The notes under the pieces: model-generated | Seen by the model: the letters and a program-made list of their open reading frames with translations, nothing else | The model's database searches: none | Told to the model about the DNA's origin: nothing | Position numbers and translations under genes: made by a program | Part shown: in pieces, positions 1-64,000 of the stretch | How the letters are laid out: each line of letters begins with the position of its first letter | Position numbering within the stretch: position 1 is the stretch's first letter | From: Parcubacteria group bacterium Gr01-1014_8 | GTDB taxonomy: Bacteria > Patescibacteriota > Minisyncoccia > Phycocordibacterales > UBA2100 | NCBI GenBank assembly: GCA_007376385.1 | Contig: VMGC01000002.1 | Span: 32,001-96,000 of the forward strand | Direction: 5' to 3' | DNA: 64,000 nucleotides

Positions 1-1501
1 CGAAGGCGTTATTTTGCTCGTTGATGCGACGCAGGGGGTGGAAGCTCAAACACTGTCCGTACTTGCTGTCGCGAAGCAGTTGGGGCGCGTTATCATTCCG
101 GTCGTATCGAAGATAGATGCTCCACATGCACGCAGAGCCGACATTACGACGGAGCTCGCCATGCTTCTTGGCATCGAAGAATCGCAGGTACTAGGATGTT
201 CGGGTAAAACGGGGGAGGGCGTTGTAGAGCTTCTCGATGCAGTTGTGGCTCGGATACCTCCACCGCAAACGATAGGTATTGGAGCGCAGGGTTTGATATT
301 TGATTTCGGATATTCAGACCACCGCGGCATTATCGTGTATCTGCGCATCTTTGGAGGACAATTCAAAAAAGGAGATTATTTGCGCTTTGTCGCTGCGGAC
401 GCGGATTTCATAGCGCTTGAGGTCGGTGTATTAACACCTGGCGAGACGCCCCGCGAATCGTTAGGCGAAGGGGAGATAGGCTACATCGTGACAGGAATAA
501 AAAAGCCTGGCATAGCGTCTGTTGGTGACACCATCACGCAAGCAAAACGCCCTGCAGAGGCACTGCATGGCTACCAGGCGCCTACTCCGGTTATATGGGC
601 GAGCGTGTACCCTGAATCGCAAGATGACCTTACCATGCTGCGTCAGTCGCTCGATAAATTGAAGTTGTCGGATTCGTCGCTTTCGTACGAAGAGGAATCA
701 TCCGGCGTGATGGGCCGAGGGTTCCGCTGCGGTTTTTTAGGGATGCTCCATTTGGAGATAATCATCGAGCGCCTTAAACGCGAATTTAATATGGCGCTTG
801 TAGTAACGCAGCCAACGACAGTGTATGAAATAACGAAGATGAACGGGAATGTAGAGGAAATATATGCGCCAGCGAAGTTTCCCGATGATGGGACGACAAA
901 GTTAGTGCGGGAAAAATGGGCGAGCGTGACCATACTCACGCCGCCTTCGTATATCGGAAGCATTTCGCAGCTCCTGTATGACCATGAAGCTTCCGTGGGA
1001 CATACTGAAACGCTGCCGGATGGCAAAGTCGAACTTCATTCGGAAATGCCATTGCGGGAGCTGATGCGGGGTTTTTTTGATAAGTTGAAAAGCGCGTCGT
1101 CAGGATTTGCGTCGCTATCCTACGAAATACTGGGCCTTCGCGAGGCGAATGTTGTCAGACTCGATGTGTTGGTGGCGGAGGAAATGGTCCCTGCTTTCTC
1201 GCGCATTGTATCAAAGCGGCGTATCAATACCGAAGCAGAAACTCTCGTAGATAAGCTTGAAGAGCTTTTGCCCCGACAATTGTTCGAGTTAAAGATCCAA
1301 GCGAAGGCAAAAGGGAGGATCATTGCTTCGCGTCGTAAATCGGCGATGCGAAAAGATGTGACGGGTTATCTGTATGGCGGGGACATCACACGAAAGATGA
1401 AATTGTTGGAAAAACAGAAAAAAGGGAAGAAGAAAATGCTTGCACGCGGTAAGGTGGACATTCCAAACGAGGTCTTTTTAAAGGTCGTAAGAGAAAGCTA
1501 G
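1..1501 (+). CDS. lepA: Elongation factor 4 (LepA), 5-prime partial; C-terminal roughly 495 aa
   Basis: ORF 14..1501 continues off the window edge; translation shows the LepA C-terminal domain. Confidence 0.85.
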   Translation, partial: EGVILLVDATQGVEAQTLSVLAVAKQLGRVIIPVVSKIDAPHARRADITTELAMLLGIEESQVLGCSGKTGEGVVELLDAVVARIPPPQTIGIGAQGLIFDFGYSDHRGIIVYLRIFGGQFKKGDYLRFVAADADFIALEVGVLTPGETPRESLGEGEIGYIVTGIKKPGIASVGDTITQAKRPAEALHGYQAPTPVIWASVYPESQDDLTMLRQSLDKLKLSDSSLSYEEESSGVMGRGFRCGFLGMLHLEIIIERLKREFNMALVVTQPTTVYEITKMNGNVEEIYAPAKFPDDGTTKLVREKWASVTILTPPSYIGSISQLLYDHEASVGHTETLPDGKVELHSEMPLRELMRGFFDKLKSASSGFASLSYEILGLREANVVRLDVLVAEEMVPAFSRIVSKRRINTEAETLVDKLEELLPRQLFELKIQAKAKGRIIASRRKSAMRKDVTGYLYGGDITRKMKLLEKQKKGKKKMLARGKVDIPNEVFLKVVRES

Positions 1502-1506
1502 GTCTT

Positions 1507-1634
1507 TATGCAACGAGCAGGTTGATGACGCCTGGTGCGAAGAAAAATACCATGCCGAGGGCAATGATGACCGCCAATATACCCCAGACGAATTTCATTA
1601 CGCGTCGTGTTTTATGATGGAAAAGAAAGCTCAT
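1507..1634 (-). CDS. Small hydrophobic peptide, 42 aa (MSFLFHHKTRRVMKFVWGILAVIIALGMVFFFAPGVINLLVA)
   Basis: Hand-translated ATG..TAA ORF below the 60-aa cutoff; one predicted TM helix; sits between lepA and the ftsB-like gene. Confidence 0.3.
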
Positions 1635-1676
1635 GTGTTTATTGCCTAAATTTTAAGAATGGTAGGATTATAGCCT

Positions 1677-2051
1677 ATGCGGCCGTTCCTTGAAAGGAAA
1701 GATCCGGTTCGACTTTTGCGGCGGCGGCTCCTCATAGTTTGTCTTCTTCTGCTGATCGCGGTCACGGTGCGAGGTGTCTGGGGAGTCTATAAAAAAGAAC
1801 ACGAATCAAGAGTGCTTCGGGATGAAGCGGAGATACAATTGGCAGACCTTCGAGCACGCGAAGCTTCATTGCGGGGAGATATTTCCAAGCTTAAGAGTGA
1901 TAGAGGAATGGAGGAAGTGCTTAGAGAAGAATATGAACTTGCGAAGCATGGCGAGGGGCTTATCGTCATAGTAGAGCCAAATGCCTCCCTTCCGGATGAG
2001 AAATCTCGAACAATGGAATGGTTGCACAGGGCTCTGCCGTGGTGGTATTGA
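1677..2051 (+). CDS. Septum formation initiator family protein (FtsB/DivIC-like)
   Basis: N-terminal TM helix then a coiled coil (LRDEAEIQLADLRAREASLRGDISKLKSD). Confidence 0.65.
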   Translation: MRPFLERKDPVRLLRRRLLIVCLLLLIAVTVRGVWGVYKKEHESRVLRDEAEIQLADLRAREASLRGDISKLKSDRGMEEVLREEYELAKHGEGLIVIVEPNASLPDEKSRTMEWLHRALPWWY

Positions 2052-2066
2052 GGACGCTCGATGACC

Positions 2067-2149
2067 ATACTTCTTTCGGGCACGTGATTTTCCTGCTAGA
2101 AAATCACTCAAATCCTCGCCCGTCGGCTGCGGGGTCCCTCCAGAAGTAT
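2067..2149 (+). repeat. Conserved structured element downstream of a gene, copy 1 of 3 (outer stem ATACTTCT/AGAAGTAT, CCGGGCAC-like box CGGGCAC, inner hairpin, then CTGCGGGGTCCC box)
   Basis: Alignable with copies at 26511-26626 and 57700-57783; both stems covary between copies. Confidence 0.7.
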
Positions 2150-2306
2150 GGCCACGCTCGCTTAGAGTAGTCAATGCAAAAAAAGTCTTACATTTGGCGG
2201 CAAAACAACTTATAGTTACATCAGTAAGCTCTGGATTAGTATAGAAGTTAAGGAATCCGTTTTGCGGGCGTAGTTTAGTGGCTCTGTTTTGGATTGCGGC
2301 CGGTGT

Positions 2307-2377
2307 GCGGGATTGGTTCAGTGGTAGAACGACTGCTTCCCAAGCAGTAGACACGAGTTCAATTCTCGTATCCCGCA
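2307..2377 (+). tRNA. tRNA-Gly (anticodon CCC)
   Basis: Canonical cloverleaf: GCGGGAT/ATCCCGC acceptor, GTTC..GAAC D-stem, anticodon loop TTCCCAA, T-loop TTCAATT; no encoded CCA. Confidence 0.85.
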
Positions 2378-2394
2378 CAGCGACCGCAAAAAAT

Positions 2395-2418
2395 GAAAAG
2401 CTCCTTAAACCGCTTTTC
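2395..2418 (+). terminator. Hairpin GAAAAGC-N10-GCTTTTC followed by a T-rich tract, directly downstream of tRNA-Gly
   Basis: Perfect 7-bp stem seen in sequence. Confidence 0.35.
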
Positions 2419-2534
2419 ATTCCCTCGCATTAGAAAGGGGTTCGATTCCCCTCGCCCGCACAAAAAATGTCCACAGGGCGCTTAACCAAGGCGTGGTATA
2501 CTGTCTTTCCTTATAAATAATTGTCTGTAACGTT

Positions 2535-2777
2535 ATGGCGGCGCAACCACAGGTAACAATTTATTCGACTCCGACGTGTCATTTTTGCCGTGAAGCAAAG
2601 AATTTTTTCGATGACAACAAGGTCGCCTACACAGACTACAATGTCGCATCGGATATGGTGAAGCGAAAGGAAATGATACAAAAAAGCGGTCAAATGGGAG
2701 TGCCCGTGATCTATATCGGCGACAAACTCGTTGTCGGATACGATCAGGATCAACTTAAGCAATTGCTTAACCTCTAA
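2535..2777 (+). CDS. Glutaredoxin-like protein (NrdH/YruB type), 80 aa
   Basis: CHFC active-site motif in a thioredoxin-fold context (VTIYSTPTCHFCREAK...GVPVIYIGDK). Confidence 0.8.
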   Translation: MAAQPQVTIYSTPTCHFCREAKNFFDDNKVAYTDYNVASDMVKRKEMIQKSGQMGVPVIYIGDKLVVGYDQDQLKQLLNL

Positions 2778-2810
2778 TTCTTTCGTGGAAAGTTTGCTAC
2801 AGTGCGGTCA

Positions 2811-2883
2811 CCCCGCGTAGTTCAATGGATCAGAACGGACCCGTCCTAAGGGCCTGATCTCGGTTCGATTCCGGGCGCGGGGA
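2811..2883 (+). tRNA. tRNA-Arg (anticodon CCT)
   Basis: Cloverleaf with C1:G72 acceptor (CCCCGCG/CGCGGGG), D-stem GTTC/GAAC, anticodon loop GTCCTAA, T-loop TTCGATT. Confidence 0.7.
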
Positions 2884-2968
2884 ATAGTGTGTGGATAATC
2901 GATTCTGTCCGGCCTGAAAGGTACTGTACAATGGCGGGTAGCGATATATTAAATAATTATTCATACCT

Positions 2969-3196
2969 ATGAAAAAGCATCTATTGAAGTGTTGGTTGTG
3001 GAAAGCATTGTGGGCGCTCAGCGTGATTGCGTTCGTGCTTGCGTGGGTGAGCGTGATCCGGCGCGCACCGATAGGTCAGTTTGATCCGCTGTTCTTGTTC
3101 TGGAATGCGCTTATTCTCGGAGTTCTTGCAGTTCCAATAAAGTTAGATTGTCAGACATGTGAGACATGCACGGTGCCCGCTCCTCGGCAGATGTGA
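2969..3196 (+). CDS. Hypothetical small membrane protein
   Basis: ORF with two hydrophobic segments; no recognisable motif. Confidence 0.4.
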   Translation: MKKHLLKCWLWKALWALSVIAFVLAWVSVIRRAPIGQFDPLFLFWNALILGVLAVPIKLDCQTCETCTVPAPRQM

Positions 3197-3199
3197 GCC

Positions 3200-3517
3200 A
3201 TGCAGATAGACGACTTGGATAGAACAGAGCTGGAACAGATATTGAAGCTTACGAAGGAGAATAATCGCATGCTGCATGCGATGAGGCGCAACGCGTGGCT
3301 GGGCGGTATCTTTAAGGTCTTGCTTTGGGCGGGACTTATCATTATCCCGTTCTGGCTGTATATGCAATATCTCGCGCCTGTTATGCAGAGCGCGATGGAC
3401 ACCATGGATCAGCTGCAGGGAACCGGTGCCAAAGCTCAAGCGCAATTCAGTGACCTCAATAACGCGATGCAGAAGCTTCAGGATCTGTACCCGCAATATT
3501 TTCAGAGTAAACAGTGA
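3200..3517 (+). CDS. Hypothetical membrane protein
   Basis: ORF with a central TM hairpin; starts 4 nt after the previous ORF. Confidence 0.45.
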   Translation: MQIDDLDRTELEQILKLTKENNRMLHAMRRNAWLGGIFKVLLWAGLIIIPFWLYMQYLAPVMQSAMDTMDQLQGTGAKAQAQFSDLNNAMQKLQDLYPQYFQSKQ

Positions 3518-3681
3518 AGCGCGAGCTTCACTTTTAAGAACCCACGGTTCTCAACGCTCGCTCTGCTCACTGCTCTCCTCCTCGGGAAAACTACAGTTTT
3601 CCCGACCCCTTTCGAACTCGCTTTACCTTATTCAAGGCTAAGAACATAGATGGCAAGCGAGGTAGATGGTATAGTGCCTCA

Positions 3682-3752
3682 CGCGCCTGGATATATGTGT
3701 ATCCAGTCGTCGCTCGGAGAAAATGCAAAAGCGAGCTTCCGCATTTTGCTCC
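3682..3752 (+). repeat. Two adjacent hairpins (CCTGGATA..TATCCAG; AAAATGC..GCATTTT with CGAGC in the loop) related to the hairpin/CCGAGC-box repeat family
   Basis: Inverted repeats seen in sequence, directly upstream of tRNA-Phe. Confidence 0.4.
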
Positions 3753-3758
3753 TTGTTA

Positions 3759-3832
3759 GCCTGGATAGCTCAGGTAGTCAGAGCATTCCCCTGAAGAGGG
3801 AAGGGTGGTCAGTGCAAGTCTGACTCCAGGCA
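3759..3832 (+). tRNA. tRNA-Phe (anticodon GAA), with a non-canonical T-loop TGCAAGT
   Basis: Acceptor GCCTGGA/TCCAGGC, D-stem GCTC/GAGC, anticodon arm TTCCC-CTGAAGA-GGGAA, T-stem GTCAG/CTGAC; G at position 55 is unusual. Confidence 0.6.
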
Positions 3833-3836
3833 CAAT

Positions 3837-4247
3837 CTACTTCTCTTCTTTTAGGATCTCACTTTCAACGAGAGCTATGGCTGTCGCCATGGGAATGCCA
3901 ATTGCGGTAAAACGTCCTATGAGCCAACCTCTGTGCTGATCCCGAAAAGCCTCGACGATCTCAGGCGCTTCGTTGGAAGATCCATATTTTTCCATAGTTC
4001 GTCGGTGATGTTCCTTTGTTTCCCGTAACGTCGTTTCAAAATCCTCGTTCGCCTTTTCAAGCGCCCTGTCGTCGTCAACTGGGTAACCCATGTTGATAAT
4101 ATCTTGCACGATTTTTGCACGGATCCCCGTAAGAGGTTGGCCAGTACCGTATATGGCGACGTTTTTTAGCTCCTTTGCCCTACGTTCCTCGGGCGCCTCT
4201 GCTTTTTCTGGGGCTTGCGTTCTTGTGGGGGTAAGCTCATCGTCCAT
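3837..4247 (-). CDS. Hypothetical protein, 136 aa
   Basis: ORF only; acidic N-terminus, no recognised domain. Confidence 0.45.
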   Translation of the reverse strand: MDDELTPTRTQAPEKAEAPEERRAKELKNVAIYGTGQPLTGIRAKIVQDIINMGYPVDDDRALEKANEDFETTLRETKEHHRRTMEKYGSSNEAPEIVEAFRDQHRGWLIGRFTAIGIPMATAIALVESEILKEEK

Positions 4248-4251
4248 GTTC

Positions 4252-4746
4252 TTATCTGCTTCTCACTTTCAACTTCGTCTGCCTCTTCTTGTTTATTTTT
4301 GGCAATCGGATCATCAAGATCCCGTGCTTTTCTGATGCCTCAGCAAGCTCTACATCTACCTCCTCTGGCAAGAGAATGGTTCGTGAAAATGAGCCCCAGT
4401 AAAGCTCTCGTTGGAAATAGTTGTCCTCCTCAACCTCACGCTCGTCTTCTCGGGTGCCGCTGATGGTAAGCATCTCGCGGGTTAGGGAGATATCAATGGA
4501 TGTAGGCTGCACTCCGGCAACAAGAGCCTTTACCACTATGGCATCCGGCGTTTGATACACATCTACTGCCAACTCACCCCCTTCCTCCGCCTCTCCTAAG
4601 TCGCCTTGGTCGCCAGTAGTGACGTGGGCGTGGCGCTGAGAGCCGCTGCCAGTGAACTTTACATGTTCTGCCTGCGGGTCATCAAAATAGTCATCGTATT
4701 GGTCACCTGCGCCCGTTAGTCTCGCGAAAAATGAGGGTTTTTTCAT
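4252..4746 (-). CDS. Hsp20/alpha-crystallin family small heat-shock protein
   Basis: Alpha-crystallin domain signature (AVDVYQTPDAIVVKALVAGV...ISL...LTISG...GSFSRTILLP...GILMIRLPK). Confidence 0.8.
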   Translation of the reverse strand: MKKPSFFARLTGAGDQYDDYFDDPQAEHVKFTGSGSQRHAHVTTGDQGDLGEAEEGGELAVDVYQTPDAIVVKALVAGVQPTSIDISLTREMLTISGTREDEREVEEDNYFQRELYWGSFSRTILLPEEVDVELAEASEKHGILMIRLPKINKKRQTKLKVRSR

Positions 4747-4764
4747 GTGTCTCCAAGCTTAATT

Positions 4765-5460
4765 CTAATTTCTTCTCCAGCGAGGTTTGATACGTTTTAC
4801 GAACTCAATGCCTCCCAACACAACAATCACACCTGCCCATACTATAGCAAACGTTTGAAGCAGGGACTCTTCCGGAGCGTTCAGTATAAGAAAATTGAAG
4901 CCGCTGTGCAAAAGAGATGCGAGGATAACTCCGGCGGCTACGTACCATGCATGGATTTTGTGCGGTTTGTAGAACGAGAAGGCAAGGGCGAGCCCGACGA
5001 CGGCAGAAGAGAGCACGTGAAGCAATGTAGCCCCGACAAATCGCAAATTTCCGGTCATGATGGTCTCGATAGGGGTATTCCCCGCGAGCGGACTCATCAG
5101 AAAAAGGGTATTTTCAAGCGCGGCAAAACCGAGCGCGACAGCAACCATATAGATTACAGGGTCAATCGGCTCATCATCTTCGTGCCGCCAGAGGACCGCG
5201 ATACGCGCCGCGACATATTTCATCACTTCTTCGATGACAGACCACGCTGTAAAAATAGCCGTCGTGCTGACGAGAAAGGGTGCAACGAACTTTTGGAGCG
5301 GAATGACGACACCGACTGTTATCATTCCTGCGAAAAAAGCGAGGGCAATGAGCCGGCGAGGTTCTGGATGAGAATCTTCCCGCCGCCAGAACCAGAGCCA
5401 TGCAAGGGCGGGGAAGAGCCCTCCTGCTATCGCCGCGAGAAACGGATAAAACTCTGACAT
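4765..5460 (-). CDS. PrsW-family intramembrane metalloprotease
   Basis: Multi-TM protein with the EEVMKY, FAALEN and HSGFN motifs characteristic of PrsW. Confidence 0.7.
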   Translation of the reverse strand: MSEFYPFLAAIAGGLFPALAWLWFWRREDSHPEPRRLIALAFFAGMITVGVVIPLQKFVAPFLVSTTAIFTAWSVIEEVMKYVAARIAVLWRHEDDEPIDPVIYMVAVALGFAALENTLFLMSPLAGNTPIETIMTGNLRFVGATLLHVLSSAVVGLALAFSFYKPHKIHAWYVAAGVILASLLHSGFNFLILNAPEESLLQTFAIVWAGVIVVLGGIEFVKRIKPRWRRN

Positions 5461-5474
5461 TGCGTTAAATTGTA

Positions 5475-5804
5475 TCAGGCTTCTGGCCCGTCCTTCTTCA
5501 CACCTCTTGCCGCCCGCGAGGCGTTAACTAGGGTTCGCATGTCTAGATTCTCAATCGGAATTATCACACCACCGACTCGTTGTCCTGGATCATGGAACGT
5601 TCCGCGCAGTTTGGCAGATATCGCATCCATATCTTCGCTACCTGCTGTCCACCACAAATATTTACAATTCTGTCTGAGTGCCTGCTCTTTGAGACTTTTT
5701 ACAAGCTTACTATTAATACCAGCCGCCCGCTCCGCCTCCAATACTTCCAGGTCGATAATGAACATCACATTTCCTTTTATTCTTCCAAGGTTGACCTCCA
5801 TCAC
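5475..5804 (-). CDS. GNAT acetyltransferase-like C-terminal segment (motif A-like RAAGINSKLV)
   Basis: ORF; overlaps the upstream ORF by 4 nt (ATGA). Confidence 0.4.
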   Translation of the reverse strand: MMEVNLGRIKGNVMFIIDLEVLEAERAAGINSKLVKSLKEQALRQNCKYLWWTAGSEDMDAISAKLRGTFHDPGQRVGGVIIPIENLDMRTLVNASRAARGVKKDGPEA

Positions 5805-6016
5805 ATCCCAAAAATTACGCCAATTGGCTGGGTGTCTCTACGCAATATCATTCCCGATTCAGGTGTAAGAACCGGAAGCTCCTCCTCTTTTGGGTCAAGC
5901 CCTACAACTCCCGCTTCTATTTCGCGAACGTCTTCTTGGTCTTTGCCGCTTCCCGTGATTACTTCCCAGCGTGAAGGTTGCTTCTCAACTTTGATATCTC
6001 CTTGGTCACTCATATG
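5801..6016 (-). CDS. Short ORF (71 aa) that may be the N-terminal part of the same GNAT gene in another frame
   Basis: ATGA overlap with 5475..5804; combined length fits a GNAT fold of about 180 aa. Confidence 0.3.
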   Translation of the reverse strand, partial: HMSDQGDIKVEKQPSRWEVITGSGKDQEDVREIEAGVVGLDPKEEELPVLTPESGMILRRDTQPIGVIFGM

Positions 6017-8133
6017 GGCCACTTTGCGACCATGAGGAGTGGTTCGTCCTTGTGCGGCATCTTTTGCCAGATAGCTTCCGTCACGAACGGCATGAACGGG
6101 TGGAGCAGTTTGAGAGAAGTTACAAGCAGCTCGTAGAGCAATCGTTGGCGGGACTGCCTCTCTGTGGGGTCTTCGCTTTTGAGAATGGATTTCGATTCTT
6201 CGATGACTTCGCTCGCGAAGCGATTCCAAAGGAAATGATACAGGTTTTCAGCTGCCAAATAGAATCGATATTTATCTATACTCTCTGTCGTGTCTGCTAT
6301 CACGTACGACATTTCATTAATGAGATCTGCGTCGTAGGTCGTGAATTCTGCCTTCAGGAAATCTGCTGATGCATCTGTATTCTCAAGGACAAAGCGCGCA
6401 ACATTCCAGAGTTTATTCGAAAAGAGTTTATACGCCTTTATCTTTTGTTCGGAGAGGGCCATGTCCATGCCCGGTGTGTTGCCGACAAGGAGCGCCATGC
6501 GCAGTGCGTCGGTCCCAAATACTCTTGTAACTTCCAGGGGGTTGATAACGTTGCCTTTGCTCTTGCTCATTTTCTGTTTCTGGGCATCGCGCACAAGTCC
6601 GTGCAAAAAGACATCCCGGAAGGGAACTTCACCGGTTCGATACAGGCCAAGCATTATCATGCGCATCACCCAAAAGAACAGGATGTCATAACCTGTTTCC
6701 ATGACTGACGTCGGATAGTAGGTTTTGAAGTCCGGCGAGTCAGGATAGCCAAGTGTGGCAAACGGCCACTGTCCTGACGAGAACCATGTGTCGAAGGTGT
6801 CGGGATCCTGTACCCATCCTTCGCCTGGGGATTCCGCTTGAATTTTTATCTCGTCGTCTTTGAACCATGCGGGTATTGGTATGCCCCAGACTATCTGCCG
6901 CGAAATATTCCAATCGCGGAGCCCTTCGAGCCAGTGGAAGAATATCTTTCTGTACTGTTCACTGACGAACGTGATGCGGCCGTCTTCAACTGCCTTGCCT
7001 GCCATATCAGCGAGAGGCTTTATCTTTACGAACCACTGCGGCATGACACGAGGCTCGAGGATGTCGTGCTCGCTTTTGTAATTGACAAGGACGTTGTGCG
7101 TGTACTTTTCATCGACTTTCACGAGCATACCTTTCTCTTCAAGGTCGCGAGCAACGGCTGCACGAGCTTCAAGTATTTTCATGCCCGCATATTTTCCGCA
7201 TTTTTCATTGAGACGCCCAAATTTGTCGATGACTTCGACAACAGGCAAACCATGTCGCTGTGCCACCGCGAAGTCATTTGGGTCATGTGCCGGCGTGATC
7301 TTGACAACGCCCGTACCGAATGCTTGGTCGACGTATTCATCCGCGATGACCTTGAGCTTCACGGTGCCCGTGAGACCCTCGAATTCGATCTCCTTGCCGA
7401 CCCATTTTTTATATCGTTCATCATTCGGATTTACTGCGACGGCTGTATCGCCGAATTTTGTCTCTGGTCTCACGGTCGCGAGTACGAAGGGCCCGTATTT
7501 CAGGTAGTACAGCGGGTCATTTCTCTCGACCACCTTAGTTTCGAGATCGGAAAGCGATGTCTGGTATTTGGTGCTCCAATGAACGGGACGCGAGCCCCGC
7601 ACGACGAGTCCGTCGTTGAACATCTTTTTGAATGTGCCGTAGACGGTAGATACAATTTTCGGGTCGAGTGTAAAGGTATTGCGGCTCCAATCGCACGAAG
7701 CGCCAAGCTCACGCAGCTGTCCTTCCATGAATTTTTTGTTCTCAAGCGTGAAGGCAAGCGTTTCTTTGTAGAATTCATCTCGCGGCATTTTGAAACGCGA
7801 ACGGCCCTCTTTTTCAAGTTTTTTCTCGAATACGATCTGGGTCTCGAATCCGGCATGGTCGCCTCCCGGCAGCCAGAGGGTCTTGTATCCCCGCATTCGT
7901 TTGTAGCGTATAAGAAGGTCTTGGAGGGTTACGAAAAGCGCGTGGCCAACATGAAGAGAGCCGTTGGCGTTCGGCGGCGGCATGATAATGCAGAATGGCT
8001 CCTTGTGTTCTTCGGGAAGGTTATCTGGATTAAAGTAGCCGCTTTGTTCCCATAAGGAATAGATGCCCGGCTCAGTGTCCGCCGGATCGTACGGTTTGAG
8101 GAATTCTTCTGGTGCGCTGCCTCGATTCTCCAC
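6010..8133 (-). CDS. valS: Valine--tRNA ligase, compact form (707 aa, no C-terminal coiled coil)
   Basis: PPPNANGSLHVGHA (HIGH), KMSKSKGN (KMSKS), TFDTWFSS; class I editing-type synthetase architecture. Confidence 0.85.
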   Translation of the reverse strand: MENRGSAPEEFLKPYDPADTEPGIYSLWEQSGYFNPDNLPEEHKEPFCIIMPPPNANGSLHVGHALFVTLQDLLIRYKRMRGYKTLWLPGGDHAGFETQIVFEKKLEKEGRSRFKMPRDEFYKETLAFTLENKKFMEGQLRELGASCDWSRNTFTLDPKIVSTVYGTFKKMFNDGLVVRGSRPVHWSTKYQTSLSDLETKVVERNDPLYYLKYGPFVLATVRPETKFGDTAVAVNPNDERYKKWVGKEIEFEGLTGTVKLKVIADEYVDQAFGTGVVKITPAHDPNDFAVAQRHGLPVVEVIDKFGRLNEKCGKYAGMKILEARAAVARDLEEKGMLVKVDEKYTHNVLVNYKSEHDILEPRVMPQWFVKIKPLADMAGKAVEDGRITFVSEQYRKIFFHWLEGLRDWNISRQIVWGIPIPAWFKDDEIKIQAESPGEGWVQDPDTFDTWFSSGQWPFATLGYPDSPDFKTYYPTSVMETGYDILFFWVMRMIMLGLYRTGEVPFRDVFLHGLVRDAQKQKMSKSKGNVINPLEVTRVFGTDALRMALLVGNTPGMDMALSEQKIKAYKLFSNKLWNVARFVLENTDASADFLKAEFTTYDADLINEMSYVIADTTESIDKYRFYLAAENLYHFLWNRFASEVIEESKSILKSEDPTERQSRQRLLYELLVTSLKLLHPFMPFVTEAIWQKMPHKDEPLLMVAKWPI

Positions 8134-8249
8134 AGGGCGATGGTAACAGATTCAGAAGAACCCTGCGAGACGCGTCTTCTATTGTGCTATCGCTTTTCGT
8201 CGGCTACTATGCTTCCGTACCGATCATATAAAGTAGTCACATAGATACT

Positions 8250-17502: not shown

Positions 17503-18690
17503 ATGTCCGAAGCATTAAGAAGAAATGAGAATCTTGTTGACGAAGAGGCTCCGGAAGTGACGGAATATGAAAGACTGGTTGAAATGCTAAGACACGGAGA
17601 CGCGCAACAGCAATCTGAAACCGTCCCAACAGCTGAAGTCAGCCGGAGATCTGTGTTGCGTGGAGGGGCGGCATTGGCGGCAGTAGCCACGGCTCCGATT
17701 CTCGACCTTGTAATATCAGCTACCACTTCTCCTGCCGAAGCCGCAGAAAAGAAAAAAGAAGTTTATGATGCTGCGCGCAAATTGCTTGCAACCACAAGAA
17801 TCCACAATGGTGTACACATGGTTAACGTGTTCCACAATGGTGCGATAGTGCCTTTGGGTGAACTAAACACACAGGCTCCACTACGGGAGCAGCAGGATGA
17901 GATTGAAGATGACAGAATAGATCAAGTATTTGAAGAGTTGGGTTTCAGCGATGCCGTAGCCTTTGCGGAACGCTATAATGCAGATTTTCCACATCGCGCA
18001 GCAAATGACAAGACACGACTTGTCGAAGACGCGAACTTTGTCGCAAGAATGCGCGCTGCGAATGTAGATATTCCAATCCGTAATCCTCAATTCATTAACA
18101 TTCGCTTGGCAGTAATGATCTGGCTCGCGAGTGAACGTTTGACGCAAGATCATTCCAAAACGTTCATGTTGGGAGGAAAAACCTTTAACACGCCTGAAGC
18201 ATTAAAAGTCTTGCCAGGGCTGAAAGGAAATGGCCTTGCGCGTCTTTTGCTTGACCACGAATTGACTCCTCACTTGGAATTGATGATGGAGCTCGCGAAA
18301 AAGAATCTCCGAATCCCAGATTTAACGCGCCCTTCTGTTCCCGCGGTCGCTCAATTTATACGAGCTGTTGCAGGTGTCACCGCAGGAGGACAAATACCGG
18401 AAGGCATTTTTAGTCAGATGACCAGTATTTATCATCGGATGAGTCCCGATTTACACGGAAAAGGAACGGGAAGCGGCCCATCTTTTATTTACGGTCAATT
18501 CATCGCATCCCCCGTTGGAAAGCAATACAATGCTTTTCTCGATTTACTAAATGGTACGAAATTACCTCGTAATCAATGGGGCGATACGGAGGTTACAAAT
18601 TCAGATTTCGCGAGAGCACTTGAGAAGTTGCCGGCGGATGATCCAAATTTCGTCACCATCAACAAATATCTTCCGTGGTGGGGAAATTAA
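17503..18690 (+). CDS. Hypothetical secreted protein with a twin-arginine-like signal (SRRSVLRGGAALAAVATAP)
   Basis: RR motif followed by a hydrophobic h-region about 45 aa into the ORF; the true start may be the internal MLRHG. Confidence 0.5.
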   Translation: MSEALRRNENLVDEEAPEVTEYERLVEMLRHGDAQQQSETVPTAEVSRRSVLRGGAALAAVATAPILDLVISATTSPAEAAEKKKEVYDAARKLLATTRIHNGVHMVNVFHNGAIVPLGELNTQAPLREQQDEIEDDRIDQVFEELGFSDAVAFAERYNADFPHRAANDKTRLVEDANFVARMRAANVDIPIRNPQFINIRLAVMIWLASERLTQDHSKTFMLGGKTFNTPEALKVLPGLKGNGLARLLLDHELTPHLELMMELAKKNLRIPDLTRPSVPAVAQFIRAVAGVTAGGQIPEGIFSQMTSIYHRMSPDLHGKGTGSGPSFIYGQFIASPVGKQYNAFLDLLNGTKLPRNQWGDTEVTNSDFARALEKLPADDPNFVTINKYLPWWGN

Positions 18691-18725
18691 GGGCAATAGC
18701 AGATTAGATAATTCTGTACGATGCA

Positions 18726-18785
18726 CCTCGCCCTTTTCCATTTTTCTACTCGTGGTTTGTTGAGAGTGGAGGGAAAGGGGCGAGG
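18726..18785 (+). other. Long imperfect hairpin CCTCGCCCTTTTCC-N32-GGAAAGGGGCGAGG downstream of the 17503..18690 gene
   Basis: 14-bp complementary arms seen in sequence; no T-tract follows. Confidence 0.35.
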
Positions 18786-18809
18786 CGTAATATATGTTCT
18801 AGCCGGCAA

Positions 18810-19991
18810 ATGCATACAGTAGGAGTTTTATTTCGGATTTGCGATACAATCATTTCTATGAGTAAACTCGACCAGCCAGGCATGAGTCCTGATTTTAATT
18901 CCGACAATTATCTTGCCCGACTCGGCTTGGAGGCTGGCGCAAACAAAAATGATATCCAACAGGCGTTTCGCAGACTCATGAAGGCAAACCATCCTGACTT
19001 ACATCCTGAAGAGCGCGATAAGTTTGTGGAGATAAGTAAATCATTGGGCGAAGCGTACGATGGTCTGAAGAATGGAGTTACTCAAAAACCAAGCGGGCCG
19101 AACATTGCTGCAAGTGGTGTAGGAAACCCATTTGACTCGCCAGAATTCAGGGCAGCTGCTGCTGCGGAGATGCAAATGGAGCAGGCTTGGTATGACGCGG
19201 TTCAATCTCAATACGATGCAGCATACAAAGAGCTGAAACCGCAAGTTGATCTCGTACAAGACGAGTTATGGAAGAAATACGGCATAATAATTTCTACCGT
19301 CCCGCGGAAAGGCGAGAAATATGAAAATCCGAACATACAAGACGTTCTTCGATTGCTGAAAGATGTTGTTGAAAAGGTCGAAAATCTCCATCCGGATGAG
19401 CGTGCGCTTTTGCGAGGTTCTATAATCACGATAGAGACAGAAGAGCATACAAGTCCGTTCAAGTTTAGTACGAATGGCCGTTTTTACAGCGTGTCGAACC
19501 AGGTATATATGTGGGCAAATATTCCTGGCTTTCCATTTTCGGATACCCCATCCTTCGAAATTGCGCAAGACGCAAAACGTCTAAAATGGGCGTCCGGATT
19601 TACGGCGGCGAGTGGAACTTCAAAAATTGACGCGCAGATGATCCGATTGAGCATAACAGGCAAGCGGGAACCGGAGAAAGTAAGCCCGGATCCTTGGATC
19701 AGATTGTTGTCTGCGTTTGCGAGAGATTCCGGGGTTGCTGTCGCGTATGCCCGGGGCGAAAGGTCTCGAGATATTGCCCTGCAAGCAGTTGCAGACCTCC
19801 TATATTTGAAAGAACAGTGCATTGACCTGGGAGTTGATCTCAAGAGTCGCAATTTCAAAATCGAAGGCAAATTTGATACTGAGAAAAAATATTACGTGTA
19901 TACGCTGTTTATAGATGGTCGCAAAGGATACCATCCTGAAGATATGGTCGGAACCGTGTTGCGAATAAAAGATTTAATACGAAATCACTGA
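18810..19991 (+). CDS. J-domain (DnaJ-like) protein with a large unknown C-terminal domain
   Basis: YLARLGLEAGANKNDIQQAFRRLMKANHPDLHPE with the HPD motif; the start could instead be the MSKLD at 18858. Confidence 0.65.
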   Translation: MHTVGVLFRICDTIISMSKLDQPGMSPDFNSDNYLARLGLEAGANKNDIQQAFRRLMKANHPDLHPEERDKFVEISKSLGEAYDGLKNGVTQKPSGPNIAASGVGNPFDSPEFRAAAAAEMQMEQAWYDAVQSQYDAAYKELKPQVDLVQDELWKKYGIIISTVPRKGEKYENPNIQDVLRLLKDVVEKVENLHPDERALLRGSIITIETEEHTSPFKFSTNGRFYSVSNQVYMWANIPGFPFSDTPSFEIAQDAKRLKWASGFTAASGTSKIDAQMIRLSITGKREPEKVSPDPWIRLLSAFARDSGVAVAYARGERSRDIALQAVADLLYLKEQCIDLGVDLKSRNFKIEGKFDTEKKYYVYTLFIDGRKGYHPEDMVGTVLRIKDLIRNH

Positions 19992-20103
19992 AACGAACAG
20001 TATATCTTCAGAACATCGCTCCTGCCGGAAAGGCAGAACCCCGAACGCTAGCTTCGCCGCTCGAAAAGAGTTCGGACAAAGGATATAATTTCACCGCACG
20101 AAA

Positions 20104-20140
20104 GAAAACTGCGTCCCATGGGACGTTTTTTCTTTCAGAG
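20104..20140 (+). terminator. Rho-independent terminator CGTCCCATGGGACG followed by TTTTTTCTTTC
   Basis: Palindromic stem plus T-tract downstream of the J-domain gene. Confidence 0.6.
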
Positions 20141-20230
20141 GAAGGGATCCGAAAGGCGGAGCGAGGAGTGAAGCGACGAGTGAGTCTAGTGCCGAACCGT
20201 GTCTGTAAATGACCTGGTACACTGTTCGCA

Positions 20231-20356
20231 TGTTTGAGGTGGCCGACCTGTTTGGATATGCTGGAACCCTTACCGGGATATCGTTCATGATTCCCCAGGT
20301 ATATCACACGTACAAAACAAAAAGTGTTGAAGACATATCATGGACGCATATGTGAC
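20231..20356 (+). pseudogene. PQ-loop/SemiSWEET-like N-terminal fragment (…GISFMIPQVYHTYKTKSVEDISW…) truncated by a stop after about 41 aa
   Basis: PQ(V)xxxxKxKSxxxIS signature; the frame ends at a TGA that overlaps the next fragment. Confidence 0.45.
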
Positions 20357-20543
20357 GCCTACGTTCCGAGGCAGGGGGATTTTTACGTCATTACATTCCA
20401 GGGCAGAGGAGTATCTTCTCCGTGCCGAGCCCATAAAGCTCATTAGGATCACTGTTCTGTCAAACAATGCAGAGGCTGTGCATGCTTACAAAAAGGCTGG
20501 ATATGAGCCAGAAGAGCTCATCATGGTAAAAAAAGTGGTGTAG
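20340..20543 (+). pseudogene. GNAT acetyltransferase C-terminal fragment (RGRGIFTSL...YKKAGY)
   Basis: 67-aa ORF with GNAT motif A/B only; no N-terminal half in frame. Confidence 0.45.
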
Positions 20544-20633
20544 GCGGCTATCCAAGGGGGGTTGCACACAAAAGGCATAAGGGATGGTACTATAAGGGCA
20601 TAGCAAACAATTAATCAGATAACTAATTCACGT

Positions 20634-20885
20634 ATGGCGAAATCGAATTCAGCATTTATGAAGCCGAAACAGTTGAGTCCAGAGTTGGAAGCTGTGGTTG
20701 GAAAAGGACCAATGCCTCAATCCGAGGTTGTTAAGCAGATGTGGGTATACATCAAGAAGCACGATCTCCAGAACCCAAAGAATAAGAGGAACATCTTGGC
20801 AGACGACAAGCTTAAGGCGATCTTCGGAAAGAACGAAGTCACGATGTTCGAGATGAGCGGGCTCGTCTTCAAACACCTCTCTTAG
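20634..20885 (+). CDS. SWIB/MDM2 domain protein, 83 aa
   Basis: PELEAVVGKGPMPQSEVVKQMWVYIKKHDLQNPKNKRNILADDKLKAIFGK matches the bacterial SWIB signature. Confidence 0.8.
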   Translation: MAKSNSAFMKPKQLSPELEAVVGKGPMPQSEVVKQMWVYIKKHDLQNPKNKRNILADDKLKAIFGKNEVTMFEMSGLVFKHLS

Positions 20886-20933
20886 AAGTCAGTTTTGAAA
20901 AAATGAAAGACACGCTATCATAGCGCCTCAGCT

Positions 20934-22226
20934 ATGAATGCTCTTCTGCGTTACCACAATGCGCTAGCCTATATTGAGGGGCTTGCAAATCTGCCGCACT
21001 CGGACGACTACATGTCGGGTCGTACAAAGCCGGCACTATTCTTAAAAAGAACGCGCGCCTTTCTGGACGCGCTTGGCCGCCCTGAGAAGGGCTTCAAGTA
21101 TGTCCACATCAGCGGTACCGCAGGAAAGGGAACTGTGACGACCATGATCCATGACGCGCTACATGCATCAGGGAAGCGCGTGGGTTCGTTCACGTCGCCG
21201 TACGTTACCGCGGCAATAGAAAAAATACGAGTAGGCCTGCCGGGAGAGGGGAACACATATATCTCTCCTGATGAATTTGCCGATATCGTCGATGAATTGA
21301 AACCACACATTGATTCTGCGCACTTTCGCGGTGCCTATGGGCGCCCTTCATATTTCGAGATCTACTTGGGGATGGCCCTCGTCAACTTCAGACAGAAAAA
21401 ATGCGAGTGGGTTATTCTGGAAGTTGGTGCGGGAGGTACGTATGACGCAACAAATATAATTGAGAAACCAGAGGTTACCGCCATCACCAGCATTGATTAT
21501 GACCACGTACAGATATTGGGGAAAACACTCCGCAGCATTGCCGATAACAAAGCGGGGATCATAAAAAAGGGTTCCACGTTCTTCACGTCAGAAAAAAGAC
21601 CCGGTATCGTAAACATGTTCAAAAGAACATGCGACCGCGTTAATGCCGATCTTACATACATCGCTCCCGAAACGGATCATCAGGAAACGAATAAAAAATT
21701 GGCCCAAGCAATATGTGATCATATCGGTCTCAAATCTCACATTTCAAAGAAAGCCATCGATAGCTCGATGCTCCCGTGCAGATTTGAGGTTATCGGGAAA
21801 CGTCCTCGGATCGTGCTTGATGGCGCACACAATCGGGCGAAAATGCAAAGTACTGCGGCAAACATACAAAAACTCCCATTTTCGCGATTGCATCTGGTAT
21901 TTGCAGCCGGCGCAATAAAAGATACGACCGCACTGTTTCAAGTGATAGCGCCTTTTGCGGACTCGGTGTATCTGACCAGATTTCAACACGCCATGGTGCC
22001 TTGTGCGGATCCAAAGATCCTGGCAAAAGACATCAAAAAATATCTCAAGCGCAGTGCATCAGTAACAATGCACCTGGATCTTAATGATGCCTTTGATGCC
22101 GCGCTTCGGGCTGCGGGTGCAGATGACATCATTCTTGTAACCGGTTCTTTTTATTTGAGCGGAGAGTTACGCAAGCGCTGGTATCCAGAGACGTGGGTCC
22201 TGTCGCATCGAAAAAGTTTTCGTTAA
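20934..22226 (+). CDS. folC: Mur-ligase family protein (FolC-like folylpolyglutamate/dihydrofolate synthase)
   Basis: ISGTAGKGTV (ATP-binding loop), VILEVGAGGTYDATN and the Mur-ligase C-terminal domain. Confidence 0.7.
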   Translation: MNALLRYHNALAYIEGLANLPHSDDYMSGRTKPALFLKRTRAFLDALGRPEKGFKYVHISGTAGKGTVTTMIHDALHASGKRVGSFTSPYVTAAIEKIRVGLPGEGNTYISPDEFADIVDELKPHIDSAHFRGAYGRPSYFEIYLGMALVNFRQKKCEWVILEVGAGGTYDATNIIEKPEVTAITSIDYDHVQILGKTLRSIADNKAGIIKKGSTFFTSEKRPGIVNMFKRTCDRVNADLTYIAPETDHQETNKKLAQAICDHIGLKSHISKKAIDSSMLPCRFEVIGKRPRIVLDGAHNRAKMQSTAANIQKLPFSRLHLVFAAGAIKDTTALFQVIAPFADSVYLTRFQHAMVPCADPKILAKDIKKYLKRSASVTMHLDLNDAFDAALRAAGADDIILVTGSFYLSGELRKRWYPETWVLSHRKSFR

Positions 22227-22288
22227 TTTGGTAGACTTATCGCCATGCACATCAGCGCGAATAGCAGGAGGGCATAGTCACTTCGGAC

Positions 22289-22870
22289 ATGTTCTTTGAT
22301 CACTATGTTGCAGTTGGGATCGTAGCTACGACAATTGGCCTCATAAGCTACATACCGTACTTTCGAGATATTTTTCGTGGTACAACGAAGCCTCATCCCT
22401 TCTCGTGGTTTGCGTGGGGGACAATTACCGCAGTCGCATTTGCAGCGCAGATCGTTAAAGGCGGCGGAGCAGGAACATGGGCGACAGGCATCACTGTCGT
22501 TGCGTGTTATGGAATTGCGGCGCTCGCTCTTGTCAAAGGAGAGAAGACCATCTCAACGTTAGATTGGTTCTGTTTTGCAGGCGCTCTCTTTGGCATAGCG
22601 CTCTGGATAGCAACGTCAAACCCGCTTGCTGCGGTCGTTATTGTTTGCATTGTTGATCTTATAGCGTTCGTTCCGACGTTTGCAAAAGCATACCGCAAGC
22701 CTGATGAAGAAACCGTCAGCACATATTCACTTGGCGTTGCAAAATGGATCCTCAGCATTCTTGCGCTTCGCTCGGTTAATCTCACAACAGCGCTGTTTCC
22801 CGTCGTTGTTACCGTGCTCAATGCGGTCTTTGTAGTGATGGTTCTATTGAAGCGCAGACGCGCAGCCTAA
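22289..22870 (+). CDS. Hypothetical six-TM membrane protein, possibly a degenerate PQ-loop repeat
   Basis: IPYFRDIFRGTTKP and VPTFAKAYRKPDEETVS at equivalent positions in two 3-TM halves. Confidence 0.45.
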   Translation: MFFDHYVAVGIVATTIGLISYIPYFRDIFRGTTKPHPFSWFAWGTITAVAFAAQIVKGGGAGTWATGITVVACYGIAALALVKGEKTISTLDWFCFAGALFGIALWIATSNPLAAVVIVCIVDLIAFVPTFAKAYRKPDEETVSTYSLGVAKWILSILALRSVNLTTALFPVVVTVLNAVFVVMVLLKRRRAA

Positions 22871-22871
22871 A

Positions 22872-23747
22872 ATGGCCGAAGTCGCATGGCAAAATATACG
22901 AAGTCCTGTTACGATACCAACCATGGAGCGCCATTTCGGGAATCTTCTCGAGGCCCAATGGGACAAGGGCCATTTTTTGTGCGTGGGACTGGATCCGGAT
23001 ATTGAAAAAATTCCTACGACAGAAAAAAAGGCGAGTATTCGCGAGACCATCGCAAGCTTTAATCGCGCCATCGTTGATGCTACAAAAGATATTGTATGCG
23101 CATACAAACCCAACCAAGCGTTTTACGAAGCACAAGGTACCGAAGGCTGGGAAGCGCTCAAAGATACGGTCAGTTACATCAGAGAAGTTGCCTCGAATGT
23201 TCCGATTATTTTGGATGCGAAACGCGGAGATATTGGGAACACCAACAACGGGTACGAACGCATGGCGTTTGATTTTTTCGGCGTGGACGCTATCACCGTG
23301 CATGCGTATCAGGGATGTGAGGCGCTTGAACCTTTTTTTGCGAGGAAAGACAAAGGCGTATTCATACTGGCGCGAACGTCTAATCCCGGGGCGGGCGAAT
23401 TTCAAGACCTTGAAGTGGAAGGTGAGCCGCTCTACAAGATAATCGCACGAGCTGCTGTCAGATGGAATACAAATGCAAACGTGGGCGTTGTCGTCGGTAC
23501 GACATATCCAAAGGAACTGGCCCTCGTCCGAGCAGTTGTCGGAGAAATGCCGATATTGATGCCCGGAACGGGAGCACAGGGAGGCGACTTAGAAGCATCT
23601 GTTCGCTTAGGAAAAAATAAAGTTGGAAAGGGGATCATCATCAACGCATCGCGGGCGATACTGTACGTTTCCAAAAATGCGGATTTTGCGCGTCTGGCAA
23701 GAAGCAAAGCAGAAGAACTTCATAGCGCAATTCAAAAGGCACTGTAA
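22872..23747 (+). CDS. pyrF: Orotidine 5-prime-phosphate decarboxylase, long (type 2) form
   Basis: LCVGLDP, DAKRGDIGNT and the C-terminal GxGxQGG region. Confidence 0.85.
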   Translation: MAEVAWQNIRSPVTIPTMERHFGNLLEAQWDKGHFLCVGLDPDIEKIPTTEKKASIRETIASFNRAIVDATKDIVCAYKPNQAFYEAQGTEGWEALKDTVSYIREVASNVPIILDAKRGDIGNTNNGYERMAFDFFGVDAITVHAYQGCEALEPFFARKDKGVFILARTSNPGAGEFQDLEVEGEPLYKIIARAAVRWNTNANVGVVVGTTYPKELALVRAVVGEMPILMPGTGAQGGDLEASVRLGKNKVGKGIIINASRAILYVSKNADFARLARSKAEELHSAIQKAL

Positions 23748-23854
23748 TATGACCCCGTAACGAAATGTGCCTTAGGCTTGAACATCATATGAAAACAAAT
23801 CACCAAAACGGACAAATCAACAAAGTCGAACTTTATCTGTCGAGGATAGCAAGC

Positions 23855-24075
23855 GAAATGCGAAAGCGCAGGTTTCGCATTTCCGAGCGACACAGACAGC
23901 AAAGGTTTAAAACCCCGCGGCTTGCCTGCCTGTGCGATGCACGCAGACAGGCCGCGGAATTTGGGAAACGAGCAGCGCTCGTTTTCCAGAGTCCAGGGCT
24001 TGCCCTGGGGGTTGAAACCTTTCATCCGACCACGCCGCGGCAGCCGGCAGGCGTCTGCCGCAAAGGCACATTTTC
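23855..24075 (+). repeat. Structured intergenic element, copy B of the hairpin/CCGAGC-box family (GAAATGCGAAA..TTTCGCATTTC hairpin, CCGAGCGACACAGACAGCAAAGGTTTAAAACCCCGCGGCTTGCC core, internal palindromes, then GGGTTGAAACCTTTCAT)
   Basis: 50-nt core differs from copy C at 31361-31412 by one mismatch; lies between pyrF and pyrE. Confidence 0.6.
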
Positions 24076-24084
24076 TAACGGAGT

Positions 24085-24726
24085 ATGACGAGCACGATGA
24101 CAGAAGCTGATGTACTGGATCTCTTAGAGCGTGTTGGTGCCTTCCGAAAAGGGCATTTTGTGCTTACTTCCGGAAGACACGGTGATACGTATATAAACAA
24201 AGACGCCATATATCCTTACACCCGCGAAACATCTGCGCTGTGTAGGGCGATGGCAGAAAAATTCAAAGACCTCAATATAGAGGTTGTCGTAGGTCCGGCG
24301 GTCGGTGCGGCCATTCTTTCTCAATGGGTCGCCTACCATTTGTCCGAGATGAACGGCCACGATGTACTGGGCATCTATGCGGATAAGGATGGCCAGGGCG
24401 GATTTATCTTGAAACGAGGCTTTGACAAACTGGCGGAAGGGAAACGAGTGATCGTTGTTGAAGATCTGATGACGACAGGCGGCTCGGTAAAAAAGGTCAT
24501 TGATGTCGTCCGTCAAAAAGGAGCAGAGGTCGTCGGAGTCGGGGTTGTGTGCAATCGAGGCAATGTGCTCCCCGAAGATATCGGGGATCCGCCGAAGTTG
24601 ATATCGCTTGTTGATGTGCAGCTCGATTCGTGGGAGGCAGCGGATTGCGCCTTGTGCGAGAGAAAAATACCCGTAAATCCAGACATCGGTCATGGAAGAG
24701 AATTTCTAGCTACGCATGGAATATAA
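24085..24726 (+). CDS. pyrE: Orotate phosphoribosyltransferase
   Basis: FVLTSGRHGDTYINKD and the PRPP-binding VIVVEDLMTTGGS. Confidence 0.85.
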   Translation: MTSTMTEADVLDLLERVGAFRKGHFVLTSGRHGDTYINKDAIYPYTRETSALCRAMAEKFKDLNIEVVVGPAVGAAILSQWVAYHLSEMNGHDVLGIYADKDGQGGFILKRGFDKLAEGKRVIVVEDLMTTGGSVKKVIDVVRQKGAEVVGVGVVCNRGNVLPEDIGDPPKLISLVDVQLDSWEAADCALCERKIPVNPDIGHGREFLATHGI

Positions 24727-25792
24727 AGTGCTAAGGCGGCGTACATGCGCCACATGTGCAAGTCTCGCTTTTTTATTATTACCTGTTGCCGCCGCAGCGC
24801 ACGAAGTATACGTCCTGACGCCTGAAGAGATCACGGCAGCGATGGCAGGGGAGCGCTCCTCTCACGTAGCGACCATCGCAGAACACCTCGGTCAATTCAT
24901 GTTCTGGGGTCTTGTTACGTCCATCGTTGTGACCACCGTATTTTTCATGTCCATTTCGCATTGGCTTGAGAATCTCAGCGCGCCATTCTTCCGACGGATC
25001 AAAAGCTACGCGCCGTACGTGTTGCAAGTCGGGTTGGGAGTCAGCCTCCTCTGCACAGCATGGTACGGAGCATTCATGGGGCCGGAGCTGCCCTTCAACG
25101 CAATTTTTGGTTCTGTCGCGTGGCTTGCGAGGGTGATACTCGTACTGTGCGGGGCGAGCATCCTCCTTGGTTACAACGCGCGTTCGGCGGCAATAGCCGC
25201 ACTTCTTCTTTTCCTGCCGGTTGCGGCGAAACACGGAACGTACCTGCTTACATACACTGAATACATCGGCGCGCTCCTATTTGTTGCGATAGGGGGCGGT
25301 GGGTATGCAACACGCATGCCTGTGCGACGCACGCAGACAGGCGAGGCGCGCCTTGCAGCGAGGCTTGAGTCGTGGATGCGAGTGCTTCTGCAATACCGAT
25401 ACGCTATCCTTCGTATGTCATTCGGGTTTGCCGTTATGTTCGCCGCGGTCTACGCAAAAATAGTACACAACTCGCTCGCACTGGCGGTTGTTGATACATA
25501 TGATCTCACAAGCTATGCGCTATTCTCCGCCTTCGAGCCGAACTTTCTTGTTCTCGGAGCGGCACTGATAGAATTTTTGGCCGGCCTCCTCTTATTCTTA
25601 GGCATAGAGATACGACACACGGTTGTGTTTCTGGCGTTCTGGCTGACGCTCTCACTTTTATTCTTTGGCGAGGCTGTGTGGCCGCATATCATACTCTTCG
25701 CGATAGCTGGAACGCTCTTTCTCTACGGATACGACGCGTACTCGCTTGAAGGACGATTCTTCAAGAAGGGGGGCAGGGAGCCTGTTTTGTGA
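24716..25792 (+). CDS. Hypothetical polytopic membrane protein with an N-terminal signal peptide
   Basis: Roughly 8 TM helices; overlaps the pyrE stop by 11 nt. Confidence 0.5.
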   Translation: MEYKVLRRRTCATCASLAFLLLPVAAAAHEVYVLTPEEITAAMAGERSSHVATIAEHLGQFMFWGLVTSIVVTTVFFMSISHWLENLSAPFFRRIKSYAPYVLQVGLGVSLLCTAWYGAFMGPELPFNAIFGSVAWLARVILVLCGASILLGYNARSAAIAALLLFLPVAAKHGTYLLTYTEYIGALLFVAIGGGGYATRMPVRRTQTGEARLAARLESWMRVLLQYRYAILRMSFGFAVMFAAVYAKIVHNSLALAVVDTYDLTSYALFSAFEPNFLVLGAALIEFLAGLLLFLGIEIRHTVVFLAFWLTLSLLFFGEAVWPHIILFAIAGTLFLYGYDAYSLEGRFFKKGGREPVL

Positions 25793-25912
25793 TAAAGGTT
25801 CCTCATTGAACCTATGTTGACTCCTCGCTCCGAAGTGAACATGCGTACATGCCCGCTTCCCTCGCAACGCTCGTCAATGAAAGGGTCTTCTTGTCTAGAG
25901 CGAGGGAGTGAT

Positions 25913-26020
25913 ATACCCCGTGAGATATGTATAAAAAAGGCATCTTAACTAGCTGATTATTCATTTGAATTTATAGATTGTGATGAGAAATTTGGAGTGT
26001 ACCTATCTCATGGGGTATAC
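25913..26020 (+). promoter_or_regulatory. Inverted box pair ATACCCCGTGAGATA ... TATCTCATGGGGTATAC around a 76-nt spacer, about 25 nt upstream of the 26045 start
   Basis: Family member; arms pair G:U as RNA. Confidence 0.55.
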
Positions 26021-26044
26021 TTCTCACGACAGGCGCTTGTAACC

Positions 26045-26503
26045 ATGAAGTCGATAATTTCGATCGTAGCAGTGTTGCTGATGGCAGGAGTCGCGTACAT
26101 TATATGGCCGCAGTTCGCGAATGCACCGCAAATAGATGATCCTAGCGCGACAGAACGGGTCTCGGAACAGAAGAATGTACCGGTGGATGAGCAATTTGCA
26201 ACACTTATTACGTACACAGATGGGGGGTATAGCCCGCAAACGGTTTCAATAAAAAAAGGTCAGACAGTCAGGTTCGTTAATAACGCAGAACGCCAGGATA
26301 CATGGCCTGCGTCCGCCATACATCCCACCCATTCGATCTATCCGCAAAAAACGGACAGCGATTGTCTAGGGAGTTCATTCGATCCATGCCACGGATTAAA
26401 GCCGGGAGAGTTCTGGGAGTTTACGTTCAATGAAGTCGGGGAGTGGGGTTTCCATGACCACTTGCATCCGTCGAAGTTCGGGAAGATCCTCGTTACTGAA
26501 TAG
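26045..26503 (+). CDS. Secreted cupredoxin-like small protein (possible copper-binding beta-sandwich)
   Basis: Signal/anchor MKSIISIVAVLLMAGVAYI, then beta-rich region with His/Cys/His/Met-type ligand candidates (HPTHSIYP, CHGLKPGEFWEF, HDHLHP). Confidence 0.4.
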   Translation: MKSIISIVAVLLMAGVAYIIWPQFANAPQIDDPSATERVSEQKNVPVDEQFATLITYTDGGYSPQTVSIKKGQTVRFVNNAERQDTWPASAIHPTHSIYPQKTDSDCLGSSFDPCHGLKPGEFWEFTFNEVGEWGFHDHLHPSKFGKILVTE

Positions 26504-26510
26504 AGAGAGA

Positions 26511-26626
26511 TACTCGGCGGGGGTATGTGTTTTTCCGGGCACCGATCTTTCTTGGAAGAAAGATCCTCGAGTCCTCGGTCGTCACCTGCGGGGTCCCTGC
26601 GAAACACATACCCCCGTGCTCGCCGG
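26511..26626 (+). repeat. Conserved structured element downstream of a gene, copy 2 of 3 (outer stem GGGGGTATGTGTTT/AAACACATACCCCC, CCGGGCAC, inner hairpin GATCTTTCTT/AAGAAAGATC, CTGCGGGGTCCC)
   Basis: See the copies at 2067-2149 and 57700-57783; sits between convergent genes. Confidence 0.7.
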
Positions 26627-26651
26627 AAGCTAGAATGCAAAGATCGAATAC

Positions 26652-27578
26652 CTATTTTTGGGCGTGCAATGTAAGATAGATATCCTCTAGAGCTTTCACG
26701 GCGTCTCCCGCAGCTATGTTATTTTGATGGAAAAGGCCGTCGGTCGAATCGCCAGCTGCCCAAATACCTGGCGTTGAGGTGCGCTGCGTGCGGGGGTCAA
26801 CCTTAATACGCGCCCACTCGTTCAATTCCACAACTCCTTTAGCAAGATCTGTCGACGGCACCATGCCGATCTCCACGAAAATGCCAGCGGCAGGGATCTC
26901 CGATGTTTTTCCCGTTGCCGTGTTCTTAACGACAATGCTTTGCACGAACTGCCCTCCTTTTATTTCAATGGGCGCGGTATTGGTAAGCGCTTTCATATTC
27001 GGATGTTTGAGGACAGCTTCTACCGTCGAGGCATCTGCTTTCGAGAAATCTGGGCCGCGATGCAGCAGCGTGACTGATTTTGCATACGCAAGAAGCTGCG
27101 CTGCCGTCTCGAACCCAGCGTTGCCCCCGCCGACAACGATAGTATCTTGGTCTGCGAAAAGAGGTCCGTCGCATGATGCGCAATACGTGAGCCCTTTATT
27201 CTCGTACTCCTTTGCACCAGGGATCTCGAGTTGTTTTCGAAAGCCGCCTGTTGCGATGAGAATTGCCCGCGTATCGTATGCGCTTTTATTTGTTTTTACT
27301 GAAAAGCCTTTCTCGGTTTTTTCTATTTTTTCAACTCGTTCGCCGATGTGTATATCCAGGCCCTGGCTCGCATACGCCCTCAAGTGGCCTTCGAACGCCT
27401 TCGCGAGGTCTTGCCCTGTTATTTTCTCAGTGCCTATCCAGTTCTGTATCTCATTTGAATCAAAACTCTGTCCTCCTATCTTCTCTGCAACGAGAACTGT
27501 CTTGAGGCGTTTTCTCGCGGCGTATACGCCGGCAGATACTCCTGCTGGCCCGCCTCCGATTATGACTAGATCGTACAT
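26652..27578 (-). CDS. trxB: Thioredoxin-disulfide reductase
   Basis: GGGPAG FAD motif, redox-active CASCDG and the NADPH-binding GGGNAG. Confidence 0.9.
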   Translation of the reverse strand: MYDLVIIGGGPAGVSAGVYAARKRLKTVLVAEKIGGQSFDSNEIQNWIGTEKITGQDLAKAFEGHLRAYASQGLDIHIGERVEKIEKTEKGFSVKTNKSAYDTRAILIATGGFRKQLEIPGAKEYENKGLTYCASCDGPLFADQDTIVVGGGNAGFETAAQLLAYAKSVTLLHRGPDFSKADASTVEAVLKHPNMKALTNTAPIEIKGGQFVQSIVVKNTATGKTSEIPAAGIFVEIGMVPSTDLAKGVVELNEWARIKVDPRTQRTSTPGIWAAGDSTDGLFHQNNIAAGDAVKALEDIYLTLHAQK

Positions 27579-27637
27579 AGTAGGTCAAAGAATAACATGG
27601 CCGTTTGTAGTCCGGCCTCGCTTCGTTCCCACGGTGC

Positions 27638-28804
27638 TTATTTTCGACGAAGGAAGGAAGGAAGTCCACCCCATGCGTCATCGTCGTCGTCAGAAGCCGG
27701 ATCGCTTGCTCGCGGAATTTCCCTTGGAGATGGCGTTTCGCTTGGCTTTTGCGTTTCCACGCTCTTTCTCTCCATTCGCAAAGGCGGCAGCTCGTCAGCC
27801 TTGCGGCCGGCGAGTCTTTGAGGACCAAAAAGCTGTCTCCCTGTTCCTTCTGGAAAGCCTGTCGCGATGACCGTGACTCGTACCTGGCCTTTCTTGAGAT
27901 TGTCGTCCGTAACAGCGCCAAAAATAACCTTTGCCTCCGGGTCGATGGCTTCTGTTATGACATTGGCTGCATCCTGGATCTCCAACATGCCGAGATCCTC
28001 GCCGCCTGCGATGGAGAAGAGGACGCCCTTCGCACCTGTTATAGAAACTTCGAGGAGGGGAGAGTTTATTGCGGCACGAGCAGCGGACTCTGCACGCTTC
28101 TCACCCATAGCCGTTCCGATGCCCATAAGCGCCGAGCCCGCATTTTGCATGATGGTGCGCACGTCCGCGAAGTCTACGTTTATGATACCCGTTGTTGTAA
28201 TGAGGTCGGAAATACCCTCGACCGCCTGTTTTAAGATATCGTCACACATCGCGAAGGCGTTCTTGATGCCAGTATCTCTCGAAACAATAGAGAGAAGTTT
28301 TTCGTTCGGTATGATGATGATGGCGTCAACTGCCTTCCGGAGCTCCGAGATGCCTTGCTCTGCAAGCCTCATTCTCTGCGCTCCTTCAAATGCAAAGGGT
28401 TTCGTGACTACTCCAACCGTGAGGGCGCCAAGCTCGCGCGCTACTTTCGCGATGACGGGAGCCGCACCGGTCCCCGTGCCGCCGCCCATTCCACCGGTAA
28501 TAAACACCATGTCGGAACCTTTGAGGGCATCTTGAATATCTTCCTTCGTCTCTTCCGCCGCTTGTTTGCCAATATCAACATTCATGCCTGCGCCAAGTCC
28601 GCGCGTCAAACTTTTGCCGATATGGATCTTTTTCTTGGCTCTCGATTTATGGAGGTCCTGCGCGTCTGTGTTTATTGAAATGAAATCTACGCCGACGACG
28701 TGGGACGCCACCATGTGATTAACGGCGTTTCCGCCGGAGCCGCCGACGCCAACTACGCGTATCCGAGCAAATGACTCAACGTCGGGCTTGATCTGCTTGG
28801 CCAT
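27638..28804 (-). CDS. ftsZ: Cell division protein FtsZ
   Basis: GGGTGTG tubulin signature with GVGGSGGNAV; start placed at MAKQIKP, internal to ORF 27638..28840. Confidence 0.9.
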   Translation of the reverse strand: MAKQIKPDVESFARIRVVGVGGSGGNAVNHMVASHVVGVDFISINTDAQDLHKSRAKKKIHIGKSLTRGLGAGMNVDIGKQAAEETKEDIQDALKGSDMVFITGGMGGGTGTGAAPVIAKVARELGALTVGVVTKPFAFEGAQRMRLAEQGISELRKAVDAIIIIPNEKLLSIVSRDTGIKNAFAMCDDILKQAVEGISDLITTTGIINVDFADVRTIMQNAGSALMGIGTAMGEKRAESAARAAINSPLLEVSITGAKGVLFSIAGGEDLGMLEIQDAANVITEAIDPEAKVIFGAVTDDNLKKGQVRVTVIATGFPEGTGRQLFGPQRLAGRKADELPPLRMERKSVETQKPSETPSPREIPRASDPASDDDDDAWGGLPSFLRRK

Positions 28805-28988
28805 GGTGAGCCCATGATAGCAGGGTTTTACGAAAGGCAAACCCGCACGCTAATGGTGCCTTGGTTGCGAAGTGTTTTCACAATATTACCAACAAAATTG
28901 CAAGTGTGATATCAGAATATGCGCCGCGGTGACTGACGCTGGAGGGGCAACAAAAACACAAAGGCACCATTTAGTGTGCGGGCAAATC

Positions 28989-29096
28989 GTTGACCCCGTG
29001 AGATAAACATGGTGACGTTCGAGTCGAACATGTGGTTTTGTTGTGGCTCTCAAGCACCGCCTAACAATAAGGAATGGGTTATCTCACGGGGTTGAC
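28989..29096 (+). promoter_or_regulatory. Inverted box pair GTTGACCCCGTGAGATAA ... TTATCTCACGGGGTTGAC (18-nt perfect inverted repeat, 72-nt spacer) in the ftsA-ftsZ intergenic region
   Basis: Family member with extended arms. Confidence 0.55.
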
Positions 29097-29137
29097 TTTA
29101 TCTATCGTTTATTGCGGCTAGCGAGGAATCGAGGCGA

Positions 29138-29290
29138 GAGATTGCTCTCATCTCGTCCGAGCGACGACGCAACATACGGGTCGAATACCCCGCGGCTTGC
29201 CGCGGGTGAGGACGTGCGAAGCGCGTTCCTCATGGTGGGGCTTGCCCCGTGGTATGAATACCCTTTTTATTCCCTGGTGTACGAGAGGGA
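29138..29290 (+). repeat. Hairpin/CCGAGC-box family copy F plus three GC-rich hairpins (CCCGCGGCTTGCCGCGGG; GAGGACGTGCGAAGCGCGTTCCTC; GGGGCTTGCCCC)
   Basis: Shares CCCCGCGGCTTGCC with copies B and C. Confidence 0.5.
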
Positions 29291-29297
29291 GGTGAGG

Positions 29298-30470
29298 TTA
29301 GGGCAAAAGCGTCCTAAAACCAGTGCGAAGCGAGTCGATCGTGCGGGAAAGAATGTCTCCAAACGTATGCATTGGCGCGGCGGCGTCTTCCGTGTACGCC
29401 CAGCGGCACAGCCCGTAGGCGACAGCCCACGTCGCGTCCAGACTACCAAGGCGCGGGATACCTGCTGGGACGCCGATCTGCGAAGGAATGCGAAGCGTTG
29501 TGCGTGCAATATCTGTCGCTTGTGCTACACCAGAACCGCCGCCGGTAATAACGATGCCAGCGGGAAGCAGCCGGTGCCGCCCGATAGTTTTTAAGTGTGC
29601 ATTCATCAGCAGGTACATTTCTTTGAGTTGGCTGGAAACAATGCTTCCCATTTTGCGCGGAGGAATGTCGCTGCCGGTTACCGCCCCTCGTTTCATCTGC
29701 TCTGCTTCCGAAAGCGGGATTTGGAACGAAAGCGCTATCGCGTTAGTGATATCCGATGAGCCGATAGGAAACACTTTCACGGAAATAGGTACATCGTTGT
29801 CATAGACGATGATGGAAAGCGTTTCAGCTCCGATATTCGCAAGAACTACACCGGCTGTCTTTTGCGCTTTGGTAAGTGTGACAAAACTCGCGGCGAGAGG
29901 GGAAGCCATCACGCCTTCTACTTCAATGCCGGCCGATTCGACTGCGTCAATAAGATCATCATGGTGCTGCGTCAGGATAGAAATAATGAGCGTGTCTACG
30001 GAAAGTTTTGTACCCTGAAGACCGTGCGGGCGGCCGCGAACAGGGATGCCGTCTATGCGGTACTCAAGAGGTATGGTATGCAGTATTGTACGATTTATGA
30101 GCCTGGAAATTGCCTTTTTTTCACTCTCGCGCTGTGAGCGCTCGATCTCTCTCTCGGTCGCAATTCCTCCCGATGTCGTTAGCGTGACATCTCCGGTCGA
30201 GCGCATTTCTTCTAAGCTGACTCCTCCCATTGCGATGCGGGCGCTCCGTACAGGCGTTTTTGACGCTTGAGCCGCCCTACCGACTGCCTCGCGGATGCTC
30301 CGTGTTACTTCCTTAGGGTCTACAAGATATCCGTGGCGCATGCCTTTCGAAGAGGCAGAGCCGGTGCCGATGATGGTCATTGGCAGCTCGGGTGAATCCG
30401 GGGGACTCGCAATGACTGCTTTCACATGGTACGTACCGATATCAATTCCTGTATAGATAGTTCGGCGCAT
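29298..30470 (-). CDS. ftsA: Cell division protein FtsA (actin-like ATPase)
   Basis: MRRTIYTGIDIGTYHVKAVIA phosphate-1 motif, 390 aa, directly upstream of ftsZ. Confidence 0.85.
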   Translation of the reverse strand: MRRTIYTGIDIGTYHVKAVIASPPDSPELPMTIIGTGSASSKGMRHGYLVDPKEVTRSIREAVGRAAQASKTPVRSARIAMGGVSLEEMRSTGDVTLTTSGGIATEREIERSQRESEKKAISRLINRTILHTIPLEYRIDGIPVRGRPHGLQGTKLSVDTLIISILTQHHDDLIDAVESAGIEVEGVMASPLAASFVTLTKAQKTAGVVLANIGAETLSIIVYDNDVPISVKVFPIGSSDITNAIALSFQIPLSEAEQMKRGAVTGSDIPPRKMGSIVSSQLKEMYLLMNAHLKTIGRHRLLPAGIVITGGGSGVAQATDIARTTLRIPSQIGVPAGIPRLGSLDATWAVAYGLCRWAYTEDAAAPMHTFGDILSRTIDSLRTGFRTLLP

Positions 30471-30532
30471 ATGCGTAGCGCCTCATTGTAGCGCGCAATA
30501 CCTGGATTCCAAATGCAGATACGTCGTGGATA

Positions 30533-30931
30533 TTAAAATCCCGCTTTTTTCACGTACCGCTGTTCGAGATCGTCCATTTTTTTACCATGCTTAAGACCCT
30601 TGAGATGCAAACAGCCATGAACAAAGAGAAATGCGGTGTGTCTAGCGATCGAAACTCGAAGTGCGCGGGCTTCCCGCTCGGCTTTTCGCATATTCAGGAA
30701 TATCTCGCCCTCGCTCCTACTAATAGGGAATGAAAGTACGTTTGGCGAGTAGTCTTTTTTGCCTGACCGGCCAGGTCGATATTTTTTGTTTATGACGCGT
30801 GAAAGCGCGTCTCCGCAGACCACAAGGGAGAGAGAATAGTTATTTCCGAGAATTGCTCTCGCTATTTTCTCAAACGAAACGCGCGGCAGCGTGCCGCGAA
30901 TGGAGACCGTAGTATCGAACTGAAATGACAT
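30533..30931 (-). CDS. ybeY: rRNA maturation RNase YbeY
   Basis: HGCLHLKGLKHG matches the H-x3-H-L-x-G-x-x-H zinc motif. Confidence 0.8.
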   Translation of the reverse strand: MSFQFDTTVSIRGTLPRVSFEKIARAILGNNYSLSLVVCGDALSRVINKKYRPGRSGKKDYSPNVLSFPISRSEGEIFLNMRKAEREARALRVSIARHTAFLFVHGCLHLKGLKHGKKMDDLEQRYVKKAGF

Positions 30932-31267
30932 CTACCGTGCTATCGGAGTATCCTCGCCGAAACGCGCAGGTGTGGGGGAAGCAGGCGAGCTTTCTCGTGG
31001 AGCAGAGTTTTGCGGCCGGCCGCGGAAACCTCGGCGTGTCGGTGCTTCAGCAATTTTGCCTTCTTTTACGAGACGGCGGAATTCATCGCGACGTTTGATG
31101 CGCTTCAGCGCTTTTTTCTTTGCAACTGCCTTTGATGTGGTACGCACGTAGTACCTGCGTTTTCGAGCATTTTGGATGAGACCGGTGCCCTGTACGCGTC
31201 GGCTGAACTTCCGAATGACCGAGAGCGGGCTTTCGTTTCCGGCCTTATTTACTTCTGCGTTTACCAT
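30932..31267 (-). CDS. rpsU: 30S ribosomal protein bS21 with a C-terminal extension
   Basis: ESPLSVIRKFSRRVQGTGLIQNARKRRYYVRTTSK aligns to the S21 consensus (E-P-FD-ALRRFKR...G.L.E.RRREFYEKP); start at the internal MVNAEV. Confidence 0.75.
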   Translation of the reverse strand: MVNAEVNKAGNESPLSVIRKFSRRVQGTGLIQNARKRRYYVRTTSKAVAKKKALKRIKRRDEFRRLVKEGKIAEAPTRRGFRGRPQNSAPRESSPASPTPARFGEDTPIAR

Positions 31268-31340
31268 TGCGCTGGACAATAGCACGAGATACACACGTAG
31301 GCAAATAGAGGGGCCCTCTTTATTTGCGAGCGTTGCGAGA

Positions 31341-31434
31341 GAAACGCAGAAGAGCACTTTTGCATTTCCGAGCGACGCAGACAGCAAAGGTTTAAAACCC
31401 CGCGGCTTGCCCGTATGGGTTGAAACCTTTCATA
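31341..31434 (+). repeat. Hairpin/CCGAGC-box family copy C, with the same 50-nt core as copy B, directly followed by GGGTTGAAACCTTTCAT
   Basis: GCATTTCCGAGCGACGCAGACAGCAAAGGTTTAAAACCCCGCGGCTTGCC; potential stem AAAGGTTT/AAACCTTT. Confidence 0.6.
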
Positions 31435-32623
31435 CGAGAGATGTCGCCGCGATTGATTTGTAACGGCGCAGATAACCAGGAAGTTCTGTGAGTGCAACGG
31501 CTTCCTGCGAGTTCGTTGCGACCTCTCGCACGAGCACCGTTCCTTCCATTGCTTCTTTGTGCCCCATCAGTAAGAGGTGAGACACGCTTGTCTTCTTTGC
31601 GTGTTCCATTTGTTCGCCTAGGCGCTCATACATAAGGGATTGATGCACCGGAATTCCTGCGTGGCGGAGCGTTTCGAGCACAGAGAGTGCCTTGCGGCGC
31701 GCTTCCATGCCAAGGTGTGCGAAATAAAGGGATGGTGCCATGCGCACGGCAGGTTTAACGCGCGTCTTTCCTCGCAGCTCGCAAGCGATGGATACGACGA
31801 CAGCAGGAGTCTCTCGTGCGGCAAAGCGCGAGGCTAGAGGGTCATAGCGTCCGCCGCTTGCGAAAGGAATTCGCGAGCCCGTTTCTTCATCGACTGACGC
31901 CATTTCAAATAACGTATGCGCCCAAAAATCGCGGCTTCCGAGTACGCTGGGCGAGAGTTCGTATGGAACGCCGAATACTTCGAGATATTCAAGGAGGTCC
32001 CAGAATCTCTTTCGTTCATCCTCGGTCAAATATTCCATACTTTGGGGAGCGCGAGGCGTGGCGGGATGTCCTCTCTCGAAAAGCTGCGTCAGCGTGCCGA
32101 GAGGATCAGTTGCGGCTCGCGGTCGAAGTGTCGGAGAAATGCTGTCGATGTGTTTTCGAAGAAATGTTCCGATATCGCGAACAAATCGGTTCGATGAGTC
32201 TACGGAGCCGATGGAATTTATCGAAAGAACACGGCGGCTTATTCCCGCATCAGCGGCGATCGCATCAGCAACCACGATGAGGAGAGCCTCGGCCATCGCA
32301 TGCGGTGCGCCAACGATATGCAGCTCTATCGTGTGGCACGGAATGTTGGAGCGGTCACGCGCTGCATTTTTATTAAGACGCCAGATGAGGAGAACATCAT
32401 TTTGATTACGGGCGGCAGAGATGCACAATTTAGCAGACAGCATCAAAGAACGTTCGTCCCGCCTCGCAAATGACATCTCGGGCTCTCGTTTTGACGAGGG
32501 AGCTTGAAGACGAACGCGCTGCAATTTGTCGATGGGCGTGAATCCGTAATATTCAGCGATGCGGATGGCGCTTCCGAGAAATCCTGATGTGTTCGGGTGC
32601 CGTGTGTCTTTTAGACGGATCAT
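31430..32623 (-). CDS. hisS: Histidine--tRNA ligase-like class II aminoacyl-tRNA synthetase
   Basis: FASGGRYD motif-3 region and a C-terminal anticodon-binding-like domain; motif 2 is not obvious, so a HisZ-like paralog is possible. Confidence 0.6.
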   Translation of the reverse strand: MIRLKDTRHPNTSGFLGSAIRIAEYYGFTPIDKLQRVRLQAPSSKREPEMSFARRDERSLMLSAKLCISAARNQNDVLLIWRLNKNAARDRSNIPCHTIELHIVGAPHAMAEALLIVVADAIAADAGISRRVLSINSIGSVDSSNRFVRDIGTFLRKHIDSISPTLRPRAATDPLGTLTQLFERGHPATPRAPQSMEYLTEDERKRFWDLLEYLEVFGVPYELSPSVLGSRDFWAHTLFEMASVDEETGSRIPFASGGRYDPLASRFAARETPAVVVSIACELRGKTRVKPAVRMAPSLYFAHLGMEARRKALSVLETLRHAGIPVHQSLMYERLGEQMEHAKKTSVSHLLLMGHKEAMEGTVLVREVATNSQEAVALTELPGYLRRYKSIAATSLV

Positions 32624-32759
32624 ATTAGATTTTGTTAGCGAATAAAATGAGCTTAGAAAATCTTATACCCTGTTAAATACGACCTTTCCAAGGTCGTCCA
32701 GCCTCCGGCGGGATTTAACAGGGTTTAGAAAAATATAGTCGCTCATATTCATTCGCTCG

Positions 32760-33416
32760 TTATATTTCTAAATACCGCGCTTCTGCCGGAAGCACGCCCA
32801 ATTTCGAAATAGGGAACAATCGCAGGAGGACACGTCCGACGATATTTTCGCGCGGGAGAATTCCCCACGTACGAGAGTCTGATGAAACGCGGCGATTGTC
32901 TCCGAGTACAAAAAATTGATCGGACCCGAGCGTAACGGTTGTGCCCATTGGCCCGCCAATATTCTCAAGCGAGAGATATGGCTCATCGAGATAGAACCCC
33001 TCTGTGTTCTCAGCATTTTGGATCCTGACGCCTTGGCTATCTACCTGAACTGTTTCTCCGGGGAGGCCGATAATTCGTTTTATAAGTGTTCGGGAGTATT
33101 CTTGCGGCAAGTGAAAGACAATAACGTCACCACGCTGAGGTTCCTCAAAGCGGTACGATATCCTATCAGTTATCAAATAGTCCCAATTATTGAAGTTGTG
33201 TTCCATCGAACTGCCTGCAACGACGTACGGAGCTGCAATAAAGAAGCGAATGATGAGCGCGAGGATGAGCGCGAACACCGTGTAGCCGAAAAGAGCGCCG
33301 CGACCACTCGACGACTGTACGGGCTCGAGAGAAATCGAAGAAATGTGTCGCAGCGCGGCGTCAGACCCACTATTTTCCTGGTTTCCTTCCCGTCCATTTT
33401 GAAAAAGTTCACTCAT
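32760..33416 (-). CDS. lepB: Signal peptidase I
   Basis: N-terminal TM, GSSMEHNF catalytic Ser region, RIIGLPGETV, VLGDNRRVSSDSR. Confidence 0.85.
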   Translation of the reverse strand: MSELFQNGREGNQENSGSDAALRHISSISLEPVQSSSGRGALFGYTVFALILALIIRFFIAAPYVVAGSSMEHNFNNWDYLITDRISYRFEEPQRGDVIVFHLPQEYSRTLIKRIIGLPGETVQVDSQGVRIQNAENTEGFYLDEPYLSLENIGGPMGTTVTLGSDQFFVLGDNRRVSSDSRTWGILPRENIVGRVLLRLFPISKLGVLPAEARYLEI

Positions 33417-33699
33417 AAAGTGACTTCAGGCGGGTACATCGCGCGCATTCTACTACTTAACAGTAATTGACACCAAGCGGGAGGGGTGTTGTATGTGGAA
33501 AACAATATATTTTTTCTCGCACGGATATTTTTTTGCTAAAAAAGTTCGCTCGGTATTCCTCTCGCTGAACCCGAGCGCATATTTCCGGCGATATGTGCCC
33601 TTATGCTTCAACGCGCAACTCCTCACTTCATTCGGAGACCCAGGCTTGCGCGTTTCCAGAGATTCAGCGAGAGGAATACCCGCTTGAATGAAAAATATT

Positions 33700-33761
33700 T
33701 ATTGGCGAGCGTTGCGAGTGACGCGAAAATGTACTCATTTTCATGTCCGAGCCGGGGAGCC
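33700..33761 (+). repeat. Hairpin/CCGAGC-box family copy D (GCGAGCGTTGCGAG, GAAAATG-N4-CATTTTC, ATGTCCGAGCCGGGGAGCC)
   Basis: Family member between lepB and pth. Confidence 0.5.
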
Positions 33762-33940
33762 AAAACAGGGTCGAGTGCCCTTTATCTGCTATGATGTTTC
33801 GTTATGACCCGGTAGTAGAATTTCGGCTTGTCTTGTCTAAATCGAATAACACAATTAATCTATATATTCAAAGATGACCCTATGACGTTTTTACGACCAC
33901 GACCTGCGCGTCGCGCCAGCCGAAATTCCACTAACCGGGT

Positions 33941-34534
33941 ATGACATGGGTGATCGTTGGCCTCGGAAATCCAGGAGAGGAGTATGAGCATACTCGCCAC
34001 AACACCGGCAGAATGGCTGTCCAGCACTTTGTGCGCTCAAAAAAGATAGGTGAGTGGAAAGAAGATGCAAAAGCGAAGTCGCTTGTCGCGCGAGGCATGG
34101 TTGAACGCTCGCTCGCCGCGTTCGTGTTGCCTGAAACGTTCATGAACAAGTCGGGAGGCGCGCTCACGAAATTCGTAAAGAGCATGAAAGCAGCAGAAAA
34201 TCTCGTTGTGGTCTACGATGAGCTTGATCTGCCTCTTGGAGCGATGAAAATTTCGTATGACCGTGGTAGCGGTGGACACAAAGGCATTGAATCCATCATG
34301 CGTGCAGTCAAAACGAAAAAATTCTGGCGCATTCGCATCGGTGTTTCGCAGTCTACGGCTGGAGGAGAGATAAAAAAACCTCACGGCGGCAAAGCGGTGA
34401 ACGATTTTATACTTGATATATTCAAACCGCACGAACACGCGGTTCTAAAGACCGTATTCAAGCGCGTCGAGAACGCACTCGAAAGTATCATCGTCGACGG
34501 ACCTGAGAGAGCGATGAATCAGTTCAATTCATAA
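33941..34534 (+). CDS. pth: Peptidyl-tRNA hydrolase
   Basis: MTWVIVGLGNPGEEYEHTRHNTG canonical N-terminus. Confidence 0.9.
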   Translation: MTWVIVGLGNPGEEYEHTRHNTGRMAVQHFVRSKKIGEWKEDAKAKSLVARGMVERSLAAFVLPETFMNKSGGALTKFVKSMKAAENLVVVYDELDLPLGAMKISYDRGSGGHKGIESIMRAVKTKKFWRIRIGVSQSTAGGEIKKPHGGKAVNDFILDIFKPHEHAVLKTVFKRVENALESIIVDGPERAMNQFNS

Positions 34535-34539
34535 AGCTC

Positions 34540-34992
34540 ATGAGCGAGCAAAAACGTGGCCGCGATAAAACTCCGCCGTTGTCGTTGAAAACGGTACTTA
34601 AAGAAGGAGACATTCTTCTCGAAACATGGCTGGATGCACATCACAAACAATTTCTCGGAAAGGTTGAAATCGAACCGCACGAGGATTTTCATTATCTTCG
34701 TGATACGGAAAGTTTAGTTACAACGAAAGGAATTGCGGGCGTTATGATCGATACGGTGAATCGTTTCCTTGAATCCGAAAAGAAAATAGGACTCCTTACG
34801 GAAGTAATAAGTCCTGATTCTCAGTACGCAAACGGTATGTATGAGCGGCGCGGTTGGAAACGCGTCCATCCGCACATGGCCGTACTGGTATACGTGCCGA
34901 ATGGTCTTAAAACCCCGTCGGCATCTGAGGCATTCGCAATGCGGCGAACGGTGCGTTATTTTGCTCGCCGTTGGCCCAATGCTTCTGATTGA
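34540..34992 (+). CDS. Hypothetical protein, 150 aa (possibly a GNAT-like fold)
   Basis: ORF; lies inside the putative inserted segment between pth and the pth 3-prime-end duplicate. Confidence 0.4.
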   Translation: MSEQKRGRDKTPPLSLKTVLKEGDILLETWLDAHHKQFLGKVEIEPHEDFHYLRDTESLVTTKGIAGVMIDTVNRFLESEKKIGLLTEVISPDSQYANGMYERRGWKRVHPHMAVLVYVPNGLKTPSASEAFAMRRTVRYFARRWPNASD

Positions 34993-35034
34993 ACGACTTA
35001 AGCAACAGGTTTCAGAGTCATCCGAATGTCCGAG

Positions 35035-35760
35035 GTTCGACCTCGGACATGTTGTGCTTAATCGGTATTAAGCTTGTATGCAAGCCACTCATTTATGTGC
35101 TTTTTGAATTCGGAAGGTGTTGAGAAATATTCCGGCATCGCTTTAGCGTCAATCAGCTTATTTTCAGGACGTTCCACTCCCGAAAAATCGAGATAGCTTG
35201 AATAAGGATACCTTTCTAGAGATTTTAAATTCGCGAGAGCAGACAAAGTCTCCTTTTCAAACGTCTTCGTAAGTGCGACTGGATTCAGATGCACGTACGC
35301 TATGAGGTATTTGAGATACCGATCATCTTTTGCATGAACGGCTTTGAATTTTCCTTGAAGGAGTGCTCCGTTGCGTTCATGTCGTTTGTTGAAATACATC
35401 GTATAGCCTGTTATGACTTTCTGCATGAATTTACTTATCCCGCCCACGCCAATTTCTCGGAGTATCAGGTGAAAATGATTTGGCATGAGGCAATACGCCG
35501 CGACGTCCACAAGTGGAGAGCCACGCGGCAGTTCCAAAGCTTCACGCAGTGAGTATCTACTTAGCCGTTCATCGAGCCGTTCTTCCTGGTTGCAGGAATA
35601 AAGGAGGGTTAGGAACCGCTCATAGTCACCGCGTGAGCTAAAAATCGAGCGCTTCTCGGTTCCCCGATTGTAGACATGATATATCTCATCGCTTGCGAAC
35701 TCTATTTGCCGTGTCACCCGGTGATTATAAAACAAATGTCCGAGGTCGAACCTCGGACAT
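35035..35760. mobile_element. Y1 transposase (IS200/RayT-type) gene flanked by inverted 25-nt palindromic REP-like hairpins ATGTCCGAGGTTCGACCTCGGACAT (35035-35059) and ATGTCCGAGGTCGAACCTCGGACAT (35736-35760)
   Basis: The two hairpins are exact reverse complements of each other and bracket the transposase ORF. Confidence 0.75.
35058..35735 (-). CDS. IS200/IS605-like or REP-associated tyrosine (Y1, HuH) transposase
   Basis: YHVYNRG, YCLMPNHFHLIL (HuH), KYLIAYVHLNPV (catalytic Tyr region). Confidence 0.75.
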   Translation of the reverse strand: MFYNHRVTRQIEFASDEIYHVYNRGTEKRSIFSSRGDYERFLTLLYSCNQEERLDERLSRYSLREALELPRGSPLVDVAAYCLMPNHFHLILREIGVGGISKFMQKVITGYTMYFNKRHERNGALLQGKFKAVHAKDDRYLKYLIAYVHLNPVALTKTFEKETLSALANLKSLERYPYSSYLDFSGVERPENKLIDAKAMPEYFSTPSEFKKHINEWLAYKLNTD

Positions 35761-35767
35761 TGTGGAT

Positions 35768-35852
35768 AAAATAGTTTTCAAGCGCGTCGAGCATGCGCTT
35801 GAGACAATTATCCTCGATGGCGGAATGAAAGCGATGAATCAGTTCAACTAGA
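35768..35852 (+). pseudogene. Diverged duplicate of the pth 3-prime end (encodes ...KIVFKRVEHALETIILDGGMKAMNQFN*)
   Basis: About 75 percent nucleotide identity to 34450-34534 (pth ...TVFKRVENALESIIVDGPERAMNQFNS*). Confidence 0.6.
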
Positions 35853-35871
35853 TATCCAGAGCGGCAAGATC

Positions 35872-36336
35872 ATGTTGTTTCTGTGCAATAATAAACGCAT
35901 GGCGGATCCGTCAGAACAAATGCGACCAAATTATCTGCGTCCAGATCCGGAGCTTGAGATAAAGCAGACTCCTGATGAGTGGGGAGTCTTTTTGGCAACG
36001 AGATCTTTTAATGATATTAAGAGTAGATTCGAATTAGAGATTGGCAACATTGAACGCCGAATTAGTGGTGCAGAGGAAGACATGCGTAATCTCTCAGGAA
36101 AATCAGATGATGTTTCAAGAAAATGGCGTGAATACTCTATGCAAACACTGCAGAGTTGTTTAAACGAAGTAATTCCGGCACGTCTGCCGGGTTTTCAGAG
36201 AGGCGTGGATAGAGTCAATGCACGTCAAGAATTTACCGAACTGCAAAAGGAAGAGATTGCGGCAATCGTCGATAGGCTAAAAATAGCTCGTGGCCAAGCT
36301 GAAAGCGCACTAGCGAAATTTACGCTACCGGCTTGA
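35872..36336 (+). CDS. Hypothetical protein, 154 aa
   Basis: ORF only. Confidence 0.45.
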   Translation: MLFLCNNKRMADPSEQMRPNYLRPDPELEIKQTPDEWGVFLATRSFNDIKSRFELEIGNIERRISGAEEDMRNLSGKSDDVSRKWREYSMQTLQSCLNEVIPARLPGFQRGVDRVNARQEFTELQKEEIAAIVDRLKIARGQAESALAKFTLPA

Positions 36337-37534
36337 GCGTCATCCTTCGCTCCTTGGGTTCGAAGAGCGTGATAGAGAACGGATACACTTTGCCGAGCTC
36401 TAATTTTGCGCGAAGTTCTGCTTCGTCCTTGAATTCAGAGACGTGTACGAGTCCTGCAACGCCTTCTTCGATAGATGCAAGAGCGCCATGCTTGTTGTAT
36501 TTGATGATGACCGCATTCACCGTCTGATCTTTTTTATACTGTGCAGCGGCAGATTTCCACGGGTCGTCGGTGAGCGCCTTTATGGAGAGGGATACTTTAT
36601 CGTCTTTTATCTCGATGACCTTTACATTCACTTTCTCGCCGACTTTGTAGCGAGTTTTAGGATTCTCAACGAGCGCCCAATCCATTTCTGAGATGTGCAC
36701 CAATCCCTCTAAGCCTTCTTCGAGTTTTACGAATACGCCGAAGTCTGTTGCGCCAGTCACGATGCCTTCAAGCGTATCGCCGACGTGATATTTCTCAACA
36801 AGGGAGGAGCGCTCCGTGCTTCCTGCGCCCTTCTCGCTGAAAATAAGTTTTTGTTCTTTCGGATTTGCGGTAATGATGAGAACTTCCAGGCGCTGGCCGA
36901 TAAGTTTTTTCAATTCCACGAATATCTTGTCCTTATCTCCATCCGGCACTCGCGGATAGTGCGCAGGTGCGAGCTGGGAAGCAGGAAGAAATCCCTGCAA
37001 GCCGTTCCAGGCGATGATGAGACCTCCCTTGTTTGCATCAGTGATGGGAAGTTCGAGCACTGTTTTCTTTTGCGATGCTGTTTCCGCCTCGTTCCAGATG
37101 AGCGCTTGGCGCGCTTCGCGGAGAGAGAGCTCAATGTAACCTTCAGTGTTGTCGCTTCCAACGACCTTAGCTGTAACAGTGTCTCCGATGTGAACGTTCT
37201 TGAGAGCCTCTCGTGCAGAGAGGTATTCACGGCCGTAGATAATGCCTGTCCCGAATGGGTGGAGGTCAACGAACACGCGCGCGCGGCCCACCGCAATAAC
37301 GGGTCCTTCGACAACGTCATCATTTGCAGGAGGTTTAGGCGCGCTCTCCATGAGCTCAGCCATCGGGCCCTGCTTTGCTGCCGCTACTGCTTCTTCTTCA
37401 ACGTCTTCGAGCTCTTCCTTTTCCTTAACTTCTTTTATTGCTGTGACCATCGTTGTGTCAGCTGTGGGTACTTCCGCTCCTTCCGTGTCTGTCGCCGAGA
37501 TTTTCTTGACGGCACTCCGTCTTAGAAAATCCAA
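36320..37534 (-). CDS. rpsA: 30S ribosomal protein S1 (four S1 domains, short form)
   Basis: Repeated S1 OB-fold motifs (GxxVxGxVxxI...GLVHISE). Confidence 0.75.
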   Translation of the reverse strand: MDFLRRSAVKKISATDTEGAEVPTADTTMVTAIKEVKEKEELEDVEEEAVAAAKQGPMAELMESAPKPPANDDVVEGPVIAVGRARVFVDLHPFGTGIIYGREYLSAREALKNVHIGDTVTAKVVGSDNTEGYIELSLREARQALIWNEAETASQKKTVLELPITDANKGGLIIAWNGLQGFLPASQLAPAHYPRVPDGDKDKIFVELKKLIGQRLEVLIITANPKEQKLIFSEKGAGSTERSSLVEKYHVGDTLEGIVTGATDFGVFVKLEEGLEGLVHISEMDWALVENPKTRYKVGEKVNVKVIEIKDDKVSLSIKALTDDPWKSAAAQYKKDQTVNAVIIKYNKHGALASIEEGVAGLVHVSEFKDEAELRAKLELGKVYPFSITLFEPKERRMTLKPVA

Positions 37535-37712
37535 GTGTAGTCGCGCAGCGAGCTACTGTGAGGCGGGTGAGTATAAACCCAAGCGTCCTATTAACTAGTA
37601 ATTAAAAATGCCCCTTGGGGCGTCGAGCACTATATATTGTATTAAACTTTGTTGCAAGAGGATGATGCCGCGAGAGTCAACGGATCGCTAAGAAACTGCT
37701 ATAATCCCGACC

Positions 37713-38348
37713 ATGATTCTTACCTACCACGAGGGGGGATGCATCCGAGCGAGTGCGGGCGATACAACTCTTGTTTTCGGGCCGGTCTCGAAGCAATCGA
37801 AAAATTTCAAGCCGACGAGTTTCGGTGCGGATGTTGCGTTCATTTCCGTGAACCATCCCGATATGAATGGCGCAGAAGAAGCCGGCCGCGGCGAGAAGCA
37901 GCCGTTCATCATCGCGGGCCCCGGCGAGTATGAGGTGAACGGCATCATCGCGGCCGGATTTTCGTCGAGATCGAAATATGACCTGTCCGGTCAGGGAGGC
38001 AGAGACCGTATCAATACAATATATGCCGTGGATTTTGATGGACTTTCTGTTCTTTACCTTGGCGCAGAATCAGAATCTGACATGCCGAAGGAGCTTCTTG
38101 AAATGGACGCGCCCGATATCCTCATTACGCCGATAGGAGGGTCAGGCGTTCTTTCTGCCGCCGATGCGCAAAAGCTGGCAGTGAAACTTGAAGCAAAAAT
38201 AGTCATTCCGATCTTCTTTGATGCAAAAACGCTGAAGACATTCCTAAAAGAGGCTGGTTCCGAAGGTGTAAAGCCGGTAGACAAACTGACGCTCAAGTCA
38301 AAGGACGTTGCCGGCAAGGAAAATGAGGTCGTCGTCTTGAGTGCATAA
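37713..38348 (+). CDS. Metallo-beta-lactamase-fold hydrolase
   Basis: MILTYHEGGCIRASAGDTTLVFGP N-terminus typical of the short MBL-fold hydrolases. Confidence 0.6.
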   Translation: MILTYHEGGCIRASAGDTTLVFGPVSKQSKNFKPTSFGADVAFISVNHPDMNGAEEAGRGEKQPFIIAGPGEYEVNGIIAAGFSSRSKYDLSGQGGRDRINTIYAVDFDGLSVLYLGAESESDMPKELLEMDAPDILITPIGGSGVLSAADAQKLAVKLEAKIVIPIFFDAKTLKTFLKEAGSEGVKPVDKLTLKSKDVAGKENEVVVLSA

Positions 38349-38766
38349 ACCGAGCGGTACGTCGCTAAAAGTGTGGCAAAATGGAGATATCCGTTTCTAC
38401 GGCTCGCACTCTATGGTAGTTCAAAAAGCAATCGCTAACTTAAAGGATAAATCGAAGGATGAAAAAAAGGCCGTCGCGAGCGGCATTGCGATCGGCGTTG
38501 TTGCGATCCTTCTAATTGGGTGGGGATTTCTTTTTGTGAAAAAAATCCAGCAGGGCGGAAAGATGAATCTCGGCGGCGGCAGACAGGCAGAGTTCGATTT
38601 TTCGAGTGTTCGTGATGCGCAGGAGCAGTTGAAGCAAGGCATTAATGCTACACAGGATGAGTTGCGGGCGATCCGCGAGTCTGCTGTATCAAATCAAGCG
38701 CCGACCGAACAGCAAGTGGACCCGTATACTCCAGAAGACCAGTTTGGCACGGATGGTTCGTTGTAA
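38341..38766 (+). CDS. Hypothetical membrane-anchored protein
   Basis: ORF; single TM helix (IAIGVVAILLIGWGFLFV). Confidence 0.4.
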   Translation: MHKPSGTSLKVWQNGDIRFYGSHSMVVQKAIANLKDKSKDEKKAVASGIAIGVVAILLIGWGFLFVKKIQQGGKMNLGGGRQAEFDFSSVRDAQEQLKQGINATQDELRAIRESAVSNQAPTEQQVDPYTPEDQFGTDGSL

Positions 38767-38906
38767 GTGCTCGACAAGTGGGTGGAGAGGTATCTAATTA
38801 GACGCGGAGGGAGAACACGCCTTGAGCGTGGGTTCTGGATCGTCTGCTCGTGGATGCGTCTAACGCGCCGACTTGCAGATACATTCAGAAATAATCCCTA
38901 CTGAGG

Positions 38907-38942
38907 GGCTCACGGATCTGGTCTTGCCGTGAGCCTTTCTCC
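38907..38942 (+). terminator. Hairpin GGCTCACGG-N11-CCGTGAGCC followed by TTTCTCCC
   Basis: 9-bp stem downstream of 38341..38766 and upstream of gyrA. Confidence 0.45.
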
Positions 38943-38995
38943 CTATAAAAAAAGCTCCCAAAAAGAGGGATTTTGTGATACAATTTCGCTGATAT

Positions 38996-41509
38996 ATGGC
39001 ACGGGAAAAGAAGGGAATTCCGCCTGGCGGCCTGTCCGGCCAGGGAGACGGCGCCCCGGTGGCGCCGCTTAACGTTGTATCCCGCTCCATCACGACTGAA
39101 ATGCGCGAGTCGTATCTTGACTACGCGATGTCAGTCATTACCGCCAGGGCGCTTCCAGATGTACGCGACGGGCTGAAACCTGTGCACCGCAGGGTCCTTT
39201 TTGCCATGCAAGAACTGGGACTTACCGCTTCCGCGAAGACGCGAAAATCTGCAACTGTTGTTGGTGAGGTGCTGGGTAAATATCATCCCCACGGCGACGC
39301 TAGCGTGTACGATGCGATGGTGCGTTTGGCGCAGGATTTCTCTATGCGGTATCCCTTGATAGTTGGCCAGGGAAATTTCGGTTCCATTGACGGCGATAAT
39401 GCAGCAGCGATGCGATATACGGAGGCAAAAATGTCACGCTTGGCAAGCGAGATGATGAAAGATATTGAGAAGGATACCGTTGATTTTAGACCCAACTACG
39501 ACAACACCAAGCAAGAACCGACTGTTCTTCCTGCGGCGGCTCCGAATCTTCTCATCAATGGGACACTCGGCATTGCGGTCGGTATGGCATCGAACATTCC
39601 GCCGCACAATATTCGAGAAGCATGTCAGGCCTCTGTTCATCTCGTTGAAAATCCCGATGCGACAACGGACGACCTTTTAAAATTTGTGCAGGGTCCTGAT
39701 TTTCCGACTGGCTGCATCGCATTCAACCAGAAAGACCTCGCGCATGCATATTCGACTGGTCGCGGGGGCGTTGTTGTTCGCGGCGATGCGGAGATCGTCG
39801 AGGGGAAAAAGGAGGACTACACCATCATCATCACATCCATCCCATATCGCGTGAACAAAGCGGACCTTTTGCAGAGGATTGCGGATCTTGTACACGAAAA
39901 AAAACTGGAAGGCATCAGAGACGTCCGAGATGAGTCAACCAAGGATATCCGTGTCGTCGTTGAGCTGAAAAATAATGCAAATGCTCAGACTGTTCTCAAT
40001 TATTTATACAAACACACGCAACTCGAAGAAACGTTCCACTACAATGTCGTCGCGCTGGTGGACGGCGTGCCTCAAACACTGTCCCTGAAGGCCGTTCTTG
40101 AATCGTTCATATCTCACAGAAAAGAGGTTGTAACAAGAAGGACGACATTTGATCTGGATCGTGCGAAGGAGCGAGAGCACATTCTCCTGGGTCTAAAGAA
40201 AGCGCTCGATCACATAGACGAGATAATCAAACTCATAAAAAAGAGCAAAGACGTTAACGACGCGCGAGCGAGCTTGATGGCGAAATTCAAATTCTCGGAA
40301 ATTCAGGCGAACGCAATTCTCGACATGCGTCTGCAGAAGCTGGCCGGACTGGAGAGAAAGAAGATAGAAGATGAATTAAAGGAAGTGCAGGCGCTCATTG
40401 AGGAGCTGACGATACTTCTCAAAAGCGAAAAGAAACTCATGGACCTCATCAAGAAAGAGATCATCGAGATAGGCGAGAAATATGGCGACGAGCGACGTAC
40501 GAAGATCGTGAAGCGCGCGGCGCAAATGCTTTCGGCGGAAGATCTTGTTGCAGACGAGGACAGCGTGCTTGTTCTCACACAGGGCGGCTACATCAAGCGA
40601 ACGAATCCAAACGAATATCGCAGACAGAAACGCGGGGGAGTCGGTGTTGTGGACCTCGATACGAAGGAAGAGGATTTTGTCACGCAATTTCTTACCACGA
40701 GCGCGCACAGCGACCTTCTTTTCTTCTCCGATCGCGGCAAAGTGTATCAGCTGAAAATGTATGAATTGCCGGAAGGGAAGCGCGCAACCAAAGGTAAATC
40801 AATAATGAATTTCATATCTCTCGAGCAAGACGAGTCCATCACGTCAATTTTAGCGATGCCGAAGAATATGAAGGGAAGCGAAGGCTTGTCTCTTTTGATG
40901 GCGACAAAAGATGGAACGGTCAAGAAAACAGCCGCCGACAAATTCAAAGAAGTGAGGAGGAGCGGGCTTCTTGCGATATCGCTTGATAAAGGTGACTCGC
41001 TCATTTCGGCGCAATTCGTGCGAAAAGGGGATTCGGTCGTGCTCACTACCTCGAAGGGGCAATCTATCCGTTTTAAGGAATCGGATGTGCGTGAGATGGG
41101 GAGACAAGCCGCAGGCGTCCGCGGCATGAAACTCGGCGGAAGCGATGTTATTGTCGGCGCCGGAGTCGCGTCTGGCGCTGTTAACGATGGTGAACTTCTC
41201 GTCATATCTTCAACCGGATACGGAAAGAAGACCAAGCTCTCTGAATACAAGATACAAGGCAGGGGTGGAAGCGGCATCAAAACAATGTCAATAACACCGA
41301 AAACAAAACAACTTATCGGTGCGGCGGTCATTGCAAAGAAAGGCGGCGAACTAGTGGCGATGTCGAAAAAAAGCCAGACCATCCGAACGGGTCTCGATGA
41401 GATACCAACTCTTTCCCGGGCAACACAGGGCGTGCGCGTGATGAAAATGCGCGAGGGCGACCAGGTAGCGTCATTTGTTGTGTTCGAAGGAGCTGAAGAG
41501 GAGGCGTAG
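38996..41509 (+). CDS. gyrA: DNA gyrase subunit A
   Basis: [10 protein letters not shown] active-site Tyr region, [10 protein letters not shown]-terminal beta-pinwheel repeats. Confidence 0.9.
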
Positions 41510-41523
41510 TTTACGCGCGTTCC

Positions 41524-42141
41524 ATGGATCTCTTGCTGCAGGGATTTGTTCTTGGGGCCGTAGGGGGCATTGTTCCTGGCGCCGTTCTGACTATCTTGCT
41601 GGTGAGCGCTTTGCAGGGCGGTTTGTACTTGGGGCTTCGAACCTTTTTCTGGGCAATGCTTTCAGAGATCGCGGTCGCTGGCGCGCTGCTTCTTCTCGCT
41701 ACTCAAATACCTCTCAATGAACGTCTGTTTATGGGCATGGGTCTCGTCGGGGGTTTTGTTCTCGTATATTTTGCCTTTAAGGTTTTCACATTGAAGTCGG
41801 TCGGTATACCCGAGCATGAACGAACAGTATTTACTCCCCTCAGAATTCTTATTTTATCTGCGACAAATGCTCCGCTCTACATCTTTTGGATATCAATATG
41901 TTTTCCGCTCATATGGCAGCTGGCTGCAAGCTGGGGTCTTTCTGCAGCAGCAGTGTCGTATTTTGTTGCATTTGAACTTGGGTGGGGAATCAGCACATTC
42001 ATGATGCTTATGCTCTTTATCTTTTCACGCTCCGTGCTGATGGATGAACGGATAATGCGCAAGGTATTTGTCGCACTCTCGATAATTCTTGCGGGGTTCG
42101 GTATCAAGATGTTCATAACGTCAGTTCAGTTATTTCAGTGA
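41524..42141 (+). CDS. LysE/RhtB-type translocator family membrane protein
   Basis: Six TM helices, N-terminal GAVGGIVPGAV motif. Confidence 0.55.
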   Translation: MDLLLQGFVLGAVGGIVPGAVLTILLVSALQGGLYLGLRTFFWAMLSEIAVAGALLLLATQIPLNERLFMGMGLVGGFVLVYFAFKVFTLKSVGIPEHERTVFTPLRILILSATNAPLYIFWISICFPLIWQLAASWGLSAAAVSYFVAFELGWGISTFMMLMLFIFSRSVLMDERIMRKVFVALSIILAGFGIKMFITSVQLFQ

Positions 42142-42156
42142 GGTATACTGATTGCA

Positions 42157-42729
42157 ATGGATCCTGTTGATGCAGGAGTTGCTTCGCATGAGAGTTTTGC
42201 GCATCCGCACCGCAACGTTGCGGTTCTTGGGGTGCAACCGGGCATGAAGGTTGCCGACTTTGGGGCCGGAAGCGGGGCATATGTACATGCAATAACGGAC
42301 GCGCTCTCTGGCACGGGTACCGTATATGCCATCGACGTTCAAAAGGACCTTCTGCGGCGGATCAAGAATGATGCAACAAAGCGCGGTTTTCATAACGTGG
42401 AAGTGGTGTGGGCCGACCTTGAAAAACTAGGCGCATCAAAGATAAAAGAACAGGTGCTCGATCTTGTTCTCATCTCTAATGTGCTGTTTCAATTGCATGA
42501 CAAACACGTCATATTTGAGGAGGCAAAGCGCATATTGAAAAAGGGAGGGCGGCTCGCTGTCATCGATTGGAGCGATTCGTACGGGGGCATTGGTCCTACC
42601 AAATCAGACGTAATGAAGAAGGAAGATGCCATCAAGCTTGCGAGGAGATCCGGATTCGAACTCCCGCGAGAATTTCAGGCGGGAGCGCACCACTACGGAT
42701 TAATTTTCAGAGTAAAGATGGGATCGTAG
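42157..42729 (+). CDS. Class I SAM-dependent methyltransferase
   Basis: VADFGAGSGAYV motif I and the acidic motif II region. Confidence 0.75.
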   Translation: MDPVDAGVASHESFAHPHRNVAVLGVQPGMKVADFGAGSGAYVHAITDALSGTGTVYAIDVQKDLLRRIKNDATKRGFHNVEVVWADLEKLGASKIKEQVLDLVLISNVLFQLHDKHVIFEEAKRILKKGGRLAVIDWSDSYGGIGPTKSDVMKKEDAIKLARRSGFELPREFQAGAHHYGLIFRVKMGS

Positions 42730-42743
42730 TATCATAAAAAATC

Positions 42744-44042
42744 ATGACCAAACTTTCATTTTTTCAGATAGTCGTACTCTCATCCTTCGGTGCTCTCGCG
42801 ATCGCGGGCGTAATGATATTTGCGTTCGTGGTCGGCGGCTCCGGAGGCGAGGGCATAGGAGAAGTGAAAATTTGGGGCACGCTGGACGCTGGCGCATTTG
42901 CAACGATACTCCGTCAGCTTGCGGAAGAGGACACTCGCATGAAAGCTGTAACGTATACCCAGAAAGATCAATCAACCTTCGATCGGGATGTGACCAATGC
43001 GCTCGCGTCCGGTGCGGGGCCTGACCTGTTCGTTCTCCGCAGTGATTTCGCAGAAAAGGAGGCAGCGAAGGTGTCGGCAATACCGTATGCGCTATTTTCG
43101 GAAGAACAATTTCAAAATACGTTCATCGAAGCGGCGAACGTATACATGGGTCCGGAAGGAGTGCGCGCCGTTCCGCTTGTTGTGGACCCGCTCGTACTCT
43201 ACTGGAATCGCGACATGCTGGCCTCATCGGGCTTTGCGAAACCGCCCGTGTTTTGGGACGAGTTGTTCGACATGGCGACAAAAATGACCAAAAAAGACGA
43301 TACGAATTCCATCATAAAGAGTACCATCGCGCTCGGTGAACATCAGAACGTGGATCATGCGAAAGAGATACTCTCGCTTCTCATCATGCAAGCTCAAGGC
43401 CGCATCACGCAAAGAGATGGTACGGGGAAATTGCAGACGGCGCTTGTGGCGCGCGCAGGAGATGTACAGCAGCCGACAGAATCGGCGCTCCGGTACTACA
43501 CTGAATTTGCGAACCCTATCAAAGCGCACTACACATGGAATCGCGCACTTCGAGAGAGCCGTTCAGCGTTCGCATCGGGAGATCTCGCACTTTATATAGG
43601 CCTCGCAAGCGAGGAGCCGTTGGTACGCCGCATCAATCCGAATTTGAACTTCGCTATTGCGCCAGTGCCGCAGATACGGGGCGGTGCTCGGAGCTTGAAT
43701 GTGGGACACGTATACGCATTTGCCGTACCAAAAGCGGCCAAGAATCTGCAAGGCGCTCTCACGGTTGCCTATACTCTTGCATCAATGGATACGTCAAAAC
43801 TATTCTCTAAGGCTCTTGGCATGCCTTCTGCAAGGAGAGATGTTCTTGCGGAGCCTGCGACGGGCAATGATGATCTTTTCAACAAGCAAGCCATCCTTGC
43901 GAGAGCGTGGGTAGACCCGGACCCGGAAAAAACTGATGTTATATTTAGAGACATGATACAGAGTGTCACCAGCGGCTCTGCGCGTCTCGGCGAAGCGATA
44001 CAGAGGGCGGATAAGACGATGAGCGACCTTCTCAGCATATGA
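42744..44042 (+). CDS. Membrane-anchored extracellular solute-binding protein (ABC substrate-binding, family 1-like)
   Basis: N-terminal TM helix then a periplasmic binding fold of about 400 aa. Confidence 0.55.
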   Translation: MTKLSFFQIVVLSSFGALAIAGVMIFAFVVGGSGGEGIGEVKIWGTLDAGAFATILRQLAEEDTRMKAVTYTQKDQSTFDRDVTNALASGAGPDLFVLRSDFAEKEAAKVSAIPYALFSEEQFQNTFIEAANVYMGPEGVRAVPLVVDPLVLYWNRDMLASSGFAKPPVFWDELFDMATKMTKKDDTNSIIKSTIALGEHQNVDHAKEILSLLIMQAQGRITQRDGTGKLQTALVARAGDVQQPTESALRYYTEFANPIKAHYTWNRALRESRSAFASGDLALYIGLASEEPLVRRINPNLNFAIAPVPQIRGGARSLNVGHVYAFAVPKAAKNLQGALTVAYTLASMDTSKLFSKALGMPSARRDVLAEPATGNDDLFNKQAILARAWVDPDPEKTDVIFRDMIQSVTSGSARLGEAIQRADKTMSDLLSI

Positions 44043-44144
44043 CCCCATGAGAGAAATACTTTCGATATACCTATGAACATGATTGAACAGATCTACATGT
44101 GGGAGACAACAAAACATTCAAGCAGTCTCTCTCACGGGGTATGA
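44043..44144 (+). promoter_or_regulatory. Variant box pair TATGACCCCATGAGAGAAAT ... TCTCTCACGGGGTATG. The 5-prime box overlaps the TGA stop of 42744..44042 and the 3-prime box abuts the ATG of 44141..44488
   Basis: Same arrangement as between infB and rbfA (50709-50814). Confidence 0.55.
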
Positions 44145-44488
44145 CGAACATCAGACGAGTACTGAGGATCGCACACTGGACATTTTTCTTCGTGCTGCTG
44201 CCGTCCTTGGTTATGGCGCAAACGCTGCAAAATCCGACGCAGTTTCCGACCATTCAGCGTTTTATTGAAGGCGTACTGAAGGCGGTCGTATACATTGCGA
44301 TGCCTATCATTGCGCTTTTTATGGTGTATGCCGGGTTCCTTTTTGTTAAGGCGCGCGGAAATTCTGGAGAACTCGAGAATGCCAAGAAAAATTTTGTGTA
44401 CGTCATTATTGGCGCAATTCTCATCCTCGGCGCATGGGTATTTGCAACGCTTATCGGCGGAACCGTCAGTCAGCTCGTCGGCTCATAG
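44141..44488 (+). CDS. Small secreted two-helix membrane protein, pilin-like paralog 1
   Basis: Signal peptide ...LPSLVMA|QT, then two hydrophobic helices (YAGFLFV; ILILGAWVFATLIGG). Confidence 0.55.
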   Translation: MTNIRRVLRIAHWTFFFVLLPSLVMAQTLQNPTQFPTIQRFIEGVLKAVVYIAMPIIALFMVYAGFLFVKARGNSGELENAKKNFVYVIIGAILILGAWVFATLIGGTVSQLVGS

Positions 44489-44489
44489 C

Positions 44490-44795
44490 ATGACTACATT
44501 TAGACGCATTGGATATCTGATTCTCATCCTCGGCGCGCCGCTCGTCGTCGCGGCAGCGCCTCGCACCTATAGGGAACTTGTCGAATACCTCATTAAAATA
44601 ATGAATTACACGATAGGTACGTTGATAGTTCTTGGGCTGGTGACGTATTTTTACGGCGTTGCGCACAATATAATAAGATCTAAAGAAGGCGATTCAGGCC
44701 AGCAGAGGAGTTTTATTTTGATGGGTGTCGTCGTGATATTCGTCATGGTGTCGGTGTGGGGAATACTTCGTCTCCTTAGAACGACGTTCTTCTAG
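44490..44795 (+). CDS. Pilin-like paralog 2
   Basis: MTTFRRIGYLILILGAPLVVAAAP signal, then helices ending IFVMVSVWGILRLL; ATG 2 nt after the upstream TAG. Confidence 0.55.
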   Translation: MTTFRRIGYLILILGAPLVVAAAPRTYRELVEYLIKIMNYTIGTLIVLGLVTYFYGVAHNIIRSKEGDSGQQRSFILMGVVVIFVMVSVWGILRLLRTTFF

Positions 44796-44803
44796 TTTGA
44801 AAT

Positions 44804-45118
44804 ATGCGCGCGATCCGGGAACAGAGGAGACAATGCTTTGCCGGGGCTTCCGCCGTCATTTTCGGGATGGTCTCGCTTCCTTTTTTAGCGAACGCCCTCA
44901 CGCTCGCAGAAATGCGCGATGCGGCCGTACCCTTTCTGTATGGGATCATTGGTTTTTTCGGGGCGCTTGCATTCGGCATTTTTGGGGCAGGTCTTGTTGT
45001 TTATCTGGTTCGTATGAGTTTGGATAATCGTATGTATGGTATCGATATCATGATATGGGGGGTTACCATCCTTTTTGTCGTTGTCCTTCTCATCGGGCTT
45101 CTGGTGTGGATACAATAA
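44804..45118 (+). CDS. Pilin-like paralog 3
   Basis: Signal-like N-terminus, helices ...MIWGVTILFVVVLLIGLLVW. Confidence 0.5.
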   Translation: MRAIREQRRQCFAGASAVIFGMVSLPFLANALTLAEMRDAAVPFLYGIIGFFGALAFGIFGAGLVVYLVRMSLDNRMYGIDIMIWGVTILFVVVLLIGLLVWIQ

Positions 45119-45217
45119 GTGATTAGAAGGGGGGTTATTATGGCTGGAGGGCGAAATCGCGCGGGCCGCAGGCTTGCATGATCCACGAGCGAAGACGCAA
45201 AATCACGTATTCGTGCA

Positions 45218-45380
45218 CGCCCATGAACCAATTTTGGTTTTTGACAACCAGATCTAGCGCGTAAGAAATGTAAAGGTGTATGCCATGTCAGCGAACCCGA
45301 GGCGTATTCGAAACGATCGGCCGAACCAAAATTTGGTGCTGGGTTATCCACACAGAACCGACCTTGGCGCCTTTTTGCGC
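45218..45380 (+). repeat. Leader-type repeat, copy R1 (orphan; no gene follows)
   Basis: Shares CGCCCATGAACCAATTTTGG, TATGCCATGTCAGCG and CCAAAATTTGGTGCTGGGTTATC blocks with R2 and R3. Confidence 0.6.
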
Positions 45381-45427
45381 TATCAGGGGGATACAATAAG
45401 ACTACTTACTGGCGACGTAAGGCGAGA

Positions 45428-45470
45428 GAAACGACAGTGTAACTCACTTTCGTTTCCGAGCCGAGGAGCC
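45428..45470 (+). repeat. Hairpin/CCGAGC-box family copy E (GAAACGA-N15-TCGTTTC then CGAGCCGAGGAGCC)
   Basis: Family member between R1 and R2. Confidence 0.5.
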
Positions 45471-45524
45471 AGCAAAAATATTTTTTTACCAAGTCAACTT
45501 ATTGATATTTACTATGAGCGCACG

Positions 45525-45680
45525 ACCTGCCCATGAACCAACTTTGGCCTCCAACAACGGTCATCGTGTAGGGAAAGAAAGTTTGAAATATGCCTTGTCA
45601 GCGTACGCTGGGGTGTCGCGAAATTTCTTGGCTAGGCCAAAGTTTGGTGCGGGGTTATCGACTATGTGGGTGCTGATAGC
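45525..45680 (+). repeat. Leader-type repeat, copy R2, running into the start of pilin-like paralog 4
   Basis: Contains the identical 24-mer ACCTGCCCATGAACCAACTTTGGC found at 9818. Confidence 0.6.
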
Positions 45681-46011
45681 GGGCACTTTTCTTTTGCCTG
45701 CACTCGTCTCTGCCCAGACTCTCCTGAACACGCTCGCGCTCGTCAATACGTTCCTCAACGCGCTCATCGGTCTTTTCATTACCCTTGCCATCGTCGCGTT
45801 CTTCTGGGGACTCATCAAGTACTTGGTCAATATGGGTTCCGAGAATGCGAAAGAAGGCATTCAGATAATGCTCTGGGGCATCATCGCAATTTTCGTCATG
45901 GTCTCCATTTGGGGAATCATCCGGTTGCTCCAAGCTACGTTCCGTGTCACATCAACTGACCCGGTCATTCCAAAAGGTATTCAGATCAACACTGGAGGGG
46001 GAAACTTTTAA
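45664..46011 (+). CDS. Pilin-like paralog 4
   Basis: MWVLIAGTFLLPALVSA|QT signal, helices ...FFWGLIKY...IFVMVSIWGIIRLL. Confidence 0.55.
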   Translation: MWVLIAGTFLLPALVSAQTLLNTLALVNTFLNALIGLFITLAIVAFFWGLIKYLVNMGSENAKEGIQIMLWGIIAIFVMVSIWGIIRLLQATFRVTSTDPVIPKGIQINTGGGNF

Positions 46012-46074
46012 ACGTGGCCATTTTGATTCGAACCTGCGGGATTCTGGATTGGGGTTCCTAGGTCTGGGATAGCT

Positions 46075-46377
46075 ATGGAAGCTGGAATGATGGTGCTGCA
46101 GAGGTTCAAGGAATATATCCTTGACCCGACTATTTATCTTATCCTGACAGCAGGACTCCTTTTGTTTATTTACGGTCTTGTGCTCTTTATCTACAAGATG
46201 CGAGAGGGCAGCGACTATAAGGAGGGCCTGTCGCACATGCTCTGGGGCATAATCGGCATGTTTATTATGGTATCCGTGTACGGCATTATCGCGCTCATCA
46301 TAAACACGATCGGCGCTGACCCGACTCAACCTGATCTAAGCAGGATACCTGAAGCAAATCCCGGATTCTTTAAGTAA
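46075..46377 (+). CDS. Pilin-like paralog 5 (no cleavable signal; two TM helices)
   Basis: LFIYGLVLFIYKMREG...MLWGIIGMFIMVSVYGII, related to paralogs 2 and 4. Confidence 0.5.
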   Translation: MEAGMMVLQRFKEYILDPTIYLILTAGLLLFIYGLVLFIYKMREGSDYKEGLSHMLWGIIGMFIMVSVYGIIALIINTIGADPTQPDLSRIPEANPGFFK

Positions 46378-46852
46378 TTGTCGAAATGACAGTCGGCCAT
46401 CGCCGCCTGTACTCCAGATAAACGAGTACTATTATCGCGCAGTCATATGCGGAAAGTGCGATAAGCCATAGTGAATGCGTCTGTGTGTACAGATACAGCT
46501 GAAATAGTGCAAAAAGAGCGAGGAGTACTGACGCGATGGGGAACATTATTTTTTTGTGCATTAAGAGCCCCGATGCGAGAATCAGATTTATCAGTGCACT
46601 AATGAATAAATACAGAGCGGCAAATTCTTTTCCCGCTTGCGTGACATGCGACACGTTTGAAAGCAGCACGTTGGCTAATACATCATTCGGGTCCTCTACT
46701 AACTCCTTTGAGACGACGCTTATTGCGAGGGCAGAAAGGGTTGCGCCGCTTGTGAAAAAGATGATTACCGCGCCGATCAATTCGGCAATTGCGTGAAGTC
46801 CTTTGAGGATGACAGCAACCTCGAAGAAGCGATGCAGAAATGACCGTTGCAT
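46370..46852 (-). CDS. Hypothetical four-TM membrane protein
   Basis: Start at the internal MQRSFLH; the upstream ORF extension would overlap tRNA-Leu. Confidence 0.45.
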   Translation of the reverse strand: MQRSFLHRFFEVAVILKGLHAIAELIGAVIIFFTSGATLSALAISVVSKELVEDPNDVLANVLLSNVSHVTQAGKEFAALYLFISALINLILASGLLMHKKIMFPIASVLLALFALFQLYLYTQTHSLWLIALSAYDCAIIVLVYLEYRRRWPTVISTIT

Positions 46853-46854
46853 AG

Positions 46855-46936
46855 TGGGCAGGGGGAGATTCGAACTCCCATGCCTTGCGGCGCCGCGTCC
46901 TAAGCGCGGTACGTCTACCAGTTTCGCCACCTGCCC
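46855..46936 (-). tRNA. tRNA-Leu (anticodon TAG), type II
   Basis: GGGCAGG...anticodon loop CTTAGGA, long variable arm, T-loop TTCGAAT, CCTGCCCA. Confidence 0.85.
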
Positions 46937-47062
46937 GACAGGACGAATATACCATGACAAGGTACTATTTCGTGCTATATTTTTCGAACCGCCCACTCAC
47001 GAAATTCGTGTGGACGGGCAAACGGAGGCTAAGCAAATGAAAATGCCTTTCGCTCCGCATCA

Positions 47063-47135
47063 CCGCCCGTAGCTCAGTTGGTAGAGCAGCTCGCTCTTAA
47101 CGAGACGGTCGTAGGTTCGATTCCTACCGGGCGGA
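47063..47135 (+). tRNA. tRNA-Lys (anticodon CTT)
   Basis: C1:G72 acceptor CCGCCCG/CGGGCGG, D-arm GCTCAGTTGGTAGAGC, anticodon loop CTCTTAA, T-loop TTCGATT. Confidence 0.75.
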
Positions 47136-47825
47136 CTGGATCGTGTCCTCTGCAACATCGTGTTTCTTTTTGCGCACAAGAATGAGTAGAACCCAAACGG
47201 CAATGAACGCCAGTACGAATTTCGGACCTATCGCCGCTATCGCTTTATCACCAAGAAAATATGCGAGCGTGGTCCACATCGTATTCCAAAGCAAGGTGGC
47301 AGCGATCGAATAGAGTGCGACCGTGCGAAATGGCATTGAAAGAATTCCTGCTGCGGTGGATGTGAGTGCGCCGAGGTTCGGGTGCCAATAGGTGAGGAAG
47401 ATGGCACGCGGACCGTATCGTATTAGTTGTGACTTTGCTTTTTCGAGGGCTTCTCGAAATCCCAGTGCAACAAGGAGCCGATACCAACCGTATTTGCCGA
47501 TGTAAAAATTAAACGTGTGAGCGACCAAAAAACCGAGAGATGTGATAAATAAGACCTCACCCAATTGTACGAGGTCGGAGCCCGCGAATATTGCACCGAG
47601 TACGATCACAAGACTGCCCGGATAATACCAGCCAACCATCAGCGCGGCTTCTAAAATTGCGCTCACAAATACCGTAAGCAGTCCGTAGTTGTCAAAATAC
47701 TCTCGTGCGAGCGAAATGATTTCCTCTTGCGGTGGCAGGTCGAGCAAAGTCCATACAAGATAGAACGAGACGAACGCCGCGAGCGAAAACAAAGGCAACC
47801 AAATGGCAGCTAAAATATCCTTCAT
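47124..47825 (-). CDS. DedA/VTT-domain family membrane protein
   Basis: Characteristic DedA core (GWYYPGSLVIVLGAIFAG...FREALEKAKSQLIRYGPRAIFLTYWHPNL). Confidence 0.75.
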   Translation of the reverse strand: MKDILAAIWLPLFSLAAFVSFYLVWTLLDLPPQEEIISLAREYFDNYGLLTVFVSAILEAALMVGWYYPGSLVIVLGAIFAGSDLVQLGEVLFITSLGFLVAHTFNFYIGKYGWYRLLVALGFREALEKAKSQLIRYGPRAIFLTYWHPNLGALTSTAAGILSMPFRTVALYSIAATLLWNTMWTTLAYFLGDKAIAAIGPKFVLAFIAVWVLLILVRKKKHDVAEDTIQSAR

Positions 47826-47830
47826 AAGGC

Positions 47831-48934
47831 TTACGTCGTATCAATTATTCGCGGAAGTTGTTCAGGAATATGCGCCAGAACTTCATAGGGAATAGTACCT
47901 ATCATTTTCGCTATGGATTCGACTGAGTTCTTATCATCGGGGTTGCGGCTCATAAGGATCACGTCGTCGCCGATCGCTGTCTCGGGAGCATCTGTTATAT
48001 CAACGCCGATCATATTCATGCTTACTCGCCCGACAATGGGGCAGGTCTTATCTTTGGTAGTTACGAATCCTGTATTCGAAAGCCTGCGGTCGATCCCTTC
48101 GAAATATCCGCCGGGGATGGTGGCGATGACCATAGGGTGTTCTGCTGTAAAGGTAGCGTTGTAGCCGACTGATTCGCCCGCGTTAATTCGCCGAATTGAA
48201 GCCACGACCGAGCGCATCTCAAGAACTGGTTTCAGATCCATCCTTTTATTATTTGACACATCGAATCCATACAGACCGATTCCGAGCCGAGCCATATTTG
48301 TGTTTGCTGCTGTTATAGATGCAAAGCCAGTCGTAGCGGCTACATGGCGGTATCGAATGCTTGAGAACGCGCGGTCAAAGAAATCCGATGCATCACTCCA
48401 ATTTTTCAATTGTGTATTGGTAAACGAAGGGTTTTCGCCGTCTGCATCGGCAATGTGCGTGCAGATACCTTCAACTGTAAGAAGCGGCTGAATTTTTATG
48501 AGCGCGATCGCTTCATTAAAATCGCTCTCGGCGATTCCTTGCCGATGCATGCCTGTATCGATCTTTATATGAACTCTGAGCGGAGTTTTGATGATTTTGG
48601 AGAGCTGTCTCAGCTCCTCAATGTCTGTTATAGCGAGCGTAGTATCAGAAGGGATACTGGATACGACGTCCGATGGCCTCACATACCCTACTATCAATAT
48701 ATTTTTCTTGCTGCGTGCTTTTCGCAATGCGACAGCCTCCGAAAGGGAATTTACGACCAGAAAAGGAATTGTTTCTGATTCTAAAATGTTCGAGACTTCG
48801 GGAAGTCCGTGTCCGTAGGCATTGCTTTTGACAACAGGAGCGATGTCGATGTTCGGATATACACGCTGGTATTCTTGCAGATTGTGCAGAAGATTCTCCT
48901 TTGAAATGCCGATTTGTATTAAGGAAGTATCCAT
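47831..48934 (-). CDS. alr: Alanine racemase
   Basis: PVVKSNAYGHG PLP-lysine motif; start at the internal MDTSLIQ. Confidence 0.8.
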   Translation of the reverse strand: MDTSLIQIGISKENLLHNLQEYQRVYPNIDIAPVVKSNAYGHGLPEVSNILESETIPFLVVNSLSEAVALRKARSKKNILIVGYVRPSDVVSSIPSDTTLAITDIEELRQLSKIIKTPLRVHIKIDTGMHRQGIAESDFNEAIALIKIQPLLTVEGICTHIADADGENPSFTNTQLKNWSDASDFFDRAFSSIRYRHVAATTGFASITAANTNMARLGIGLYGFDVSNNKRMDLKPVLEMRSVVASIRRINAGESVGYNATFTAEHPMVIATIPGGYFEGIDRRLSNTGFVTTKDKTCPIVGRVSMNMIGVDITDAPETAIGDDVILMSRNPDDKNSVESIAKMIGTIPYEVLAHIPEQLPRIIDTT

Positions 48935-48936
48935 TG

Positions 48937-49019
48937 TGCCGGGAGTGGGACTCGAACCCACACGCCCTTGCGGGCATTCGATCTTAAGTCGAACGCGTAA
49001 ACCATTCCGCCATCCCGGC
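48937..49019 (-). tRNA. tRNA-Leu (anticodon TAA), type II
   Basis: GCCGGGA...anticodon loop CTTAAGA, long variable arm, T-loop TTCGAGT. Confidence 0.85.
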
Positions 49020-49074
49020 ATTGTCTCGCCTTAGCTTTAGCGTCGGCGGACGTACTATTTCTACCACGCCGCTG

Positions 49075-49503
49075 CTATTTTTGCCCTTCGCGTTTTGCTT
49101 TTTCTTGCTCGTATACGCGCCTGCGTAATTCGCTTGTGGAAAAGCCGTGGTCTCGGGTGTTGAAATGCACGGGGATAGGGAGGTCGTGTCCGGTAAATTC
49201 CTTTCCCTTCCAGTCTGCGCCGACTATTCGGATATCAATACCGAGTTTGTTTTCTTTCAGCAAATTGTATAAATCTGCCTCTCTATCATATACGACGACC
49301 TCGTCCACGTATTTGACGCTTTCAAGGATTATTTTTCGCTCTTCAAGCGACATGACCGGCTTATTTTTTTCCGGCCGGTCGAGTGAAGGGTCGCTCTGGA
49401 GCCCAACGATGAGGTAGTCGCACACTTTTTTGCACTCCTGGAATACGAGCATGTGCCCGGCGTGACAGAGGTCGAATGCTCCAGCGGTGAATCCTTTCTT
49501 CAT
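49075..49503 (-). CDS. Cytidylyltransferase-like nucleotidyltransferase (HxGH family)
   Basis: GAFDLCHAGH motif near the N-terminus. Confidence 0.7.
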   Translation of the reverse strand: MKKGFTAGAFDLCHAGHMLVFQECKKVCDYLIVGLQSDPSLDRPEKNKPVMSLEERKIILESVKYVDEVVVYDREADLYNLLKENKLGIDIRIVGADWKGKEFTGHDLPIPVHFNTRDHGFSTSELRRRVYEQEKAKREGQK

Positions 49504-49602
49504 ACGTGCATCCTGCAACAATGGGATGGCGCAGTCAATTTCAACGTGTGGGCAGGCAGCCGTCTGGATAATTTCTTAAAACGGCGTTACCATCCGCGGA
49601 TG

Positions 49603-50142
49603 CACATAACATTCATCCAGACAGGGGGAACCATTGATAAAGATTATCCGCGTGGAGAAACGAATCATGGATACGAGTTTGCCATTACGGATGCTGCGGT
49701 AAAGTCTATACTGCCGTTTAGCCACGCGATGTTTACCTACGATATTGTTGAAGTCGCGAAGAAAGACAGTCTCGATCTCACCGATAGCGATAGGCAAAAT
49801 ATTTTGGAAGCAGTTCAAAAGGCTGGATCTAATCACGTTGTCATTACTCATGGCACAGATACCATGGTAAATACAGCAGAGGTACTGTCAGGAAACGTTG
49901 AAGGGAAAACAGTAGTCATGACTGGGGCCATGCTGCCAGAGAAATTTATTAATTCAGATGCACGGTTCAATGTAGGTATGGCCGTCGCGGCCGTGCAAAG
50001 CTTAGGCTCCGGTGTTTATATTGCACTTTATGGATGCGTCGTTCCCTGGAAGGAGTTCAAAGCGTTGAACAACGAATACGAATTGCGCTCGAGATCTGTT
50101 CTGACGCACGGCAAGGACTTCGATGATCCCGTTCGTTTTTGA
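49603..50142 (+). CDS. Short L-asparaginase/glutaminase-like protein (N-terminal domain only)
   Basis: FIQTGGTID and ITHGTDTM motifs; start at the internal MHITF. Confidence 0.65.
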   Translation, partial: HITFIQTGGTIDKDYPRGETNHGYEFAITDAAVKSILPFSHAMFTYDIVEVAKKDSLDLTDSDRQNILEAVQKAGSNHVVITHGTDTMVNTAEVLSGNVEGKTVVMTGAMLPEKFINSDARFNVGMAVAAVQSLGSGVYIALYGCVVPWKEFKALNNEYELRSRSVLTHGKDFDDPVRF

Positions 50143-50145
50143 GTG

Positions 50146-50218
50146 AGGCCTGGGCGGGAATTGAACCCGCGAATAGCGGTTTTGCAGACCGCCGTGTTAG
50201 CCACTTCACCACCAGGCC
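50146..50218 (-). tRNA. tRNA-Cys (anticodon GCA)
   Basis: GGCCTGG...anticodon loop CTGCAAA, T-loop TTCAATT, discriminator U. Confidence 0.85.
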
Positions 50219-50380
50219 GATGTGGGCAAATATAGCAGAGATTATTTGTTTTTGCGCGTCTGCCCGGTGAGTGAATTTCGGCTTGCGCGAAGCGCGTCGC
50301 GGTCGGCAGAACTGAATATTTACCTCGTTGAGGGGACAGGTTAATTATGTTGTGCAGTCTGAACAAGACAAGTCGAAATT

Positions 50381-50710
50381 CTACTTCCGGGTCAGTTCAT
50401 CTATTCGCTGTCGATTTTCTTCCCCAATATCAAGCACAAAATCGACGGTGGGAACGTTCATTAAAACCGTCTTTGCTTTCAAAAAATCGTGAAAGTCGGT
50501 TCGCACGCGCTTAAGGAACGCGATGGCATCTCCTTGCTGCTCCTTCGGAAGCACCGAAACGAATATCGACACATTTTTTAGGTTGGGGGAAATGTCTGCA
50601 CGGGTCACAGTGATGAGAGATTTGCGGTTTGATTCTCGAGCGATGAAGTCAGCTGCGTGGTGCGCCATCGCTTCGGCAACTTTAATTTGTCGGCGGGACG
50701 GAGCGTTCAT
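50381..50710 (-). CDS. rbfA: Ribosome-binding factor A
   Basis: N-terminal SRRQIKVAEAM aligns to the RbfA consensus (RxxRVAxxM); lies downstream of infB. Confidence 0.8.
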   Translation of the reverse strand: MNAPSRRQIKVAEAMAHHAADFIARESNRKSLITVTRADISPNLKNVSIFVSVLPKEQQGDAIAFLKRVRTDFHDFLKAKTVLMNVPTVDFVLDIGEENRQRIDELTRK

Positions 50711-50814
50711 ACCCCGTGAGAGAAACTATCTAAAGCTACTAAGCTTGGTCGCATGCTGTTGGAAAGGATTGATTTCATATATATTTTAAAGAATATTCTC
50801 TCATGGGGTCATAC
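50709..50814 (-). promoter_or_regulatory. Variant box pair bridging the infB stop and the rbfA start (on the minus strand: TGACCCCATGAGAGAATAT ... TTTCTCTCACGGGGT-ATG)
   Basis: One arm overlaps the infB TGA, the other abuts the rbfA ATG; 14-bp potential RNA stem. Confidence 0.55.
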
Positions 50815-52317
50815 TGTTTTTGTTACGAAACATTCAAGCATGTCGCCCTGTGCGACCTCAAATTGCGAAGTTATCTCTGCGCCGAATTCGCCGCCTGTTT
50901 CGACTCTATCCACATTTTGCTTATGCGATTGCAAGTTTGTTATTTTTCCCAAGCCTACTTCTACTTTCCGCCTCGTTACTCGAACGGAGCACCCGCGCTC
51001 GATCTTCCCTTCGCTTACGGAGCCGCCAATGACGTGGATATTTTTTCGTGAGCCAAATTGTTTCAACACTTTTGCTCGGCCTAGCTGCTCTTCGATGTGC
51101 CTCTTAGGTGCTGCTTCCTTCAATAATTCCTCAAGTCGCTCCGTCAACTTATAGATGATGTCGAACGTCTCGATGTGAATACCGTGCTGTCTCGCTCGCT
51201 CGCGGGCCGTTGCGTCTACGGTTACGTTGAATCCGACAACGGTTGCGGGAGTTGCCGAAGACGCGATAGCCGATTTCACATCGTTCTCGGAAATGTTGCC
51301 GATTTCCGACTGCACGATGCGCACCGCCGCGTGCTCGTCTTTGATGCGCGATACTTCGTGAACAATGGCTTCAAGCGAACCCGATGCGTCCGCCCGAACG
51401 ATAATGGGCAAGATAAATTGTCCCTCTGGCGTTTCTCCTGAAAGGGAATCACTCTCGCGTTTTTGATGCGAGAACTCTTTTGACCGTGCTTCTTCCGCGT
51501 CGCGCTTGTTCTTAAATGTCTGAAATCCGATCCCGACAGTAGGCAATTCGTCGAAACCAACGAGAAGAACAGGGGTTGAGAAGCTGGCCTCTCGGATGCT
51601 TTTTCCCTTATGGTCTTCCATAATTCGTACCGGCGCGATTGCCCGCCCTGCTTGAATTGCCATGCCGCTTTTTAACGTTCCATCCGTTATCACCAGCGTT
51701 GCTGCAATGCCGCGTTTTTGGTCTCGGTGCGCTTCTATCACATATCCCGTCGCGGGTTTCGAGGCGTCTCCCTTATATTCCTGCAATTCAGCAACAAGGA
51801 GGACGAGGTCTAGAAGTTCTGTTACGCCGGTGCCTGTCTTTGCGGAGATAGCCGTCCACGGCACATCGCCGCCGAGCTTTTCAAGGAAGACGCCTCTTTC
51901 GAGCAAACTTCCTTGCGTTCGTGCTATGTCGGCATTCGGCTTGTCTATTTTATTTATCGCGACAACGAGAGGAATGGCGCTCTCCCGAATACTCGCAAGA
52001 GCTTCGACCGTTTGGGCCTTGACGCCATCATCTGCTGCAACTACAAGGATCGCGATATCAGCTATGTTCGCACCGCGTGAACGTATCGCTTGAAATGCAG
52101 CGTGTCCTGGTGTGTCGATGAACGTGATGCGCTTTTTAACGCCGTCTTTTTCGTGCTCGACTTCGTATGCCGCGACGTGCTGCGTGATGCCGCCTGCTTC
52201 TCCTGCGACGACGTTGGATTTGCGGATGAAATCTAAGAGCGTCGATTTACCGTGATCGACGTGTCCCATTACAACAACGATAGGGGGCCTCTCCGTGTTG
52301 TTGGTTGTTGGTGTCAT
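50809..52317 (-). CDS. infB: Translation initiation factor IF-2 (compact form, 502 aa)
   Basis: G-domain GHVDHGKSTLLD, DTPGH, NKID; C-terminal beta-barrel domains. Confidence 0.9.
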   Translation of the reverse strand: MTPTTNNTERPPIVVVMGHVDHGKSTLLDFIRKSNVVAGEAGGITQHVAAYEVEHEKDGVKKRITFIDTPGHAAFQAIRSRGANIADIAILVVAADDGVKAQTVEALASIRESAIPLVVAINKIDKPNADIARTQGSLLERGVFLEKLGGDVPWTAISAKTGTGVTELLDLVLLVAELQEYKGDASKPATGYVIEAHRDQKRGIAATLVITDGTLKSGMAIQAGRAIAPVRIMEDHKGKSIREASFSTPVLLVGFDELPTVGIGFQTFKNKRDAEEARSKEFSHQKRESDSLSGETPEGQFILPIIVRADASGSLEAIVHEVSRIKDEHAAVRIVQSEIGNISENDVKSAIASSATPATVVGFNVTVDATARERARQHGIHIETFDIIYKLTERLEELLKEAAPKRHIEEQLGRAKVLKQFGSRKNIHVIGGSVSEGKIERGCSVRVTRRKVEVGLGKITNLQSHKQNVDRVETGGEFGAEITSQFEVAQGDMLECFVTKTV

Positions 52318-52351
52318 AGGGAGTTCGTGATGCCATACGAATTGGGCGAGT

Positions 52352-52455
52352 ATACCCCATGAGATAAAAAACTCATAGCCCAGTGATATAGGGTATTTGT
52401 CAAATCAAAATTCGTCGCGCAAAAAGTGTCAAGCGATCTATCTCACGGGGTATAC
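52352..52455 (+). promoter_or_regulatory. Inverted box pair ATACCCCATGAGATA ... TATCTCACGGGGTATAC (72-nt spacer) between divergent infB and the cysteine desulfurase gene
   Basis: Family member. Confidence 0.55.
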
Positions 52456-52533
52456 GCCCAAAAGTCAAAATTTGAAAGTCAGCGGCGCGTGCAGTCACTT
52501 CCGAAATTAAGTATTTAAGCCTAGAATCACGGC

Positions 52534-53715
52534 ATGCTTGGTTTTTTTAAAAAGAAGCGGATTTACTTTGACTACGCAAGCGCGACTCCGGAGAGAGGGG
52601 AATCAGCGCGAGCAGTCGAAAAGGCACGTGCAACTTTTGGGAATCCCGGGGCAATACATGCTGAAGGGGTAGAAGCTAAGGCAGTCTTGGAGAATGCGAG
52701 AGAGCGTATCGCGCTCCAACTTGCATGCAAGGCGCGGGAGATCATTTTTGTCTCCGGCGGTACGGAAGCGAACAACCTCGCTATCCTGGGTTTTGCCCGC
52801 AAAATCGAAATGAAAGGCGATGAACTGATGCGTACACACTGGGTAACAAGTTCTATTGAACATCCGTCGGTTTTGGAATGTTTTGCAGATATAGAACGCA
52901 GGGGCGCTGTTGTGACTCATGTCGAACCGGACAGCCGGGGAATCATCCGACCCGAAGCCCTGAAGCATGCGCTTCGGCCAGAGACTGTTTTCGTTTCTAT
53001 CCAAAGCGCGAATCATGAGATAGGAACTATCCAGCCGATCCGCGACATCAGTGCTGTATTGAAAAAACACGAAGAAAAGTTCAAGGGCATTGTCATCTTC
53101 CACTCTGACATGGGGCAGACGCCTCTGTATCGCTCGCCGCGGGTGCATGGTTTCGGCGTCGACATCGCCTCCTTTGATTCGGGAAAATTGTACGGACCGC
53201 GAGGCGTAGGGTGCGTGTATTTGAATAATCGAACAGAACTCGCGCAAGTAATATTGGGCGGTGGACAAGAACGAGGACTCCGCGCAGGCACGGAAAATGT
53301 TGCGCTCGCGGCAGGTTTTGCGGAAGCCCTCGAGTGCATCTCGCGAGAAAGAGAGTCTGAATCAGCGCGAATTCATATTCTCCGCGATACACTTTGGTCG
53401 CACATAGAAAAAGGTATCGAGGGAGTCGAGTTGAACGGAAGCCTGAAGCACTCGCTGCCGCATATACTGAATATTTCTGTGCCGAATATTTCAAGCGAAT
53501 ACGTCACGCTCGTTTTGGATAATGCCGGCATCGCAATTTCCACAAAAAGCGCGTGCAAAGAAGGCGAAGAACGCCGTTCGCATGTCGTTGAAGCTCTCGG
53601 GGGAGAAAAGTGGAGAGCGGCGAACACACTGCGTTTCTCTTTGGGGCTCGCGACGACGGAAAAAGATGTCGCAGCCGCCGCGCGTGAACTTACCGCAGCC
53701 GTTGCCCGCCACTGA
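52534..53715 (+). CDS. Cysteine desulfurase (class V aminotransferase, NifS/IscS/SufS-like)
   Basis: FDYASATP, SGGTEANN, SANHEIGTIQPIRDIS, HSDMGQTP. Confidence 0.8.
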   Translation: MLGFFKKKRIYFDYASATPERGESARAVEKARATFGNPGAIHAEGVEAKAVLENARERIALQLACKAREIIFVSGGTEANNLAILGFARKIEMKGDELMRTHWVTSSIEHPSVLECFADIERRGAVVTHVEPDSRGIIRPEALKHALRPETVFVSIQSANHEIGTIQPIRDISAVLKKHEEKFKGIVIFHSDMGQTPLYRSPRVHGFGVDIASFDSGKLYGPRGVGCVYLNNRTELAQVILGGGQERGLRAGTENVALAAGFAEALECISRERESESARIHILRDTLWSHIEKGIEGVELNGSLKHSLPHILNISVPNISSEYVTLVLDNAGIAISTKSACKEGEERRSHVVEALGGEKWRAANTLRFSLGLATTEKDVAAAARELTAAVARH

Positions 53716-53860
53716 ACTTGTGTCTGGTTTCGCGGGAGCAATTTTAAGTGATGTTTCAGCGTGCGCTTAAAGAGCAATTGATGTATGAATGAAGCACAAA
53801 GGCGAAACGAAAAATGCCAAAGTTAGTGCTCGGACGTTGCAAAATCTCGTCCATGATACT

Positions 53861-54069
53861 CTACCCCGTGAGATAAAGTCATTCGGTGTATGTGGAGGTG
53901 ATGTTGCTTGGTGACTAATATCGAACGCGGCTCATAACTTTTCGCCATATCTCATGGGGTCTACCCCGTGAGATAACTGTTCGTCTTTTGTTTCGAATTG
54001 TAGTTCATGTATCCATAGTACAATGTCGGTAATGAGACATCTATACACCTCCTATCTCATGGGGTATAT
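53861..54069 (+). promoter_or_regulatory. Two tandem inverted box pairs: CTACCCCGTGAGATAA ... ATATCTCATGGGGT|CTACCCCGTGAGATAAC ... TATCTCATGGGGTATAT, ending 13 nt before the 54083 start
   Basis: The central 29-nt near-perfect palindrome is formed by abutting boxes. Confidence 0.55.
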
Positions 54070-54082
54070 ATAGAAGAAAGCT

Positions 54083-54943
54083 ATGGATATAGAAAGACTC
54101 AACAAATCTCAAATAGTTCTCCTGACGCTTTTGGTGAGCTTTGTTACCTCCATCGCAACGGGCATTGTCACCGTTTCCCTGATGGACCAGGCGCCTCCTT
54201 CCATCGCACAGACGGTGAATAGGGTTGTCGAAAGGACAGTCGAAAAAATGGTCCCATCCGGCCAGGCGGCAAGCGCGGCGGTTACTACAGAGAAAACGGT
54301 GGTAGTGAAGGAGTCTGATCTCATCGTAAGGGCGGTTGAATCCATATCACCATCTGTCGTTCGCCTCTATGCGACTGGGTTGGATGCCCCGGGCGACAAT
54401 GATAAAGAGGTCTTTCTGGGGCTTGGCGTCATTATTGCTGAAAGTGGGACCATCGTGACAGACGCTGCAGTGTTGCCCGCAAGCGGCTCTGTGGAGATCG
54501 CGCTCAGCACAGGGACGCGTATCCCAGTCTCCTTCGTATCAAGTGACGCTCTGAGCGGCATCGCGCTTCTTCAAGGTGCGACGTCAACCGCAGAGGGACC
54601 TGTATCCTGGAAGGCGGCTACGCTCTCGGCAGACAAGCCTGCTCTTGGGACGTCTGTTATCGCTATTTCCGGGCGCGGGGCAACGCGAATTGCCGACGGC
54701 ATTATAACGGCTCTTCCTGCCGCCGAGGCCAAAGACGAAGAGGCGATACTCGAAACCAGCATACCGTCCTCATCTATCGCATACGGAAGCCCGCTGGTGA
54801 ATTCGAGCGGAGAGATAGAGGGAATAAGTACGGGAGCGAGCCGCCTTGTGTCTGAGGGTTCGTTTCTGGCATCACTTTCTGTCATAATGTATACTACAAA
54901 AACAAAAGCGGCAGACGAAGACGAGAAAGCCGAACAGCAGTAA
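54083..54943 (+). CDS. Membrane-anchored trypsin-like (S1/HtrA-like) peptidase-domain protein with an atypical Ser motif (AYGSPLVN)
   Basis: N-terminal TM, GLGVIIAESGTIVTDA and C-terminal GSPLVNSSGEIEGI; catalytic His and Asp not confidently placed. Confidence 0.5.
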   Translation: MDIERLNKSQIVLLTLLVSFVTSIATGIVTVSLMDQAPPSIAQTVNRVVERTVEKMVPSGQAASAAVTTEKTVVVKESDLIVRAVESISPSVVRLYATGLDAPGDNDKEVFLGLGVIIAESGTIVTDAAVLPASGSVEIALSTGTRIPVSFVSSDALSGIALLQGATSTAEGPVSWKAATLSADKPALGTSVIAISGRGATRIADGIITALPAAEAKDEEAILETSIPSSSIAYGSPLVNSSGEIEGISTGASRLVSEGSFLASLSVIMYTTKTKAADEDEKAEQQ

Positions 54944-54992
54944 TAAGTTGCCGCACGATCCGTCACTACCAGGCGGTACATAAGAAAAATCT

Positions 54993-57680
54993 ATGACACC
55001 ATTCAACAATTTCACCACCAAAGCAAAGGAGGCCATTCAAAGAGCTCACCAGCTTGCCGTCGAACGCGGCCACAACCAGGTTTCGACCCTTCATCTTCTG
55101 GCCGCTCTCATGATGCAAGAGGAAAGCATGGTTATCCCGATGCTGGACCAGCTTGATATTGATACGGCGCATCTTACCGACTCTATACTGGAACAGATAG
55201 AAGGAGGGACCGGGACGACCGTCTCGCCATCGTTCCAGCTGTATCTCACACCGGAGTTGGTGCGAGTGTTCGAAGGCGCGCCGCGCATCGCTGCAAGTTT
55301 CAACGACCAATTCGTTTCTCCTGAGCATTTGCTTCTTGGCGTTGCCGAGCATCCGGGCCCTGCTGTAGACCTTCTCCAGCGATTTCGTATCGATAGAGCC
55401 GCACTGGCTCGCATTCTTGCAGATATCAAAGAAGGCAAGATACGCGACGCAGAAGAGCCGAAGAAGCCGCGCGCGCTCACTCGCTTCGCTCGTTCGCTCA
55501 CCGAGCGCGCACGCGAAAACAAACTTGACCCTGTCATCGGGCGCGATACTGAAATAATCCGCGTCATTCAAATTCTTTCCCGCCGCACAAAGAACAATCC
55601 AATCCTCATAGGCGAAGCTGGAGTCGGAAAAACCGCCGTCGCAGAAGGTCTTGCCCAGCGCATGGCCTCCGGCGACGTGCCGGAATCGCTTCGCGGGAAG
55701 GAGCTCGTCCAGCTCGACCTCGGGCTTCTCGTTGCAGGTACGAAATACCGCGGAGAATTCGAGGAACGATTGAAGGCTGTCATGAAGGAAGTTGAGAAGG
55801 CGGAAGGGAAGATAATTCTATTTGTTGACGAGCTGCATACGCTGATAGGTGCAGGGGCAGCGGACGGCGCACTTGATGCGTCGAATATGCTCAAGCCGGC
55901 TCTCGCTCGTGGCGAGATACGCGTTGTCGGCGCAACTACTCTCAAGGAATACCAGCGCCACATCGAACACGATGCAGCGTTCACTCGCCGCTTTCAGCCT
56001 GTCTATGTGAACGAGCCCTCGCTCGACGATACAGTCGCAATTTTACGCGGTCTCAAGGAACGTTATGAGCTTTTTCACGGTGTCCACATTACAGACGATG
56101 CCATCATTTCTGCGGCACAACTTTCCAGCCGCTATATCACAGAGAGATTTCTGCCGGACAAAGCCATAGACCTCATAGACGAAGCCGCTTCCGCGCTCCG
56201 ACTCTCGCTTGAGAACAAGCCGCCAGCCCTCGAAGAGGCGCATCGCAAAGTAACCCGTCTCGAGATTGAAAAAGAGGCGCTCAAGAAAGAATCCGACGCA
56301 AGCGAAGGCAAAGCTCGCACGCGCGTCAAATCCATCGAGAAAGAGATAGCAGACCTTCGCGACGGAACGCGCGAGCTCGAAATGAAATGGAAGAACGAGA
56401 AAGAAACGTTGACCGAAATTGGTCGCCTCAAGAAAGAATTGGAAGCGGCTCGGCTTGAAGCAGAAGGTGCCGAAGCCAGAAGCGACCTTACGAAAACCGC
56501 TGAAATACGGTACGGTCGCATTCCGAATCTCGAAAGGGACCTCGACACAGCGTCGAAAAAACTTCGCAAATTGCAATCCACCAGGCGCGTACTCCGCGAA
56601 GACATCACGTCAGAAGATATTGCGGCAGTAGTCTCGCGCTGGACGGGCGTGCCGGTCTCTCGAATGCTCGAGGAAGAAGCAGAAAAACTCTCTCGCATGG
56701 AAGCCGACATAAAGAAACGCATCATCGGTCAAGACGAGGCAGTCCAGAAAGTTGCGGATGCCATCAAGCGAAGCCGCGCAGGGATTGCAGACCCGAACAG
56801 ACCAGTTGGCTCGTTTCTATTCCTTGGTCCAACCGGAGTTGGAAAAACAGAGCTCACCAAAGCGCTTGCAGAATTTCTTTTCAACAGCGAAAAGGCGCTT
56901 ATACGCGTAGACATGTCCGAGTACATGGAAAAGCACTCTGTCTCCAAAATGATTGGTTCGCCTCCAGGATATGTCGGACACGACGAAGGTGGGGGACTCA
57001 CGGAATTGGTTCGTCATCGTCCGTACTCTGTCATTCTCTTCGACGAGATCGAAAAAGCGCATCCGGAAGTATTCAACGTGCTTCTGCAGGTCTTGGACAA
57101 CGGCAGGCTCACAGATTCAAAGGGGCGCACCGTGAACTTCAAGAATACTGTCATCATCATGACGTCGAACATCGGCAGCGAGCACATAGACAAAATGTCG
57201 AATCTTGGCTTCAACCAGGGTCCGGCGGGTTCGGCACACGAACAGTACGAGCAGGTGAAAGTAAAAGTAATGAGCGCGCTCAAGGATTTCTTCCGACCGG
57301 AATTCTTGAACCGTCTCGATGAGATAGTGCTCTTCAACATCCTCTCGCCTGAATCGGTGCAGACAATAGTGCGCATTCAGGTAGACCAAGTCGTAAAGAG
57401 GCTCGAAGAAAAACACATCAAGCTCACGTTCTCGGATGCAGTTATCGAACACCTCGCAAAGGAGGGCTACAACCCGCAATACGGTGCGCGTCCGCTGAAA
57501 CGACTTATCCAGAGCAAAGTTCTAACCGCGGTTGCAAACATGATGGTCGCGAGGGGAGTCCTCGAAGGCGGCTCCGTCCATGTTGATATGAAAGATGGCG
57601 AATTCTCGTTCGATGTACGAAAGAGCGCTGAACGTGTACGAGGAGCAAGAGCGAGGGCGAAATCGGCGAGTGCTGCATAA
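54993..57680 (+). CDS. clpB: ATP-dependent chaperone ClpB
   Basis: Two AAA+ modules (GEAGVGKT; GPTGVGKT) separated by a long coiled-coil M-domain. Confidence 0.9.
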
Positions 57681-57699
57681 AAAGGGTCGCTCGAAGGTA

Positions 57700-57783
57700 G
57701 TGCTTCCTCCGGGCACGGATTTTTCTTACTAGAAAAATCCTCAAAATCCTCGGTCGTCACCTGCGGGGTCCCCCCAGAAGCAC
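57700..57783 (+). repeat. Conserved structured element downstream of a gene, copy 3 of 3 (outer stem GTGCTTC/GAAGCAC, CCGGGCAC, inner hairpin GGATTTTTCTT/AAGAAAAATCC, CTGCGGGGTCCC)
   Basis: See the copies at 2067-2149 and 26511-26626; sits between convergent clpB and 57816..58667. Confidence 0.7.
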
Positions 57784-57815
57784 AACCTCACTCGCTGGAG
57801 ACGGGGGAGCGTTCG

Positions 57816-58667
57816 CTACTTGTCTGTAGCCTTAGGTTTTTTCATCTTGAGTAAAATTTCTTCCACAGTATCCTTAAATTTGGCAGGCAGTTGATCCAAT
57901 ACTTCTCGAACTTCAGCCATAGTTTCTGCCTTCATTCCAGGGAACACCTCCTCTTTCAAGGTTTCGAGGCATCTTGGAATTCTCCACTCACCCGGGGTCC
58001 CCATTGTTTCCTTTATGGTCCGTAAAGGAATTAATATTGCGCCCATTCGTCCTTCCTTAGAATACATATATGTTTCCAGTTCACGAATTCGCATTTCAAG
58101 ATCGGTAATTGTGAGTTGTTGTCGATTTTGAGTCGCGCCTTGCGAGGCAACATCCTTCTGTTGTGATACAGAAGCGGTGGTTAACTTGGAAATTTTCTCA
58201 TCCACTGCACGTATTTCTTCAATCATTTCACCTTTTTCTTTTGACAATGCCAATGCAGTAGTTGCGGACGATTTAGCCAAAATATCCTCTTCCGATTTCT
58301 TTATTAGAAGCTTTGTGTCTTCGCGAATTTCGTTGGATAGAGCTCCAATCTCTGCCCTCAATGCGGTCACGGAAGACGTTACTTGGGATTCAAGTGCTTG
58401 GCGTGCATCTACGATACTTGACGACTGTTTTTCCAATTCTTTCTCTATGGGTCGTAAACTCATCAAATAAAATATCCCACCAAGAGCCAATACAACGGTA
58501 ATTGCAAATCCAATATGCTCAAGGGACGCTGTGTTTAATTGGTGAATCAAATCAAGCTGCCATCTTACAAGGTCAGATCCGGAAATTGGTGTAACTGCAG
58601 ATATTGTCGTTGTTGCCATACGGAATGACACTACGCCTGCCGTCAGTTCCTTGCAAGCGACTAGCAT
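57816..58667 (-). CDS. Hypothetical membrane-anchored coiled-coil protein
   Basis: One TM helix followed by heptad-rich sequence. Confidence 0.45.
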   Translation of the reverse strand: MLVACKELTAGVVSFRMATTTISAVTPISGSDLVRWQLDLIHQLNTASLEHIGFAITVVLALGGIFYLMSLRPIEKELEKQSSSIVDARQALESQVTSSVTALRAEIGALSNEIREDTKLLIKKSEEDILAKSSATTALALSKEKGEMIEEIRAVDEKISKLTTASVSQQKDVASQGATQNRQQLTITDLEMRIRELETYMYSKEGRMGAILIPLRTIKETMGTPGEWRIPRCLETLKEEVFPGMKAETMAEVREVLDQLPAKFKDTVEEILLKMKKPKATDK

Positions 58668-58899
58668 TATTTATCGATGGGGGTTTAGATGCTTACGTAC
58701 ACCGCCCACTTTCCCGTCGTCCCGATCTGCTGTAAAGAGGGTCAGTAATTTAGGAGGGCAATAAATTGGCTTGATTACAGTGTTTTTATTGGTTACTATA
58801 GGTTAACCAATGAAATATGAGCAAAGAGAAAGGTGAGCCACTAGTATTTTTAACAACTCCGCAGATCACTCAGTTAGAGCAAAATTTCACATTTCGGTC

Positions 58900-59427
58900 T
58901 TGCCAAGAAGACGTACAGAAGCGTACAGTGCCGCTATGCAGACAGGCGAAGCTCTGAAGTGGTTTTTTCAAAACCTTTGGGTTGAGATACTATTTGGAGT
59001 TGTTCTGATACCTCTCACTGGCTGGGTGTTTATGTGGCTTTATCATCGTTTTTATAAAGCCCACATGATAACTCGTGTTCTTCGCGTGCATAATAATCCA
59101 ACTCGCACATGGCGGAAGGGTGTTTATGCGGCTGATCGGTTCATGGATATATTTGAAGCAGGCAGACCCGTTCGTTCCGAGGCAATATTGATGTATGGAG
59201 GTGGCGATGGAGGTGGTGCTTGGCACAATTCGTACCTCGATAAAGGGATACTGGAAAAATATGGGTTAGTTGAAACTTTTGAGGAGGGCGGACAAAGAAT
59301 GGTAAAGGCGACTCAGACTTCTCTCACAAAGGCGGTATATAAGATACTGTTCAGTCAAGACGAGCGAGAGAAGTTGAAAACAAACTCATTTTCGAGAGGC
59401 GATGGACGTCGTAATCTTACTCCCTGA
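58900..59427 (+). CDS. Hypothetical membrane protein
   Basis: ORF; one TM helix. Confidence 0.4.
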   Translation: MPRRRTEAYSAAMQTGEALKWFFQNLWVEILFGVVLIPLTGWVFMWLYHRFYKAHMITRVLRVHNNPTRTWRKGVYAADRFMDIFEAGRPVRSEAILMYGGGDGGGAWHNSYLDKGILEKYGLVETFEEGGQRMVKATQTSLTKAVYKILFSQDEREKLKTNSFSRGDGRRNLTP

Positions 59428-59887
59428 CATACACCACCCCAGCTCCTGTCTTCCCGATTTGTTTGATCTTGCCTTCCCTTTTGAGGATGGTGAGGTACCG
59501 CGTGGCGGTGGCATCGGAAACATGCAGGAGTTTCTCTACCTCGTCGTTCGTTATCTTTCCGCTCGCAGTCAGTGTTTCCAATATCATGTCTAGTTTCTTT
59601 CGTTTCCGGATCTGCGTTTTTTCGTGTGCTTTCTTCAACAATTCCGGCTTCGGGTCTGCGGGGGCAACAATCGGCTCATTTGTAGGGGTAAACGGCTCAA
59701 CGACCGGTCGTTGAGCCGTTTGGGCTTCAGCTGGAATTGCATCTACTGGCTCTGGAATCGTGATTTCCGGCGCAGGCGGCGCAGGTTCTGGCACTGCAGC
59801 TGCAGTAGGAATTTCTGGAGCGGATTGCGGTTCCACCGGCGGCGCAGGCGGTTCAGGCACTGAGGGAGGCGGCGTATCATCTGCCAT
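59417..59887 (-). CDS. Pro-rich protein with a C-terminal winged-helix DNA-binding domain
   Basis: N-terminal PEPPAPPVEP repeats; C-terminal ITNDEVEKLLHVSDATATRYLTILKREGKIKQ helix-turn-helix. Confidence 0.5.
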   Translation of the reverse strand: MADDTPPPSVPEPPAPPVEPQSAPEIPTAAAVPEPAPPAPEITIPEPVDAIPAEAQTAQRPVVEPFTPTNEPIVAPADPKPELLKKAHEKTQIRKRKKLDMILETLTASGKITNDEVEKLLHVSDATATRYLTILKREGKIKQIGKTGAGVVYVRE

Positions 59888-59940
59888 AAAGCAATTTTAA
59901 CTCATCTGCGCCCGAGGCGGACAAAATTGGGACGACTCTG

Positions 59941-61164
59941 TCAGACTGACTCAAAAATAGTGGCGGTTCCAAAACCTCTGACTTTGCCCGCTGACCTCAG
60001 CCACTCCTGTTTCTCAAATAATTGTTCAATTGGACCTAGGCAGACGATCTTTATGTGCTTATTGCTTGCGACTCTTTTTAACTTTGTTACCGTACCTGCT
60101 GCGGTTTTAGGTGTAAAAGGACTGAATAAATAAAATACATCGCCGTCGGAAATATCTTGGTCGAGAACATTTCCCGCTCGAAATTCAACGTTCGGAAGAC
60201 CCAATTTTTCTTTTGCTTTATTGCAGGCTTCAACACGTTCTCGTACCAATTCGATACCAACGAATTTCGCCTCGGTTATCAATGCCCCATATAGAGGGAT
60301 TCTTCCATGTCCCGAACCCAAGTCGTAGAATACTTGCCCTTTTTCGGGCTTCAATGTTCGCAAGAGATTTCGTATCATCTCGTAGTCCGTTCCTTGGTAC
60401 GGCCATCTTTCACCCTTGTGTTTTATTGCTACGTCAGAGCCAACGAGGTTGATGTCGTCCAGATATCCCGTAACTCCAAGCAATGCATCCATTTTTCGTT
60501 CGTCAATTTTTGCATTCCCCGCATGTATGGCGGCGATGTCGCCCTTGATAAATGCTCTTTCTCTATCTGGGGTAATTTTGTTAGAGGGCTGGTCCCTATT
60601 AGCGTCGCTTTTATTTGAAGTGTTAGAAGGCGTATCTTCGTCGAGAAGTATTCTGAAATGCCGCTGTTCGCCGTACGGGGATACGAAATCGTGCTTTTCC
60701 AAAATCCTGCTTCCATAATGCCTTTCAATGCTATCGGCATATCCGTTGGCTTTTAAGGCATCTCTCGAAAGAAATATGCAGCCGCACTTACGCAATCCGC
60801 TCTCAAGTTTTTCCATAAGCGGACCGATGAGTCCTTTCCCTTGATGCTTGGGTTTTATCATCGTCGTTGTGACGTATGCAGTCTTCTGCGTTTCATCTAC
60901 ATCAGCCCATGAAAAGCCGACGACTATTCCTCGTGCATCATAGAGAAGGGCGGTGACGACATTATCCTCTTTCATTTCTATGACGTTATTGCTTGAGAGG
61001 GGAAGTGTCTTTTGGTTTAGCTGTTCAATTTCAGCTAACTGAATGGCAAGTTCAGCCCAATTTGCGGTGCGTTTGTCTAAAATTTTGCTTGAGAATCCCG
61101 CAATTGCTTCCGAATTTCTTTCTGGCTTGGCGCGGGGCGTCTTGTTTGATCCCAGGTCGGTCAT
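59941..61164 (-). CDS. Fusion protein: N-terminal GNAT acetyltransferase plus C-terminal class I SAM-dependent methyltransferase
   Basis: HQGKGLIGPLMEKLE (GNAT motif A) and VFYDLGSGHGRIPLYGAL (methyltransferase motif I); start at the internal MTDLG. Confidence 0.6.
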   Translation of the reverse strand: MTDLGSNKTPRAKPERNSEAIAGFSSKILDKRTANWAELAIQLAEIEQLNQKTLPLSSNNVIEMKEDNVVTALLYDARGIVVGFSWADVDETQKTAYVTTTMIKPKHQGKGLIGPLMEKLESGLRKCGCIFLSRDALKANGYADSIERHYGSRILEKHDFVSPYGEQRHFRILLDEDTPSNTSNKSDANRDQPSNKITPDRERAFIKGDIAAIHAGNAKIDERKMDALLGVTGYLDDINLVGSDVAIKHKGERWPYQGTDYEMIRNLLRTLKPEKGQVFYDLGSGHGRIPLYGALITEAKFVGIELVRERVEACNKAKEKLGLPNVEFRAGNVLDQDISDGDVFYLFSPFTPKTAAGTVTKLKRVASNKHIKIVCLGPIEQLFEKQEWLRSAGKVRGFGTATIFESV

Positions 61165-61269
61165 GTGTTGAATTATACGCGATGGCGCGCGCCAGAGGTG
61201 GCCGGAAAGCAATACGTTACCGGAACGCTGATCGAAAACACCCTTGACGGGTGTTTTTCAAACTATCTG

Positions 61270-61294
61270 TGCGCCGGACTGGATTCGAACCAGC
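61270..61294 (-). pseudogene. Inverted partial copy of the tRNA-Tyr 3-prime end (GGTTCGAATCCAGTCCGGCGCA)
   Basis: 20 of 22 nt identical to the 3-prime end of tRNA-Tyr at 62043-62064; no 5-prime half present. Confidence 0.55.
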
Positions 61295-61364
61295 GAAGAC
61301 CGAAGCCAACGCGTCTGTGCACAAGTCGCCTTGACCATAACCAGGCGTTATTTATTCTTTATGT

Positions 61365-62012
61365 ATGGTACGCATCCTAGCAATACCGAGAACGAAATGG
61401 AACGGAATAATAGGTCAGTACAAATCAGGGCTTTCGATGCAACAAGTTGCCGACAAGAATGGCGTATCGATTGATGTTATTACTTACATACTTCGTAAGT
61501 CTAAAGTGCCGCGGCGTTCATTTATTGACGCAAATAGAATTGCGTTTGAATCAAAGAAACCCTCTTTTGCGCTACGCAATCAGAACTCGGATTCATCAAA
61601 GGAGTTAGATTTGATTGGAGCGATGCTCTATTGGGCAGAGGGATATAAGAGAAATACGGCTAGCGGAATAGATTTTGCGAATAGCGATCCTGATATGGCC
61701 TTATTATTCTGGCGATTCCTGAAACATCGTTACAAACTCGACCTCAAGAGGCTCTATTTCTCTGTTTATCACTATGACGATCAACACTTATCCGCTCTTG
61801 TGAAGTTTTGGAAGCATAAGTTGGGTATCTCTGAGGAACTATTTCGACACTCATATATGAAGGGAAATTCGAATCCGAATGCGCGCAAGTTGCCATACGG
61901 TGTTTTACACATTCGCTATATGGATAAAAAGCTTTTGAGAGACGTGCTAACTTTGATAGAATCGTATAAACTACGGTTCTGCGTCGGTGGCGGAGTGGTC
62001 AATCGCAATTGA
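61365..62012 (+). CDS. HTH protein with a C-terminal LAGLIDADG-like (homing-endonuclease-like) domain
   Basis: N-terminal LSMQQVADKNGVSIDVITYIL helix-turn-helix; LIGAMLYWAEGYK resembles a single LAGLIDADG motif; the 3-prime end overlaps the tRNA-Tyr 5-prime end. Confidence 0.45.
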   Translation: MVRILAIPRTKWNGIIGQYKSGLSMQQVADKNGVSIDVITYILRKSKVPRRSFIDANRIAFESKKPSFALRNQNSDSSKELDLIGAMLYWAEGYKRNTASGIDFANSDPDMALLFWRFLKHRYKLDLKRLYFSVYHYDDQHLSALVKFWKHKLGISEELFRHSYMKGNSNPNARKLPYGVLHIRYMDKKLLRDVLTLIESYKLRFCVGGGVVNRN

Positions 62013-62064
62013 CTGTAGATCAATCGCCCTTTGGGCTACGCAGGTTCGAATCCTGCCCGGCGCA
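61981..62064 (+). tRNA. tRNA-Tyr (anticodon GTA), type II
   Basis: GCGTCGG/CCGGCGC acceptor, anticodon arm ATTGA-CTGTAGA-TCAAT, long variable arm, T-loop TTCGAAT. Confidence 0.8.
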
Positions 62065-62115
62065 CAAGTAAGATGGTCAAATTGGGGAGCTTTTTCGCGT
62101 GCTACAATATTCCAG

Positions 62116-62499
62116 ATGAGAGCAGTGCGTTTTGCGCTCGCGTACCTAACTCCCGTTTCTTTAGCGCTTCTGCCGCTCGTTTCAAACGCTGCTTTGCCGG
62201 ATTCCATCGTTCCGTGTAAGGGGCTCGACTGCACAGTGTGCAGCTTGGCGACACTTGCTCAAAACTTGCTGAATGCGGGGATTTTCATGGCTATCTTCAT
62301 ATCCGCGCTTCTCTTTGCCTATGCAGGGTGGCTGTATCTCACCAACGAAGCTATCGGTCAGCAGCAGAAGGCAAAAGGCATGTTTCTGAATGTGGTAGTT
62401 GGACTCGTTCTCATTCTCGGCGCATGGCTCATCGTTGATACTTTGATGAAGGTTATGCTCGGAGGCAGCTACATGCCGTGGAATAGCGTTTGTTCATAG
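62116..62499 (+). CDS. Pilin-like paralog 6 (homolog of 44141..44488)
   Basis: Signal LPLVSNA|AL, helices FAYAGWLYLT and VVGLVLILGAWLIVD; parallels VYAGFLFV and ILILGAWVF in paralog 1. Confidence 0.55.
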   Translation: MRAVRFALAYLTPVSLALLPLVSNAALPDSIVPCKGLDCTVCSLATLAQNLLNAGIFMAIFISALLFAYAGWLYLTNEAIGQQQKAKGMFLNVVVGLVLILGAWLIVDTLMKVMLGGSYMPWNSVCS

Positions 62500-62521
62500 G
62501 CCCTGCACGTCTTCGTATTGA

Positions 62522-62608
62522 CCCCATTAGAGAAGGATCATTTCCTTCCAGCTTGTTCTGCGTATTCGCTCTTCAAAAATTGATCGAAATAGGACCAAAG
62601 CATTCTCT
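62522..62608 (+). promoter_or_regulatory. Inverted box pair variant ATTGACCCCATTAGAGAA ... CTCTAACGGGGTTGAC, about 50 nt upstream of rpmG
   Basis: Diverged family member. Confidence 0.45.
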
Positions 62609-62658
62609 AACGGGGTTGACCTAGAGCCGCTATTTGGCTATAGTGCGCCCGAATCGAT

Positions 62659-62817
62659 ATGTCACAAGATCAACTCATAAAACTCGCGTGTTCGAAGTGC
62701 GCACGCATCAACTACTGGTCCCGCAAGAACAGAAAGCTTGTTACGCGCAAGATAGAAATGAAGAAGTACTGCAAGTGGTGTAAGGCGCACACCATGCATA
62801 AGGAATCTAAAAAGTAA
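62659..62817 (+). CDS. rpmG: 50S ribosomal protein L33 (52 aa, zinc-ribbon type)
   Basis: Hand-translated MSQDQLIKLACSKCARINYWSRKNRKLVTRKIEMKKYCKWCKAHTMHKESKK with CxxC...CxxC. Confidence 0.8.
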   Translation: MSQDQLIKLACSKCARINYWSRKNRKLVTRKIEMKKYCKWCKAHTMHKESKK

Positions 62818-62820
62818 GCC

Positions 62821-63142
62821 TTGCCCACTTGCAGTGAGAAGGGGCCGGGAAGCGGGAGCGACCAATCATTCTTAGCGGTACTCCGCTTTAGAATGATGAA
62901 GTACTCCTGTGGTGTTTCCCGTGGAGGAAGGCAGCGTGTGAGTTTTGGACGAGCATTGGAAAACCGTGGGCGACCAATTTTTCTTGCCGGTACTCCGGCT
63001 TAGAAAAATGGAGGTACCCTTGAGGTGTGACCAAGAAAATAACGAGGAACGAGTATATTTTCTGAAGTACTCTTGCGGTGTTTCCAAAGTTTTCTTGTGT
63101 TGCCGCAAGCATACGCCGCACAAAGAAGCGAAGAAATAGAAG
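62821..63142 (+). repeat. Two to three degenerate tandem repeats derived from the rpmG 3-prime half (GAAGTACTCCTGTGGTGTTTCC / GGAGGTACCCTTGAGGTGTGACC / GAAGTACTCTTGCGGTGTTTCC ... TGCCGCAAGCATACGCCGCACAAAGAAGCGAAGAAATAG)
   Basis: Nucleotide and peptide similarity to the rpmG tail (KKYCKWCKAHTMHKESKK versus KYSCGVS...CRKHTPHKEAKK). Confidence 0.55.
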
Positions 63143-63161
63143 CGCTTGATATACTGCGTGC

Positions 63162-63764
63162 ATGGTAGAGGAGCTCGGACGAGTGCGCTTGTCATACAAC
63201 AATGAGTTGGACAAGCTTCGTGCCGAACCGGAGAAATTGAGCGATTTACGCAAATTCATCGGCCTTGCCGCTCGCACTGCATATGGTGAATTATTGTTGA
63301 TTCAGGTCCGTGCGGGTATCCCAATCGTGAATGCCGCCCCGGGTCTGCTCAAACTGTTGGACCAGTCTGCGGACAAGGCCGAAGAGTATGAGAAATTAAT
63401 AAGCGGAATCGCATCGAAAGACGAACTCGAGGATAGGGAACGCGGTTTCTGCGTCCTCTTTGTGATACGACCGTTCTTAAATTACATAGCGGAGGTGCAT
63501 GCACACACGCCAGAGAACAACCATAATGCGCGGGCGGCACTCTTATCAATGATGAATGATTTTGTAGAGATAGCCGGACACATGGCCGGAAAAATCAAAG
63601 ATGAAACTGAACGGGATAGAGCCCAAAAAACGGTCGCTGAGTTGAAAGGCATGATAAAGAACAATGTGGTAGGGGAAGCACAATACATTGAGAGAGTAGA
63701 GATTTGTCGTGGCGCTGTTGGGCGTTTTTTCAACATCCTAGACGAGAGATGCATCGTTTGCTGA
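63162..63764 (+). CDS. Hypothetical protein, 200 aa
   Basis: ORF only. Confidence 0.45.
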   Translation: MVEELGRVRLSYNNELDKLRAEPEKLSDLRKFIGLAARTAYGELLLIQVRAGIPIVNAAPGLLKLLDQSADKAEEYEKLISGIASKDELEDRERGFCVLFVIRPFLNYIAEVHAHTPENNHNARAALLSMMNDFVEIAGHMAGKIKDETERDRAQKTVAELKGMIKNNVVGEAQYIERVEICRGAVGRFFNILDERCIVC

Positions 63765-63809
63765 TATTATATAACAGAAGTCTTACAACCATCAATTATA
63801 GTCTGATTA

Positions 63810-64000
63810 TGAAGTTAGTTGAGCATGAGCGCGCAATTTCGTTGCGCAAGCAAGGGCGTTCAATGAAGGAAATAGCAAACACTTTGTTTGTTGCAAAGAG
63901 TACAGTTTCGCTTTGGGTTCGAGATATTTCGTTGAGTAGACCTGCACGAAAACGCATACGTTTACTCTATACAAATGGACAGATCGCATCGCAAAAAGCC
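63810..64000 (+). CDS. HTH-domain protein, 3-prime partial (continues beyond the window); N-terminus paralogous to 61365..62012
   Basis: MKLVEHERAISLRKQGRSMKEIANTLFVAKSTVSLWVRD helix-turn-helix. Confidence 0.45.

Follow-up and report, generated by a model that had tools for sequence, protein, structure and literature searches.

Within the window, i.e., the whole 64-kb stretch of DNA that was analyzed, a Y1/HUH transposase gene flanked by two hairpins was located between a peptidyl-tRNA hydrolase gene (pth) and a ribosomal protein S1-like gene (S1), together with two open reading frames (ORF150 and ORF154) and two short relics of gene 3′ ends (Table 1). The resident pth shared 85% amino acid identity with pth from three related genomes (L122, L123, and L001), and S1 shared 89.6–91% amino acid identity with its counterparts in L122 and L001. 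ORF150 had no Pfam match and showed weak similarity to AAC(2′) and to the GNAT core; a PDB profile search with this protein returned noise only, and no convincing similarity was found to the GNAT of L001, ORF121 of L002, or ORF154. Homologues of ORF150 in L122 and L123 were 66–70% identical. ORF154, which shares 17 nt with the stop region of S1, had no homologue except itself among 5.8 billion proteins and was not present in L122, L123, L001, or L002. Rfam and tRNA scans of the 30–40 kb region found nothing relevant. Misassembly of the window was rejected, as an independent assembly of the public reads (L121; Logan SRR8863434) was 100% identical over positions 33001–38000.

Table 1. Features of the pth/S1 locus, with positions counted from the first letter of the window.
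Feature	Position	Strand	Description
pth (peptidyl-tRNA hydrolase)	33941..34534	+	Intact, 197 aa; PF01195 173 bits, TIGR00447 162 bits
ORF150	34540..34992	+	Very weak GNAT-like signature only; native neighbour of pth
S1 3′-end relic	34998..35024	minus	8 codons and stop, RMTLKPVA*
Left hairpin, ATGTCCGAGGT-TCG-ACCTCGGACAT	35026..35050		7 nt past transposase stop
Y1/HUH single-strand-DNA transposase, RayT (TnpA-REP) class	35058..35717	minus	219 aa
Right hairpin	35736..35760		Exact reverse complement of left hairpin; 18 nt upstream of GTG start
pth 3′-end relic	35768..35851	+	About 27 codons and own stop; probable foreign-type allele
ORF154	35872..36336	+	Orphan, annotated as 145 aa; fills slot of second junction copy
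Ribosomal protein S1-like gene	36320..37534	minus	Intact; S1 domains in orthologues

The transposase was encoded within a minus-strand open reading frame spanning 35058–35735 that contained YHVYNRG and PNHFHLIL, bearing out the original prediction of a transposase gene with the motifs YHVYNRG and HFHLIL. The GTG at 35717 is the start codon in the public annotation and in homologues, giving a protein of 219 aa with the motifs YHVYNRG, NHFH, YVHLNP, and YSSY. The TATAAT between the right hairpin and this GTG is a sequence reading only, as a promoter scan had no sigma-70 match. The protein matched Pfam Y1_Tnp at 24.1 bits, just over the cutoff of 23, and scored 39.6 bits against the NCBIfam equivalog REP_Tyr_transpos (NF047646), far under its cutoff of 80. 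The window contained this one transposase gene; neither a tnpB nor a second transposase copy was found within the 64 kb.

A database search returned 7,496 homologues, each about 219 aa long, and those with a named source were from Patescibacteria. The homologue alignment contained 57 invariant columns, and NHFH and YVHLNP (Y[VI]HLNP in the alignment) were invariant among 28 homologues. Literature searches on this transposase family in candidate-phyla bacteria found no description. A PDB sequence search with the single protein gave no match and a PDB profile search gave marginal matches only (E ~0.5), so a fold search was needed. The AlphaFold model (pLDDT 81; tail helical) had 4er8_A, the E. 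coli TnpA-REP, as its top PDB fold match (E = 1e-4, target TM 0.64), followed by IS608 TnpA and ISDra2 TnpA.

By motif match only, the transposase resembles TnpA-Y1 subclass 2.1 (Quentin 2018, PMC6006769), which equals TIRYT/TIRtron (Di Nocera 2013, PMC3733652) and RAYT Group 1 (Bertels 2017, PMC5581495). The published signature of the subclass, namely NH[YF]H, FQ, Y[IV]HLNP, and tail SS (PMC6006769, Table 1), was matched by the window family, which had NHFH, (L/F)QGKF, Y[VI]HLNP, and YSSY in the alignment, and the 219-aa window protein compares with a median of 238. Like TIRYT genes, the window gene is flanked by terminal inverted repeats of about 39 nt that are partly self-complementary and, as for the 16-mers flanking RAYT Group 1 genes (about 12 per replicon; PMC5581495), the repeat family is moderately abundant. 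There were also differences. Subclass 2.1 was reported without REP-like hairpin association (PMC6006769), whereas a hairpin is the rule here; the TIRYT sequence GGGGWSAS is absent, and the 39-nt inverted repeat has a hairpin core; and the window protein had no HTH or DnaA-C-like domain detected by Pfam (no match to Bac_DnaA_C, HTH_23, or HTH_28 at E up to 0.1). No candidate-phyla names occurred in the main text of the 2018 survey.

Two perfect 25-nt palindromes, exact reverse complements of each other, had been predicted beside the transposase. The mutual complementarity was exact, with 0 such pairs expected by chance, but each element is a hairpin with a loop (11-bp stem; 3-nt loop, TCG on the left and CGA on the right) and not a perfect palindrome. 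The right hairpin was correctly placed, while the left hairpin lies at 35026–35050 instead of 35035–35059. Folded as single-stranded DNA, the hairpins had energies of −12 to −13 kcal/mol (z = −4.8 to −6.9). They form the outer parts of an inverted repeat that reaches 39 nt at 85% complementarity, the left hairpin in arm 35025–35063 and the right hairpin in arm 35723–35761. Two copies of the hairpin were found in the 64 kb, both flanking the transposase. No GT[AG]G tetranucleotide was found at the hairpin foot, either in the window or in the flanks of 55 hairpin pairs.

Hairpin-gene pairing was surveyed across 78 non-redundant transposase homologue loci with enough flank. A hairpin was found upstream of the transposase homologue at 61 loci, downstream at 63 loci, and on both sides at 55 loci. 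At 39 loci the inner stem was the same on both sides of one gene and different between loci. Flanking hairpins were inverted in 18 cases and in the same direction in 17, i.e., inverted in about half only. The apex AGG...CCT was present in 109 of 123 distinct hairpins, the conserved form being C-R-AGG-N5-CCT-Y-G, which the left hairpin of the window fits. A hairpin-gene-hairpin (i.e., REPtron-like) layout is thus supported as general for this transposase family.

The expectation that the palindrome would recur beyond the locus held in related genomes, where the same hairpin was dispersed as solo copies. The collection scanned was composed of species-representative genomes, and the window's own genome was not among them. 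Exact copies numbered nine on eight contigs of GCA_964373725, four in a Kaiserbacteria MAG, and three in Parcubacteria LiPW_41, and some of the dispersed copies in relatives fell inside ORFs. Solo hairpins were more numerous than transposase genes; the fetched contigs of GCA_964373725 carried one cognate transposase and two paralogues (30–40% identity). Hairpin matches in Streptomyces and other non-Patescibacteria had other loop lengths and were taken as unrelated.

A terminator scan flagged the left hairpin on the plus strand and the right hairpin on the minus strand, and both stand between convergent genes, as ordinary bidirectional transcription terminators would if their place at the transposase and the relics were coincidental. 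That explanation is extremely improbable given the weak T-tracts, the shared apex that flanks homologous genes at most of the 78 loci with locus-specific and matching stems, and the hairpin copies found within coding sequence (one in frame inside a transposase ORF, several within other long ORFs).

The REPtron consists of the E. coli TnpA-REP, or RayT, and its flanking REPs (PDB 4ER8; Nunvar 2010; Ton-Hoang 2012; Messing 2012). Shared with the window unit are the Y1/HUH fold (4ER8 being the top structural match), the class-2 tyrosine motif Y---NP, the position of the gene between cognate palindromic hairpins, solo hairpin copies that are dispersed (here in related genomes), mostly vertical inheritance, and low copy number. 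Unlike the REPtron, the window family lacks the GT[AG]G guide tetranucleotide of the hairpin foot, its hairpin has a perfect 10–12-bp stem with a 3-nt loop, hairpin copies number about 3–10 per small genome instead of hundreds, the 219-aa protein has a conserved C-terminal extension and half the cutoff score for the NCBIfam equivalog, and the host is a Parcubacterium. The REP/RayT arrangement of the original prediction is supported as a mode of operation (fold, paired hairpins, copies dispersed in related genomes). Strict RayT membership does not, given the equivalog score, the absence of a GTAG foot, and the presence of only two hairpin copies in 64 kb.

Beyond the right hairpin, the predicted diverged copy of the last 27 pth codons was present at 74.7–78% identity. 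It ends in its own stop, as predicted; this stop occupies 35849–35851, and the end given as 35852 was therefore one position too far. The relic reads in frame as ...VFKRVEHALETIILDGGMKAMNQFN*, its resident counterpart is the last 81 nt of pth (34454–34534), and its truncated 5′ end lies 7–13 nt from the right hairpin. Positions 35774–35847 aligned with 34454–34527 at 76% identity without gaps, and identity to the resident pth end was 74.7% over 25 aligned codons. Nucleotide identity to pth of other species was 70.7–78.7% (L122, L123, and L001) and 61.3% for the more distant L002. In amino acids the relic matched L122 pth at 22 of 25 positions and resident pth at 19 of 25; synonymous and non-synonymous codon differences numbered eight and six against the resident gene, and eight and three against L122. 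The resident pth end and the pth genes of other species are equally distant from the relic, and the differences are mostly synonymous, which supports reading the relic as a foreign-type allele and points to recombination or horizontal exchange as the right category of event.

A second relic, corresponding to the S1 3′ end, was missed in the first reading. At its truncated 5′ end a single nucleotide separates it from the left hairpin, and its resident counterpart is the last 27 nt of S1 (36320–36346). By reading both sequences, seven codons differed between the two and all seven differences were synonymous. In L122 the order is pth, an ORF150 homologue, 3 nt, and S1, without transposase, hairpin, relic, or ORF154 (an empty site), and the S1 relic is collinear with the junction of ORF150 and S1 at this site. 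Relative to it, the extra DNA in the window spans approximately 35025–36319 and comprises hairpin-transposase-hairpin, the pth relic, and ORF154. In L123 an ORF150 homologue follows directly after pth, and the transposase is a different one (38% identity). As the S1 relic lies between ORF150 and the left hairpin, the break, read from the gene order, is in S1, 27 nt from its end.

The original prediction was of another event, in which the block holding ORF150 and the transposase (34535–35767) was inserted into or next to the 3′ end of pth, bringing a new pth end and displacing the original 27 codons to 35768–35851. The place of the pth relic just beyond the right hairpin, with frame and stop kept, would agree with this insertion. 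So would the amino acid matches to L122 (22 of 25 for the relic vs. 20 of 25 for the resident pth end), as if the resident end were the incomer. The insertion is nonetheless unlikely, because adjacency of pth and ORF150 is common to L122, without a transposase, and L123, with a different one; because the S1 relic indicates that ORF150 once abutted S1, as in L122, which moves the break to S1; and because pth identity has no step toward the 3′ end. When pth and S1 were compared with L122, L001, and L123 in sliding windows, neither gene end had a step in identity that would indicate a mosaic. Of the accompanying claim that the pth 3′ end was replaced by recombination or horizontal transfer, the category of event was retained and the break in pth was not.

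The order S1-transposase-x-pth was common to L001, L002, and the P0004 contig. Identities to L001 and L002 were 84% and 70% for the transposase, 86% and 62% for pth, and 91% and 79% for S1. Since transposase identity tracks that of host genes in the pth/S1 slot of close relatives, the transposase is old there. An old fixed arrangement in relatives, which the original prediction had named as evidence against itself, was thus found in part, i.e., in the same slot and with transposase identity following the hosts. The transposase was lost in L122 and replaced in L123, and in L040 the unit occupied another slot.

A recent, autonomous insertion sequence of the IS200/IS605 type, with the hairpins as its subterminal ends and the gene fragments as unrelated debris, is very unlikely. 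Such an element would account for the Pfam Y1_Tnp match, the catalytic fold shared with IS608 and ISDra2 TnpA, the hairpin-bounded unit of about 737 bp, and the variable presence among relatives (L122 empty; another slot in L040). By analogy, DNA hairpin recognition at element ends and single-strand 'peel and paste' chemistry would be the likely activity of the window transposase as well. However, the window protein has the class-2 motif Y---NP and not Y---Q, NHFH and not DH[VI]H, and 219 aa and not about 150 (table in PMC6006769). The window unit also lacks tnpB and multiple identical copies, a second copy being absent from the window, and hairpins of its family occur in either relative orientation. 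Furthermore, divergence follows host genes in L001 and L002, solo hairpins outnumber genes, and relatives on plasmids were only distant (34% identity or less), with one partial match in phages.

The locus is probably a recombination scar in which two versions of the pth/S1 junction are joined at a REPtron/TIRtron-like hairpin unit (35025–35761). This unit would comprise a RayT (TnpA-REP)-class Y1/HUH nuclease-ligase between its two cognate hairpins and would have occupied the pth/S1 slot in this Parcubacteria clade for a long time. If it acts like TnpA-REP of E. coli and TnpA of IS608, the transposase would bind the hairpin where it folds in single-stranded DNA and make a cut near the hairpin foot, using its catalytic tyrosine (in YVHLNP) and its HUH metal site (in NHFH); it would then rejoin the DNA, whereby hairpin copies may be spread or rearranged. 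On the left, the pth body would be followed by one junction version (pth 3′ end, ORF150, and S1 3′ relic) leading to hairpin-transposase-hairpin; on the right, the same unit would be followed by the other version (pth 3′ relic, ORF154, and S1 3′ end) leading to the S1 body. The scar would then consist of two non-identical convergent pth/S1 junctions arranged one after the other and connected by the hairpin unit. Alignment between the two slot copies was confined to the pth and S1 ends, and their lengths are almost equal (about 570 nt).

As copy differences are mainly synonymous, one junction version probably came from a related lineage with a different gene in the slot. It would be more parsimonious for ORF154 to have come with the pth relic than the reverse. 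In the most likely route, the junction would first be duplicated in association with the hairpin, a step of which L001 and L101 show identical forms, and one copy would then be replaced through homologous exchange, for which the transposase unit and S1 would serve as arms of homology. Another route would be the direct joining of foreign DNA at the hairpin. A simpler history, in which the junction was duplicated in tandem in situ and its redundant parts diverged over a long time without DNA from another lineage, is distinctly unlikely. The identical gene-end duplications that arose around the unit in L001 and L101 and the nearly equal lengths of the slot copies would both fit such a history, but no similarity was detected between ORF150 and ORF154, relics and resident genes differ mainly by synonymous changes and have no indels between them, a pattern not expected of a non-coding copy that decays freely, and the pth relic has slightly more in common with L122 than with the pth of its own genome.

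Four other loci had a similar topology in which a relic adjoins a family hairpin: L001, L101, L014, and, as a weaker case, L011. The L001 relic was 167 nt and 100% identical, with a 100-N scaffold gap inside the unit, so an assembly artefact is possible there. The L101 relic was 76 nt, 98.7% identical, and accompanied by a cargo ORF. The L014 relic was about 132 nt and 77–79% identical (17 synonymous and 8 non-synonymous codon differences), with VapBC-like cargo and without a transposase. Direct repeats of at least 60 nt within 3.5 kb were not rare, as 19 were found in 664 kb of these loci, mostly intragenic, so support for the hairpin association comes from four good cases. In L066, L078, and L109 the flanking direct repeats proved not to be gene-end relics: they were a different palindrome, a protein repeat within a gene, and a repeat between genes, respectively. 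Candidate cargo at hairpin sites included, for example, ORF154, the VapBC-like pair, and other ORFs.

Two known kinds of duplication bear comparison with this topology. In Salmonella, REP sequences are reportedly found at the join points of tandem chromosomal duplications, a finding ascribed to Shyamala, Schneider and Ames in 1990. The window locus likewise has a palindromic repeat exactly at the join of two copies of a duplicated segment. Unlike in Salmonella, the duplicated segments are short gene-end junctions (76–570 nt), the copies can be heterologous, and a transposase gene can occupy the join. The other kind is seen with integrative elements, such as tRNA-gene islands with tyrosine integrases, whose insertion duplicates or replaces the 3′ end of the target gene. 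There, too, the gene end is intact on one side of the inserted cargo, and a diverged copy of it has been displaced to the other side. Here, in contrast, there is no integrase, the duplicated length is variable, and a hairpin of a Y1 transposase family stands at the junction.

RayT/REP systems are known mainly from Proteobacteria and a few other phyla. With the hairpins described here, a very large and tightly conserved transposase family now has a clear hairpin partner whose apex is shared and whose stems co-vary, and this partner offers a testable recognition code. Hairpin units are also found, in several genomes, where duplicated and exchanged gene-end junctions meet. It is a tentative possibility that, in Patescibacteria more widely, hairpins of this RayT-like family, with or without a transposase, are sites of junction duplication and of the splicing in of cassettes from other lineages. 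Even if hairpin and scar are linked by coincidence only, the locus remains a well-defined example of both a REPtron-like element and a recombination scar. If the link is real, gene cassettes would be exchanged in a process driven by the hairpins and the Y1 transposase, and the second 3′-end copy would keep the interrupted essential gene intact; the substrate of such an exchange might be single-stranded DNA at forks or transforming DNA that enters the cell. The finding would thereby offer a way to study how ultra-small genomes that depend on recombination swap small accessory genes and leave the neighbouring essential genes unbroken.

The pth/S1 locus (features listed in the table) was identical across 33001-38000 in L121, an independent assembly of public reads (Logan SRR8863434). 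In a database protein search, the transposase was 100% identical to G01um10148_460, encoded on a 200-kb contig of the MAG Parcubacteria group bacterium Gr01-1014_8, the source of the window. ORF154 and the stop region of the S1 gene overlapped by 17 nt on opposite strands (36320-36336). The 520 nt upstream of pth (33417-33940) contained no genes, an unusual length for such a compact genome. This stretch held a perfect 18-nt inverted repeat (33552-33569/33663-33680) and a 28-nt inverted repeat (79%; 33801-33828/33918-33945) extending to the pth start; Rfam and tRNA scans of it returned no match.

Features of the pth/S1 locus in the window and partial hairpin-arm (stutter) copies in related loci
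Feature	Sequence	Position	Strand	Remark
pth	window	33941-34534	+	
ORF150	window	34540-34992	+	
Left hairpin	window	35026-35050		9 nt from predicted position
Y1 transposase	window	35058-35717	-	
Right hairpin	window	35736-35760		
ORF154	window	35872-36336	+	
S1	window	36320-37534	-	
Stutter copies	L001	5795-5832, 5933-5970		
Stutter copies	L123	~830-880		
Stutter copies	L101	2205-2240, 2944-2986		
Stutter copies	L028	383-430		
Stutter copies	L020	5339-5375		

Both predicted 25-nt elements were present as exact reverse complements of each other (chance expectation 0); the predicted left coordinate was wrong. Each consisted of a 3-nt loop on an 11-bp stem. The single-stranded fold was stable for both, at -12 to -13 kcal/mol (z = -4.8 to -6.9). 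The inverted repeat extended inward from the hairpins to 39 nt in total (85%). The 64-kb window contained no third copy, mismatches allowed. The hairpins may additionally act as terminators or insulators. A TATAAT, not called by the promoter scan, lay between the upstream hairpin and the transposase GTG start (35717-35735). The GTG followed 6 nt downstream, too close to accommodate a ribosome-binding site, and transcription may therefore yield a leaderless mRNA.

The same slot between S1 and pth held a transposase in L001 (84% identity), L002/L003 (70%), and the P0004 contig (69%). Transposase identity in L001 and L002 (84% and 70%) tracked that of pth (86% and 62%) and S1 (91% and 79%), indicating an old, vertically inherited gene in this slot. 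An equally close relative, L122 (pth 85%, S1 90%), had the order pth-ORF150-3 nt-S1 and represented an empty site, its slot lacking transposase, hairpin, relic, and ORF154. In L123, hairpins came after pth-ORF150, and beyond them lay a transposase from a different sublineage (38% identity). ORF150 had three homologues, and its adjacency to pth in L122 and L123 shows that it is native beside pth. This does not support the original prediction that ORF150 and the transposase had been inserted into pth, nor does an S1 relic abutting the left hairpin. A 56%-identical transposase homologue occupied another intergenic slot, between a methyltransferase gene and gyrA (L040 5001-5666), within the SBP-MTase-gyrA-...-S1 neighborhood conserved among relatives of the window, which suggests local relocation or regional preference.

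Homology between the window and L122 ran through ORF150 into the final 26-27 nt of S1 and ended at the left hairpin. In the window, 34998-35024 (minus strand) encoded RMTLKPVA*, the same residues with which resident S1 ends; reading of the two sequences revealed seven differing codons, all synonymous. Beyond the right hairpin, the predicted diverged copy of the pth 3' end was real (76% over 74 nt, ungapped); it kept the reading frame and ended in a stop of its own at 35849-35851. The L122 alignment and the S1 relic yielded the following map: pth body - (pth 3' end, ORF150, S1 3' relic) - hairpin-transposase-hairpin - (pth 3' relic, ORF154, S1 3' end) - S1 body. Each slot in brackets measured ~570 nt, and the pair could be aligned at their two ends only. 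ORF154 was an orphan with no similarity to ORF150. The locus carries the pth/S1 junction twice in tandem, as heterologous duplicates that meet at the hairpin unit; the original observation was confirmed overall, with corrected coordinates and the S1 relic as an addition.

At the nucleotide level, the pth relic was 74.7% identical to the resident pth end (19/25 amino acids) and 78.7% identical to L122 pth (22/25 amino acids). Codon differences were mostly synonymous (8 synonymous and 6 non-synonymous against the resident; 8 and 3 against L122). The relic was equally far from the resident and the other-species pth. A local duplicate decaying in place would not be expected to show this foreign-level distance with mostly synonymous differences; one of the two slot copies derives from another lineage. 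No identity step marked the incoming copy; with L122, L123, and the window considered together, parsimony favors the slot containing the pth relic, ORF154, and S1 end as the putative incomer.

Comparable configurations recurred elsewhere. In L001, a 167-nt direct duplication (100% identical; scaffold containing a 100-N gap) lay on both sides of the hairpin-transposase-hairpin unit and comprised 124 nt from the very 3' end of S1, a spacer, and the terminal 26 nt of a convergent GNAT gene, with the second copy beginning 4 nt past a hairpin. In L101, the duplicated segment was 76 nt (98.7%) from the 3' end of the upstream gene; it flanked hairpin-transposase-hairpin-ORF197-hairpin, and the relic began directly after the last hairpin. 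L014 5250-6313 (GCA_964373725 contig 6, the same genome as L001) contained a ~132-nt gene end, an AbrB/PIN (VapBC-like) pair identified by sequence reading rather than profile search, two hairpins, and then a relic (77-79%, own stop, 17 synonymous and 8 non-synonymous codon differences). This locus lacked a transposase and is a cargo cassette with hairpins. A weaker case was L011 6242-7922, where a small ORF was duplicated around a 370-aa ORF and one hairpin (82% over the last 68 nt, diverged further upstream); the small ORF read like the start of a ComEC metallo-beta-lactamase domain. Direct repeats of comparable size were not rare in the surveyed loci (19 per 664 kb; most of those inspected were intragenic), and the hairpin association rests on configuration, namely a neighboring gene-end relic including its stop and adjoining a family hairpin. 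Because the duplicated length varies (76 to ~570 nt), target duplication by a fixed staggered cut is unlikely, and joining at the hairpin through replication or recombination is the better fit.

The hairpin-gene pairing extended across the family. The 96 tblastn matches to the transposase (window and fetched loci) gave 78 non-redundant loci with sufficient flank, in which hairpins were defined by a perfect stem of at least 7 bp. Hairpins were found upstream in 61 loci (typically ending 13-37 nt before the start codon), downstream in 63 (mostly within ~40 nt of the stop), and on both sides in 55. In 39 loci the inner 7-bp stem was the same on both sides of one gene and differed across loci. AGG at -5 to -3 and CCT at +3 to +5 relative to the loop occurred in 109 of 123 distinct hairpins. 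The four pairs beyond these included all four Watson-Crick types; their 100% pairing is a product of hairpin selection, whereas AGG/CCT conservation and within-locus matching are not. The two loops were inverted relative to each other in 18 loci and shared one orientation in 17, so inversion is no rule of this family. A GT[AG]G foot was absent from family hairpins.

Exact solo copies of the window-type hairpin, TGTCCGAGGT-NNN-ACCTCGGACA, occurred in related genomes, namely GCA_964373725 (nine, over eight contigs), a Kaiserbacteria MAG (four), and Parcubacteria LiPW_41 (three). Many were intergenic, some lay within long ORFs, and one was in frame within a transposase homologue. These copy numbers match the ~12 flanking 16-mers per replicon reported for Group 1 RAYTs (PMC5581495). 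The in-frame copy (L007 2286-3015, LiPW_41; hairpin 2446-2468) fell in a variable loop reading ...RQLSEVGPRTIGR..., and a second copy lay 9 nt past the stop. REP insertions within tnpA-REP genes have been described for subclass 2.4 only (PMC6006769). Tandem partial copies of one hairpin arm adjoined full hairpins in several independent assemblies and may have been left by repeated rounds of cutting and rejoining, or by slippage; in L001 they lie next to an N gap and could be artifacts of assembly. Several contigs (L059, L015, L108, L001 1-340) carried two diverged transposase paralogues (30-48% identity to the query), each with a distinct hairpin type in L059. Genomes with several RayTs are reported to have a separate hairpin type for each. 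An unrelated 37-nt palindrome, TTGGACGCCAGGCTTCCATTGGAAGCCTGGCGTCCAA, occurred in the N-terminal coding parts of both ORFs flanking a transposase homologue (L066 4534-4582 and 6435-6483).

The transposase narrowly passed the Pfam Y1_Tnp threshold (24.1 vs 23). It had 7,496 database relatives; among the matches listed, the best-scoring were nearly all ~219 aa, those with a named source were Patescibacteria, and identity was typically ~55%. An alignment of 28 relatives contained 57 invariant columns, with conserved YH.YNRG, YCLMPNHFH, Y.HLNP, YSS, and (L/F)QGKF motifs, the F of the last nearly invariant. The AlphaFold model (pLDDT 81) matched best 4er8_A, E. coli TnpA-REP with bound REP hairpin, followed by IS608, IS200, and ISDra2 TnpA; interleaved tRNA-His guanylyltransferase (Thg1) structures were taken as unrelated. 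Plasmids carried only distant relatives (≤34% identity), and phage records gave one partial match.

Hairpin partnership, copy numbers, and plasmid/phage data together support a hairpin-transposase pair that works like a REPtron/TIRtron. The predicted REP/RayT arrangement thus stands as a mode of operation, and strict RayT membership fails on the NCBIfam RayT equivalog score (39.6 bits, cutoff 80) and the missing GTAG foot. The protein appears nearer to subclass 2.1/TIRYT, a fit assigned by motifs (NH[YF]H, FQ, Y[IV]HLNP, SS) and length rather than phylogeny. Subclass 2.1 corresponds to RAYT Group 1 and largely to TIRYT proteins, and REP-like hairpin flanks are reported absent for it (PMC6006769; PMC3733652); in contrast, the window protein has a hairpin partner. 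The main text of the PMC6006769 survey names none of Parcubacteria, Patescibacteria, CPR, or Saccharibacteria.

By analogy with 4ER8 and IS608, the transposase would cut and rejoin single-stranded DNA at the hairpin foot. Junction duplications would arise at hairpins. One slot copy was probably replaced in a later step by homologous exchange with a relative's DNA, for which the ~700-bp unit and S1 would have served as homology arms; as an alternative, foreign single-stranded DNA may have been joined directly at a hairpin.

Follow-up and report, generated by a model that had tools for sequence, protein, structure and literature searches.

A conserved array of predicted VirB2/TrbC-like pilin genes behind an orphan solute-binding-protein gene in Parcubacteria group bacterium Gr01-1014_8

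A 64,000-nucleotide stretch of the genome of Parcubacteria group bacterium Gr01-1014_8, here called the window, carries a row of small genes that a sequence-only reading took for paralogous pilins of the VirB2/TrbC type, perhaps within a mobile or variable island. This raises the questions of which family the genes belong to, whether they are an old part of the chromosome and what their products may do. All six genes, five of them adjacent (44141-46377) and one apart (62116-62499), were found where that reading had placed them, on the plus strand:

44141-44488, plus strand: P1, 115 aa, VirB2/TrbC-like pilin; leader ending ...LVMA/QT (the slash marks the predicted cut), then two long helices
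44490-44795, plus strand: P2, 101 aa, pilin-like paralog of the P4 subfamily
44804-45118, plus strand: P3, 104 aa, pilin-like paralog, the fastest-evolving of the set
45664-46011, or 45514-46011 from an alternative start, plus strand: P4, 115 or 165 aa, the most conserved pilin-like paralog
46075-46377, plus strand: P5, 100 aa, pilin-like paralog with two helices and without a signal peptide
62116-62499, plus strand: P6, 127 aa, solitary paralog of the P1 subfamily, behind tRNA-Tyr

The gaps from P1 to P2, P2 to P3, P3 to P4 and P4 to P5 measure 1, 8, 545 and 63 nt, and the 1-nt separation reported for two of the genes is that of P1 and P2. The proposed paralogy of all six (100-127 aa, pairwise identity 22-40%) is borne out beyond chance by both blastp and hhalign. 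Blastp E values are 7e-12 for P2-P4, 1.6e-12 (~2e-12) for P4-P5, 3e-10 for P3-P4, 3e-6 for P2-P5 and 4e-7 for P1-P6, and hhalign gives probabilities of 99.8% for P2-P4, 99% for P3-P4, 99.5% for P4-P5 and 97.4% for P1-P6. Profiles built from orthologs divide the set into two subfamilies, P1 with P6 and P2 with P3, P4 and P5, which are bridged by the pair P4-P6 (hhalign probability 91%, E 1e-6). The motifs that had been quoted are present and follow this division: YAGFLF/YAGWLY and ILILGAW/LILGAW belong to P1/P6, MVSVWGILRLL/MVSIWGIIRLL to P2/P4.

The guess of VirB2/TrbC-type pilins is supported by P1, which matches PF18895 (T4SS_pilin) with 46.8 bits and PF04956 (TrbC/VirB2) with 29.0 bits, both over its full length and both above the curated Pfam cut-offs of 26.6 and 27.9 bits; the two domains are found together in almost every P1 ortholog. 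P4, P6 and P5 score 25.5, 22.0 and 18.4 bits with PF18895, under its cut-off, and the Pfam profile search gave no match to any family for P2 and P3. Membership of these five paralogs is transitive: hhalign links P2, P3 and P5 to P4, P4 to P6 and P6 to P1. P4 has 946 close homologs, many with a precomputed PF18895 annotation. The NCBIfam family of Mollicutes ICE pilin-like proteins (NF045849) is matched by P1 with 36 bits and by P4-P6 with 17-19 bits, none of which reaches the curated cut-off of 40, and a profile of P1 orthologs run against PDB sequences returned no solved pilin and nothing else meaningful. On these profile links, we regard the six genes as a real family of VirB2/TrbC-like T4SS pilin genes, whose products may serve as subunits of a T4SS pilus.

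A Sec-type signal followed by two hydrophobic helices had been ascribed to all of these proteins. By hydropathy, P1-P4 and P6 indeed have a leader, then two hydrophobic helices and between these a short polar loop; in P5 the helices are present and the signal is missing. The predicted AxA/Q cleavage site is kept in orthologs, and in P4 the predicted cut is LVSA/QT whichever start is used; cleaved leaders and a two-helix membrane topology are thus what the sequences would predict. AlphaFold2 models P1 (pLDDT 87.6) with helices at residues 2-27, 38-70 and 75-113 and P4 as a helical hairpin with a tail that is disordered yet conserved. This predicted hairpin architecture is common to the paralogs, and a fold search against solved conjugative pilins was non-discriminating. 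Among the 150 best representatives of the family, about one third have two or three hairpin modules behind a single signal peptide, which argues for co-assembly of the paralogs.

Small size and two transmembrane helices would also suit holins, bacteriocin- or immunity-type membrane proteins, or pilins of the type IV/Flp kind, and a holin family (E 0.29) and ComGF (E 0.14) are matched weakly, below threshold. All matches that pass a threshold, however, are to T4SS pilins. The bacteriocin-like and Flp/Tad alternatives found no support in Pfam, NCBIfam-type profile and PHROGs searches, and since PHROGs returned no match for any of the six, readings as holins or other phage proteins were dropped. 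The neighbouring genes are of the housekeeping kind, the context holds no lysin, bacteriocin-processing or prepilin-peptidase genes, and the leaders end in AxA and not in the G/F...E pattern of class III, all of which makes membership of any of these groups highly improbable.

How old the array is can be read from its relatives. The order GyrA-methyltransferase-SBP-P1-P2-(P3)-P4-P5, where SBP denotes a solute-binding-protein homolog, is syntenic across ~80 related species, and P1, P2, P4 and P5 have one-to-one orthologs in unchanged order in these ~80 species. With a median identity of 71% (methyltransferase 60%, SBP 54%), P4 is better conserved than its housekeeping neighbours, GyrA excepted. 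P2 and P3 reach median identities of 39-41%; an ortholog of P3 (median 39%) is detectable in just 43 loci, and that of P5 comes after P4 in 80 loci. Several relatives have a P6 match ~9-10 kb 3' of P4, in one of them (L001) together with tRNA-Tyr.

Against this background, the suggestion of a mobile or hypervariable island, in which tandem variants bounded by tRNAs and repeats would provide antigenic or host-range variation, deserves very little credence. It draws on the tRNA genes and repeats close by, on the fast evolution of P2 and P3 and on the proposal in the literature that pilin variation might help host adaptation (PMC12102498). It is largely refuted by the synteny just described, which includes the tRNA-Leu/Lys/Leu/Cys cluster and tRNA-Tyr as conserved neighbours of the locus and P6 behind tRNA-Tyr. 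Base composition of the locus is unremarkable, no integrase or transposase gene adjoins the array, and the repeats occur genome-wide in this bacterium and are absent from relatives, so they do not mark island borders. A fragment resembling the T arm of tRNA-Tyr had also been cited: a 14-nt exact match does exist at 46024-46037 (p ~0.007 against random windows), but it stands alone, lies on the strand opposite to that of the T arm and is not conserved in relatives. The six genes are, judging from gene order and orthology, an old conserved chromosomal core operon with one outlying copy, P6, and not a mobile island.

The gene in front of P1 is part of this conserved unit:

42744-44042, plus strand: SBP homolog, 432 aa, membrane-anchored, orphan; opens the conserved SBP-pilin unit

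As had been proposed, its product is a solute-binding-protein homolog (Pfam SBP_bac_8 E 1.4e-15, SBP_bac_1 E 5.5e-15) with an N-terminal hydrophobic anchor, and its nearest solved relatives bind sugars (4r9f MBP1, 6.5e-10; 1eu8, trehalose/maltose-binding protein). No cognate ABC permease or ATPase genes adjoin it in the window or in relatives. The sole ABC gene of the window encodes a fused exporter (10095-11876). SBP lies immediately 5' of P1 in 77 related loci; its stop overlaps the P1 start (ATGA) in 56 of 79 relatives, the two are 0-30 nt apart in 18 more, and the pair is never split, despite insertions elsewhere in the array. The two genes are thus tightly coupled in relatives. The stop/start coupling claimed for the window itself does not hold, because here a 98-nt gap, made up of an inverted-repeat element (the box pair of the earlier reading), separates the genes; the overlap is the state of the relatives, whose junction reads AGCATATGA without insert, and the P1 start is orthologous to their ATGA-overlap start.

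In Saccharibacteria, pilin genes lie inside the T4SS cluster. VirB4/VirB6-like genes had been recommended as something to look for near the array, but no gene for VirB4, VirB6, VirB3 or VirD4 was found in the 64-kb window or in the 10 kb past either edge (~84 kb in all), nor did relatives show any T4SS gene less than 10 kb from the array. P1 is 100% identical to a protein recorded for Parcubacteria bacterium Gr01-1014_8, and this genome is listed as Paceibacteria with VirB4 present in Table S1 of the survey by Quinonero-Coronel et al. 2025 (PMC12102498), and six of nine array-bearing relatives in the survey are VirB4-positive, the three VirB4-negative ones being incomplete MAGs (PMC12102498). 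The survey counted 441 VirB2-like arrays of 2-11 genes each in 383 Patescibacteria assemblies, most abundantly in Microgenomatia and Saccharimonadia, with a mean mutual identity of ~25% and a maximum of 54% (PMC12102498). Six paralogs in such a small genome, which had seemed worthy of note, are therefore real, but arrays like them were already on record. The locus contains what the survey defines as an array, that is at least two pilin genes of low identity, in tandem or one gene apart, in Patescibacteria, and it was probably under-counted there, since the HMM criteria of the survey would admit only three of its genes, P1, P4 and P6. It is a further case of the known Patescibacteria VirB2-like arrays and establishes no new kind of system.

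The distance from T4SS genes leaves room for a different reading, in which the hairpins serve no T4SS and form a separate surface complex with the coupled SBP, for example a platform that anchors or transduces for a sugar receptor in nutrient capture or host adhesion. The coupling of SBP and P1, an SBP without adjoining transporter genes and the ~84 kb free of T4SS genes would all fit, and the fused homologs of two or three modules would suit a membrane complex of fixed stoichiometry. However, GyrA and the methyltransferase, functionally unrelated, are just as syntenic and tightly packed; as this applies to the whole region, the adjacency of SBP and P1 is weak evidence. Such a platform is also disfavoured by the homology with VirB2/TrbC and ICE pilin-like proteins and by the presence of VirB4 in the source genome; virB4 is moreover far from the pilins in 813 of 1,948 VirB4-containing assemblies with VirB2-like pilins (PMC12102498). 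We consider this reading rather unlikely.

Two families of small repeats, and a putative promoter, lie within the operon:

44041-44142, no strand assigned: box-pair inverted-repeat element of ~100 nt in the ancestral SBP/P1 ATGA overlap, flanked by a TATGA direct repeat
45212-45357, plus strand: R1 repeat copy A, in the P3-P4 spacer (covariance model, 136.5 bits)
45390-45402, plus strand: putative promoter-like block GGGGGATACAAT, 5' of P4, aligned to GGGGATAGAAT of the closest relative
45522-45668, plus strand: R1 repeat copy B, in frame directly after P4 codons 1-4 (covariance model, 158.4 bits)

In the window there are 16 occurrences of the box TCTCAYGGGGTAT where one is expected, and paired boxes are spaced by ~90 nt. 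Interpretation as a MITE whose body is conserved was rejected, since the sequences between paired boxes are unrelated both in the window and among 127 metagenomic copies. The leader repeats of the earlier reading are real and amount to three copies of the ~145-nt element R1, which has a long-range stem whose pairing is maintained by compensatory changes between copies. The P3-P4 spacer is 545 nt long here versus ~150 nt in the closest relative. Alignment to a related locus (L003) reveals the in-frame insertion of copy B in P4, where the reading frame is uninterrupted over 49 codons; with the ancestral MSAR start (45514), R1 would be translated in frame and lengthen the leader (P4 of 165 aa). 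With the covariance model no copy of R1 was found in 80 related loci (1.15 Mb), which identifies it as a genome-specific repeat, and its interpretation as a conserved leader RNA was rejected for this reason. An Rfam scan of 41000-64000 returned tRNAs only; neither repeat family is thus a described RNA. Two genome-specific small repeats have entered the operon, and no gene is broken. A literature search on small repeats in Patescibacteria and on further T4SS_pilin reports gave nothing relevant beyond PMC12102498 and PMC10633639. Many relatives have a TAnAAT-like hexamer 35-40 nt 5' of the P4 start, and a scan for consensus promoters and terminators around the array stayed at background level. 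The layout is methyltransferase-SBP-P1-P2-P3, followed by P4-P5, which apparently have a promoter of their own.

Taken together, we judge it probable that the six genes, an old operon plus P6, encode VirB2/TrbC-superfamily subunits that co-assemble into a T4SS pilus or conduit for host contact. The pre-proteins would enter the membrane via Sec/YidC, and five of the six would shed an N-terminal leader at the AxA site. Mature hairpins of 75-90 residues would then sit in the membrane, the short polar loop on the inner side and the two ends on the outer, and T4SS machinery encoded elsewhere (the VirB4 ATPase and partners) would extract and polymerise them. The product could be a short pilus or a conduit across the cell wall, used in host-cell contact or exchange. 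Each paralog would be a specialised, co-assembling and non-interchangeable subunit, with constraint strongest on P4 and P1 and evolution fastest in P2/P3. For Southlakia epibionticum ML1 a series of such pilins is essential (Wang et al. 2023, PMC10633639), and the T4SS with VirB2-like pilins is essential in the single Patescibacteria species tested; the literature cited here holds no sighting of a pilus in any Patescibacterium (PMC12102498, PMC10633639). A bolder proposal, to which we assign a low probability, combines the orphan sugar-type SBP and the VirB2-like hairpins in one apparatus, a heteromeric filament or platform that docks or presents SBP at the host interface, possibly independently of a T4SS. 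If true, nutrient capture or host recognition would be a second use of a secretion-system pilin.

Patescibacteria make up a large and mostly uncultured share of bacterial diversity. The present locus adds that pilin paralogs in Paceibacteria/Kaiserbacteria form an ancient fixed ortholog set, encoded apart from secretion genes and tied to an SBP. Fixed orthologs with a conserved P4, the tie to SBP away from secretion genes and the module fusions speak for a heteromeric structure rather than for antigenic variation, and P4, P1 and SBP are concrete targets for structural and proteomic study.

The closest counterparts are the published Patescibacteria arrays, with which ours shares the PF18895/PF04956 superfamily, the phylum, tandem divergent paralogs, a VirB4-positive genome and a context without relaxase. 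It differs from them in its occurrence in Paceibacteria/Kaiserbacteria, in a housekeeping region far from T4SS genes, in its position behind an orphan SBP gene, whose stop overlaps the P1 start in most relatives, and in members that are individually conserved as orthologs in ~80 species. VirB2 of the Agrobacterium T-pilus, TrbC of RP4 and the F-pilin TraA have the same leader, two hydrophobic helices and short polar loop, and P1 matches TrbC over its full length. Those pilins, however, belong to diderm systems, are encoded beside virB3/virB4 and come with known cyclisation or acetylation and solved pilus structures. Mbov_0395-family proteins (NF045849) of Mollicutes ICEs likewise come from monoderm hosts and have the same two-helix module, but they are encoded in mobile ICEs, while the present genes form a stable chromosomal operon and score under the family cut-off. 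Finally, the T4SS of Bartonella and Anaplasma also have multiple tandem virB2 copies per genome; those are read as antigenic variants, whereas here the orthology of each paralog and the fusions point to co-assembly.

The sequence-only reading had described five consecutive genes for small paralogous membrane proteins (P1-P5) behind a solute-binding-protein homolog (SBP), with a sixth copy (P6) further downstream, and all of them are present where it had placed them:

42744-44042, + strand: SBP gene, 432 aa, ORF directly 5' of the five-gene array
44141-44488, + strand: P1, 115 aa, short ORF
44490-44795, + strand: P2, 101 aa, short ORF
44804-45118, + strand: P3, 104 aa, short ORF
45664-46011, + strand: P4, 115 aa, short ORF
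46075-46377, + strand: P5, 100 aa, short ORF
62116-62499, + strand: P6, 127 aa, sixth ORF, 3' of tRNA-Tyr

The spacers P1-P2, P2-P3, P3-P4 and P4-P5 measure 1, 8, 545 and 63 nt. The motifs cited earlier are found in these proteins, and blastp detected paralogy at 22-40% pairwise identity with E values of 2e-12 (P4-P5), 7e-12 (P2-P4), 3e-10 (P3-P4), 4e-7 (P1-P6) and 3e-6 (P2-P5). According to hydropathy, the proposed signal followed by two helices applies to P1, P2, P3, P4 and P6, which carry an N-terminal signal-like segment and two long hydrophobic segments, but not to P5, which has the two hydrophobic segments only. Comparison by hhalign of profiles made from orthologs of about 80 related genomes yielded the subfamilies {P1,P6} (probability 97%) and {P2,P3,P4,P5} (93-99.8%), bridged by P4-P6 (91%, E 1e-6); links via P2-P6, P1-P2 and the P1-family versus P4-family profiles were weaker. 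P1 is 100% identical to a protein of Parcubacteria group bacterium Gr01-1014_8. The public annotation of the P1 gene (P0121) begins at internal Met25 and thus lists 91 aa with loss of the signal peptide; the 115-aa form is supported by the orthologs and by the start at the ATGA overlap of relatives.

P1 covers the whole domain of Pfam T4SS_pilin PF18895 (46.8 bits vs a curated cut-off of 26.6) and of TrbC/VirB2 PF04956 (29.0 vs 27.9), which supports the earlier VirB2/TrbC-type pilin reading. On PF18895, P4, P6 and P5 scored 25.5, 22.0 and 18.4 bits, under the 26.6 cut-off, and P2 and P3 had no Pfam match in the same scan. Both domains occur in almost all P1 orthologs of a large protein collection, one of which bears the NCBI name "pilin", and PF18895 in many P4 orthologs. 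P1 also came near the threshold of the Mollicutes ICE pilin-like family NF045849 of NCBIfam (36 vs 40 bits). AlphaFold2 models based on ortholog alignments show a leader helix (2-27) and a long helical hairpin (38-70 and 75-113) for P1 (pLDDT 87.6), and a hairpin followed by a disordered tail for P4 (pLDDT 71). This tail, VTSTDPVIPKGIQINTG (45949-46008, the C-terminal 20 residues after the second helix), is near-invariant among orthologs despite its predicted disorder and may serve in processing or interaction. Membership of P1-P6 in the VirB2/TrbC pilin superfamily is well supported and, in our view, highly probable. Searches of Pfam, NCBIfam and PHROGs, the last with zero family matches for P1-P6, gave no backing to holin, bacteriocin, Flp or type IV pilin identities, among them the bacteriocin-like and Flp alternatives of the sequence-only reading; holin and Flp are disfavoured.

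Of 1.84 billion cluster representatives searched, 7,790 matched the P4-ortholog profile at E<=1e-3. About one third of the best 150 representatives are single chains of 200-370 aa from outside the window (e.g. database proteins P0245-P0262), in which one signal peptide precedes two or three tandem pilin-like hairpin modules with linkers of 30-40 residues. The topology of such fusions is consistent, and they imply modules lying next to each other in one assembly. We found no mention of them in the Patescibacteria pilin literature cited here.

Among 80 related loci, obtained by scanning one genome per species and searched by tblastn, the order GyrA-methyltransferase-SBP-P1-P2-(P3)-P4-P5 is kept as far as each contig extends, and several loci long enough to cover the distance have a P6 match 9-10 kb downstream. 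Median identities to the window proteins across these loci are 82% for GyrA, 71% for P4, 60% for the methyltransferase, 59% for P1, 54% for SBP, 46% for P5, 41% for P2 and 39% for P3. The tRNA-Leu/Lys/Leu/Cys cluster 3' of P5 and tRNA-Tyr 5' of P6 are conserved neighbours. Gene order, identities and tRNA neighbours together indicate that each paralog is an old ortholog under purifying selection, which speaks against antigenic variation and against a recent amplification. The earlier hint of a mobile or variable island, drawn from flanking repeats and tRNA genes, is refuted, and the base composition of the region is flat. The supposed tRNA-Tyr fragment does exist as 14 nt in the P4-P5 spacer (46024-46037), GATTCGAACCTGCG, that match the T arm exactly on its opposite strand, but it is isolated, not kept in relatives and probably chance or a relic. 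Variation is found past P5 (46370-47825), where the window has a DUF2127 gene and a VTT/DedA-like gene present in only few relatives, and where the orientation of the tRNA-Leu/Lys/Leu/Cys genes differs among species. Since the mechanical DUF2127 ORF overruns tRNA-Leu, the gene must really begin further in. A gene for a 205-aa multi-pass membrane protein (41524-42141) is located between gyrA and the methyltransferase gene; it matched nothing in Pfam, and none of the 80 loci has a counterpart at that spot, indicating a lineage-specific insertion.

SBP is indeed membrane-anchored: its anchor is N-terminal, and the protein belongs distantly to the family-1 (sugar-type) substrate-binding proteins, while genes for a partner permease or ATPase are missing nearby. 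The SBP stop and the start of P1 share an ATGA overlap in 56 of 79 related loci, with a gap of 0-30 nt in 18 more. The stop/start box pair proposed to couple both genes is a real element of ~100 nt, but it opens a gap of 98 nt in the window where most relatives overlap. It fills the junction exactly, with inverted boxes ACCCCATGAGA...TCTCACGGGGT, and the flanking TATGA duplication, which restores both stop and start, suggests that this copy (44041-44142) arose by insertion. The family comprises ~100-nt intergenic elements with inverted 13-17-nt boxes, TATACCCCRTGAGATAA ... TTATCTCAYGGGGTATA, ~90 nt apart and unrelated interiors:

Box pairs in the window: 9985/10073, 25913/26006, 28991/29082, 44041/44130, 52352/52441, 53861/53950, 53961/54055
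Single boxes in the window: 24074, 50709

Box matches number 16 in the window (1 expected), and a closing stem (z about -4 to -6) is present in five of the seven pairs. In the 80 related Kaiserbacteria loci the box is all but absent; at least 120 metagenome contigs, however, contain the paired pattern (length mode 97-101 nt), once as three in tandem. The element has no Rfam entry and resembles REPIN/BIME elements. Since genes are closely spaced and syntenic throughout the region, the SBP-P1 coupling suggests a functional connection but is no proof of one. The main rival, a T4SS-independent complex of pilin-like proteins with SBP, would draw on this coupling; the Pfam matches of P1 name T4SS pilins, and we regard this rival as unlikely.

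The leader repeats are likewise real. R1 (~145 nt) occurs in three copies:

9815-9958: R1 copy
45212-45357: R1 copy
45522-45668: R1 copy B

Its long-range stem is preserved through compensatory changes between copies; it has no Rfam entry, and 1.15 Mb of related loci contained no copy. One frame stays open in two of the three copies, which encode similar peptides (PAHEPTLA...FGAG..M). Copy B is an in-frame insertion right behind MSAR, the ancestral P4 start (ATG 45514); no stop interrupts the frame for 49 codons, and a second ATG (45664) is found where it ends. The mature P4 would be identical from both starts after predicted LVSA|QT cleavage. The promoter-like GGGGGATACAAT 5' of P4 aligns with relatives. 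Rickettsia palindromic elements insert in frame into genes, and the R1 copy in the P4 leader recalls them.

VirB4 and VirB6 genes, suggested earlier as neighbours to look for, are missing, as are VirB3 and VirD4, from the window, from 10 kb past each of its edges and from the 10 kb surrounding the array of one relative; Pfam found only housekeeping genes among the larger window ORFs. A 2025 survey screened 3,035 Patescibacteria genomes with the same two models, PF18895 and PF04956, and reported VirB2-like pilins in 1,948 VirB4-containing assemblies and 441 arrays of 2-11 genes from 383 assemblies, with a mean identity of 25% inside arrays (PMC12102498). Its Table S1 scores Gr01-1014_8 (GCA_007376385.1, Paceibacteria, 1.06 Mb) as VirB4-positive, and so are six of nine array-bearing relatives, the other three being negative and all nine draft MAGs (PMC12102498). 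The nearest relatives carry the name Candidatus Kaiserbacteria. As the best reading, we infer that a T4SS-pilus function of the array proteins is somewhat probable: VirB2-like subunits would be cut by signal peptidase and kept as membrane hairpins, a distant T4SS would build from them a pilus or a conduit serving contact with a host, and the paralogs would be co-assembling, specialised subunits. The literature calls the role of the T4SS "completely unknown". Given the survey arrays and the pilin series of Southlakia epibionticum, this kind of feature has already been described (PMC12102498, PMC10633639), and the present array is a further case with some useful new details. The S. epibionticum pilins are essential and sit within the T4SS cluster (PMC10633639), whereas the window array has no T4SS genes nearby.

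Follow-up and report, generated by a model that had tools for sequence, protein, structure and literature searches.

Single-domain GIY-YIG proteins of the Ssn type are hairpin-specific ssDNA nucleases (PMC11893778). They were described together with the Ssn-related motifs (NTS/SRM) by Chenal et al. 2025 (Nat Commun 16:2388; PMC11893778), who found that the Ssn genes are flanked by cognate repeats, with hundreds of repeat copies per genome. The repeat-gene-repeat arrangement was noted by these authors to resemble an insertion sequence, with mobility only hypothesised (PMC11893778). In the REPIN/RAYT system (Bertels and Rainey 2011, PMC3116915), doublets of REP sequences form hairpins and are associated with a single-copy Y1 transposase. 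Elements of the IS200/IS605 type encode an HUH transposase, have subterminal hairpins instead of terminal inverted repeats and produce no flanking duplication. The Correia elements of Neisseria are bacterial miniature inverted-repeat elements with shared interiors.

The feature described here is a pair of boxes at the infB-rbfA junction in the window, which is the whole 64-kb stretch of DNA that was analysed. It belongs to a dispersed repeat family with direct repeats, empty sites and box-bracketed GIY-YIG genes, and the closest known system is the pairing of nuclease and hairpin in Ssn/SRM. A literature search found no earlier description of the boxes, or of GIY-YIG proteins in connection with MITE, TIR or TSD; the Ssn study was the sole relevant match. 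The features of the junction are as follows.

50809 to 52317, minus strand: infB, 502 aa (Pfam GTP_EFTU and IF-2)
50809 to 50813, minus strand: upstream direct repeat TATGA (T-ATG-A), holding the infB stop TGA (50811 to 50809)
50796 to 50809, minus strand: 5' arm (box) on the coding strand, ACCCCATGAGAGAA
50725 to 50795, unstranded: interior of the element, 71 nt between the arms
50711 to 50724, minus strand: 3' arm (box) on the coding strand, TTCTCTCACGGGGT, with the rbfA ATG directly next to it
50707 to 50711, minus strand: downstream direct repeat TATGA, holding the rbfA start ATG (50710 to 50708)
50381 to 50710, minus strand: rbfA, 109 aa (Pfam RBFA)

The minus strand of the junction reads ..ACAGTA TGA CCCCATGAGAGAA tattc..(71 nt between arms)..gatagt TTCTCTCACGGGGT ATG AAC.., and the 5' arm shares one base with the infB TGA stop, the A with which the arm begins and the codon ends. 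The arms (50809 to 50796 and 50724 to 50711) are complementary over 14 positions, 13 of which are Watson-Crick pairs, with an A·C mismatch at position 6. The original prediction, that the infB stop and the rbfA start lie at the base of a stem of about 14 bp with one A:C mismatch, is thus confirmed in its geometry by the minus-strand reading, while the loop, given as roughly 75 nt, measures 71 nt. It had missed the 5-nt direct repeat, TATGA...TATGA, which flanks the inverted repeat and contains both the stop and the start. As predicted, when the RNA of the coding strand is folded the stem is present in both the minimum free energy (MFE) and the centroid structure (-24.1 kcal/mol, compared with -17.8 +/- 3.2 for shuffled sequences; z = -1.96, with 3 of 200 shuffles equally stable). 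The opposite strand is more stable (-33.4, z = -2.95), because the A·C mismatch turns into G·U there. The C-terminus of infB (..ECFVTKTV*) and the N-terminus of rbfA (MNAPSRRQ..) are both at the same positions as in relatives. There is no Shine-Dalgarno sequence upstream of rbfA and, genome-wide, Shine-Dalgarno-like motifs are found at 10.7% of starts versus 11.7% of random positions, which indicates that this genome does not use them. A promoter for rbfA within the spacer had been named as a finding that would speak against coupling; no convincing one was identified, the single weak match (ATGACC-18-TAAAAT, within the element) occurring at a chance-level rate, and no -10 hexamer is placed for a leaderless rbfA mRNA.

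The junction copy is one of nine box pairs in the window, all of which are intergenic with 68-74 nt between the arms. Matches to the box ACCCCRTGAGAKAA at two or fewer mismatches number 15, where 0.25 are expected and the maximum in 100 shuffles was 2. The element consists of two such boxes and an unconserved interior of about 70 nt. The eight other copies are listed here.

9987 to 10083, plus strand: GAGATAA-type copy with TATA flanks
25915 to 26016, minus strand: GAGATAA-type copy
28993 to 29092, unstranded: GAGATAA-type copy, arms perfectly complementary, T-TG-A direct repeat
44042 to 44140, plus strand: second GAGAGAA-type copy, TATGA direct repeat
52354 to 52451, plus strand: GAGATAA-type copy in the divergent spacer upstream of infB
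53863 to 54065, minus strand: two tandem GAGATAA-type copies (53863 to 53960 and 53963 to 54065), junction GGGGT-CT-ACCCC
62521 to 62616, plus strand: copy e9, with the compensatory variant boxes ACCCCATTAGAGAA / TTCTCTAACGGGGT and a T-TG-A direct repeat

The copy at 44042 repeats the arrangement at the junction, in that a solute-binding-protein gene ends at the left TGA and a 115-codon ORF begins at the right ATG. At 9987 the ATG of an ABC-transporter gene is 11 nt past the box (GGGGTATACTTGTCCAATG), and at 52354 the stem reaches into the flanks (-44.7 kcal/mol, z = -6.7). Copies are also found in promoter regions and between convergent genes, in either orientation relative to transcription. 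Four copies lie each way while the GC skew of the window is monotonic, so a replication-strand bias was rejected. Each of the 18 boxes in the window is near-perfect, and neither decayed nor solo boxes are present. The nine interiors, by contrast, are mutually unrelated, and a blastn-short search of them against the window and all loci fetched from other genomes gave no match, nor any sign that an interior had been captured from elsewhere.

Beyond the window the family extends to more than 100 loci in other genomes. Over 131 copies, every arm position except 6, 12 and 14 (11 of the 14) is complementary in no fewer than 127. Position 12 covaries without exception (T:A in 116 copies, G:C in 15, mixed in 0). 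At position 6, 93 copies have A·C/G·T, 36 have G:C and 2 have A:T (Watson-Crick in 38/131), and position 14 has no consistent pairing. The boxes are not individually palindromic. Direct repeats of the form T-N2/3-A flank 68 of the 93 strand-asymmetric copies, which are from CPR-type genomes, whereas shuffling gives 19.8 (maximum 31 in 2000); with TAT flanks left out the corresponding values are 33/51 and 4.3. The junctions of tandem copies read GGGGT-NN-ACCCC. In non-CPR genomes the flanks are instead inverted (TTYACCCC..GGGGTRAA) and direct repeats are not the pattern. A conserved interior motif or an extended stem was rejected, as no interior position is conserved and pairing stops at the box in 79/93 copies. 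Within some other genomes, however, interiors at separate loci are about 90-100% identical (L003/L011/L025, L022a/b and L012/L014), indicating real amplification there.

The junction copy had also been proposed to be a variant of a recurring box pair, and the family bears this out: the GAGAGAA variant has a TGA on the left and ATG, GTG or TTG on the right in 11/14 copies, compared with 6/79 of the GAGATAA type (Fisher p = 6e-8). Its presence at ATGA, GTGA or TTGA overlaps in 11 of 14 copies suggests that insertions between coupled genes have been tolerated repeatedly.

A number of other identities were considered and rejected. Rfam searches of the whole window returned only tRNAs at gathering thresholds, and the region 50600-50920 gave nothing at E <= 1. 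The interior is about 71 nt at the junction, yet ARAGORN found no tRNA in any element. An ORF from the box ATG would be ATG AGA TAA in the common variant and 9 codons at the junction copy; it lacks conservation, the ATG being replaced by ATT in e9. The stem is not followed by a T-tract, nor is an intrinsic terminator predicted at the element. The integron attC core sites (GTTRRRY/RYYYAAC) are not visible in the arms on inspection, and the copies flank housekeeping genes and are not in a cassette array. Inverted repeats of Tn3 start GGGG when read from outside, whereas the box elements begin CCCC.

The infB-rbfA junction was compared in 13 relatives in which infB is followed by rbfA; these are the closest that were found, with infB identities of only 55-69%. 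None of them has the insert or any boxes within about 7 kb of the junction, and the genes overlap or abut (gap of -4 to +6 nt in 13/13). Boxes are likewise absent from all 80 infB loci from metagenomes. In the relative L107 the sequence corresponds to the predicted empty site (CCGTATGAACG / CCGTATGAACGAATCAC / GTATGAACG), and removal of the element and one TATGA from the window sequence gives CAGTATGAACGCTCC. With no boxes in the relatives, these empty sites point to insertion into an ATGA overlap, one which cannot be dated as the closest relatives are only 55-69% identical in infB; nor was any polymorphism observed within the species. Two further genomes carry insertions at the same junction: in L115 it is a GIY-YIG element (TATG|CCCCTGCACACGAAATGACC...|TATG) and in L156 a miniature element (TATGA|CCCCCACACTAATGATGCC...|TATGA), the nearest relatives of L156 being empty sites. 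The same TATGA-flanked variant is found in L093 and L102; these were rejected as orthologous cases, neither being an infB-rbfA junction.

GIY-YIG ORFs lie between the same boxes in L024, L047, L184-L191, L192 and L195. These elements are about 290 bp and encode only a single-domain GIY-YIG nuclease of 85-87 residues, with the half-sites about 255 nt apart and the gene in the loop, versus about 70 nt in the miniature copies. The right box provides the C-terminal codons of the nuclease (AAT TAT CTC ACG GGG TAA, NYLTG*). The 86-aa protein matches Pfam GIY-YIG (E = 5e-17), has only a sub-threshold NCBIfam match, to a group I intron endonuclease model, and among solved structures is closest to the UPF0213 proteins 1YWL and 1ZG2. 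Among its top 120 homologues, 87 have exactly YLTG at the C-terminus. FLSLTG is the ending of a second subfamily (76 of 120), which includes a Kaiserbacteria gene with the terminal repeats AGCCCGTTAGAGAT/ATCTCTAACGGGCT, which the boxes of copy e9 in the window resemble. In each of the 10 places read, the Kaiserbacteria gene was located between pheS and pheT, and with this one fixed site it looks domesticated and less like an actively mobile gene. Coding sequences found between boxes are exclusively GIY-YIG, from two subfamilies and several phyla. There is no GIY-YIG gene in the 64-kb window.

The box elements share with Ssn a small single-domain GIY-YIG protein (about 86-94 residues), a gene flanked on both sides by a cognate inverted repeat, many intergenic copies, a repeat with an orientation and a distribution spanning many phyla. 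A repeat on both sides of the nuclease gene together with its multiplication in the genome, the arrangement that marks Ssn/SRM pairs, is present. The two differ in that the Ssn repeat is a compact hairpin of 20-50 nt whereas the box elements have half-sites about 70 or 255 nt apart, and in that the right half-site lies inside the nuclease reading frame only in the box elements. In addition, insertion of the box elements is supported by direct repeats and empty sites, unlike the mobility hypothesised for Ssn. The SRM consensus, HGTCWYN(0-2)YYVSBRHN(0-5)WNVSBRGN(0-2)RNCYNB, had 0 matches in the window, L024, L115 and L184, and none in the compact box hairpin from L061, compared with 3 in the positive control, L123.

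Like REPINs, the box elements are numerous intergenic doublets of about 100 bp, in which short inverted repeats enclose some 70 nt of less conserved spacer. RAYT and GIY-YIG genes are also alike in being single-copy, repeat-flanked nuclease genes with apparently vertical inheritance (pheS-GIY-pheT). The enzymes, however, belong to different superfamilies (HUH/Y1 and GIY-YIG), and unlike REPINs the box elements have non-palindromic boxes, no GTAG head, target-site-like direct repeats and, within this genome, completely unrelated interiors. The window has no RAYT motif, the boxes are not self-complementary and the bracketed genes are GIY-YIG; the elements were accordingly not assigned to REPIN/RAYT. 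Correia elements resemble the box elements in size (about 100-150 bp), terminal inverted repeats, a TA-containing target duplication, a position next to genes, co-transcribed hairpins and ends able to recreate -10 boxes, but Correia copies share an interior, their ends are unrelated to the boxes, and for the box elements the putative autonomous partner encodes a GIY-YIG nuclease. With IS200/IS605 the box elements have in common hairpin-forming ends, strand asymmetry and sequence-specific targets, the choice of target appearing heritable within an element lineage (TATA or NTGA).

The junction feature is probably a miniature inverted-repeat element inserted in the infB/rbfA ATGA overlap, of a family linked to the GIY-YIG elements. 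Three of the features by which MITEs are recognised are present: terminal inverted repeats (14-nt arms, 13 positions complementary at the junction copy), a target-site duplication (TATGA on both sides, and 68/93 copies family-wide) and an empty orthologous site in 13 relatives, all distant (55-69% infB identity). Sharing of the whole sequence is mixed, in that the nine interiors in the window are unrelated while other genomes have interiors that are 90-100% identical. The GIY-YIG elements with these terminal repeats, none of them in the window, are candidates for the autonomous form. A non-autonomous element of about 97-99 bp would have landed in the ancestral overlap and duplicated the target T-ATG-A, such that the left copy retained the infB TGA and the right copy the rbfA ATG. 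The stop and start at the foot of the inverted repeat would thus result from the target-site duplication. An Ssn-like GIY-YIG protein may recognise the boxes as a DNA hairpin and drive mobility. The active strand would then be indicated by the strand-asymmetric A·C/G·T position, and a crossover or staggered cut of 2-3 nt would give the T-NN-A repeat. DNA hydrolysis is the reaction of GIY-YIG enzymes, which are not known to act as transposases; strand joining would need host functions.

Of the other explanations, the one that survives best, although it is unlikely, is that the box pairs are kept by the host for a single-copy resident GIY-YIG nuclease acting on ssDNA, as in Ssn/NTS or RAYT/REPIN, where it might modulate recombination, transformation or replication; the infB-rbfA copy would be one such site. 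The 18 intact boxes with unrelated interiors and no decayed copies, the interior length held tightly at about 70 nt, the strand-asymmetric mismatch, the Kaiserbacteria gene fixed between pheS and pheT in 10/10 places and the Ssn precedent (PMC11893778) are all consistent with this. Conserved boxes around unrelated interiors are not what is expected of a selfish element decaying neutrally, and hint at selection on the boxes in place. The direct repeats and the empty sites still call for an origin by insertion, however; the recent amplification of copies sharing identical interiors in other genomes, and the lack of matches to the SRM consensus as published, also argue against host maintenance.

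An RNA hairpin that evolved or persisted as a device for coupling the translation of rbfA to termination on infB, or for controlling rbfA through structure, is improbable. The stem in the mRNA-strand MFE and centroid folds, an rbfA without a Shine-Dalgarno sequence in a genome that does not use them, the lack of a leaderless -10 hexamer, the sole promoter-like match being at chance level, and the recurrence of the GAGAGAA variant at ATGA/GTGA/TTGA overlaps (11/14 copies) are in its favour. The original prediction had held that absence of the arrangement in close relatives with conserved synteny would refute such a device, and it is missing in all 13 syntenic relatives, albeit at only 55-69% identity; with no Rfam family match either, there is no indication of a conserved coupling or regulatory RNA at this junction. 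Nor is the structure specific to the junction, since the window has nine copies of the element, which is also found in promoter regions, in convergent spacers and in both orientations. The stem on the mRNA strand holds the A·C mismatch and the antisense strand folds better, and the duplicated TATGA accounts for the geometry of stop and start. Given the established footprint of the ribosome, one positioned at the UGA would cover the 14-nt 5' arm, which starts one base later. It would melt this arm, so the helix could not hold both stop and start at termination and reinitiation across the helix base is unlikely as stated. Some coupling may nevertheless be needed, as rbfA has no convincing internal promoter and no Shine-Dalgarno sequence, and unmasking of the rbfA start by infB translation is possible. 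Putative translational coupling across the hairpin is at most a secondary consequence of the insertion: once co-transcribed with infB-rbfA, the element could make rbfA translation depend on infB translation opening the stem, given that the genome uses no Shine-Dalgarno sequences.

Movement of the miniature element by a conventional transposase, either an IS630/IS5-type DDE enzyme with a TA-rich target or Y1/RAYT as for REPINs, with the GIY-YIG genes as passengers or other cargo, is similarly doubtful: inverted repeats with short TA-rich direct repeats, the ~100-bp size, the REPIN-like doublet with its ~70-nt spacer and the location of the GIY-YIG elements of L184-L191 and L192-L195 within Y1/RAYT-like ORFs (..GF|(N/H)DHIIR..) fit such a mechanism, but only GIY-YIG genes are found between the boxes, their reading frame runs into the right box, the window has no RAYT motif, the boxes are not individually palindromic as REP sequences are, and Y1 transposition gives no target duplication.

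For the inserted element linked to GIY-YIG genes, we tentatively suggest a broader reading, for which the case is at present somewhat short of even. The family may represent a previously undescribed class of mobile element, with an autonomous form of about 290 bp that encodes only an 86-residue Ssn-like GIY-YIG nuclease with the right terminal repeat supplying its final codons, moves through a hairpin or ssDNA intermediate and inserts at T-NN-A targets. The target would be heritable within sub-lineages (TATA in -10 boxes, or NTGA start/stop overlaps), and the derivatives of about 98 bp would be tolerated in Shine-Dalgarno-less CPR genomes because the hairpin and the duplicated stop and start preserve coupling.

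An apparent regulatory RNA is therefore better read as the footprint of a mobile element, and caution is needed in reading stems that embrace a stop and a start as coupling devices. The direct repeats, empty sites and repeated hits at one junction provide comparative evidence that truly insertional elements exist among the pairs of small GIY-YIG nuclease and hairpin repeat to which the 2025 study gave the name Ssn/SRM. Miniature derivatives of such elements are present in CPR bacteria, Planctomycetota, Verrucomicrobiota, KSB1, Ignavibacteria and other phyla. Should the 86-residue nuclease prove sufficient, no other autonomous mobile element known in bacteria would come close to being as small, and the sub-family that targets ATGA, GTGA and TTGA would be a natural experiment in how coupling survives a 100-nt insertion without a Shine-Dalgarno sequence.

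The infB and rbfA genes are separated in the window by a box pair at 50711-50809, all on the minus strand.

50809-52317, minus strand: infB (IF-2), 502 aa; Pfam GTP_EFTU, IF-2 and EF-G_D2
50381-50710, minus strand: rbfA (RbfA), 109 aa

On the minus strand the junction reads ...GTAACAAAAACAGTA TGA CCCCATGAGAGAA TATTC ...(interior)... GATAGT TTCTCTCACGGGGT ATG AACGCT.... The two 14-nt arms (50809 to 50796 and 50724 to 50711), spaced 71 nt apart, form a stem of 13 Watson-Crick pairs interrupted by a single A·C mismatch; with the arms read and the ORFs identified, the original prediction of a two-box stem having the infB stop and the rbfA start at its base proved an accurate description of the sequence. 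The stem was also found on in-silico folding, where RNA of the coding strand (-24.1 kcal/mol, z = -1.96) shows it in both the MFE and the centroid structure. Since a G·U pair replaces the mismatch on the antisense strand, that strand folds more strongly (-33.4 kcal/mol, z = -2.95). The infB product is short and without a long N-terminal region, and nusA is not upstream; infB and a class-V aminotransferase gene are divergently oriented (region 50809-53715), and the spacer holds another box pair (52354-52451).

With the infB protein as query, a scan of metagenomes gave 80 loci, none closer than about 70% amino-acid identity, and the junction was read in 13 relatives (the 12 closest, at 65-69% infB identity, and locus L117, at 55%). 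In all 13, infB and rbfA overlap or lie 1-6 nt apart and boxes are absent within about 7 kb. At locus L107 the junction is ...ACCGTA TGA ACGAATCACGCC, an ATGA overlap, and the window junction minus the element and one TATGA is ...ACAGTATGAACGCTCC, which has the same structure; the infB product still ends (..CFVTKTV*) and RbfA still begins (MNAPSRRQ) at the ancestral position. The empty sites and the restored overlap identify the element, on sequence comparison, as an insertion. Its direct repeat is TATGA, with the infB TGA in the left copy and the rbfA ATG in the right, so that the juxtaposition of stop and start follows automatically from a duplicated target that contained both codons. By the refuting condition attached to the original prediction, the absence of the boxes from these 13 relatives with conserved synteny leaves a conserved coupling device unsupported; the box pair stands as observed and its regulatory interpretation is largely superseded by a mobile-element explanation. 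Since the 5' arm starts one base past the infB UGA, a terminating ribosome, given its established footprint, necessarily melts the stem; coupling, if any, would thus depend on exposure of the rbfA start and not on the closeness of the two codons at the foot of the helix. Within the element there is a single promoter-like match, at chance level.

The junction has been struck repeatedly and independently by elements associated with GIY-YIG genes, as three other loci show. L156 carries a different miniature element of about 130 nt (TATGA/CCCCCACACTAATGATGCC...GGCATCATTGGTGTAGGGG/TATGA), the site being empty in its nearest relatives (75-76% infB identity). In L115 the element is about 300 bp (TATG/CCCCTGCACACGAAATGACC...GGTCATTTCGTGTGAGGGG/TATG) and contains an 89-residue GIY-YIG ORF. 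The spacer of L123, a metagenome relative with a 50% identical infB, holds at 4522-4583 two canonical hairpins of the SRM type, the repeats that accompany the Ssn nucleases (TGTCATCCCCGCGAAGGCGGGGATCCAG and its inverted partner).

Within the window, the box ACCCCGTGAGAGAA has 15 matches with up to two mismatches (0.25 expected), and a wider search gave nine box pairs, all of them intergenic.

9987-10083: box pair
25915-26016: box pair
28993-29092: box pair
44042-44140: box pair
50711-50809: box pair, infB-rbfA copy
52354-52451: box pair
53863-53960 and 53963-54065: tandem box pairs
62521-62616: box pair (e9), variant boxes ACCCCATTAGAGAA

The arms are almost invariant and 68-74 nt apart; all 18 boxes are intact and there are no solo boxes. 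The nine interiors resist alignment in both orientations, are mutually unrelated and have no other match in the window or the loci compared, and no Rfam family matches the elements. Intact boxes around unrelated interiors suggest either that the boxes are selected where they lie or that a resident nuclease polices them. The 64-kb window holds no GIY-YIG gene.

Other inverted repeats occur in the window. A different miniature element at 33801-33945, TATGA/CCCGGTAGTAGAATTTCGGCT...(89 nt)...AGCCGAAATTCCACTAACCGGG/TATGA, has a direct repeat of the same kind, and the gene at 33941 takes its ATG from the right TATGA; the element shares the long non-coding stretch 33417-33940 with a perfect 18-nt inverted repeat at 33552-33680 (GGTATTCCTCTCGCTGAA / TTCAGCGAGAGGAATACC, arms 93 nt apart). 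A short element at 32664-32727, TATA/CCCTGTTAAAT...(34 nt)...ATTTAACAGGG/TTTA, also has CCC/GGG termini and is flanked by two minus-strand genes. Inverted repeats of 22-26 nt with arms 55-70 nt apart lie at 26518-26616 and 23901-24022 (CGGGGGTATGTGTTT.../...AAACACATACCCCCG, and AAAGGTTTAAAACCCCGCGG...).

Scanning one genome per species with the pattern ACCCCRTGAGAKAR-N60-82-YTMTCTCAYGGGGT revealed at least 103 loci, every one from metagenome-assembled genomes. By record titles, which are unchecked and may include mis-binned contigs, the majority of the listed matches are Patescibacteria/CPR (Kaiserbacteria, Paceibacterota, Nomurabacteria, 'Saccharibacteria') and the remainder Verrucomicrobiota, Planctomycetota, KSB1, Ignavibacteria, Calditrichia and further phyla. 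The distribution of interior lengths has a sharp maximum at 70 nt, with 79 of 109 copies in the range 68-72 nt. Distances between facing boxes in L001-L103 and the window are quantised, with minor peaks at about 33 and 15 nt and a main peak at 70 nt that is partly imposed by the 60-82 nt allowed in the search; copies carrying a nuclease gene have 254-255 nt. Across 131 copies, stem position 12 covaries without exception (T:A 116, G:C 15, mixed 0), position 6 is A·C (G·T on the other strand) in 93, G:C in 36 and A:T in 2, and there is no covariation at position 14; the element is therefore polar, with a stem of effectively 13 bp. Interiors 90-100% identical at different loci of the same genome (L003/L011/L025 of CAYPGH01, L022a/b, L012/L014) are evidence of real amplification.

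The copies with the A·C/G·T position, mostly from MAGs labelled CPR, have T-NN before ACCCC on the left and NN-A after GGGGT on the right, NN being identical on both sides (TATA, TGTA, TCTA, TAGA, TACA, TCAA, TTGA; at times three N, as in TATGA). Such direct repeats flank 68 of 93 copies vs 19.8 in shuffles (maximum 31 in 2000), and 33 of 51 vs 4.3 when the self-complementary TATA case is left out; tandem copies are joined by GGGGT-NN-ACCCC. The target of the GAGATAA variant is mostly TATA, and in 25 of its 79 copies an ORF begins 5-20 nt past a box end (peaks at 11 and 13 nt). A left-flank TGA is found in 11 of 14 GAGAGAA copies vs 6 of 79 GAGATAA copies (p = 6e-8), and the GAGAGAA repeats (T-ATG-A, T-GA-A, T-TG-A) thus represent insertions into ATGA, GTGA and TTGA overlaps. 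This association could reflect heritable target choice, as a lineage would retain its target if the NN core must match between element junction and target, or selection for insertions that leave both genes expressed. Among the 56 window ORFs of at least 150 aa, a Shine-Dalgarno signal is absent (SD-like motif in 10.7% vs 11.7% at random positions) and a -10-like TAnnnT is over-represented at up to 18 nt from the start (35.7% vs 9.7%). This pattern suggests that mRNAs of this organism have very short leaders or none, and it fits an element that inserts into -10 boxes and regenerates them.

Searches by tblastn with the L115 protein revealed GIY-YIG genes adjoining box pairs in six box-containing loci. 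In L024 and L047 (KSB1) the boxes themselves bracket the gene, TCACCCCGTGAGATAAggatcgccaaATG ... AGA AAT TAT CTC ACG GGG TAA, so that the right box is its last five codons plus stop (..NYLTG*); three miniature copies lie upstream in tandem. The bracketed gene matches Pfam GIY-YIG (E = 5e-17) and has 1543 homologue clusters, of which the best 120 are mostly 85-87 residues long and 87 end exactly in YLTG. Such bracketing recurs in independent contexts. A second subfamily, ending in ..NRLKRFLSLTG* in 76 of its best 120, includes a Kaiserbacteria gene with terminal repeats AGCCCGTTAGAGAT...ATCTCTAACGGGCT that resemble the e9 boxes, and the GAGAGAA right arm, TCT CTC ACG GGG, can encode SLTG. In every one of the 10 places read (L196-L205, L037:6774-7045), pheS and pheT are the neighbours of this 86-residue Kaiserbacteria gene, which lies between them; its left repeat overlaps the TAG stop of pheS, and the ATG of pheT is 2 nt past the GIY-YIG stop. 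In two unrelated lineages (L184-L191, gene 1501-1761, and L192:5967-6264) a box-bracketed GIY-YIG element lies within a Y1/RAYT-like transposase frame, in both cases at one shared motif (..WQRGF/(N)HDHIIR.. and ..GKGI/DHIIRND..), the former adjoining WYL and Cas3/Cas6 genes. At L029:340-700 (Campbellbacteria) an unrelated perfect 21-nt inverted repeat (ATCCAGCACTTAACTTTGCTC / GAGCAAAGTTAAGTGCTGGAT) encloses a GIY-YIG gene and again overlaps its last codons; the arrangement of a gene inside its own hairpin is therefore general.

The closest known system is Ssn/SRM, whose small single-domain GIY-YIG proteins bind a ssDNA hairpin, on just one of the strands, and cleave next to it (PMC11893778). 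By analogy, the box-family nuclease would bind and cut likewise, and such action would be consistent with the strand asymmetry of position 6 and with a core of 2-3 nt. The boxes differ in that they do not match the SRM consensus, and in architecture, their half-sites being terminal repeats with the gene in the loop. REPIN/RAYT is the closest analogy in population structure, with a different enzyme, and conventional MITEs in anatomy. In the literature searched, neither these boxes nor GIY-YIG elements that combine terminal repeats with target duplications are described. The family is a variant of the GIY-YIG-nuclease and hairpin-repeat kind, and we suggest tentatively, at somewhat less than even confidence, that it may constitute a new, extremely small class of transposon.

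Follow-up and report, generated by a model that had tools for sequence, protein, structure and literature searches.

Two cassettes upstream of the protease gene

The DNA analyzed here (the window) is a 64,000 nt stretch of the genome of Parcubacteria group bacterium Gr01-1014_8 (contig VMGC01000002.1, positions 32,001 to 96,000), in which a gene for a trypsin-like protease lies between those for an aminotransferase and ClpB. The spacer upstream of the protease gene contains four short boxes, two of sequence CCCCGTGAGATA and two of TATCTCATGGGG, which had been noticed in a sequence-only reading and were found at the same positions on re-inspection. Drawn as far as 54069, as in that reading, the last box indeed stops 13 nt short of the ATG at 54083. 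The boxes are the arms of two cassettes, numbered 7 and 8 (Table 1), and the two inner boxes abut as TATCTCATGGGG-TCTA-CCCCGTGAGATA. The near-palindrome described at this junction is real as regards the abutting boxes, but its length of 29 nt was approximate, the structure being 12+4+12, in which one position is a G.T non-complement and the centre lacks self-complementarity. The whole arrangement is identical in two other assemblies of the same genome, L131 (Logan) and L136 (ENA), and is therefore not an assembly artefact.

A tandem duplication of the whole cassette had also been proposed. The interiors of cassettes 7 and 8 agree at only about one-third of the columns of an optimised alignment, so the pair did not arise in this way, and blastn-short finds no match between them; the flanks, TCTA-[c7]-TCTA-[c8]-TATA, fit two insertions. 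For the interior of cassette 7, no second copy was found in the window or among 137 cassettes, and its predicted structure does not rise above that of shuffled sequences.

Table 1. Window coordinates of the cassettes and of the features around the protease gene start (L132 and L134 are related genomes described in the text).
Feature	Position	Strand	Remarks
Cassette between tsaD and ABC-transporter gene	9988..10082	-	TATA...TATA; ATG 12 nt after arm
Cassette	25916..26015	+	TATA...TATA
Cassette between ftsA and ftsZ	28994..29091	.	TTGA...TTGA; arms fully complementary
Cassette, GAGAGA/TCTCTC arms	44043..44139	-	5-bp repeat TATGA
Cassette, GAGAGA/TCTCTC arms	50712..50808	+	5-bp repeat TCATA
Cassette between IF-2 and cysteine-desulfurase-like genes	52355..52450	-	TATA...TATA; empty in L132 and L134
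Ancestral protease-gene spacer, upstream half (TTGCAA...GATAC)	53837..53859	+	aligns with L132 ttgcaaaaagcacgtGATAC
TCTA, left copy of cassette 7 target duplication	53860..53863	.	single TATA in the L132 empty site
Cassette 7	53864..53959		96 bp
Cassette 7 left arm (CCCCGTGAGATA)	53864..53875	+	
Cassette 7 interior	53876..53947	+	72 nt, 46% GC, unique
Cassette 7 right arm (TATCTCATGGGG)	53948..53959	+	one G.T with left arm on + strand
Shared TCTA	53960..53963	.	right duplication of cassette 7, left flank of cassette 8, centre of near-palindrome
Cassette 8	53964..54064		101 bp
Cassette 8 left arm (CCCCGTGAGATA)	53964..53975	+	
Cassette 8 interior	53976..54052	+	77 nt, 38% GC, unique, unrelated to cassette 7 interior
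Cassette 8 right arm (TATCTCATGGGG)	54053..54064	+	
TATA, right target-duplication copy	54065..54068	.	followed by TATAGAAGAAAGCT and ATG; matches L132 TATA-TATAGAAGAAGCTATG
Protease gene	54083..54943	+	trypsin-like (S1C, HtrA-like, without PDZ domain); Pfam Trypsin_2, E = 2e-12
Cassette, TTAGAGA/TCTCTAA arms	62522..62615	-	TTGA...TTGA

Filled and empty sites in relatives

The closest relative available, L132, encodes a protease that is 78% identical and keeps the order aminotransferase, protease, ClpB, with only 20 nt between the first two genes; the start of the protein (MDIE..) is retained in relatives. In L132, ttgcaaaaagcacgtGATAC stands directly before TATATATAGAAGAAGCTATG, and the site reads ...ttgcaaaaagcacgtGATAC-TATA-TATAGAAGAAGCTATGG, as compared with ...ttgcaaaatctcgtccatGATAC-TCTA-[53864-53959]-TCTA-[53964-54064]-TATA-TATAGAAGAAAGCTATGG in the window, or, in brief, GATAC-TATA-TATAG..ATG versus GATAC-TCTA-[c7]-TCTA-[c8]-TATA-TATAG..ATG. 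The site between the IF-2 and aminotransferase genes is GGACGAG-TATA-CGCCAAAAGG in L132 and GGAG-TATA-CGCC in L134, and GGGCGAG-TATA-[52355-52450]-TATA-CGCCCAAAAG in the window. Both loci are empty in L132, and L134 supplies a second empty site at the IF-2/aminotransferase locus. Each empty site holds one 4-mer, and the window has exactly one extra T-N-N-A per insertion. The cassettes are transposon-like insertions with a 4-bp target duplication. The suggestion that the boxes reflect the expansion of a mobile element is thus borne out by the duplications, by the empty sites in the closest relatives, and by the recurrence of the same ends in at least 117 stretches of other genomes. In the simplest history of the protease site, cassette 8 would have inserted first, at TATA; a T-to-C change in the left TATA copy would have followed, and cassette 7 would then have inserted at the resulting TCTA.

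The boxes had alternatively been seen as multimerised binding sites of a regulator. As host devices controlling the protease gene, they would be operator half-sites or the stem of a 5'-leader RNA, and such a role is suggested by the distance from the last box to the ATG (13-18 nt) and by a G.T pair that keeps the stem only on the protease sense strand in both cassettes. However, the site is not conserved in the orthologous promoter of any relative examined, the protease spacer being without boxes in all seven (L109, L118-L120, L132, L134 and L135), and an operator array was rejected on these grounds. Intergenic spaces of all three kinds (tandem, convergent and divergent) contain boxes; they adjoin unrelated housekeeping genes, are present at 3' ends and between convergent genes, and lie within decayed genes, namely GIY-YIG genes; their orientation relative to the flanking genes is mixed, and the same 12-mer is present in more than 12 phyla together with target duplications. 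We therefore regard a primary regulatory function as extremely improbable, and it could survive as a secondary effect only. The binding-site reading and the tandem-duplication reading were both wrong.

Other cassettes of the same genome

When the window was searched with a 14-mer box motif (up to three mismatches), 22 matches were found, as against 2.86 +/- 1.59 in shuffled sequences, where the largest count was 8 and none of 100 shuffles reached 22. Eighteen of the 22 pair into nine units, each consisting of a reverse box, 70-77 nt and a forward box, and a tenth cassette lies on the same contig, 7.5 kb past the window, so that ten are present in 79 kb of this genome. They share arms of 12-14 bp and nothing else. 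Each is bordered by a direct repeat of 4-5 bp and of T-N-N-A type, the two copies of which are non-identical at two cassettes. Both 5-bp repeats contain a stop codon, TATGA that of the upstream solute-binding-protein gene and TCATA that of the IF-2 gene (- strand). All of the window units are intergenic and adjoin housekeeping genes, among them those for IF-2, the class-V aminotransferase, the trypsin-like protease, ClpB, TsaD, an ABC transporter and FtsA/FtsZ.

The arms occur in three versions that co-vary within a unit, GAGATA/TATCTC, GAGAGA/TCTCTC and TTAGAGA/TCTCTAA, the last of which (cassette 62522..62615) is the commonest arm type in other phyla. Eight of the nine window units (9/10 in this genome) combine a CAC arm with a CAT arm, and the stem consequently has a G.T pair on one strand and A.C on the other. 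Among the nine oriented copies, the G.T strand is the + strand in four and the - strand in five, and no rule relating this orientation to the neighbouring genes was found.

The interiors are AT-rich (29-47% GC versus 49.5% for the window) and fold no better than shuffled sequences (z from -0.9 to +1.5). None of the 45 possible pairs among the ten cassettes have related interiors. The nine in the window have no second copy elsewhere in the window, which holds only chance 10-13-mers, and an origin of the interiors by copying from nearby DNA was rejected for this reason. Ten different copies with intact duplications agree with arrival from outside or with many small lineages, as families of up to about five copies would often yield ten unlike copies in an 8% sample of a genome of roughly 1 Mb (both figures being assumptions). 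They do not agree with a recent burst. Within the sampled 79 kb, no recent copying was seen.

The cassette family in other genomes

Species-representative genomes were scanned with a pattern of two arms separated by 55-85 nt, and the matches listed, in at least 117 stretches of genome, represent more than 12 phyla. These comprise Patescibacteria of many classes, Omnitrophota, Planctomycetota (Brocadia, Scalindua), Verrucomicrobiota, Cloacimonadota, Marinimicrobia, Nitrospirota, Elusimicrobia, Desulfobacterota, Bdellovibrionota, Actinomycetota, Gammaproteobacteria, Bacteroidota and WOR-3. Across them, conservation is limited to the arms and the flanking T..A. Just outside the arms, T-N-N-A is found on both sides (T in 98%, A in 94%, on the outward side), the two flanking 4-mers are identical in 76 of 142 cassettes, and their middle dinucleotide agrees in 77 of 142, where 13.2 +/- 3.3 would be expected. 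The search pattern had left two variable arm positions independent, and these are complementary in 130 and 132 of 134 cassettes; at a third variable position the pair is G:C in 87 and G:T or A:C in 47, and never A:T. Inside the arms, information content over about 135 cassettes stays below 0.1 bit at every position as far as 2 nt from the arm, and the last position reaches 0.27 bit. The covariation of the arms shows that the two ends depend on each other, while the interior is unconstrained.

Most interiors (108/137) are singletons. Where interiors are shared, they are shared mainly within genomes, as seen in 21 of 49 within-genome pairs (five other genomes) compared with 12 of 9359 between-genome pairs. 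One subfamily with a conserved interior is flanked by TTTA...TTTA in seven of its eight members, at least six of them at unrelated loci, and this 4-mer, which appears to be partly lineage-specific, would fit an intermediate that brings one copy of it along and requires a target to match. Two loci of one Saccharibacteria genome (L040 and L095) hold a dimer of two identical cassettes joined by TGTA; the outer flanks differ between the loci and form a TATA...TATA repeat at L095, and a TGTA-joined dimer between TATA repeats argues against a 4-mer-carrying intermediate.

Cassettes avoid genes, with 16 of 137 lying inside mechanically called ORFs (at least 120 aa), which cover 83% of all bases. Their surroundings are co-directional in 69 cases, convergent in 27 and divergent in 15. 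In 16 of the 137, including two in the window (44043 and 50712), the insertion coincides exactly with the stop codon of a gene of 100 aa or more, and the duplicated TGAA, TAAA, TAGA or TATGA thereby restores the stop. Nested insertions were also found: in L141 a cassette lies at a duplicated TTAA inside a GIY-YIG gene, and in L001 a cassette interrupts another GIY-YIG gene.

Several other origins were considered and rejected. A search of 2.9 million viral contigs gave no match to the cassette pattern, which speaks against phage origin. In the window, only tRNAs reach the gathering score of Rfam 15, and matches at the cassette region are at chance level (E = 0.7-0.9), so that, with interiors folding no better than shuffles, a structured RNA gene was discounted. 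Nor do the units resemble a CRISPR array, in which spacers would separate direct repeats that are complete at both ends, since they are bounded by inverted half-sites and are predominantly solitary.

Coding elements with a GIY-YIG nuclease gene

Coding versions of the element, of about 280 bp, carry one 86-aa GIY-YIG nuclease gene between the same arms. In six loci that had been picked by their arms alone, a small ORF lies beside arms or between them, and two such arms enclose it in L001, L085, L099, L121, L140 and L141. The left arm ends 6-8 nt before the ATG, which it overlaps in L085, and the right arm forms the last four codons, TCT CTA ACG GGG (S-L-T-G) or TAT CTA ACG GGG (Y-L-T-G). The flanking 4-mer (TGA-A or TAA-A) supplies the stop codon with its first three bases in four of the six; in L121 the stop comes directly after the arm, and in L085 the frame runs on into the next hairpin. 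A clean direct repeat, TGAA...TGAA, is present in one of the six (L140). Where a coding element and ORF-less cassettes occur in one locus, they have the same arm subtype (5/5 loci).

The ORFs of L099 and L085 match Pfam PF01541 with E = 2.6e-15 and 3e-16, respectively, and the protein is a bare GIY-YIG domain without a DNA-binding domain. The nearest solved structure is that of UPF0213 protein BH0048 (1ZG2, E = 1.5e-6). A 2006 survey of the GIY-YIG superfamily classed standalone domains as Slx1-like and did not mention repeats (PMC1564403). The homologues, thousands of which come from metagenomes, form at least 2932 clusters at 90% identity and, at 50% identity, 1094 clusters with E <= 1e-10. 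Among the best 120 homologues, 76 are exactly 86 aa long and 79 end in ...FLSLTG, a C-terminus that was always encoded by TCT CTA ACG GGG/T in the DNA seen. The gene is typically wedged between housekeeping genes, for example in L121, where it begins 26 nt after bacA and ends 4 nt before folD. An all-against-all comparison of the 1096 ORFs within 400 nt of arms, in the at least 117 loci, found GIY-YIG to be the only ORF family common to four or more loci; no transposase or recombinase family recurs among them. A plasmid origin was rejected, as PLSDB contains no GIY-YIG homologue at E <= 1e-8.

The gene is absent from the 79 kb of this genome that were read, and tblastn detected no GIY-YIG remnant in the window. 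The cassette interiors were also scored with a PSSM built from the C-terminal 16 residues of the GIY-YIG protein, and no trace of the C-terminus was found (-44.6 in frame and -44.1 off frame, as against +60 for the true C-terminus). Since the scores are equal in and out of frame, derivation of the cassettes by deletions that left the 3' part of the gene was rejected. Non-coding cassettes and coding elements share only the arms.

Relationship to known elements

By structure, the cassettes are MITEs, except that similarity over the whole length among copies is missing in this genome (0/45 pairs); shared interiors do occur in five other genomes. Cassettes 7 and 8 are small (96 and 101 bp) and non-coding, with no conserved ORF or motif; they have terminal inverted repeats and a duplicated target, the relatives L132 and L134 have empty sites, and the same ends flank the 86-aa GIY-YIG gene of a candidate autonomous partner. 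A literature search on the arm sequences, GIY-YIG genes with inverted repeats, MITEs and Patescibacteria found no description of the family, with subscription journals mostly outside its scope.

The Correia elements of Neisseria are MITEs of about 100-150 bp that resemble the cassettes in being non-coding, in having terminal inverted repeats and a short T/A-type duplication, in their intergenic location, often right at gene starts or ends, in their many copies per genome, and in transcripts that can fold into a long stem. In contrast to those of Correia elements, the interiors are unrelated in this genome and only ends of 12-14 bp are shared; Correia elements belong to one genus, whereas the ends described here occur in more than 12 phyla, and Correia elements have a TA duplication and a DDE transposase rather than a T-N-N-A duplication and a candidate GIY-YIG gene. 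REP/REPIN-RAYT systems likewise comprise dispersed, short, palindromic two-armed units of about 100 bp with a freer spacer, and a small nuclease-type gene that is itself flanked by repeats. Each REP, however, is a hairpin with a GTAG head, while the arms here pair with each other and not with themselves; REPINs lack a target duplication, depend on the RAYT enzyme, an HUH (Y1) tyrosine transposase, and not on GIY-YIG, and have species-specific REP sequences. Members of the IS200/IS605 group are also very small, with a very small nuclease-type enzyme, folded single strands and strand asymmetry, but their ends are not mutual inverted repeats, they make no target duplication, they use an HUH transposase and they measure at least 600 bp.

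The catalytic domain (PF01541), which is found in the coding relatives and not in cassettes 7 and 8, is that of intron-encoded or free-standing GIY-YIG homing endonucleases (I-TevI, T4 Seg) and of standalone UPF0213 proteins, and homing genes are also selfish small genes wedged between housekeeping genes. Unlike these, the present family has no DNA-binding domain and no single homing site, its dispersed sites sharing only T-N-N-A, and it has inverted repeats, a target duplication and many ORF-less derivatives.

The cassette ends themselves, T-N-N-A|CCCC...GGGG|T-N-N-A, resemble those of elements with DDE transposases. PiggyBac elements have TTAA targets and CCC... ends, and IS1380/ISEcp1 elements have CC... 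ends and a 4-5 bp duplication; the T..A-type duplication of 4 bp, sometimes 5 bp, and the CC(C) ends of the cassettes resemble this IS1380/piggyBac type. The clean empty sites would agree with the precise excision known for piggyBac. The cassettes might then be ordinary MITEs mobilised in trans by an unsampled conventional transposase (IS1380/piggyBac-type DDE), with the GIY-YIG gene as a passenger or selfish coloniser, and the absence of this gene from 79 kb of the genome and the lack of any relation between it and the cassette interiors agree with such an arrangement. Yet piggyBac and IS1380 elements are 1.5-2.5 kb long, as against 30-290 bp here, and in about 800 kb of sequence around the at least 117 loci there is no arm pair enclosing an insertion-sequence-size unit of 1-2.5 kb, that is, no full-length insertion sequence with the same ends, nor was a DDE transposase found between or near the arms. 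The GIY-YIG family recurs near the arms, whereas no transposase-like ORF family does, and the right arm forms part of its reading frame, which terminates in the duplicated 4-mer, an arrangement common among the transposase genes of insertion sequences. We consider mobilisation by a DDE transposase unlikely.

A site-specific recombinase offers a further possibility, moving the cassettes by way of a small circular or folded single-stranded intermediate with T-N-N-A as a carried crossover region. Integron attC sites (57-141 bp) have conserved inverted ends and a variable centre and function as folded single strands, and the cassettes, with conserved ends and a free centre, recall these or elements that exploit Xer. 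The CAC/CAT arms, which give a G.T pair on one strand only, hint at a strand-specific folded form, the TTTA subfamily has a lineage-specific 4-mer, and the abutted ends form a 12+4+12 site resembling a recombinase core site. Against this, the GTTRRRY-like and RYYYAAC-like strings stand in the opposite order to those of attC (here GTTAGAT ... ATCTAAC), the interior does not form a stem (z about 0), whereas the centre of attC is paired with extrahelical bases, insertion produces a 4-bp duplication, there is no array, and no integrase or other recombinase recurring near the arms was found, so that an attC identity was dismissed. The L095 dimer, with its internal TGTA between TATA repeats, further indicates that the outer 4-mer changed with the target. 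A recombinase appears still less probable than a DDE transposase.

Proposed mechanism of mobilization

It is likely that the four boxes, as terminal inverted repeats, bound two insertions of about 100 bp that lie side by side and arose independently, MITE-like members of a GIY-YIG-associated family for which the nuclease is the inferred mobilising factor. An element consists of an arm of 12-14 bp, 70-77 nt of unconstrained, AT-rich filler and a complementary arm, and each insertion duplicated a T-N-N-A target of 4 bp, occasionally 5 bp. The 86-aa nuclease would make the breaks that move both coding and non-coding members, recognizing, as we favour, the stem formed by the two arms, which would bring both T-N-N-A borders together; recognition of the stem is preferred since a DNA-binding module is missing from the domain, and since the UPF0213 group of standalone domains, of which it is a member, has been placed with structure-specific nucleases of the Slx1 type. 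Cuts would fall at the T-N-N-A borders, and the one-sided G.T pair suggests that one strand, of DNA or RNA, may be the folded partner. A nuclease alone cannot join DNA. As a GIY-YIG nuclease does not ligate or transfer strands, joining would have to be completed by host repair or ligation functions, and we know of no GIY-YIG enzyme that acts as a transposase.

More tentatively, the element of about 280 bp with the 86-residue GIY-YIG domain as its sole product may be autonomous, moving itself and its derivatives of 30-110 bp; we think this possible, though somewhat short of an even chance. The enzyme would cut at T-N-N-A beside the 12-bp arm, perhaps on a folded stem, and the host would do the joining. 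Such an element would be smaller than any known insertion sequence, would depend on a nuclease class that is not known to drive DNA transposition in prokaryotes, and would represent a family spread over more than a dozen phyla, of which the cassettes at the protease gene would be two footprints. If the GIY-YIG nuclease does mobilise the cassettes, this would be a new and extremely compact way of moving DNA, and the protein a candidate for a cutter guided by structure or sequence; if it is not the mobilising enzyme, the family remains useful as a marker of horizontal exchange. The 12-bp end sequence is the mark of a mobile family that passes between very distant bacteria.

Probable consequences for the protease gene and for annotation

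The two insertions explain the odd length of the protease-gene spacer, which is now 368 bp, with all of the preceding sequence, the presumed former promoter and TTGCAA (53837-53842) included, standing 205 bp farther from the start codon. A TA-rich tract 14-18 nt before the protease ATG contains the target TATA, and in relatives this tract looks, from its sequence, like a -10 region near a near-leaderless start. A TATATA tract was left next to the right arm of cassette 8 after the insertions. Transcription would thus either initiate with the arm occupying the -35/spacer position or pass through two stems of 13-14 bp. As the upstream region has been split by two insertions, the gene is probably now transcribed from a rebuilt promoter or by read-through. 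An outward promoter carried by the element is not supported, since no conserved -35-like position was detected next to the arm in about 135 cassettes, and a consensus promoter scan of the region gave hits at the level of shuffled sequences and was uninformative. The family is also a source of annotation artefacts, as the arm-encoded peptides NPVRD, FTPLE, ISNGV and SLTG appear in called proteins.

Cassettes with conserved interiors and minimal hairpins

One subfamily of the MITE-like cassettes has a conserved interior, made up of a pair of GC-rich hairpins; the second of these looks like a junction of abutted arms. Its members come from several CPR classes, lie in unrelated loci in at least six of eight cases, and are nearly always flanked by TTTA...TTTA; Rfam returned no match for this subfamily. 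Three anammox MAGs of the Brocadiaceae share one cassette, interior included, at a locus that looks orthologous. Partial arm ends (GGGG...CCCC) lie outside the TTCA/TGAA of this cassette, which suggests that they are leftovers of adjacent units.

There are minimal hairpins of 30 nt, in which the cassette arms are separated by just 6-7 nt. They were found in one Deltaproteobacteria MAG and one Saccharibacteria MAG, with a loop consensus of YGAAGT. Those of L085 lie on either side of a GIY-YIG element (the coding version of the cassette) and a split RhuM-family gene. The window itself holds a solitary, degenerate forward box (right arm), with no partner box within 130 nt. The sequence just before it, ACCCGCAT, may be paired with ATGCGGT, and the box could be a decayed minimal hairpin.

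Coordinates of cassettes, hairpins and other features
Feature	Locus	Position	Remark
Conserved-interior subfamily	L019	4919-5017	
	L021	1496-1588	
	L032, L057, L073, L086, L093, L112		
Shared Brocadiaceae cassette	L008	5514-5613	
	L023	6964-7061	
	L037	2746-2845	
Minimal hairpins	L085	1051-1081, 1352-1381, 2387-2418, 2455-2485	
	L063	3439-3468	
Degenerate forward box	window	15581-15594	TATCTCATGCGGTT; - strand genes on both sides
TCATA repeat of cassettes	window	44038-44042, 50809-50813	
ftsA-ftsZ cassette	window	28994-29091	
TATAMT starts	window	10083-10097, 54065-54085	
	L109	1432-1446	
	several CPR loci		
tRNA-Phe	window	3759-3833	ARAGORN call

Cassettes at gene boundaries

Two window cassettes whose interiors are unrelated share the rare arm subtype GAGAGA/TCTCTC and a 5-bp repeat, which reads TCATA when the cassettes are oriented; each is placed exactly at the TGA stop codon of a gene. 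GAGAGA/TCTCTC arms also occur in L060, a Nomurabacteria stretch, there with TCATA/TCACA.

In many genes of the window's lineage, a TATAMT hexamer precedes the start codon, as in GGGG-TATACT-TGTCCA-ATG, and its first four bases are often the TATA duplication of the element. Because the hexamer is only 6-8 nt ahead of the start, leaderless or near-leaderless transcripts are suggested. The spacer between ftsA and ftsZ holds one cassette, presumably co-transcribed within the cell-division operon, and its RNA stem may therefore be tolerated or processed in the operon transcript.

Arm-encoded peptides and tRNA calls

Peptides encoded by the arms are present in eight called proteins (P0243, P0245, P0247, P0252, P0259, P0262, P0263 and P0265), the left arm giving NPVRD or FTPLD/E and the right arm ISNGV or SLTG. 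Within P0252, a GIY-YIG protein, an entire small cassette is translated in frame. These strings are annotation artefacts, and could be used as insertion markers.

At the tRNA-Phe called by ARAGORN, the Rfam tRNA model scored below its gathering score; the totals for the window are 11 tRNAs by ARAGORN versus 10 by Rfam.

Follow-up and report, generated by a model that had tools for sequence, protein, structure and literature searches.

In the window, i.e. the whole stretch of 64,000 nucleotides that was analysed, the ORF at 54993-57680 encodes ClpB, as indicated by its Pfam domains (Clp_N, two AAA modules, ClpB_D2-small); its nearest homologues carry the name Candidatus Kaiserbacteria, within Patescibacteria, to which the host genome is assigned as well. 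Twenty nucleotides past the stop codon of this ORF (57678-57680) begins a short structured element, which an earlier note on this DNA had placed downstream of clpB; the sequence quoted there is present, letter for letter, at 57700-57783. This copy, the third in the window, its parts and its surroundings are the following.

54993-57680, forward strand: clpB, upstream neighbour of copy 3, outside the element and given as context only
57687-57693, forward strand: left direct repeat TCGCTCG, paired with TCACTCG
57695-57788, no strand: full hairpin of copy 3, from the minimum-energy fold of both strands
57700-57783, forward strand: copy 3 of the element, from fold, alignment and covariance model
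57700-57706 / 57777-57783, model strand: closing stem P1
57707-57710 and 57773-57776, model strand: junctions
57711-57716 / 57768-57772, model strand: P2, with C57714 bulged
57717-57740, model strand: P3 hairpin
57741-57747, model strand: J3/4
57748-57767, model strand: P4, with an inner 3-bp stem (57752-57754 / 57759-57761) and the loop CGTC
57788-57794, forward strand: right direct repeat TCACTCG, paired with TCGCTCG
57816-58667, reverse strand: 283-aa ORF with no assigned function, convergent downstream neighbour of copy 3, given as context only

The hairpin of copy 3 is extended outwards by 4 bp, AGGT (57695-57698) facing ACCT (57785-57788). The element is repeated, as had been proposed: exactly three copies are found in the 64 kb, at about 2065-2151, about 26518-26616 and 57700-57783. 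When the window was searched by the covariance model with filters off, the three copies scored 94-100 bits, and the next best match 15 bits. Another ~18 kb of the same genome, taken from public assemblies, contains no further copy. The two other copies are located as follows.

2061-2155, forward strand: copy 1, from repeat finding, alignment and fold
26518-26616, forward strand: copy 2, with a 15-bp closing stem formed by CGGGGGTATGTGTTT / AAACACATACCCCCG

In copy 1 the closing stem is formed by CCATACTTCT / AGAAGTATGG (2065-2074 / 2142-2151), and reaches 14 bp on the complementary strand. This copy lies 9-13 nt past the end of a DivIC-like ORF (1677-2051), and is flanked by perfect 7-bp direct repeats, ACGCTCG, at 2054-2060 and 2154-2160. 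The public gene calls feature, across copy 1 and a tRNA gene, a 184-aa ORF (L121 10190-10744, corresponding to 1866-2420 of the window, minus strand), almost certainly a spurious gene. Copy 2 is found between two convergent ORFs, one cupredoxin-like (25997-26503, forward strand), the other thioredoxin-reductase-like (26652-27578, reverse strand). Two of the three window copies sit between convergent genes, and all are spaced 25-31 kb apart, among housekeeping genes.

The 27-mer ATCCTCGGTCGTCACCTGCGGGGTCCC of copy 3 had been reported to match copy 2 (26571-26597) exactly. The identity holds for 26 nt rather than 27, because of a single mismatch at the first base of ATCCTCGGTCGTCACCTGCGGGGTCCC; a match of this type appeared in 0 of 100 dinucleotide shuffles. 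By alignment and by folding, the stems are unlike between copies yet complementary within each, in agreement with the earlier description.

The element measures 85-160 nt. Its core, about 60 nt long and conserved in sequence, is a three-way junction of P2, P3 and P4, enclosed by the closing stem P1, 7-24 bp long and wholly different in sequence among the window copies. A short, pyrimidine-rich internal loop separates P1 from P2, which consists of GGG(C)AC / GTCCC. P3 is an A/T-rich hairpin of 9-10 bp (GATTTTTC...GAAAAATC), followed by the linker TC-RAR-T and by the G/C-rich P4, composed of TCCTCG, a 3-bp stem with its tetraloop, and CTGCGGG.

The occurrence of the element outside the window was evaluated by models and by patterns. 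No Rfam 15 family matches any window copy, when the entire window is analysed at gathering thresholds; for 57600-57900, at E<=10, only chance-level matches to snoRNAs and frameshift elements are obtained. Rfam is also negative at the element in the two other loci, L001 (E<=1) and L124 (6400-7600, E<=5), where copies were found. The Rfam tRNA model identifies ten tRNAs in the window and none at the element, and a tRNA or tRNA-like identity was accordingly rejected. In the literature searched and in Rfam 15, no previously described family matching the element was found. A strict core pattern, run on 185,579 species genomes, gave one true match, in the Patescibacteria MAG H43-bin093_1 (L001/L046), and a looser two-gap pattern, run on 241 million metagenome records, led to the same contig only; the remaining matches of the large scans, about 70, are chance occurrences in high-GC DNA. 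Two scans of viral contigs gave no true match, the GenBank phage collection no match, and the plasmid collection one chance-level partial match only.

Both large scans required a near-exact core, and would have missed a fifth, divergent copy, in which GCGGGAGGTTCC replaces GCGGGGTCC. This copy, located at L124 7335-7418 in a third genome, a relative of MAG H43-bin093_1, was found by the covariance model, scoring 46 bits with model R1 and 74 bits with model R2. The known total is of five distinct copies, from at least three genomes. In three clade members, whose ClpB proteins are 86-93% identical, the element is absent within 10-20 kb of clpB, and plain hairpins stand after the gene. The results of the scans and the clade members devoid of the element thus define a rare and patchy family. 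How closely the two host lineages are related could not be measured on the fetched DNA, in which they have no gene in common that is suitable.

Within the window, a compact Y-shaped hairpin is seen at 32667-32724: a 12-bp stem closes it, and encloses an 8-bp hairpin as well as the hairpin CC.GCC-UCC-GGC.GG. It shows a core-like architecture and a similar P4, and runs antisense to the genes on both sides. With model R2, filters off, its score is 14.9 bits (E=0.07); its fold has a z of -5.8, and it may be a distant relative of the element.

The ability of the five copies to share a common structure was evaluated on their alignment: 94.5% of the cells are standard pairs, and 16 of the 29 pairs are changed on both sides. 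In the control, obtained by shifting the 3' partners along the alignment by 1-3 columns, 47-57% of the cells are paired and 0-3 pairs are changed on both sides. The earlier label of "covarying structured element" is well founded: P1, P3 and the small hairpin P4b keep pairing through two-sided changes, and so does P2 when the fifth copy is included, its CGGG(C)AC/GTCCC being turned into CGGAAC/GTTCCG in L124. Both strands of the element, moreover, fold better than shuffles (z -3.7 to -11). The extent of pairing, the two-sided changes and the slid controls therefore indicate, on five sequences, that the structure is real. The covariation is here no proof of an RNA function, as it may also be produced by selection acting on a DNA strand in folded form, or by template switching: compensatory changes occur in the single-stranded DNA hairpins of REPINs (PMC3116915), and template switching in inverted repeats can make a compensatory change in one step (PMC8794818). 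The core is identical at 26 of 26 positions in copies whose stems have diverged to saturation, which indicates a strong constraint; a host-beneficial RNA would explain the constraint equally well.

The genes found upstream of the copies are unrelated to each other, and encode a DivIC-like protein, a cupredoxin-like protein, ClpB and a 167-aa protein without assigned function. A functional RNA tied to clpB, as implied by the earlier note, is not sustained by this distribution, nor by the lack of the element in relatives with closely similar ClpB proteins; furthermore, the unit behaves as an indel at orthologous sites, and one copy is antisense, behind a canonical terminator. A mobile structured repeat is a better description than a clpB-associated regulatory RNA.

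The orthologous neighbourhoods of L001 were fetched from relatives by means of the 167-aa protein encoded upstream; gene order is conserved. Between the stop of the 167-aa ORF and the conserved leader of a PG_binding gene, L001 carries about 116 nt, which comprise the closing stem; L124, L126, L127 and L130 carry 13 unrelated bases at the same site. L124 features its own copy 0.9 kb farther, after the PG_binding gene and on the opposite strand, where L126 and L130 are empty; this copy is found behind the canonical terminator of the PG_binding gene, antisense to both neighbours. The whole unit, including the closing stem, is gained or lost at orthologous sites, and the element can occupy different loci, in either orientation relative to its neighbours. 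For copy 3 an empty site is not definable, because the sequences following clpB in the relatives do not align with it.

The outer 12 bp of the closing stem are common to L001 and L124 (GGCCGTATCCCC / GGGGA(T/C)ACGGCC). As this outer stem is shared at different loci, stem and core move as one, and the stem was no host hairpin already in place. A closing stem derived from a prior host terminator, with the core inserted in its loop, was rejected as a general explanation, because the empty sites contain no hairpin, the stem is found at two loci, and hairpins are rare after genes. Stems may also be nested: compared to L124, L001 has an additional 12-bp helical segment on both arms. In L124 (7299-7449) the copy is contained within a further perfect 13-bp palindrome, GAGCATGTTTGAA ... 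TTCAAACATGCTC, which is missing at the empty site of L130 and, relative to L130, is part of the insertion too. The nesting in L124 could be explained by a copy inserted in the loop of a different hairpin, or by a stem that grew in steps.

Direct repeats of 7-9 bp flank three to four of the copies, with 7/7 matching positions for copy 1, 7/8 for copy 3, 7/8 for the L124 copy and 6/8 for that of L001, while copy 2 is about at chance level. For copies 1, 3 and L124, repeats as good are each found at 0.6-1.7% of 5000 random positions, a figure to be read considering that the element boundaries were picked by eye, flexibly. CTCG, whose frequency in the window is one per 179 nt, adjoins the stem in all six flanks of the window copies.

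The leader of about 110 nt, conserved upstream of the PG_binding/purple-acid-phosphatase-N gene, features a hairpin that does not vary, GUUCAUGAGG...CGUCUUCAUGAGC, and another stem, in which one pair is compensatory. It shows no Rfam match in L001 or L124, the two loci scanned, and is located at the following positions.

L001 3143-3256: PG_binding leader
L124 6441-6580: PG_binding leader
L126 10490-10627: PG_binding leader
L130 995-1133: PG_binding leader

Weak matches to the cspA thermoregulator model are present on the minus strand of L001 (758-1041) and L125 (2304-2586), where they reach 30-31 bits (E about 5e-5), the gathering score being 78; the one in L125 covers a called cold-shock-domain gene (2351-2554) along with its upstream leader.

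Other repeats were noticed in the window. A second, commoner family is composed of units of about 105 nt, with inverted repeats of 17-19 bp (TATACCCCGTGAGATAA ... TTATCTCACGGGGTATA) and unrelated interiors. Every unit stops shortly before the start of a gene, and has a right arm terminating in TATACT; the family could represent a promoter/operator pair, or a classical MITE. Its units, in window coordinates, are the following.

9984-10089: second-family unit
25912-26022: second-family unit
28990-29098: second-family unit
44042-44142: second-family unit
50708-50810: second-family unit
52351-52457: second-family unit
53860-53966: second-family unit
53960-54071: second-family unit

An intergenic repeat of 54 nt, ending in GGTTTAAAACCCCGCGGCTTGCC, is found at 23873-23926 and 31358-31411 (96% identical), with partial copies at 29179-29201 and 33698-33769. 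The perfect palindrome AATGTCCGAGGT-TCG-ACCTCGGACAT is found at 35025-35073 and 35735-35783, at both ends of a minus-strand gene (35058-35735).

Position and base-pair chemistry favour different strands of the element. Four of the five copies are on the same strand as the upstream gene, and start 9-14 nt past its stop codon; for two of the four, the available spacer is of about 140-255 nt. The complementary strand is instead favoured by wobble pairs: at seven positions or more, what is C·A on the model strand is G·U on its complement (two in P1 of copy 1, two in P1 of L001, one each in P1 of copy 3 and L124, one in P4b of L001), while about two show the opposite. In four copies the complement is also more stable than the model strand (-45.0/-36.0, -41.7/-34.7, -79.9/-70.9 and -86.1/-78.6 kcal/mol, complement/model strand); in copy 2 the two are tied (-52.4 kcal/mol for the complement, -52.3 for the model strand). 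Unpaired regions are pyrimidine-rich on the model strand and purine-rich on the complement. No convincing promoter for the complement was found at copy 1 or L001; TTTGCATT is common to the sequences upstream of copies 1 and 2, with no usable -10 box, and a promoter of its own for the complementary strand was rejected. The conflict between context and base-pair chemistry fits a DNA-level or selfish element more easily than one fixed transcript.

GC skew is positive in each 8-kb segment of the window (1-64000), gene orientation being mixed, which suggests that the window lies on one replichore; parB is located about 10 kb past its right end. Given the positive skew, deamination biased towards the exposed strand would be expected to produce a wobble asymmetry opposite to that observed.

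Copies 1, 2 and 3 feature no T-run after P1, as a canonical intrinsic terminator would; in L001, CGATTTTGC follows the 24-bp stem. Terminator-like sites are not enriched in the window (14, against 17.5 expected), and perfect hairpins after genes are rare in it. From the position of the copies, a secondary role as transcript-end hairpin is plausible. Neither a transposase nor a partner gene was identified in the window and the fetched loci, which contain housekeeping genes only; the window was covered by Pfam scans of 30 previously unannotated ORFs and, at its ends, by the Pfam labels of the public calls.

We give about an even chance to the explanation that the repeat is a small non-autonomous mobile hairpin element, maybe acting also as a transcript-end hairpin. 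Like MITEs and REPINs, it would be mobilised in trans, by an enzyme whose gene does not lie close to the copies. This enzyme would recognise the invariant core, probably as a folded single strand, and the closing stem would only need to pair. Copies would persist where they are harmless, just after stop codons; if transcribed there, the stable hairpin would probably serve as a terminator or as 3' protection too, the element occupying the place where clpB relatives carry plain hairpins. Against mobility may be counted the flanking repeats, which are imperfect and, for copy 2, at chance level, and the finding of no autonomous parent or candidate transposase in the window and fetched loci. The location of four of the five copies at 9-14 nt past a same-strand stop would fit a selected 3'-UTR function too, and the statistics of context are weak, as only five distinct copies are known.

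Like REPs and REPINs, the element consists of short, extragenic, non-coding hairpin units, present in several copies per genome. REPs are often located at gene 3' ends, where they act as transcript-end structures. REPINs, in contrast, feature conserved outer REP sequences with a GTAG head and a variable spacer, while the element has a conserved inner core and a variable outer stem; in the five-copy alignment, no inverted doublet of REP palindromes with GTAG-type heads is seen. Copies are few, about 3 per 82 kb, and no RAYT (Y1 transposase) gene was seen in the same ~82 kb of the host genome. The preservation of the hairpin through compensatory changes is a shared feature (PMC3116915). MITEs, such as Correia, RUP and ERIC, are similarly small, non-coding and intergenic, and differ in presence or absence between relatives: the element is small, non-coding, multicopy and presence-polymorphic as well, and some of its flanking direct repeats resemble target-site duplications. 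MITE families share, however, terminal inverted repeats with a parent insertion sequence, while the three window copies have closing stems unrelated in sequence, and hence lack the conserved terminal inverted repeat typical of classical MITEs; only L001 and L124 share 12 bp. Hairpin-only ("I-shaped") or bidirectional terminators are resembled in the very stable stem, in the position 9-20 nt past stops, and in the location of two of three window copies between convergent genes. The element differs from them in the conserved 60-nt core, in the lack of a U-tract (except after L001), and in being an indel between relatives.

A structured RNA selected by the host, i.e. a cis-acting 3'-UTR module or 3'-UTR-derived small RNAs spread by duplication, is unlikely. 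The module might be a terminator, an exonuclease block or a protein-binding site; the small RNAs might pair, through exposed C-rich UCCUC motifs, with Shine-Dalgarno-like sequences, and two such motifs are found around the junction on the model strand. An invariant core combined with compensatory stems is the pattern of paralogous RNA genes, and the position of four of the five copies shortly after the stop, on the strand of the upstream gene, is, in two copies, unlikely to be due to chance, because the spacer is of about 140-255 nt. A host RNA is less easily reconciled with the absence of the element from close relatives and orthologous sites, and with the L124 copy, antisense to both neighbours and placed between a canonical terminator and the promoter-like region of the next gene. 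Wobble pairs and fold energies (four of the five copies) point to the strand opposite to the model one, for which no promoter is evident at copy 1 or L001; on the model strand, the pyrimidine-rich unpaired regions would be unusual among structured RNAs. Ordinary host terminator hairpins, similar by chance or convergence, would agree with the plain hairpins standing in clpB relatives at the same place, but are refuted: a 26-nt exact match, covariation and covariance-model matches at 95-100 bits cannot be due to chance, and in the window neither terminator-like sites nor perfect hairpins after genes are frequent.

A folded single-stranded DNA site for recombination or transposition, used by a tyrosine or HUH enzyme and resembling attC, the CTX-phage attP hairpin, IS200/IS605 ends or REP elements, would be a specific mechanism within the mobile-element reading rather than a separate nature, and we regard it as distinctly improbable. 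One active strand is indicated by the asymmetry of wobbles and fold energies, and REPINs provide a precedent of compensatory changes in a single-stranded DNA hairpin (PMC3116915). Most copies, like attC, directly follow an ORF, whose complementary strand folds better; the structure is kept over the outer sequence, length is variable, and a branched end is possible. The three window copies share one orientation in a region of uniformly positive GC skew, suggesting one replichore; by the same skew, however, the better-folding strand would be the leading-strand template, not the most exposed one. The outer ends of the element (ATGACCATAC, CGGGGGTATG, AGGTAGTGC, GGCCGTATCC) contain no R''/R' boxes of attC (RYYYAAC / GTTRRRY), neither cassette arrays nor a nearby integrase are present, the neighbours being housekeeping genes, and both a GTAG-type REP head and, in the window, a Y1 transposase are lacking. 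IS200/IS605-type transposition leaves no target duplication, while direct repeats are seen here.

Even less credit is given to a novel small RNA with catalytic or other activity, e.g. a self-cleaving ribozyme travelling with a mobile or retro-element. RNAs of this kind typically combine an invariant junction with freely varying stems, occur in several copies per genome, and are patchily distributed. The invariant TCCTCG...CTGCGGG and junction bases, the variable stems, the patchy distribution and the lack of matches to any known family are consistent with such a role. Conserved motifs of hammerhead, twister, pistol, hatchet, HDV or hairpin ribozymes are absent, however, as is a nearby reverse transcriptase; in the L124 copy neither the loop of P4 nor the internal loop between P1 and P2 is conserved, and for this reason few unpaired bases are invariant. 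An origin from a tRNA 3'-half or T-loop, an HDV-like or twister-like fold, a K-turn and CsrA sites were also considered: judged by sequence, none of them fits all copies.

The small mobile hairpin element thus remains the favoured explanation. Its design is the reverse of that of REPINs and MITEs, a conserved inner junction being combined with a freely varying closing stem. There is a small chance that the invariant junction is the working part of a novel mobile system of Candidate Phyla Radiation bacteria, either a single-strand recombination site or a self-copying active RNA. In the latter version, a module self-cleaving or recognised by a reverse transcriptase would copy itself along with variable lengths of the closing stem, which would account for the nested stems of L001 and L124. 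Interest would be wider, were the core catalytic or a new recombination site.

For annotation, strong covariation and a position following a gene are insufficient to call a regulatory RNA, and the element accounts for the spurious 184-aa gene call over copy 1. The genomes of Patescibacteria are tiny and streamlined, and the repeat families described for them are, to our knowledge, few. In such a streamlined genome, a structured mobile non-coding element would be a marker of recent genome dynamics, and would point the way to its mobilising enzyme.
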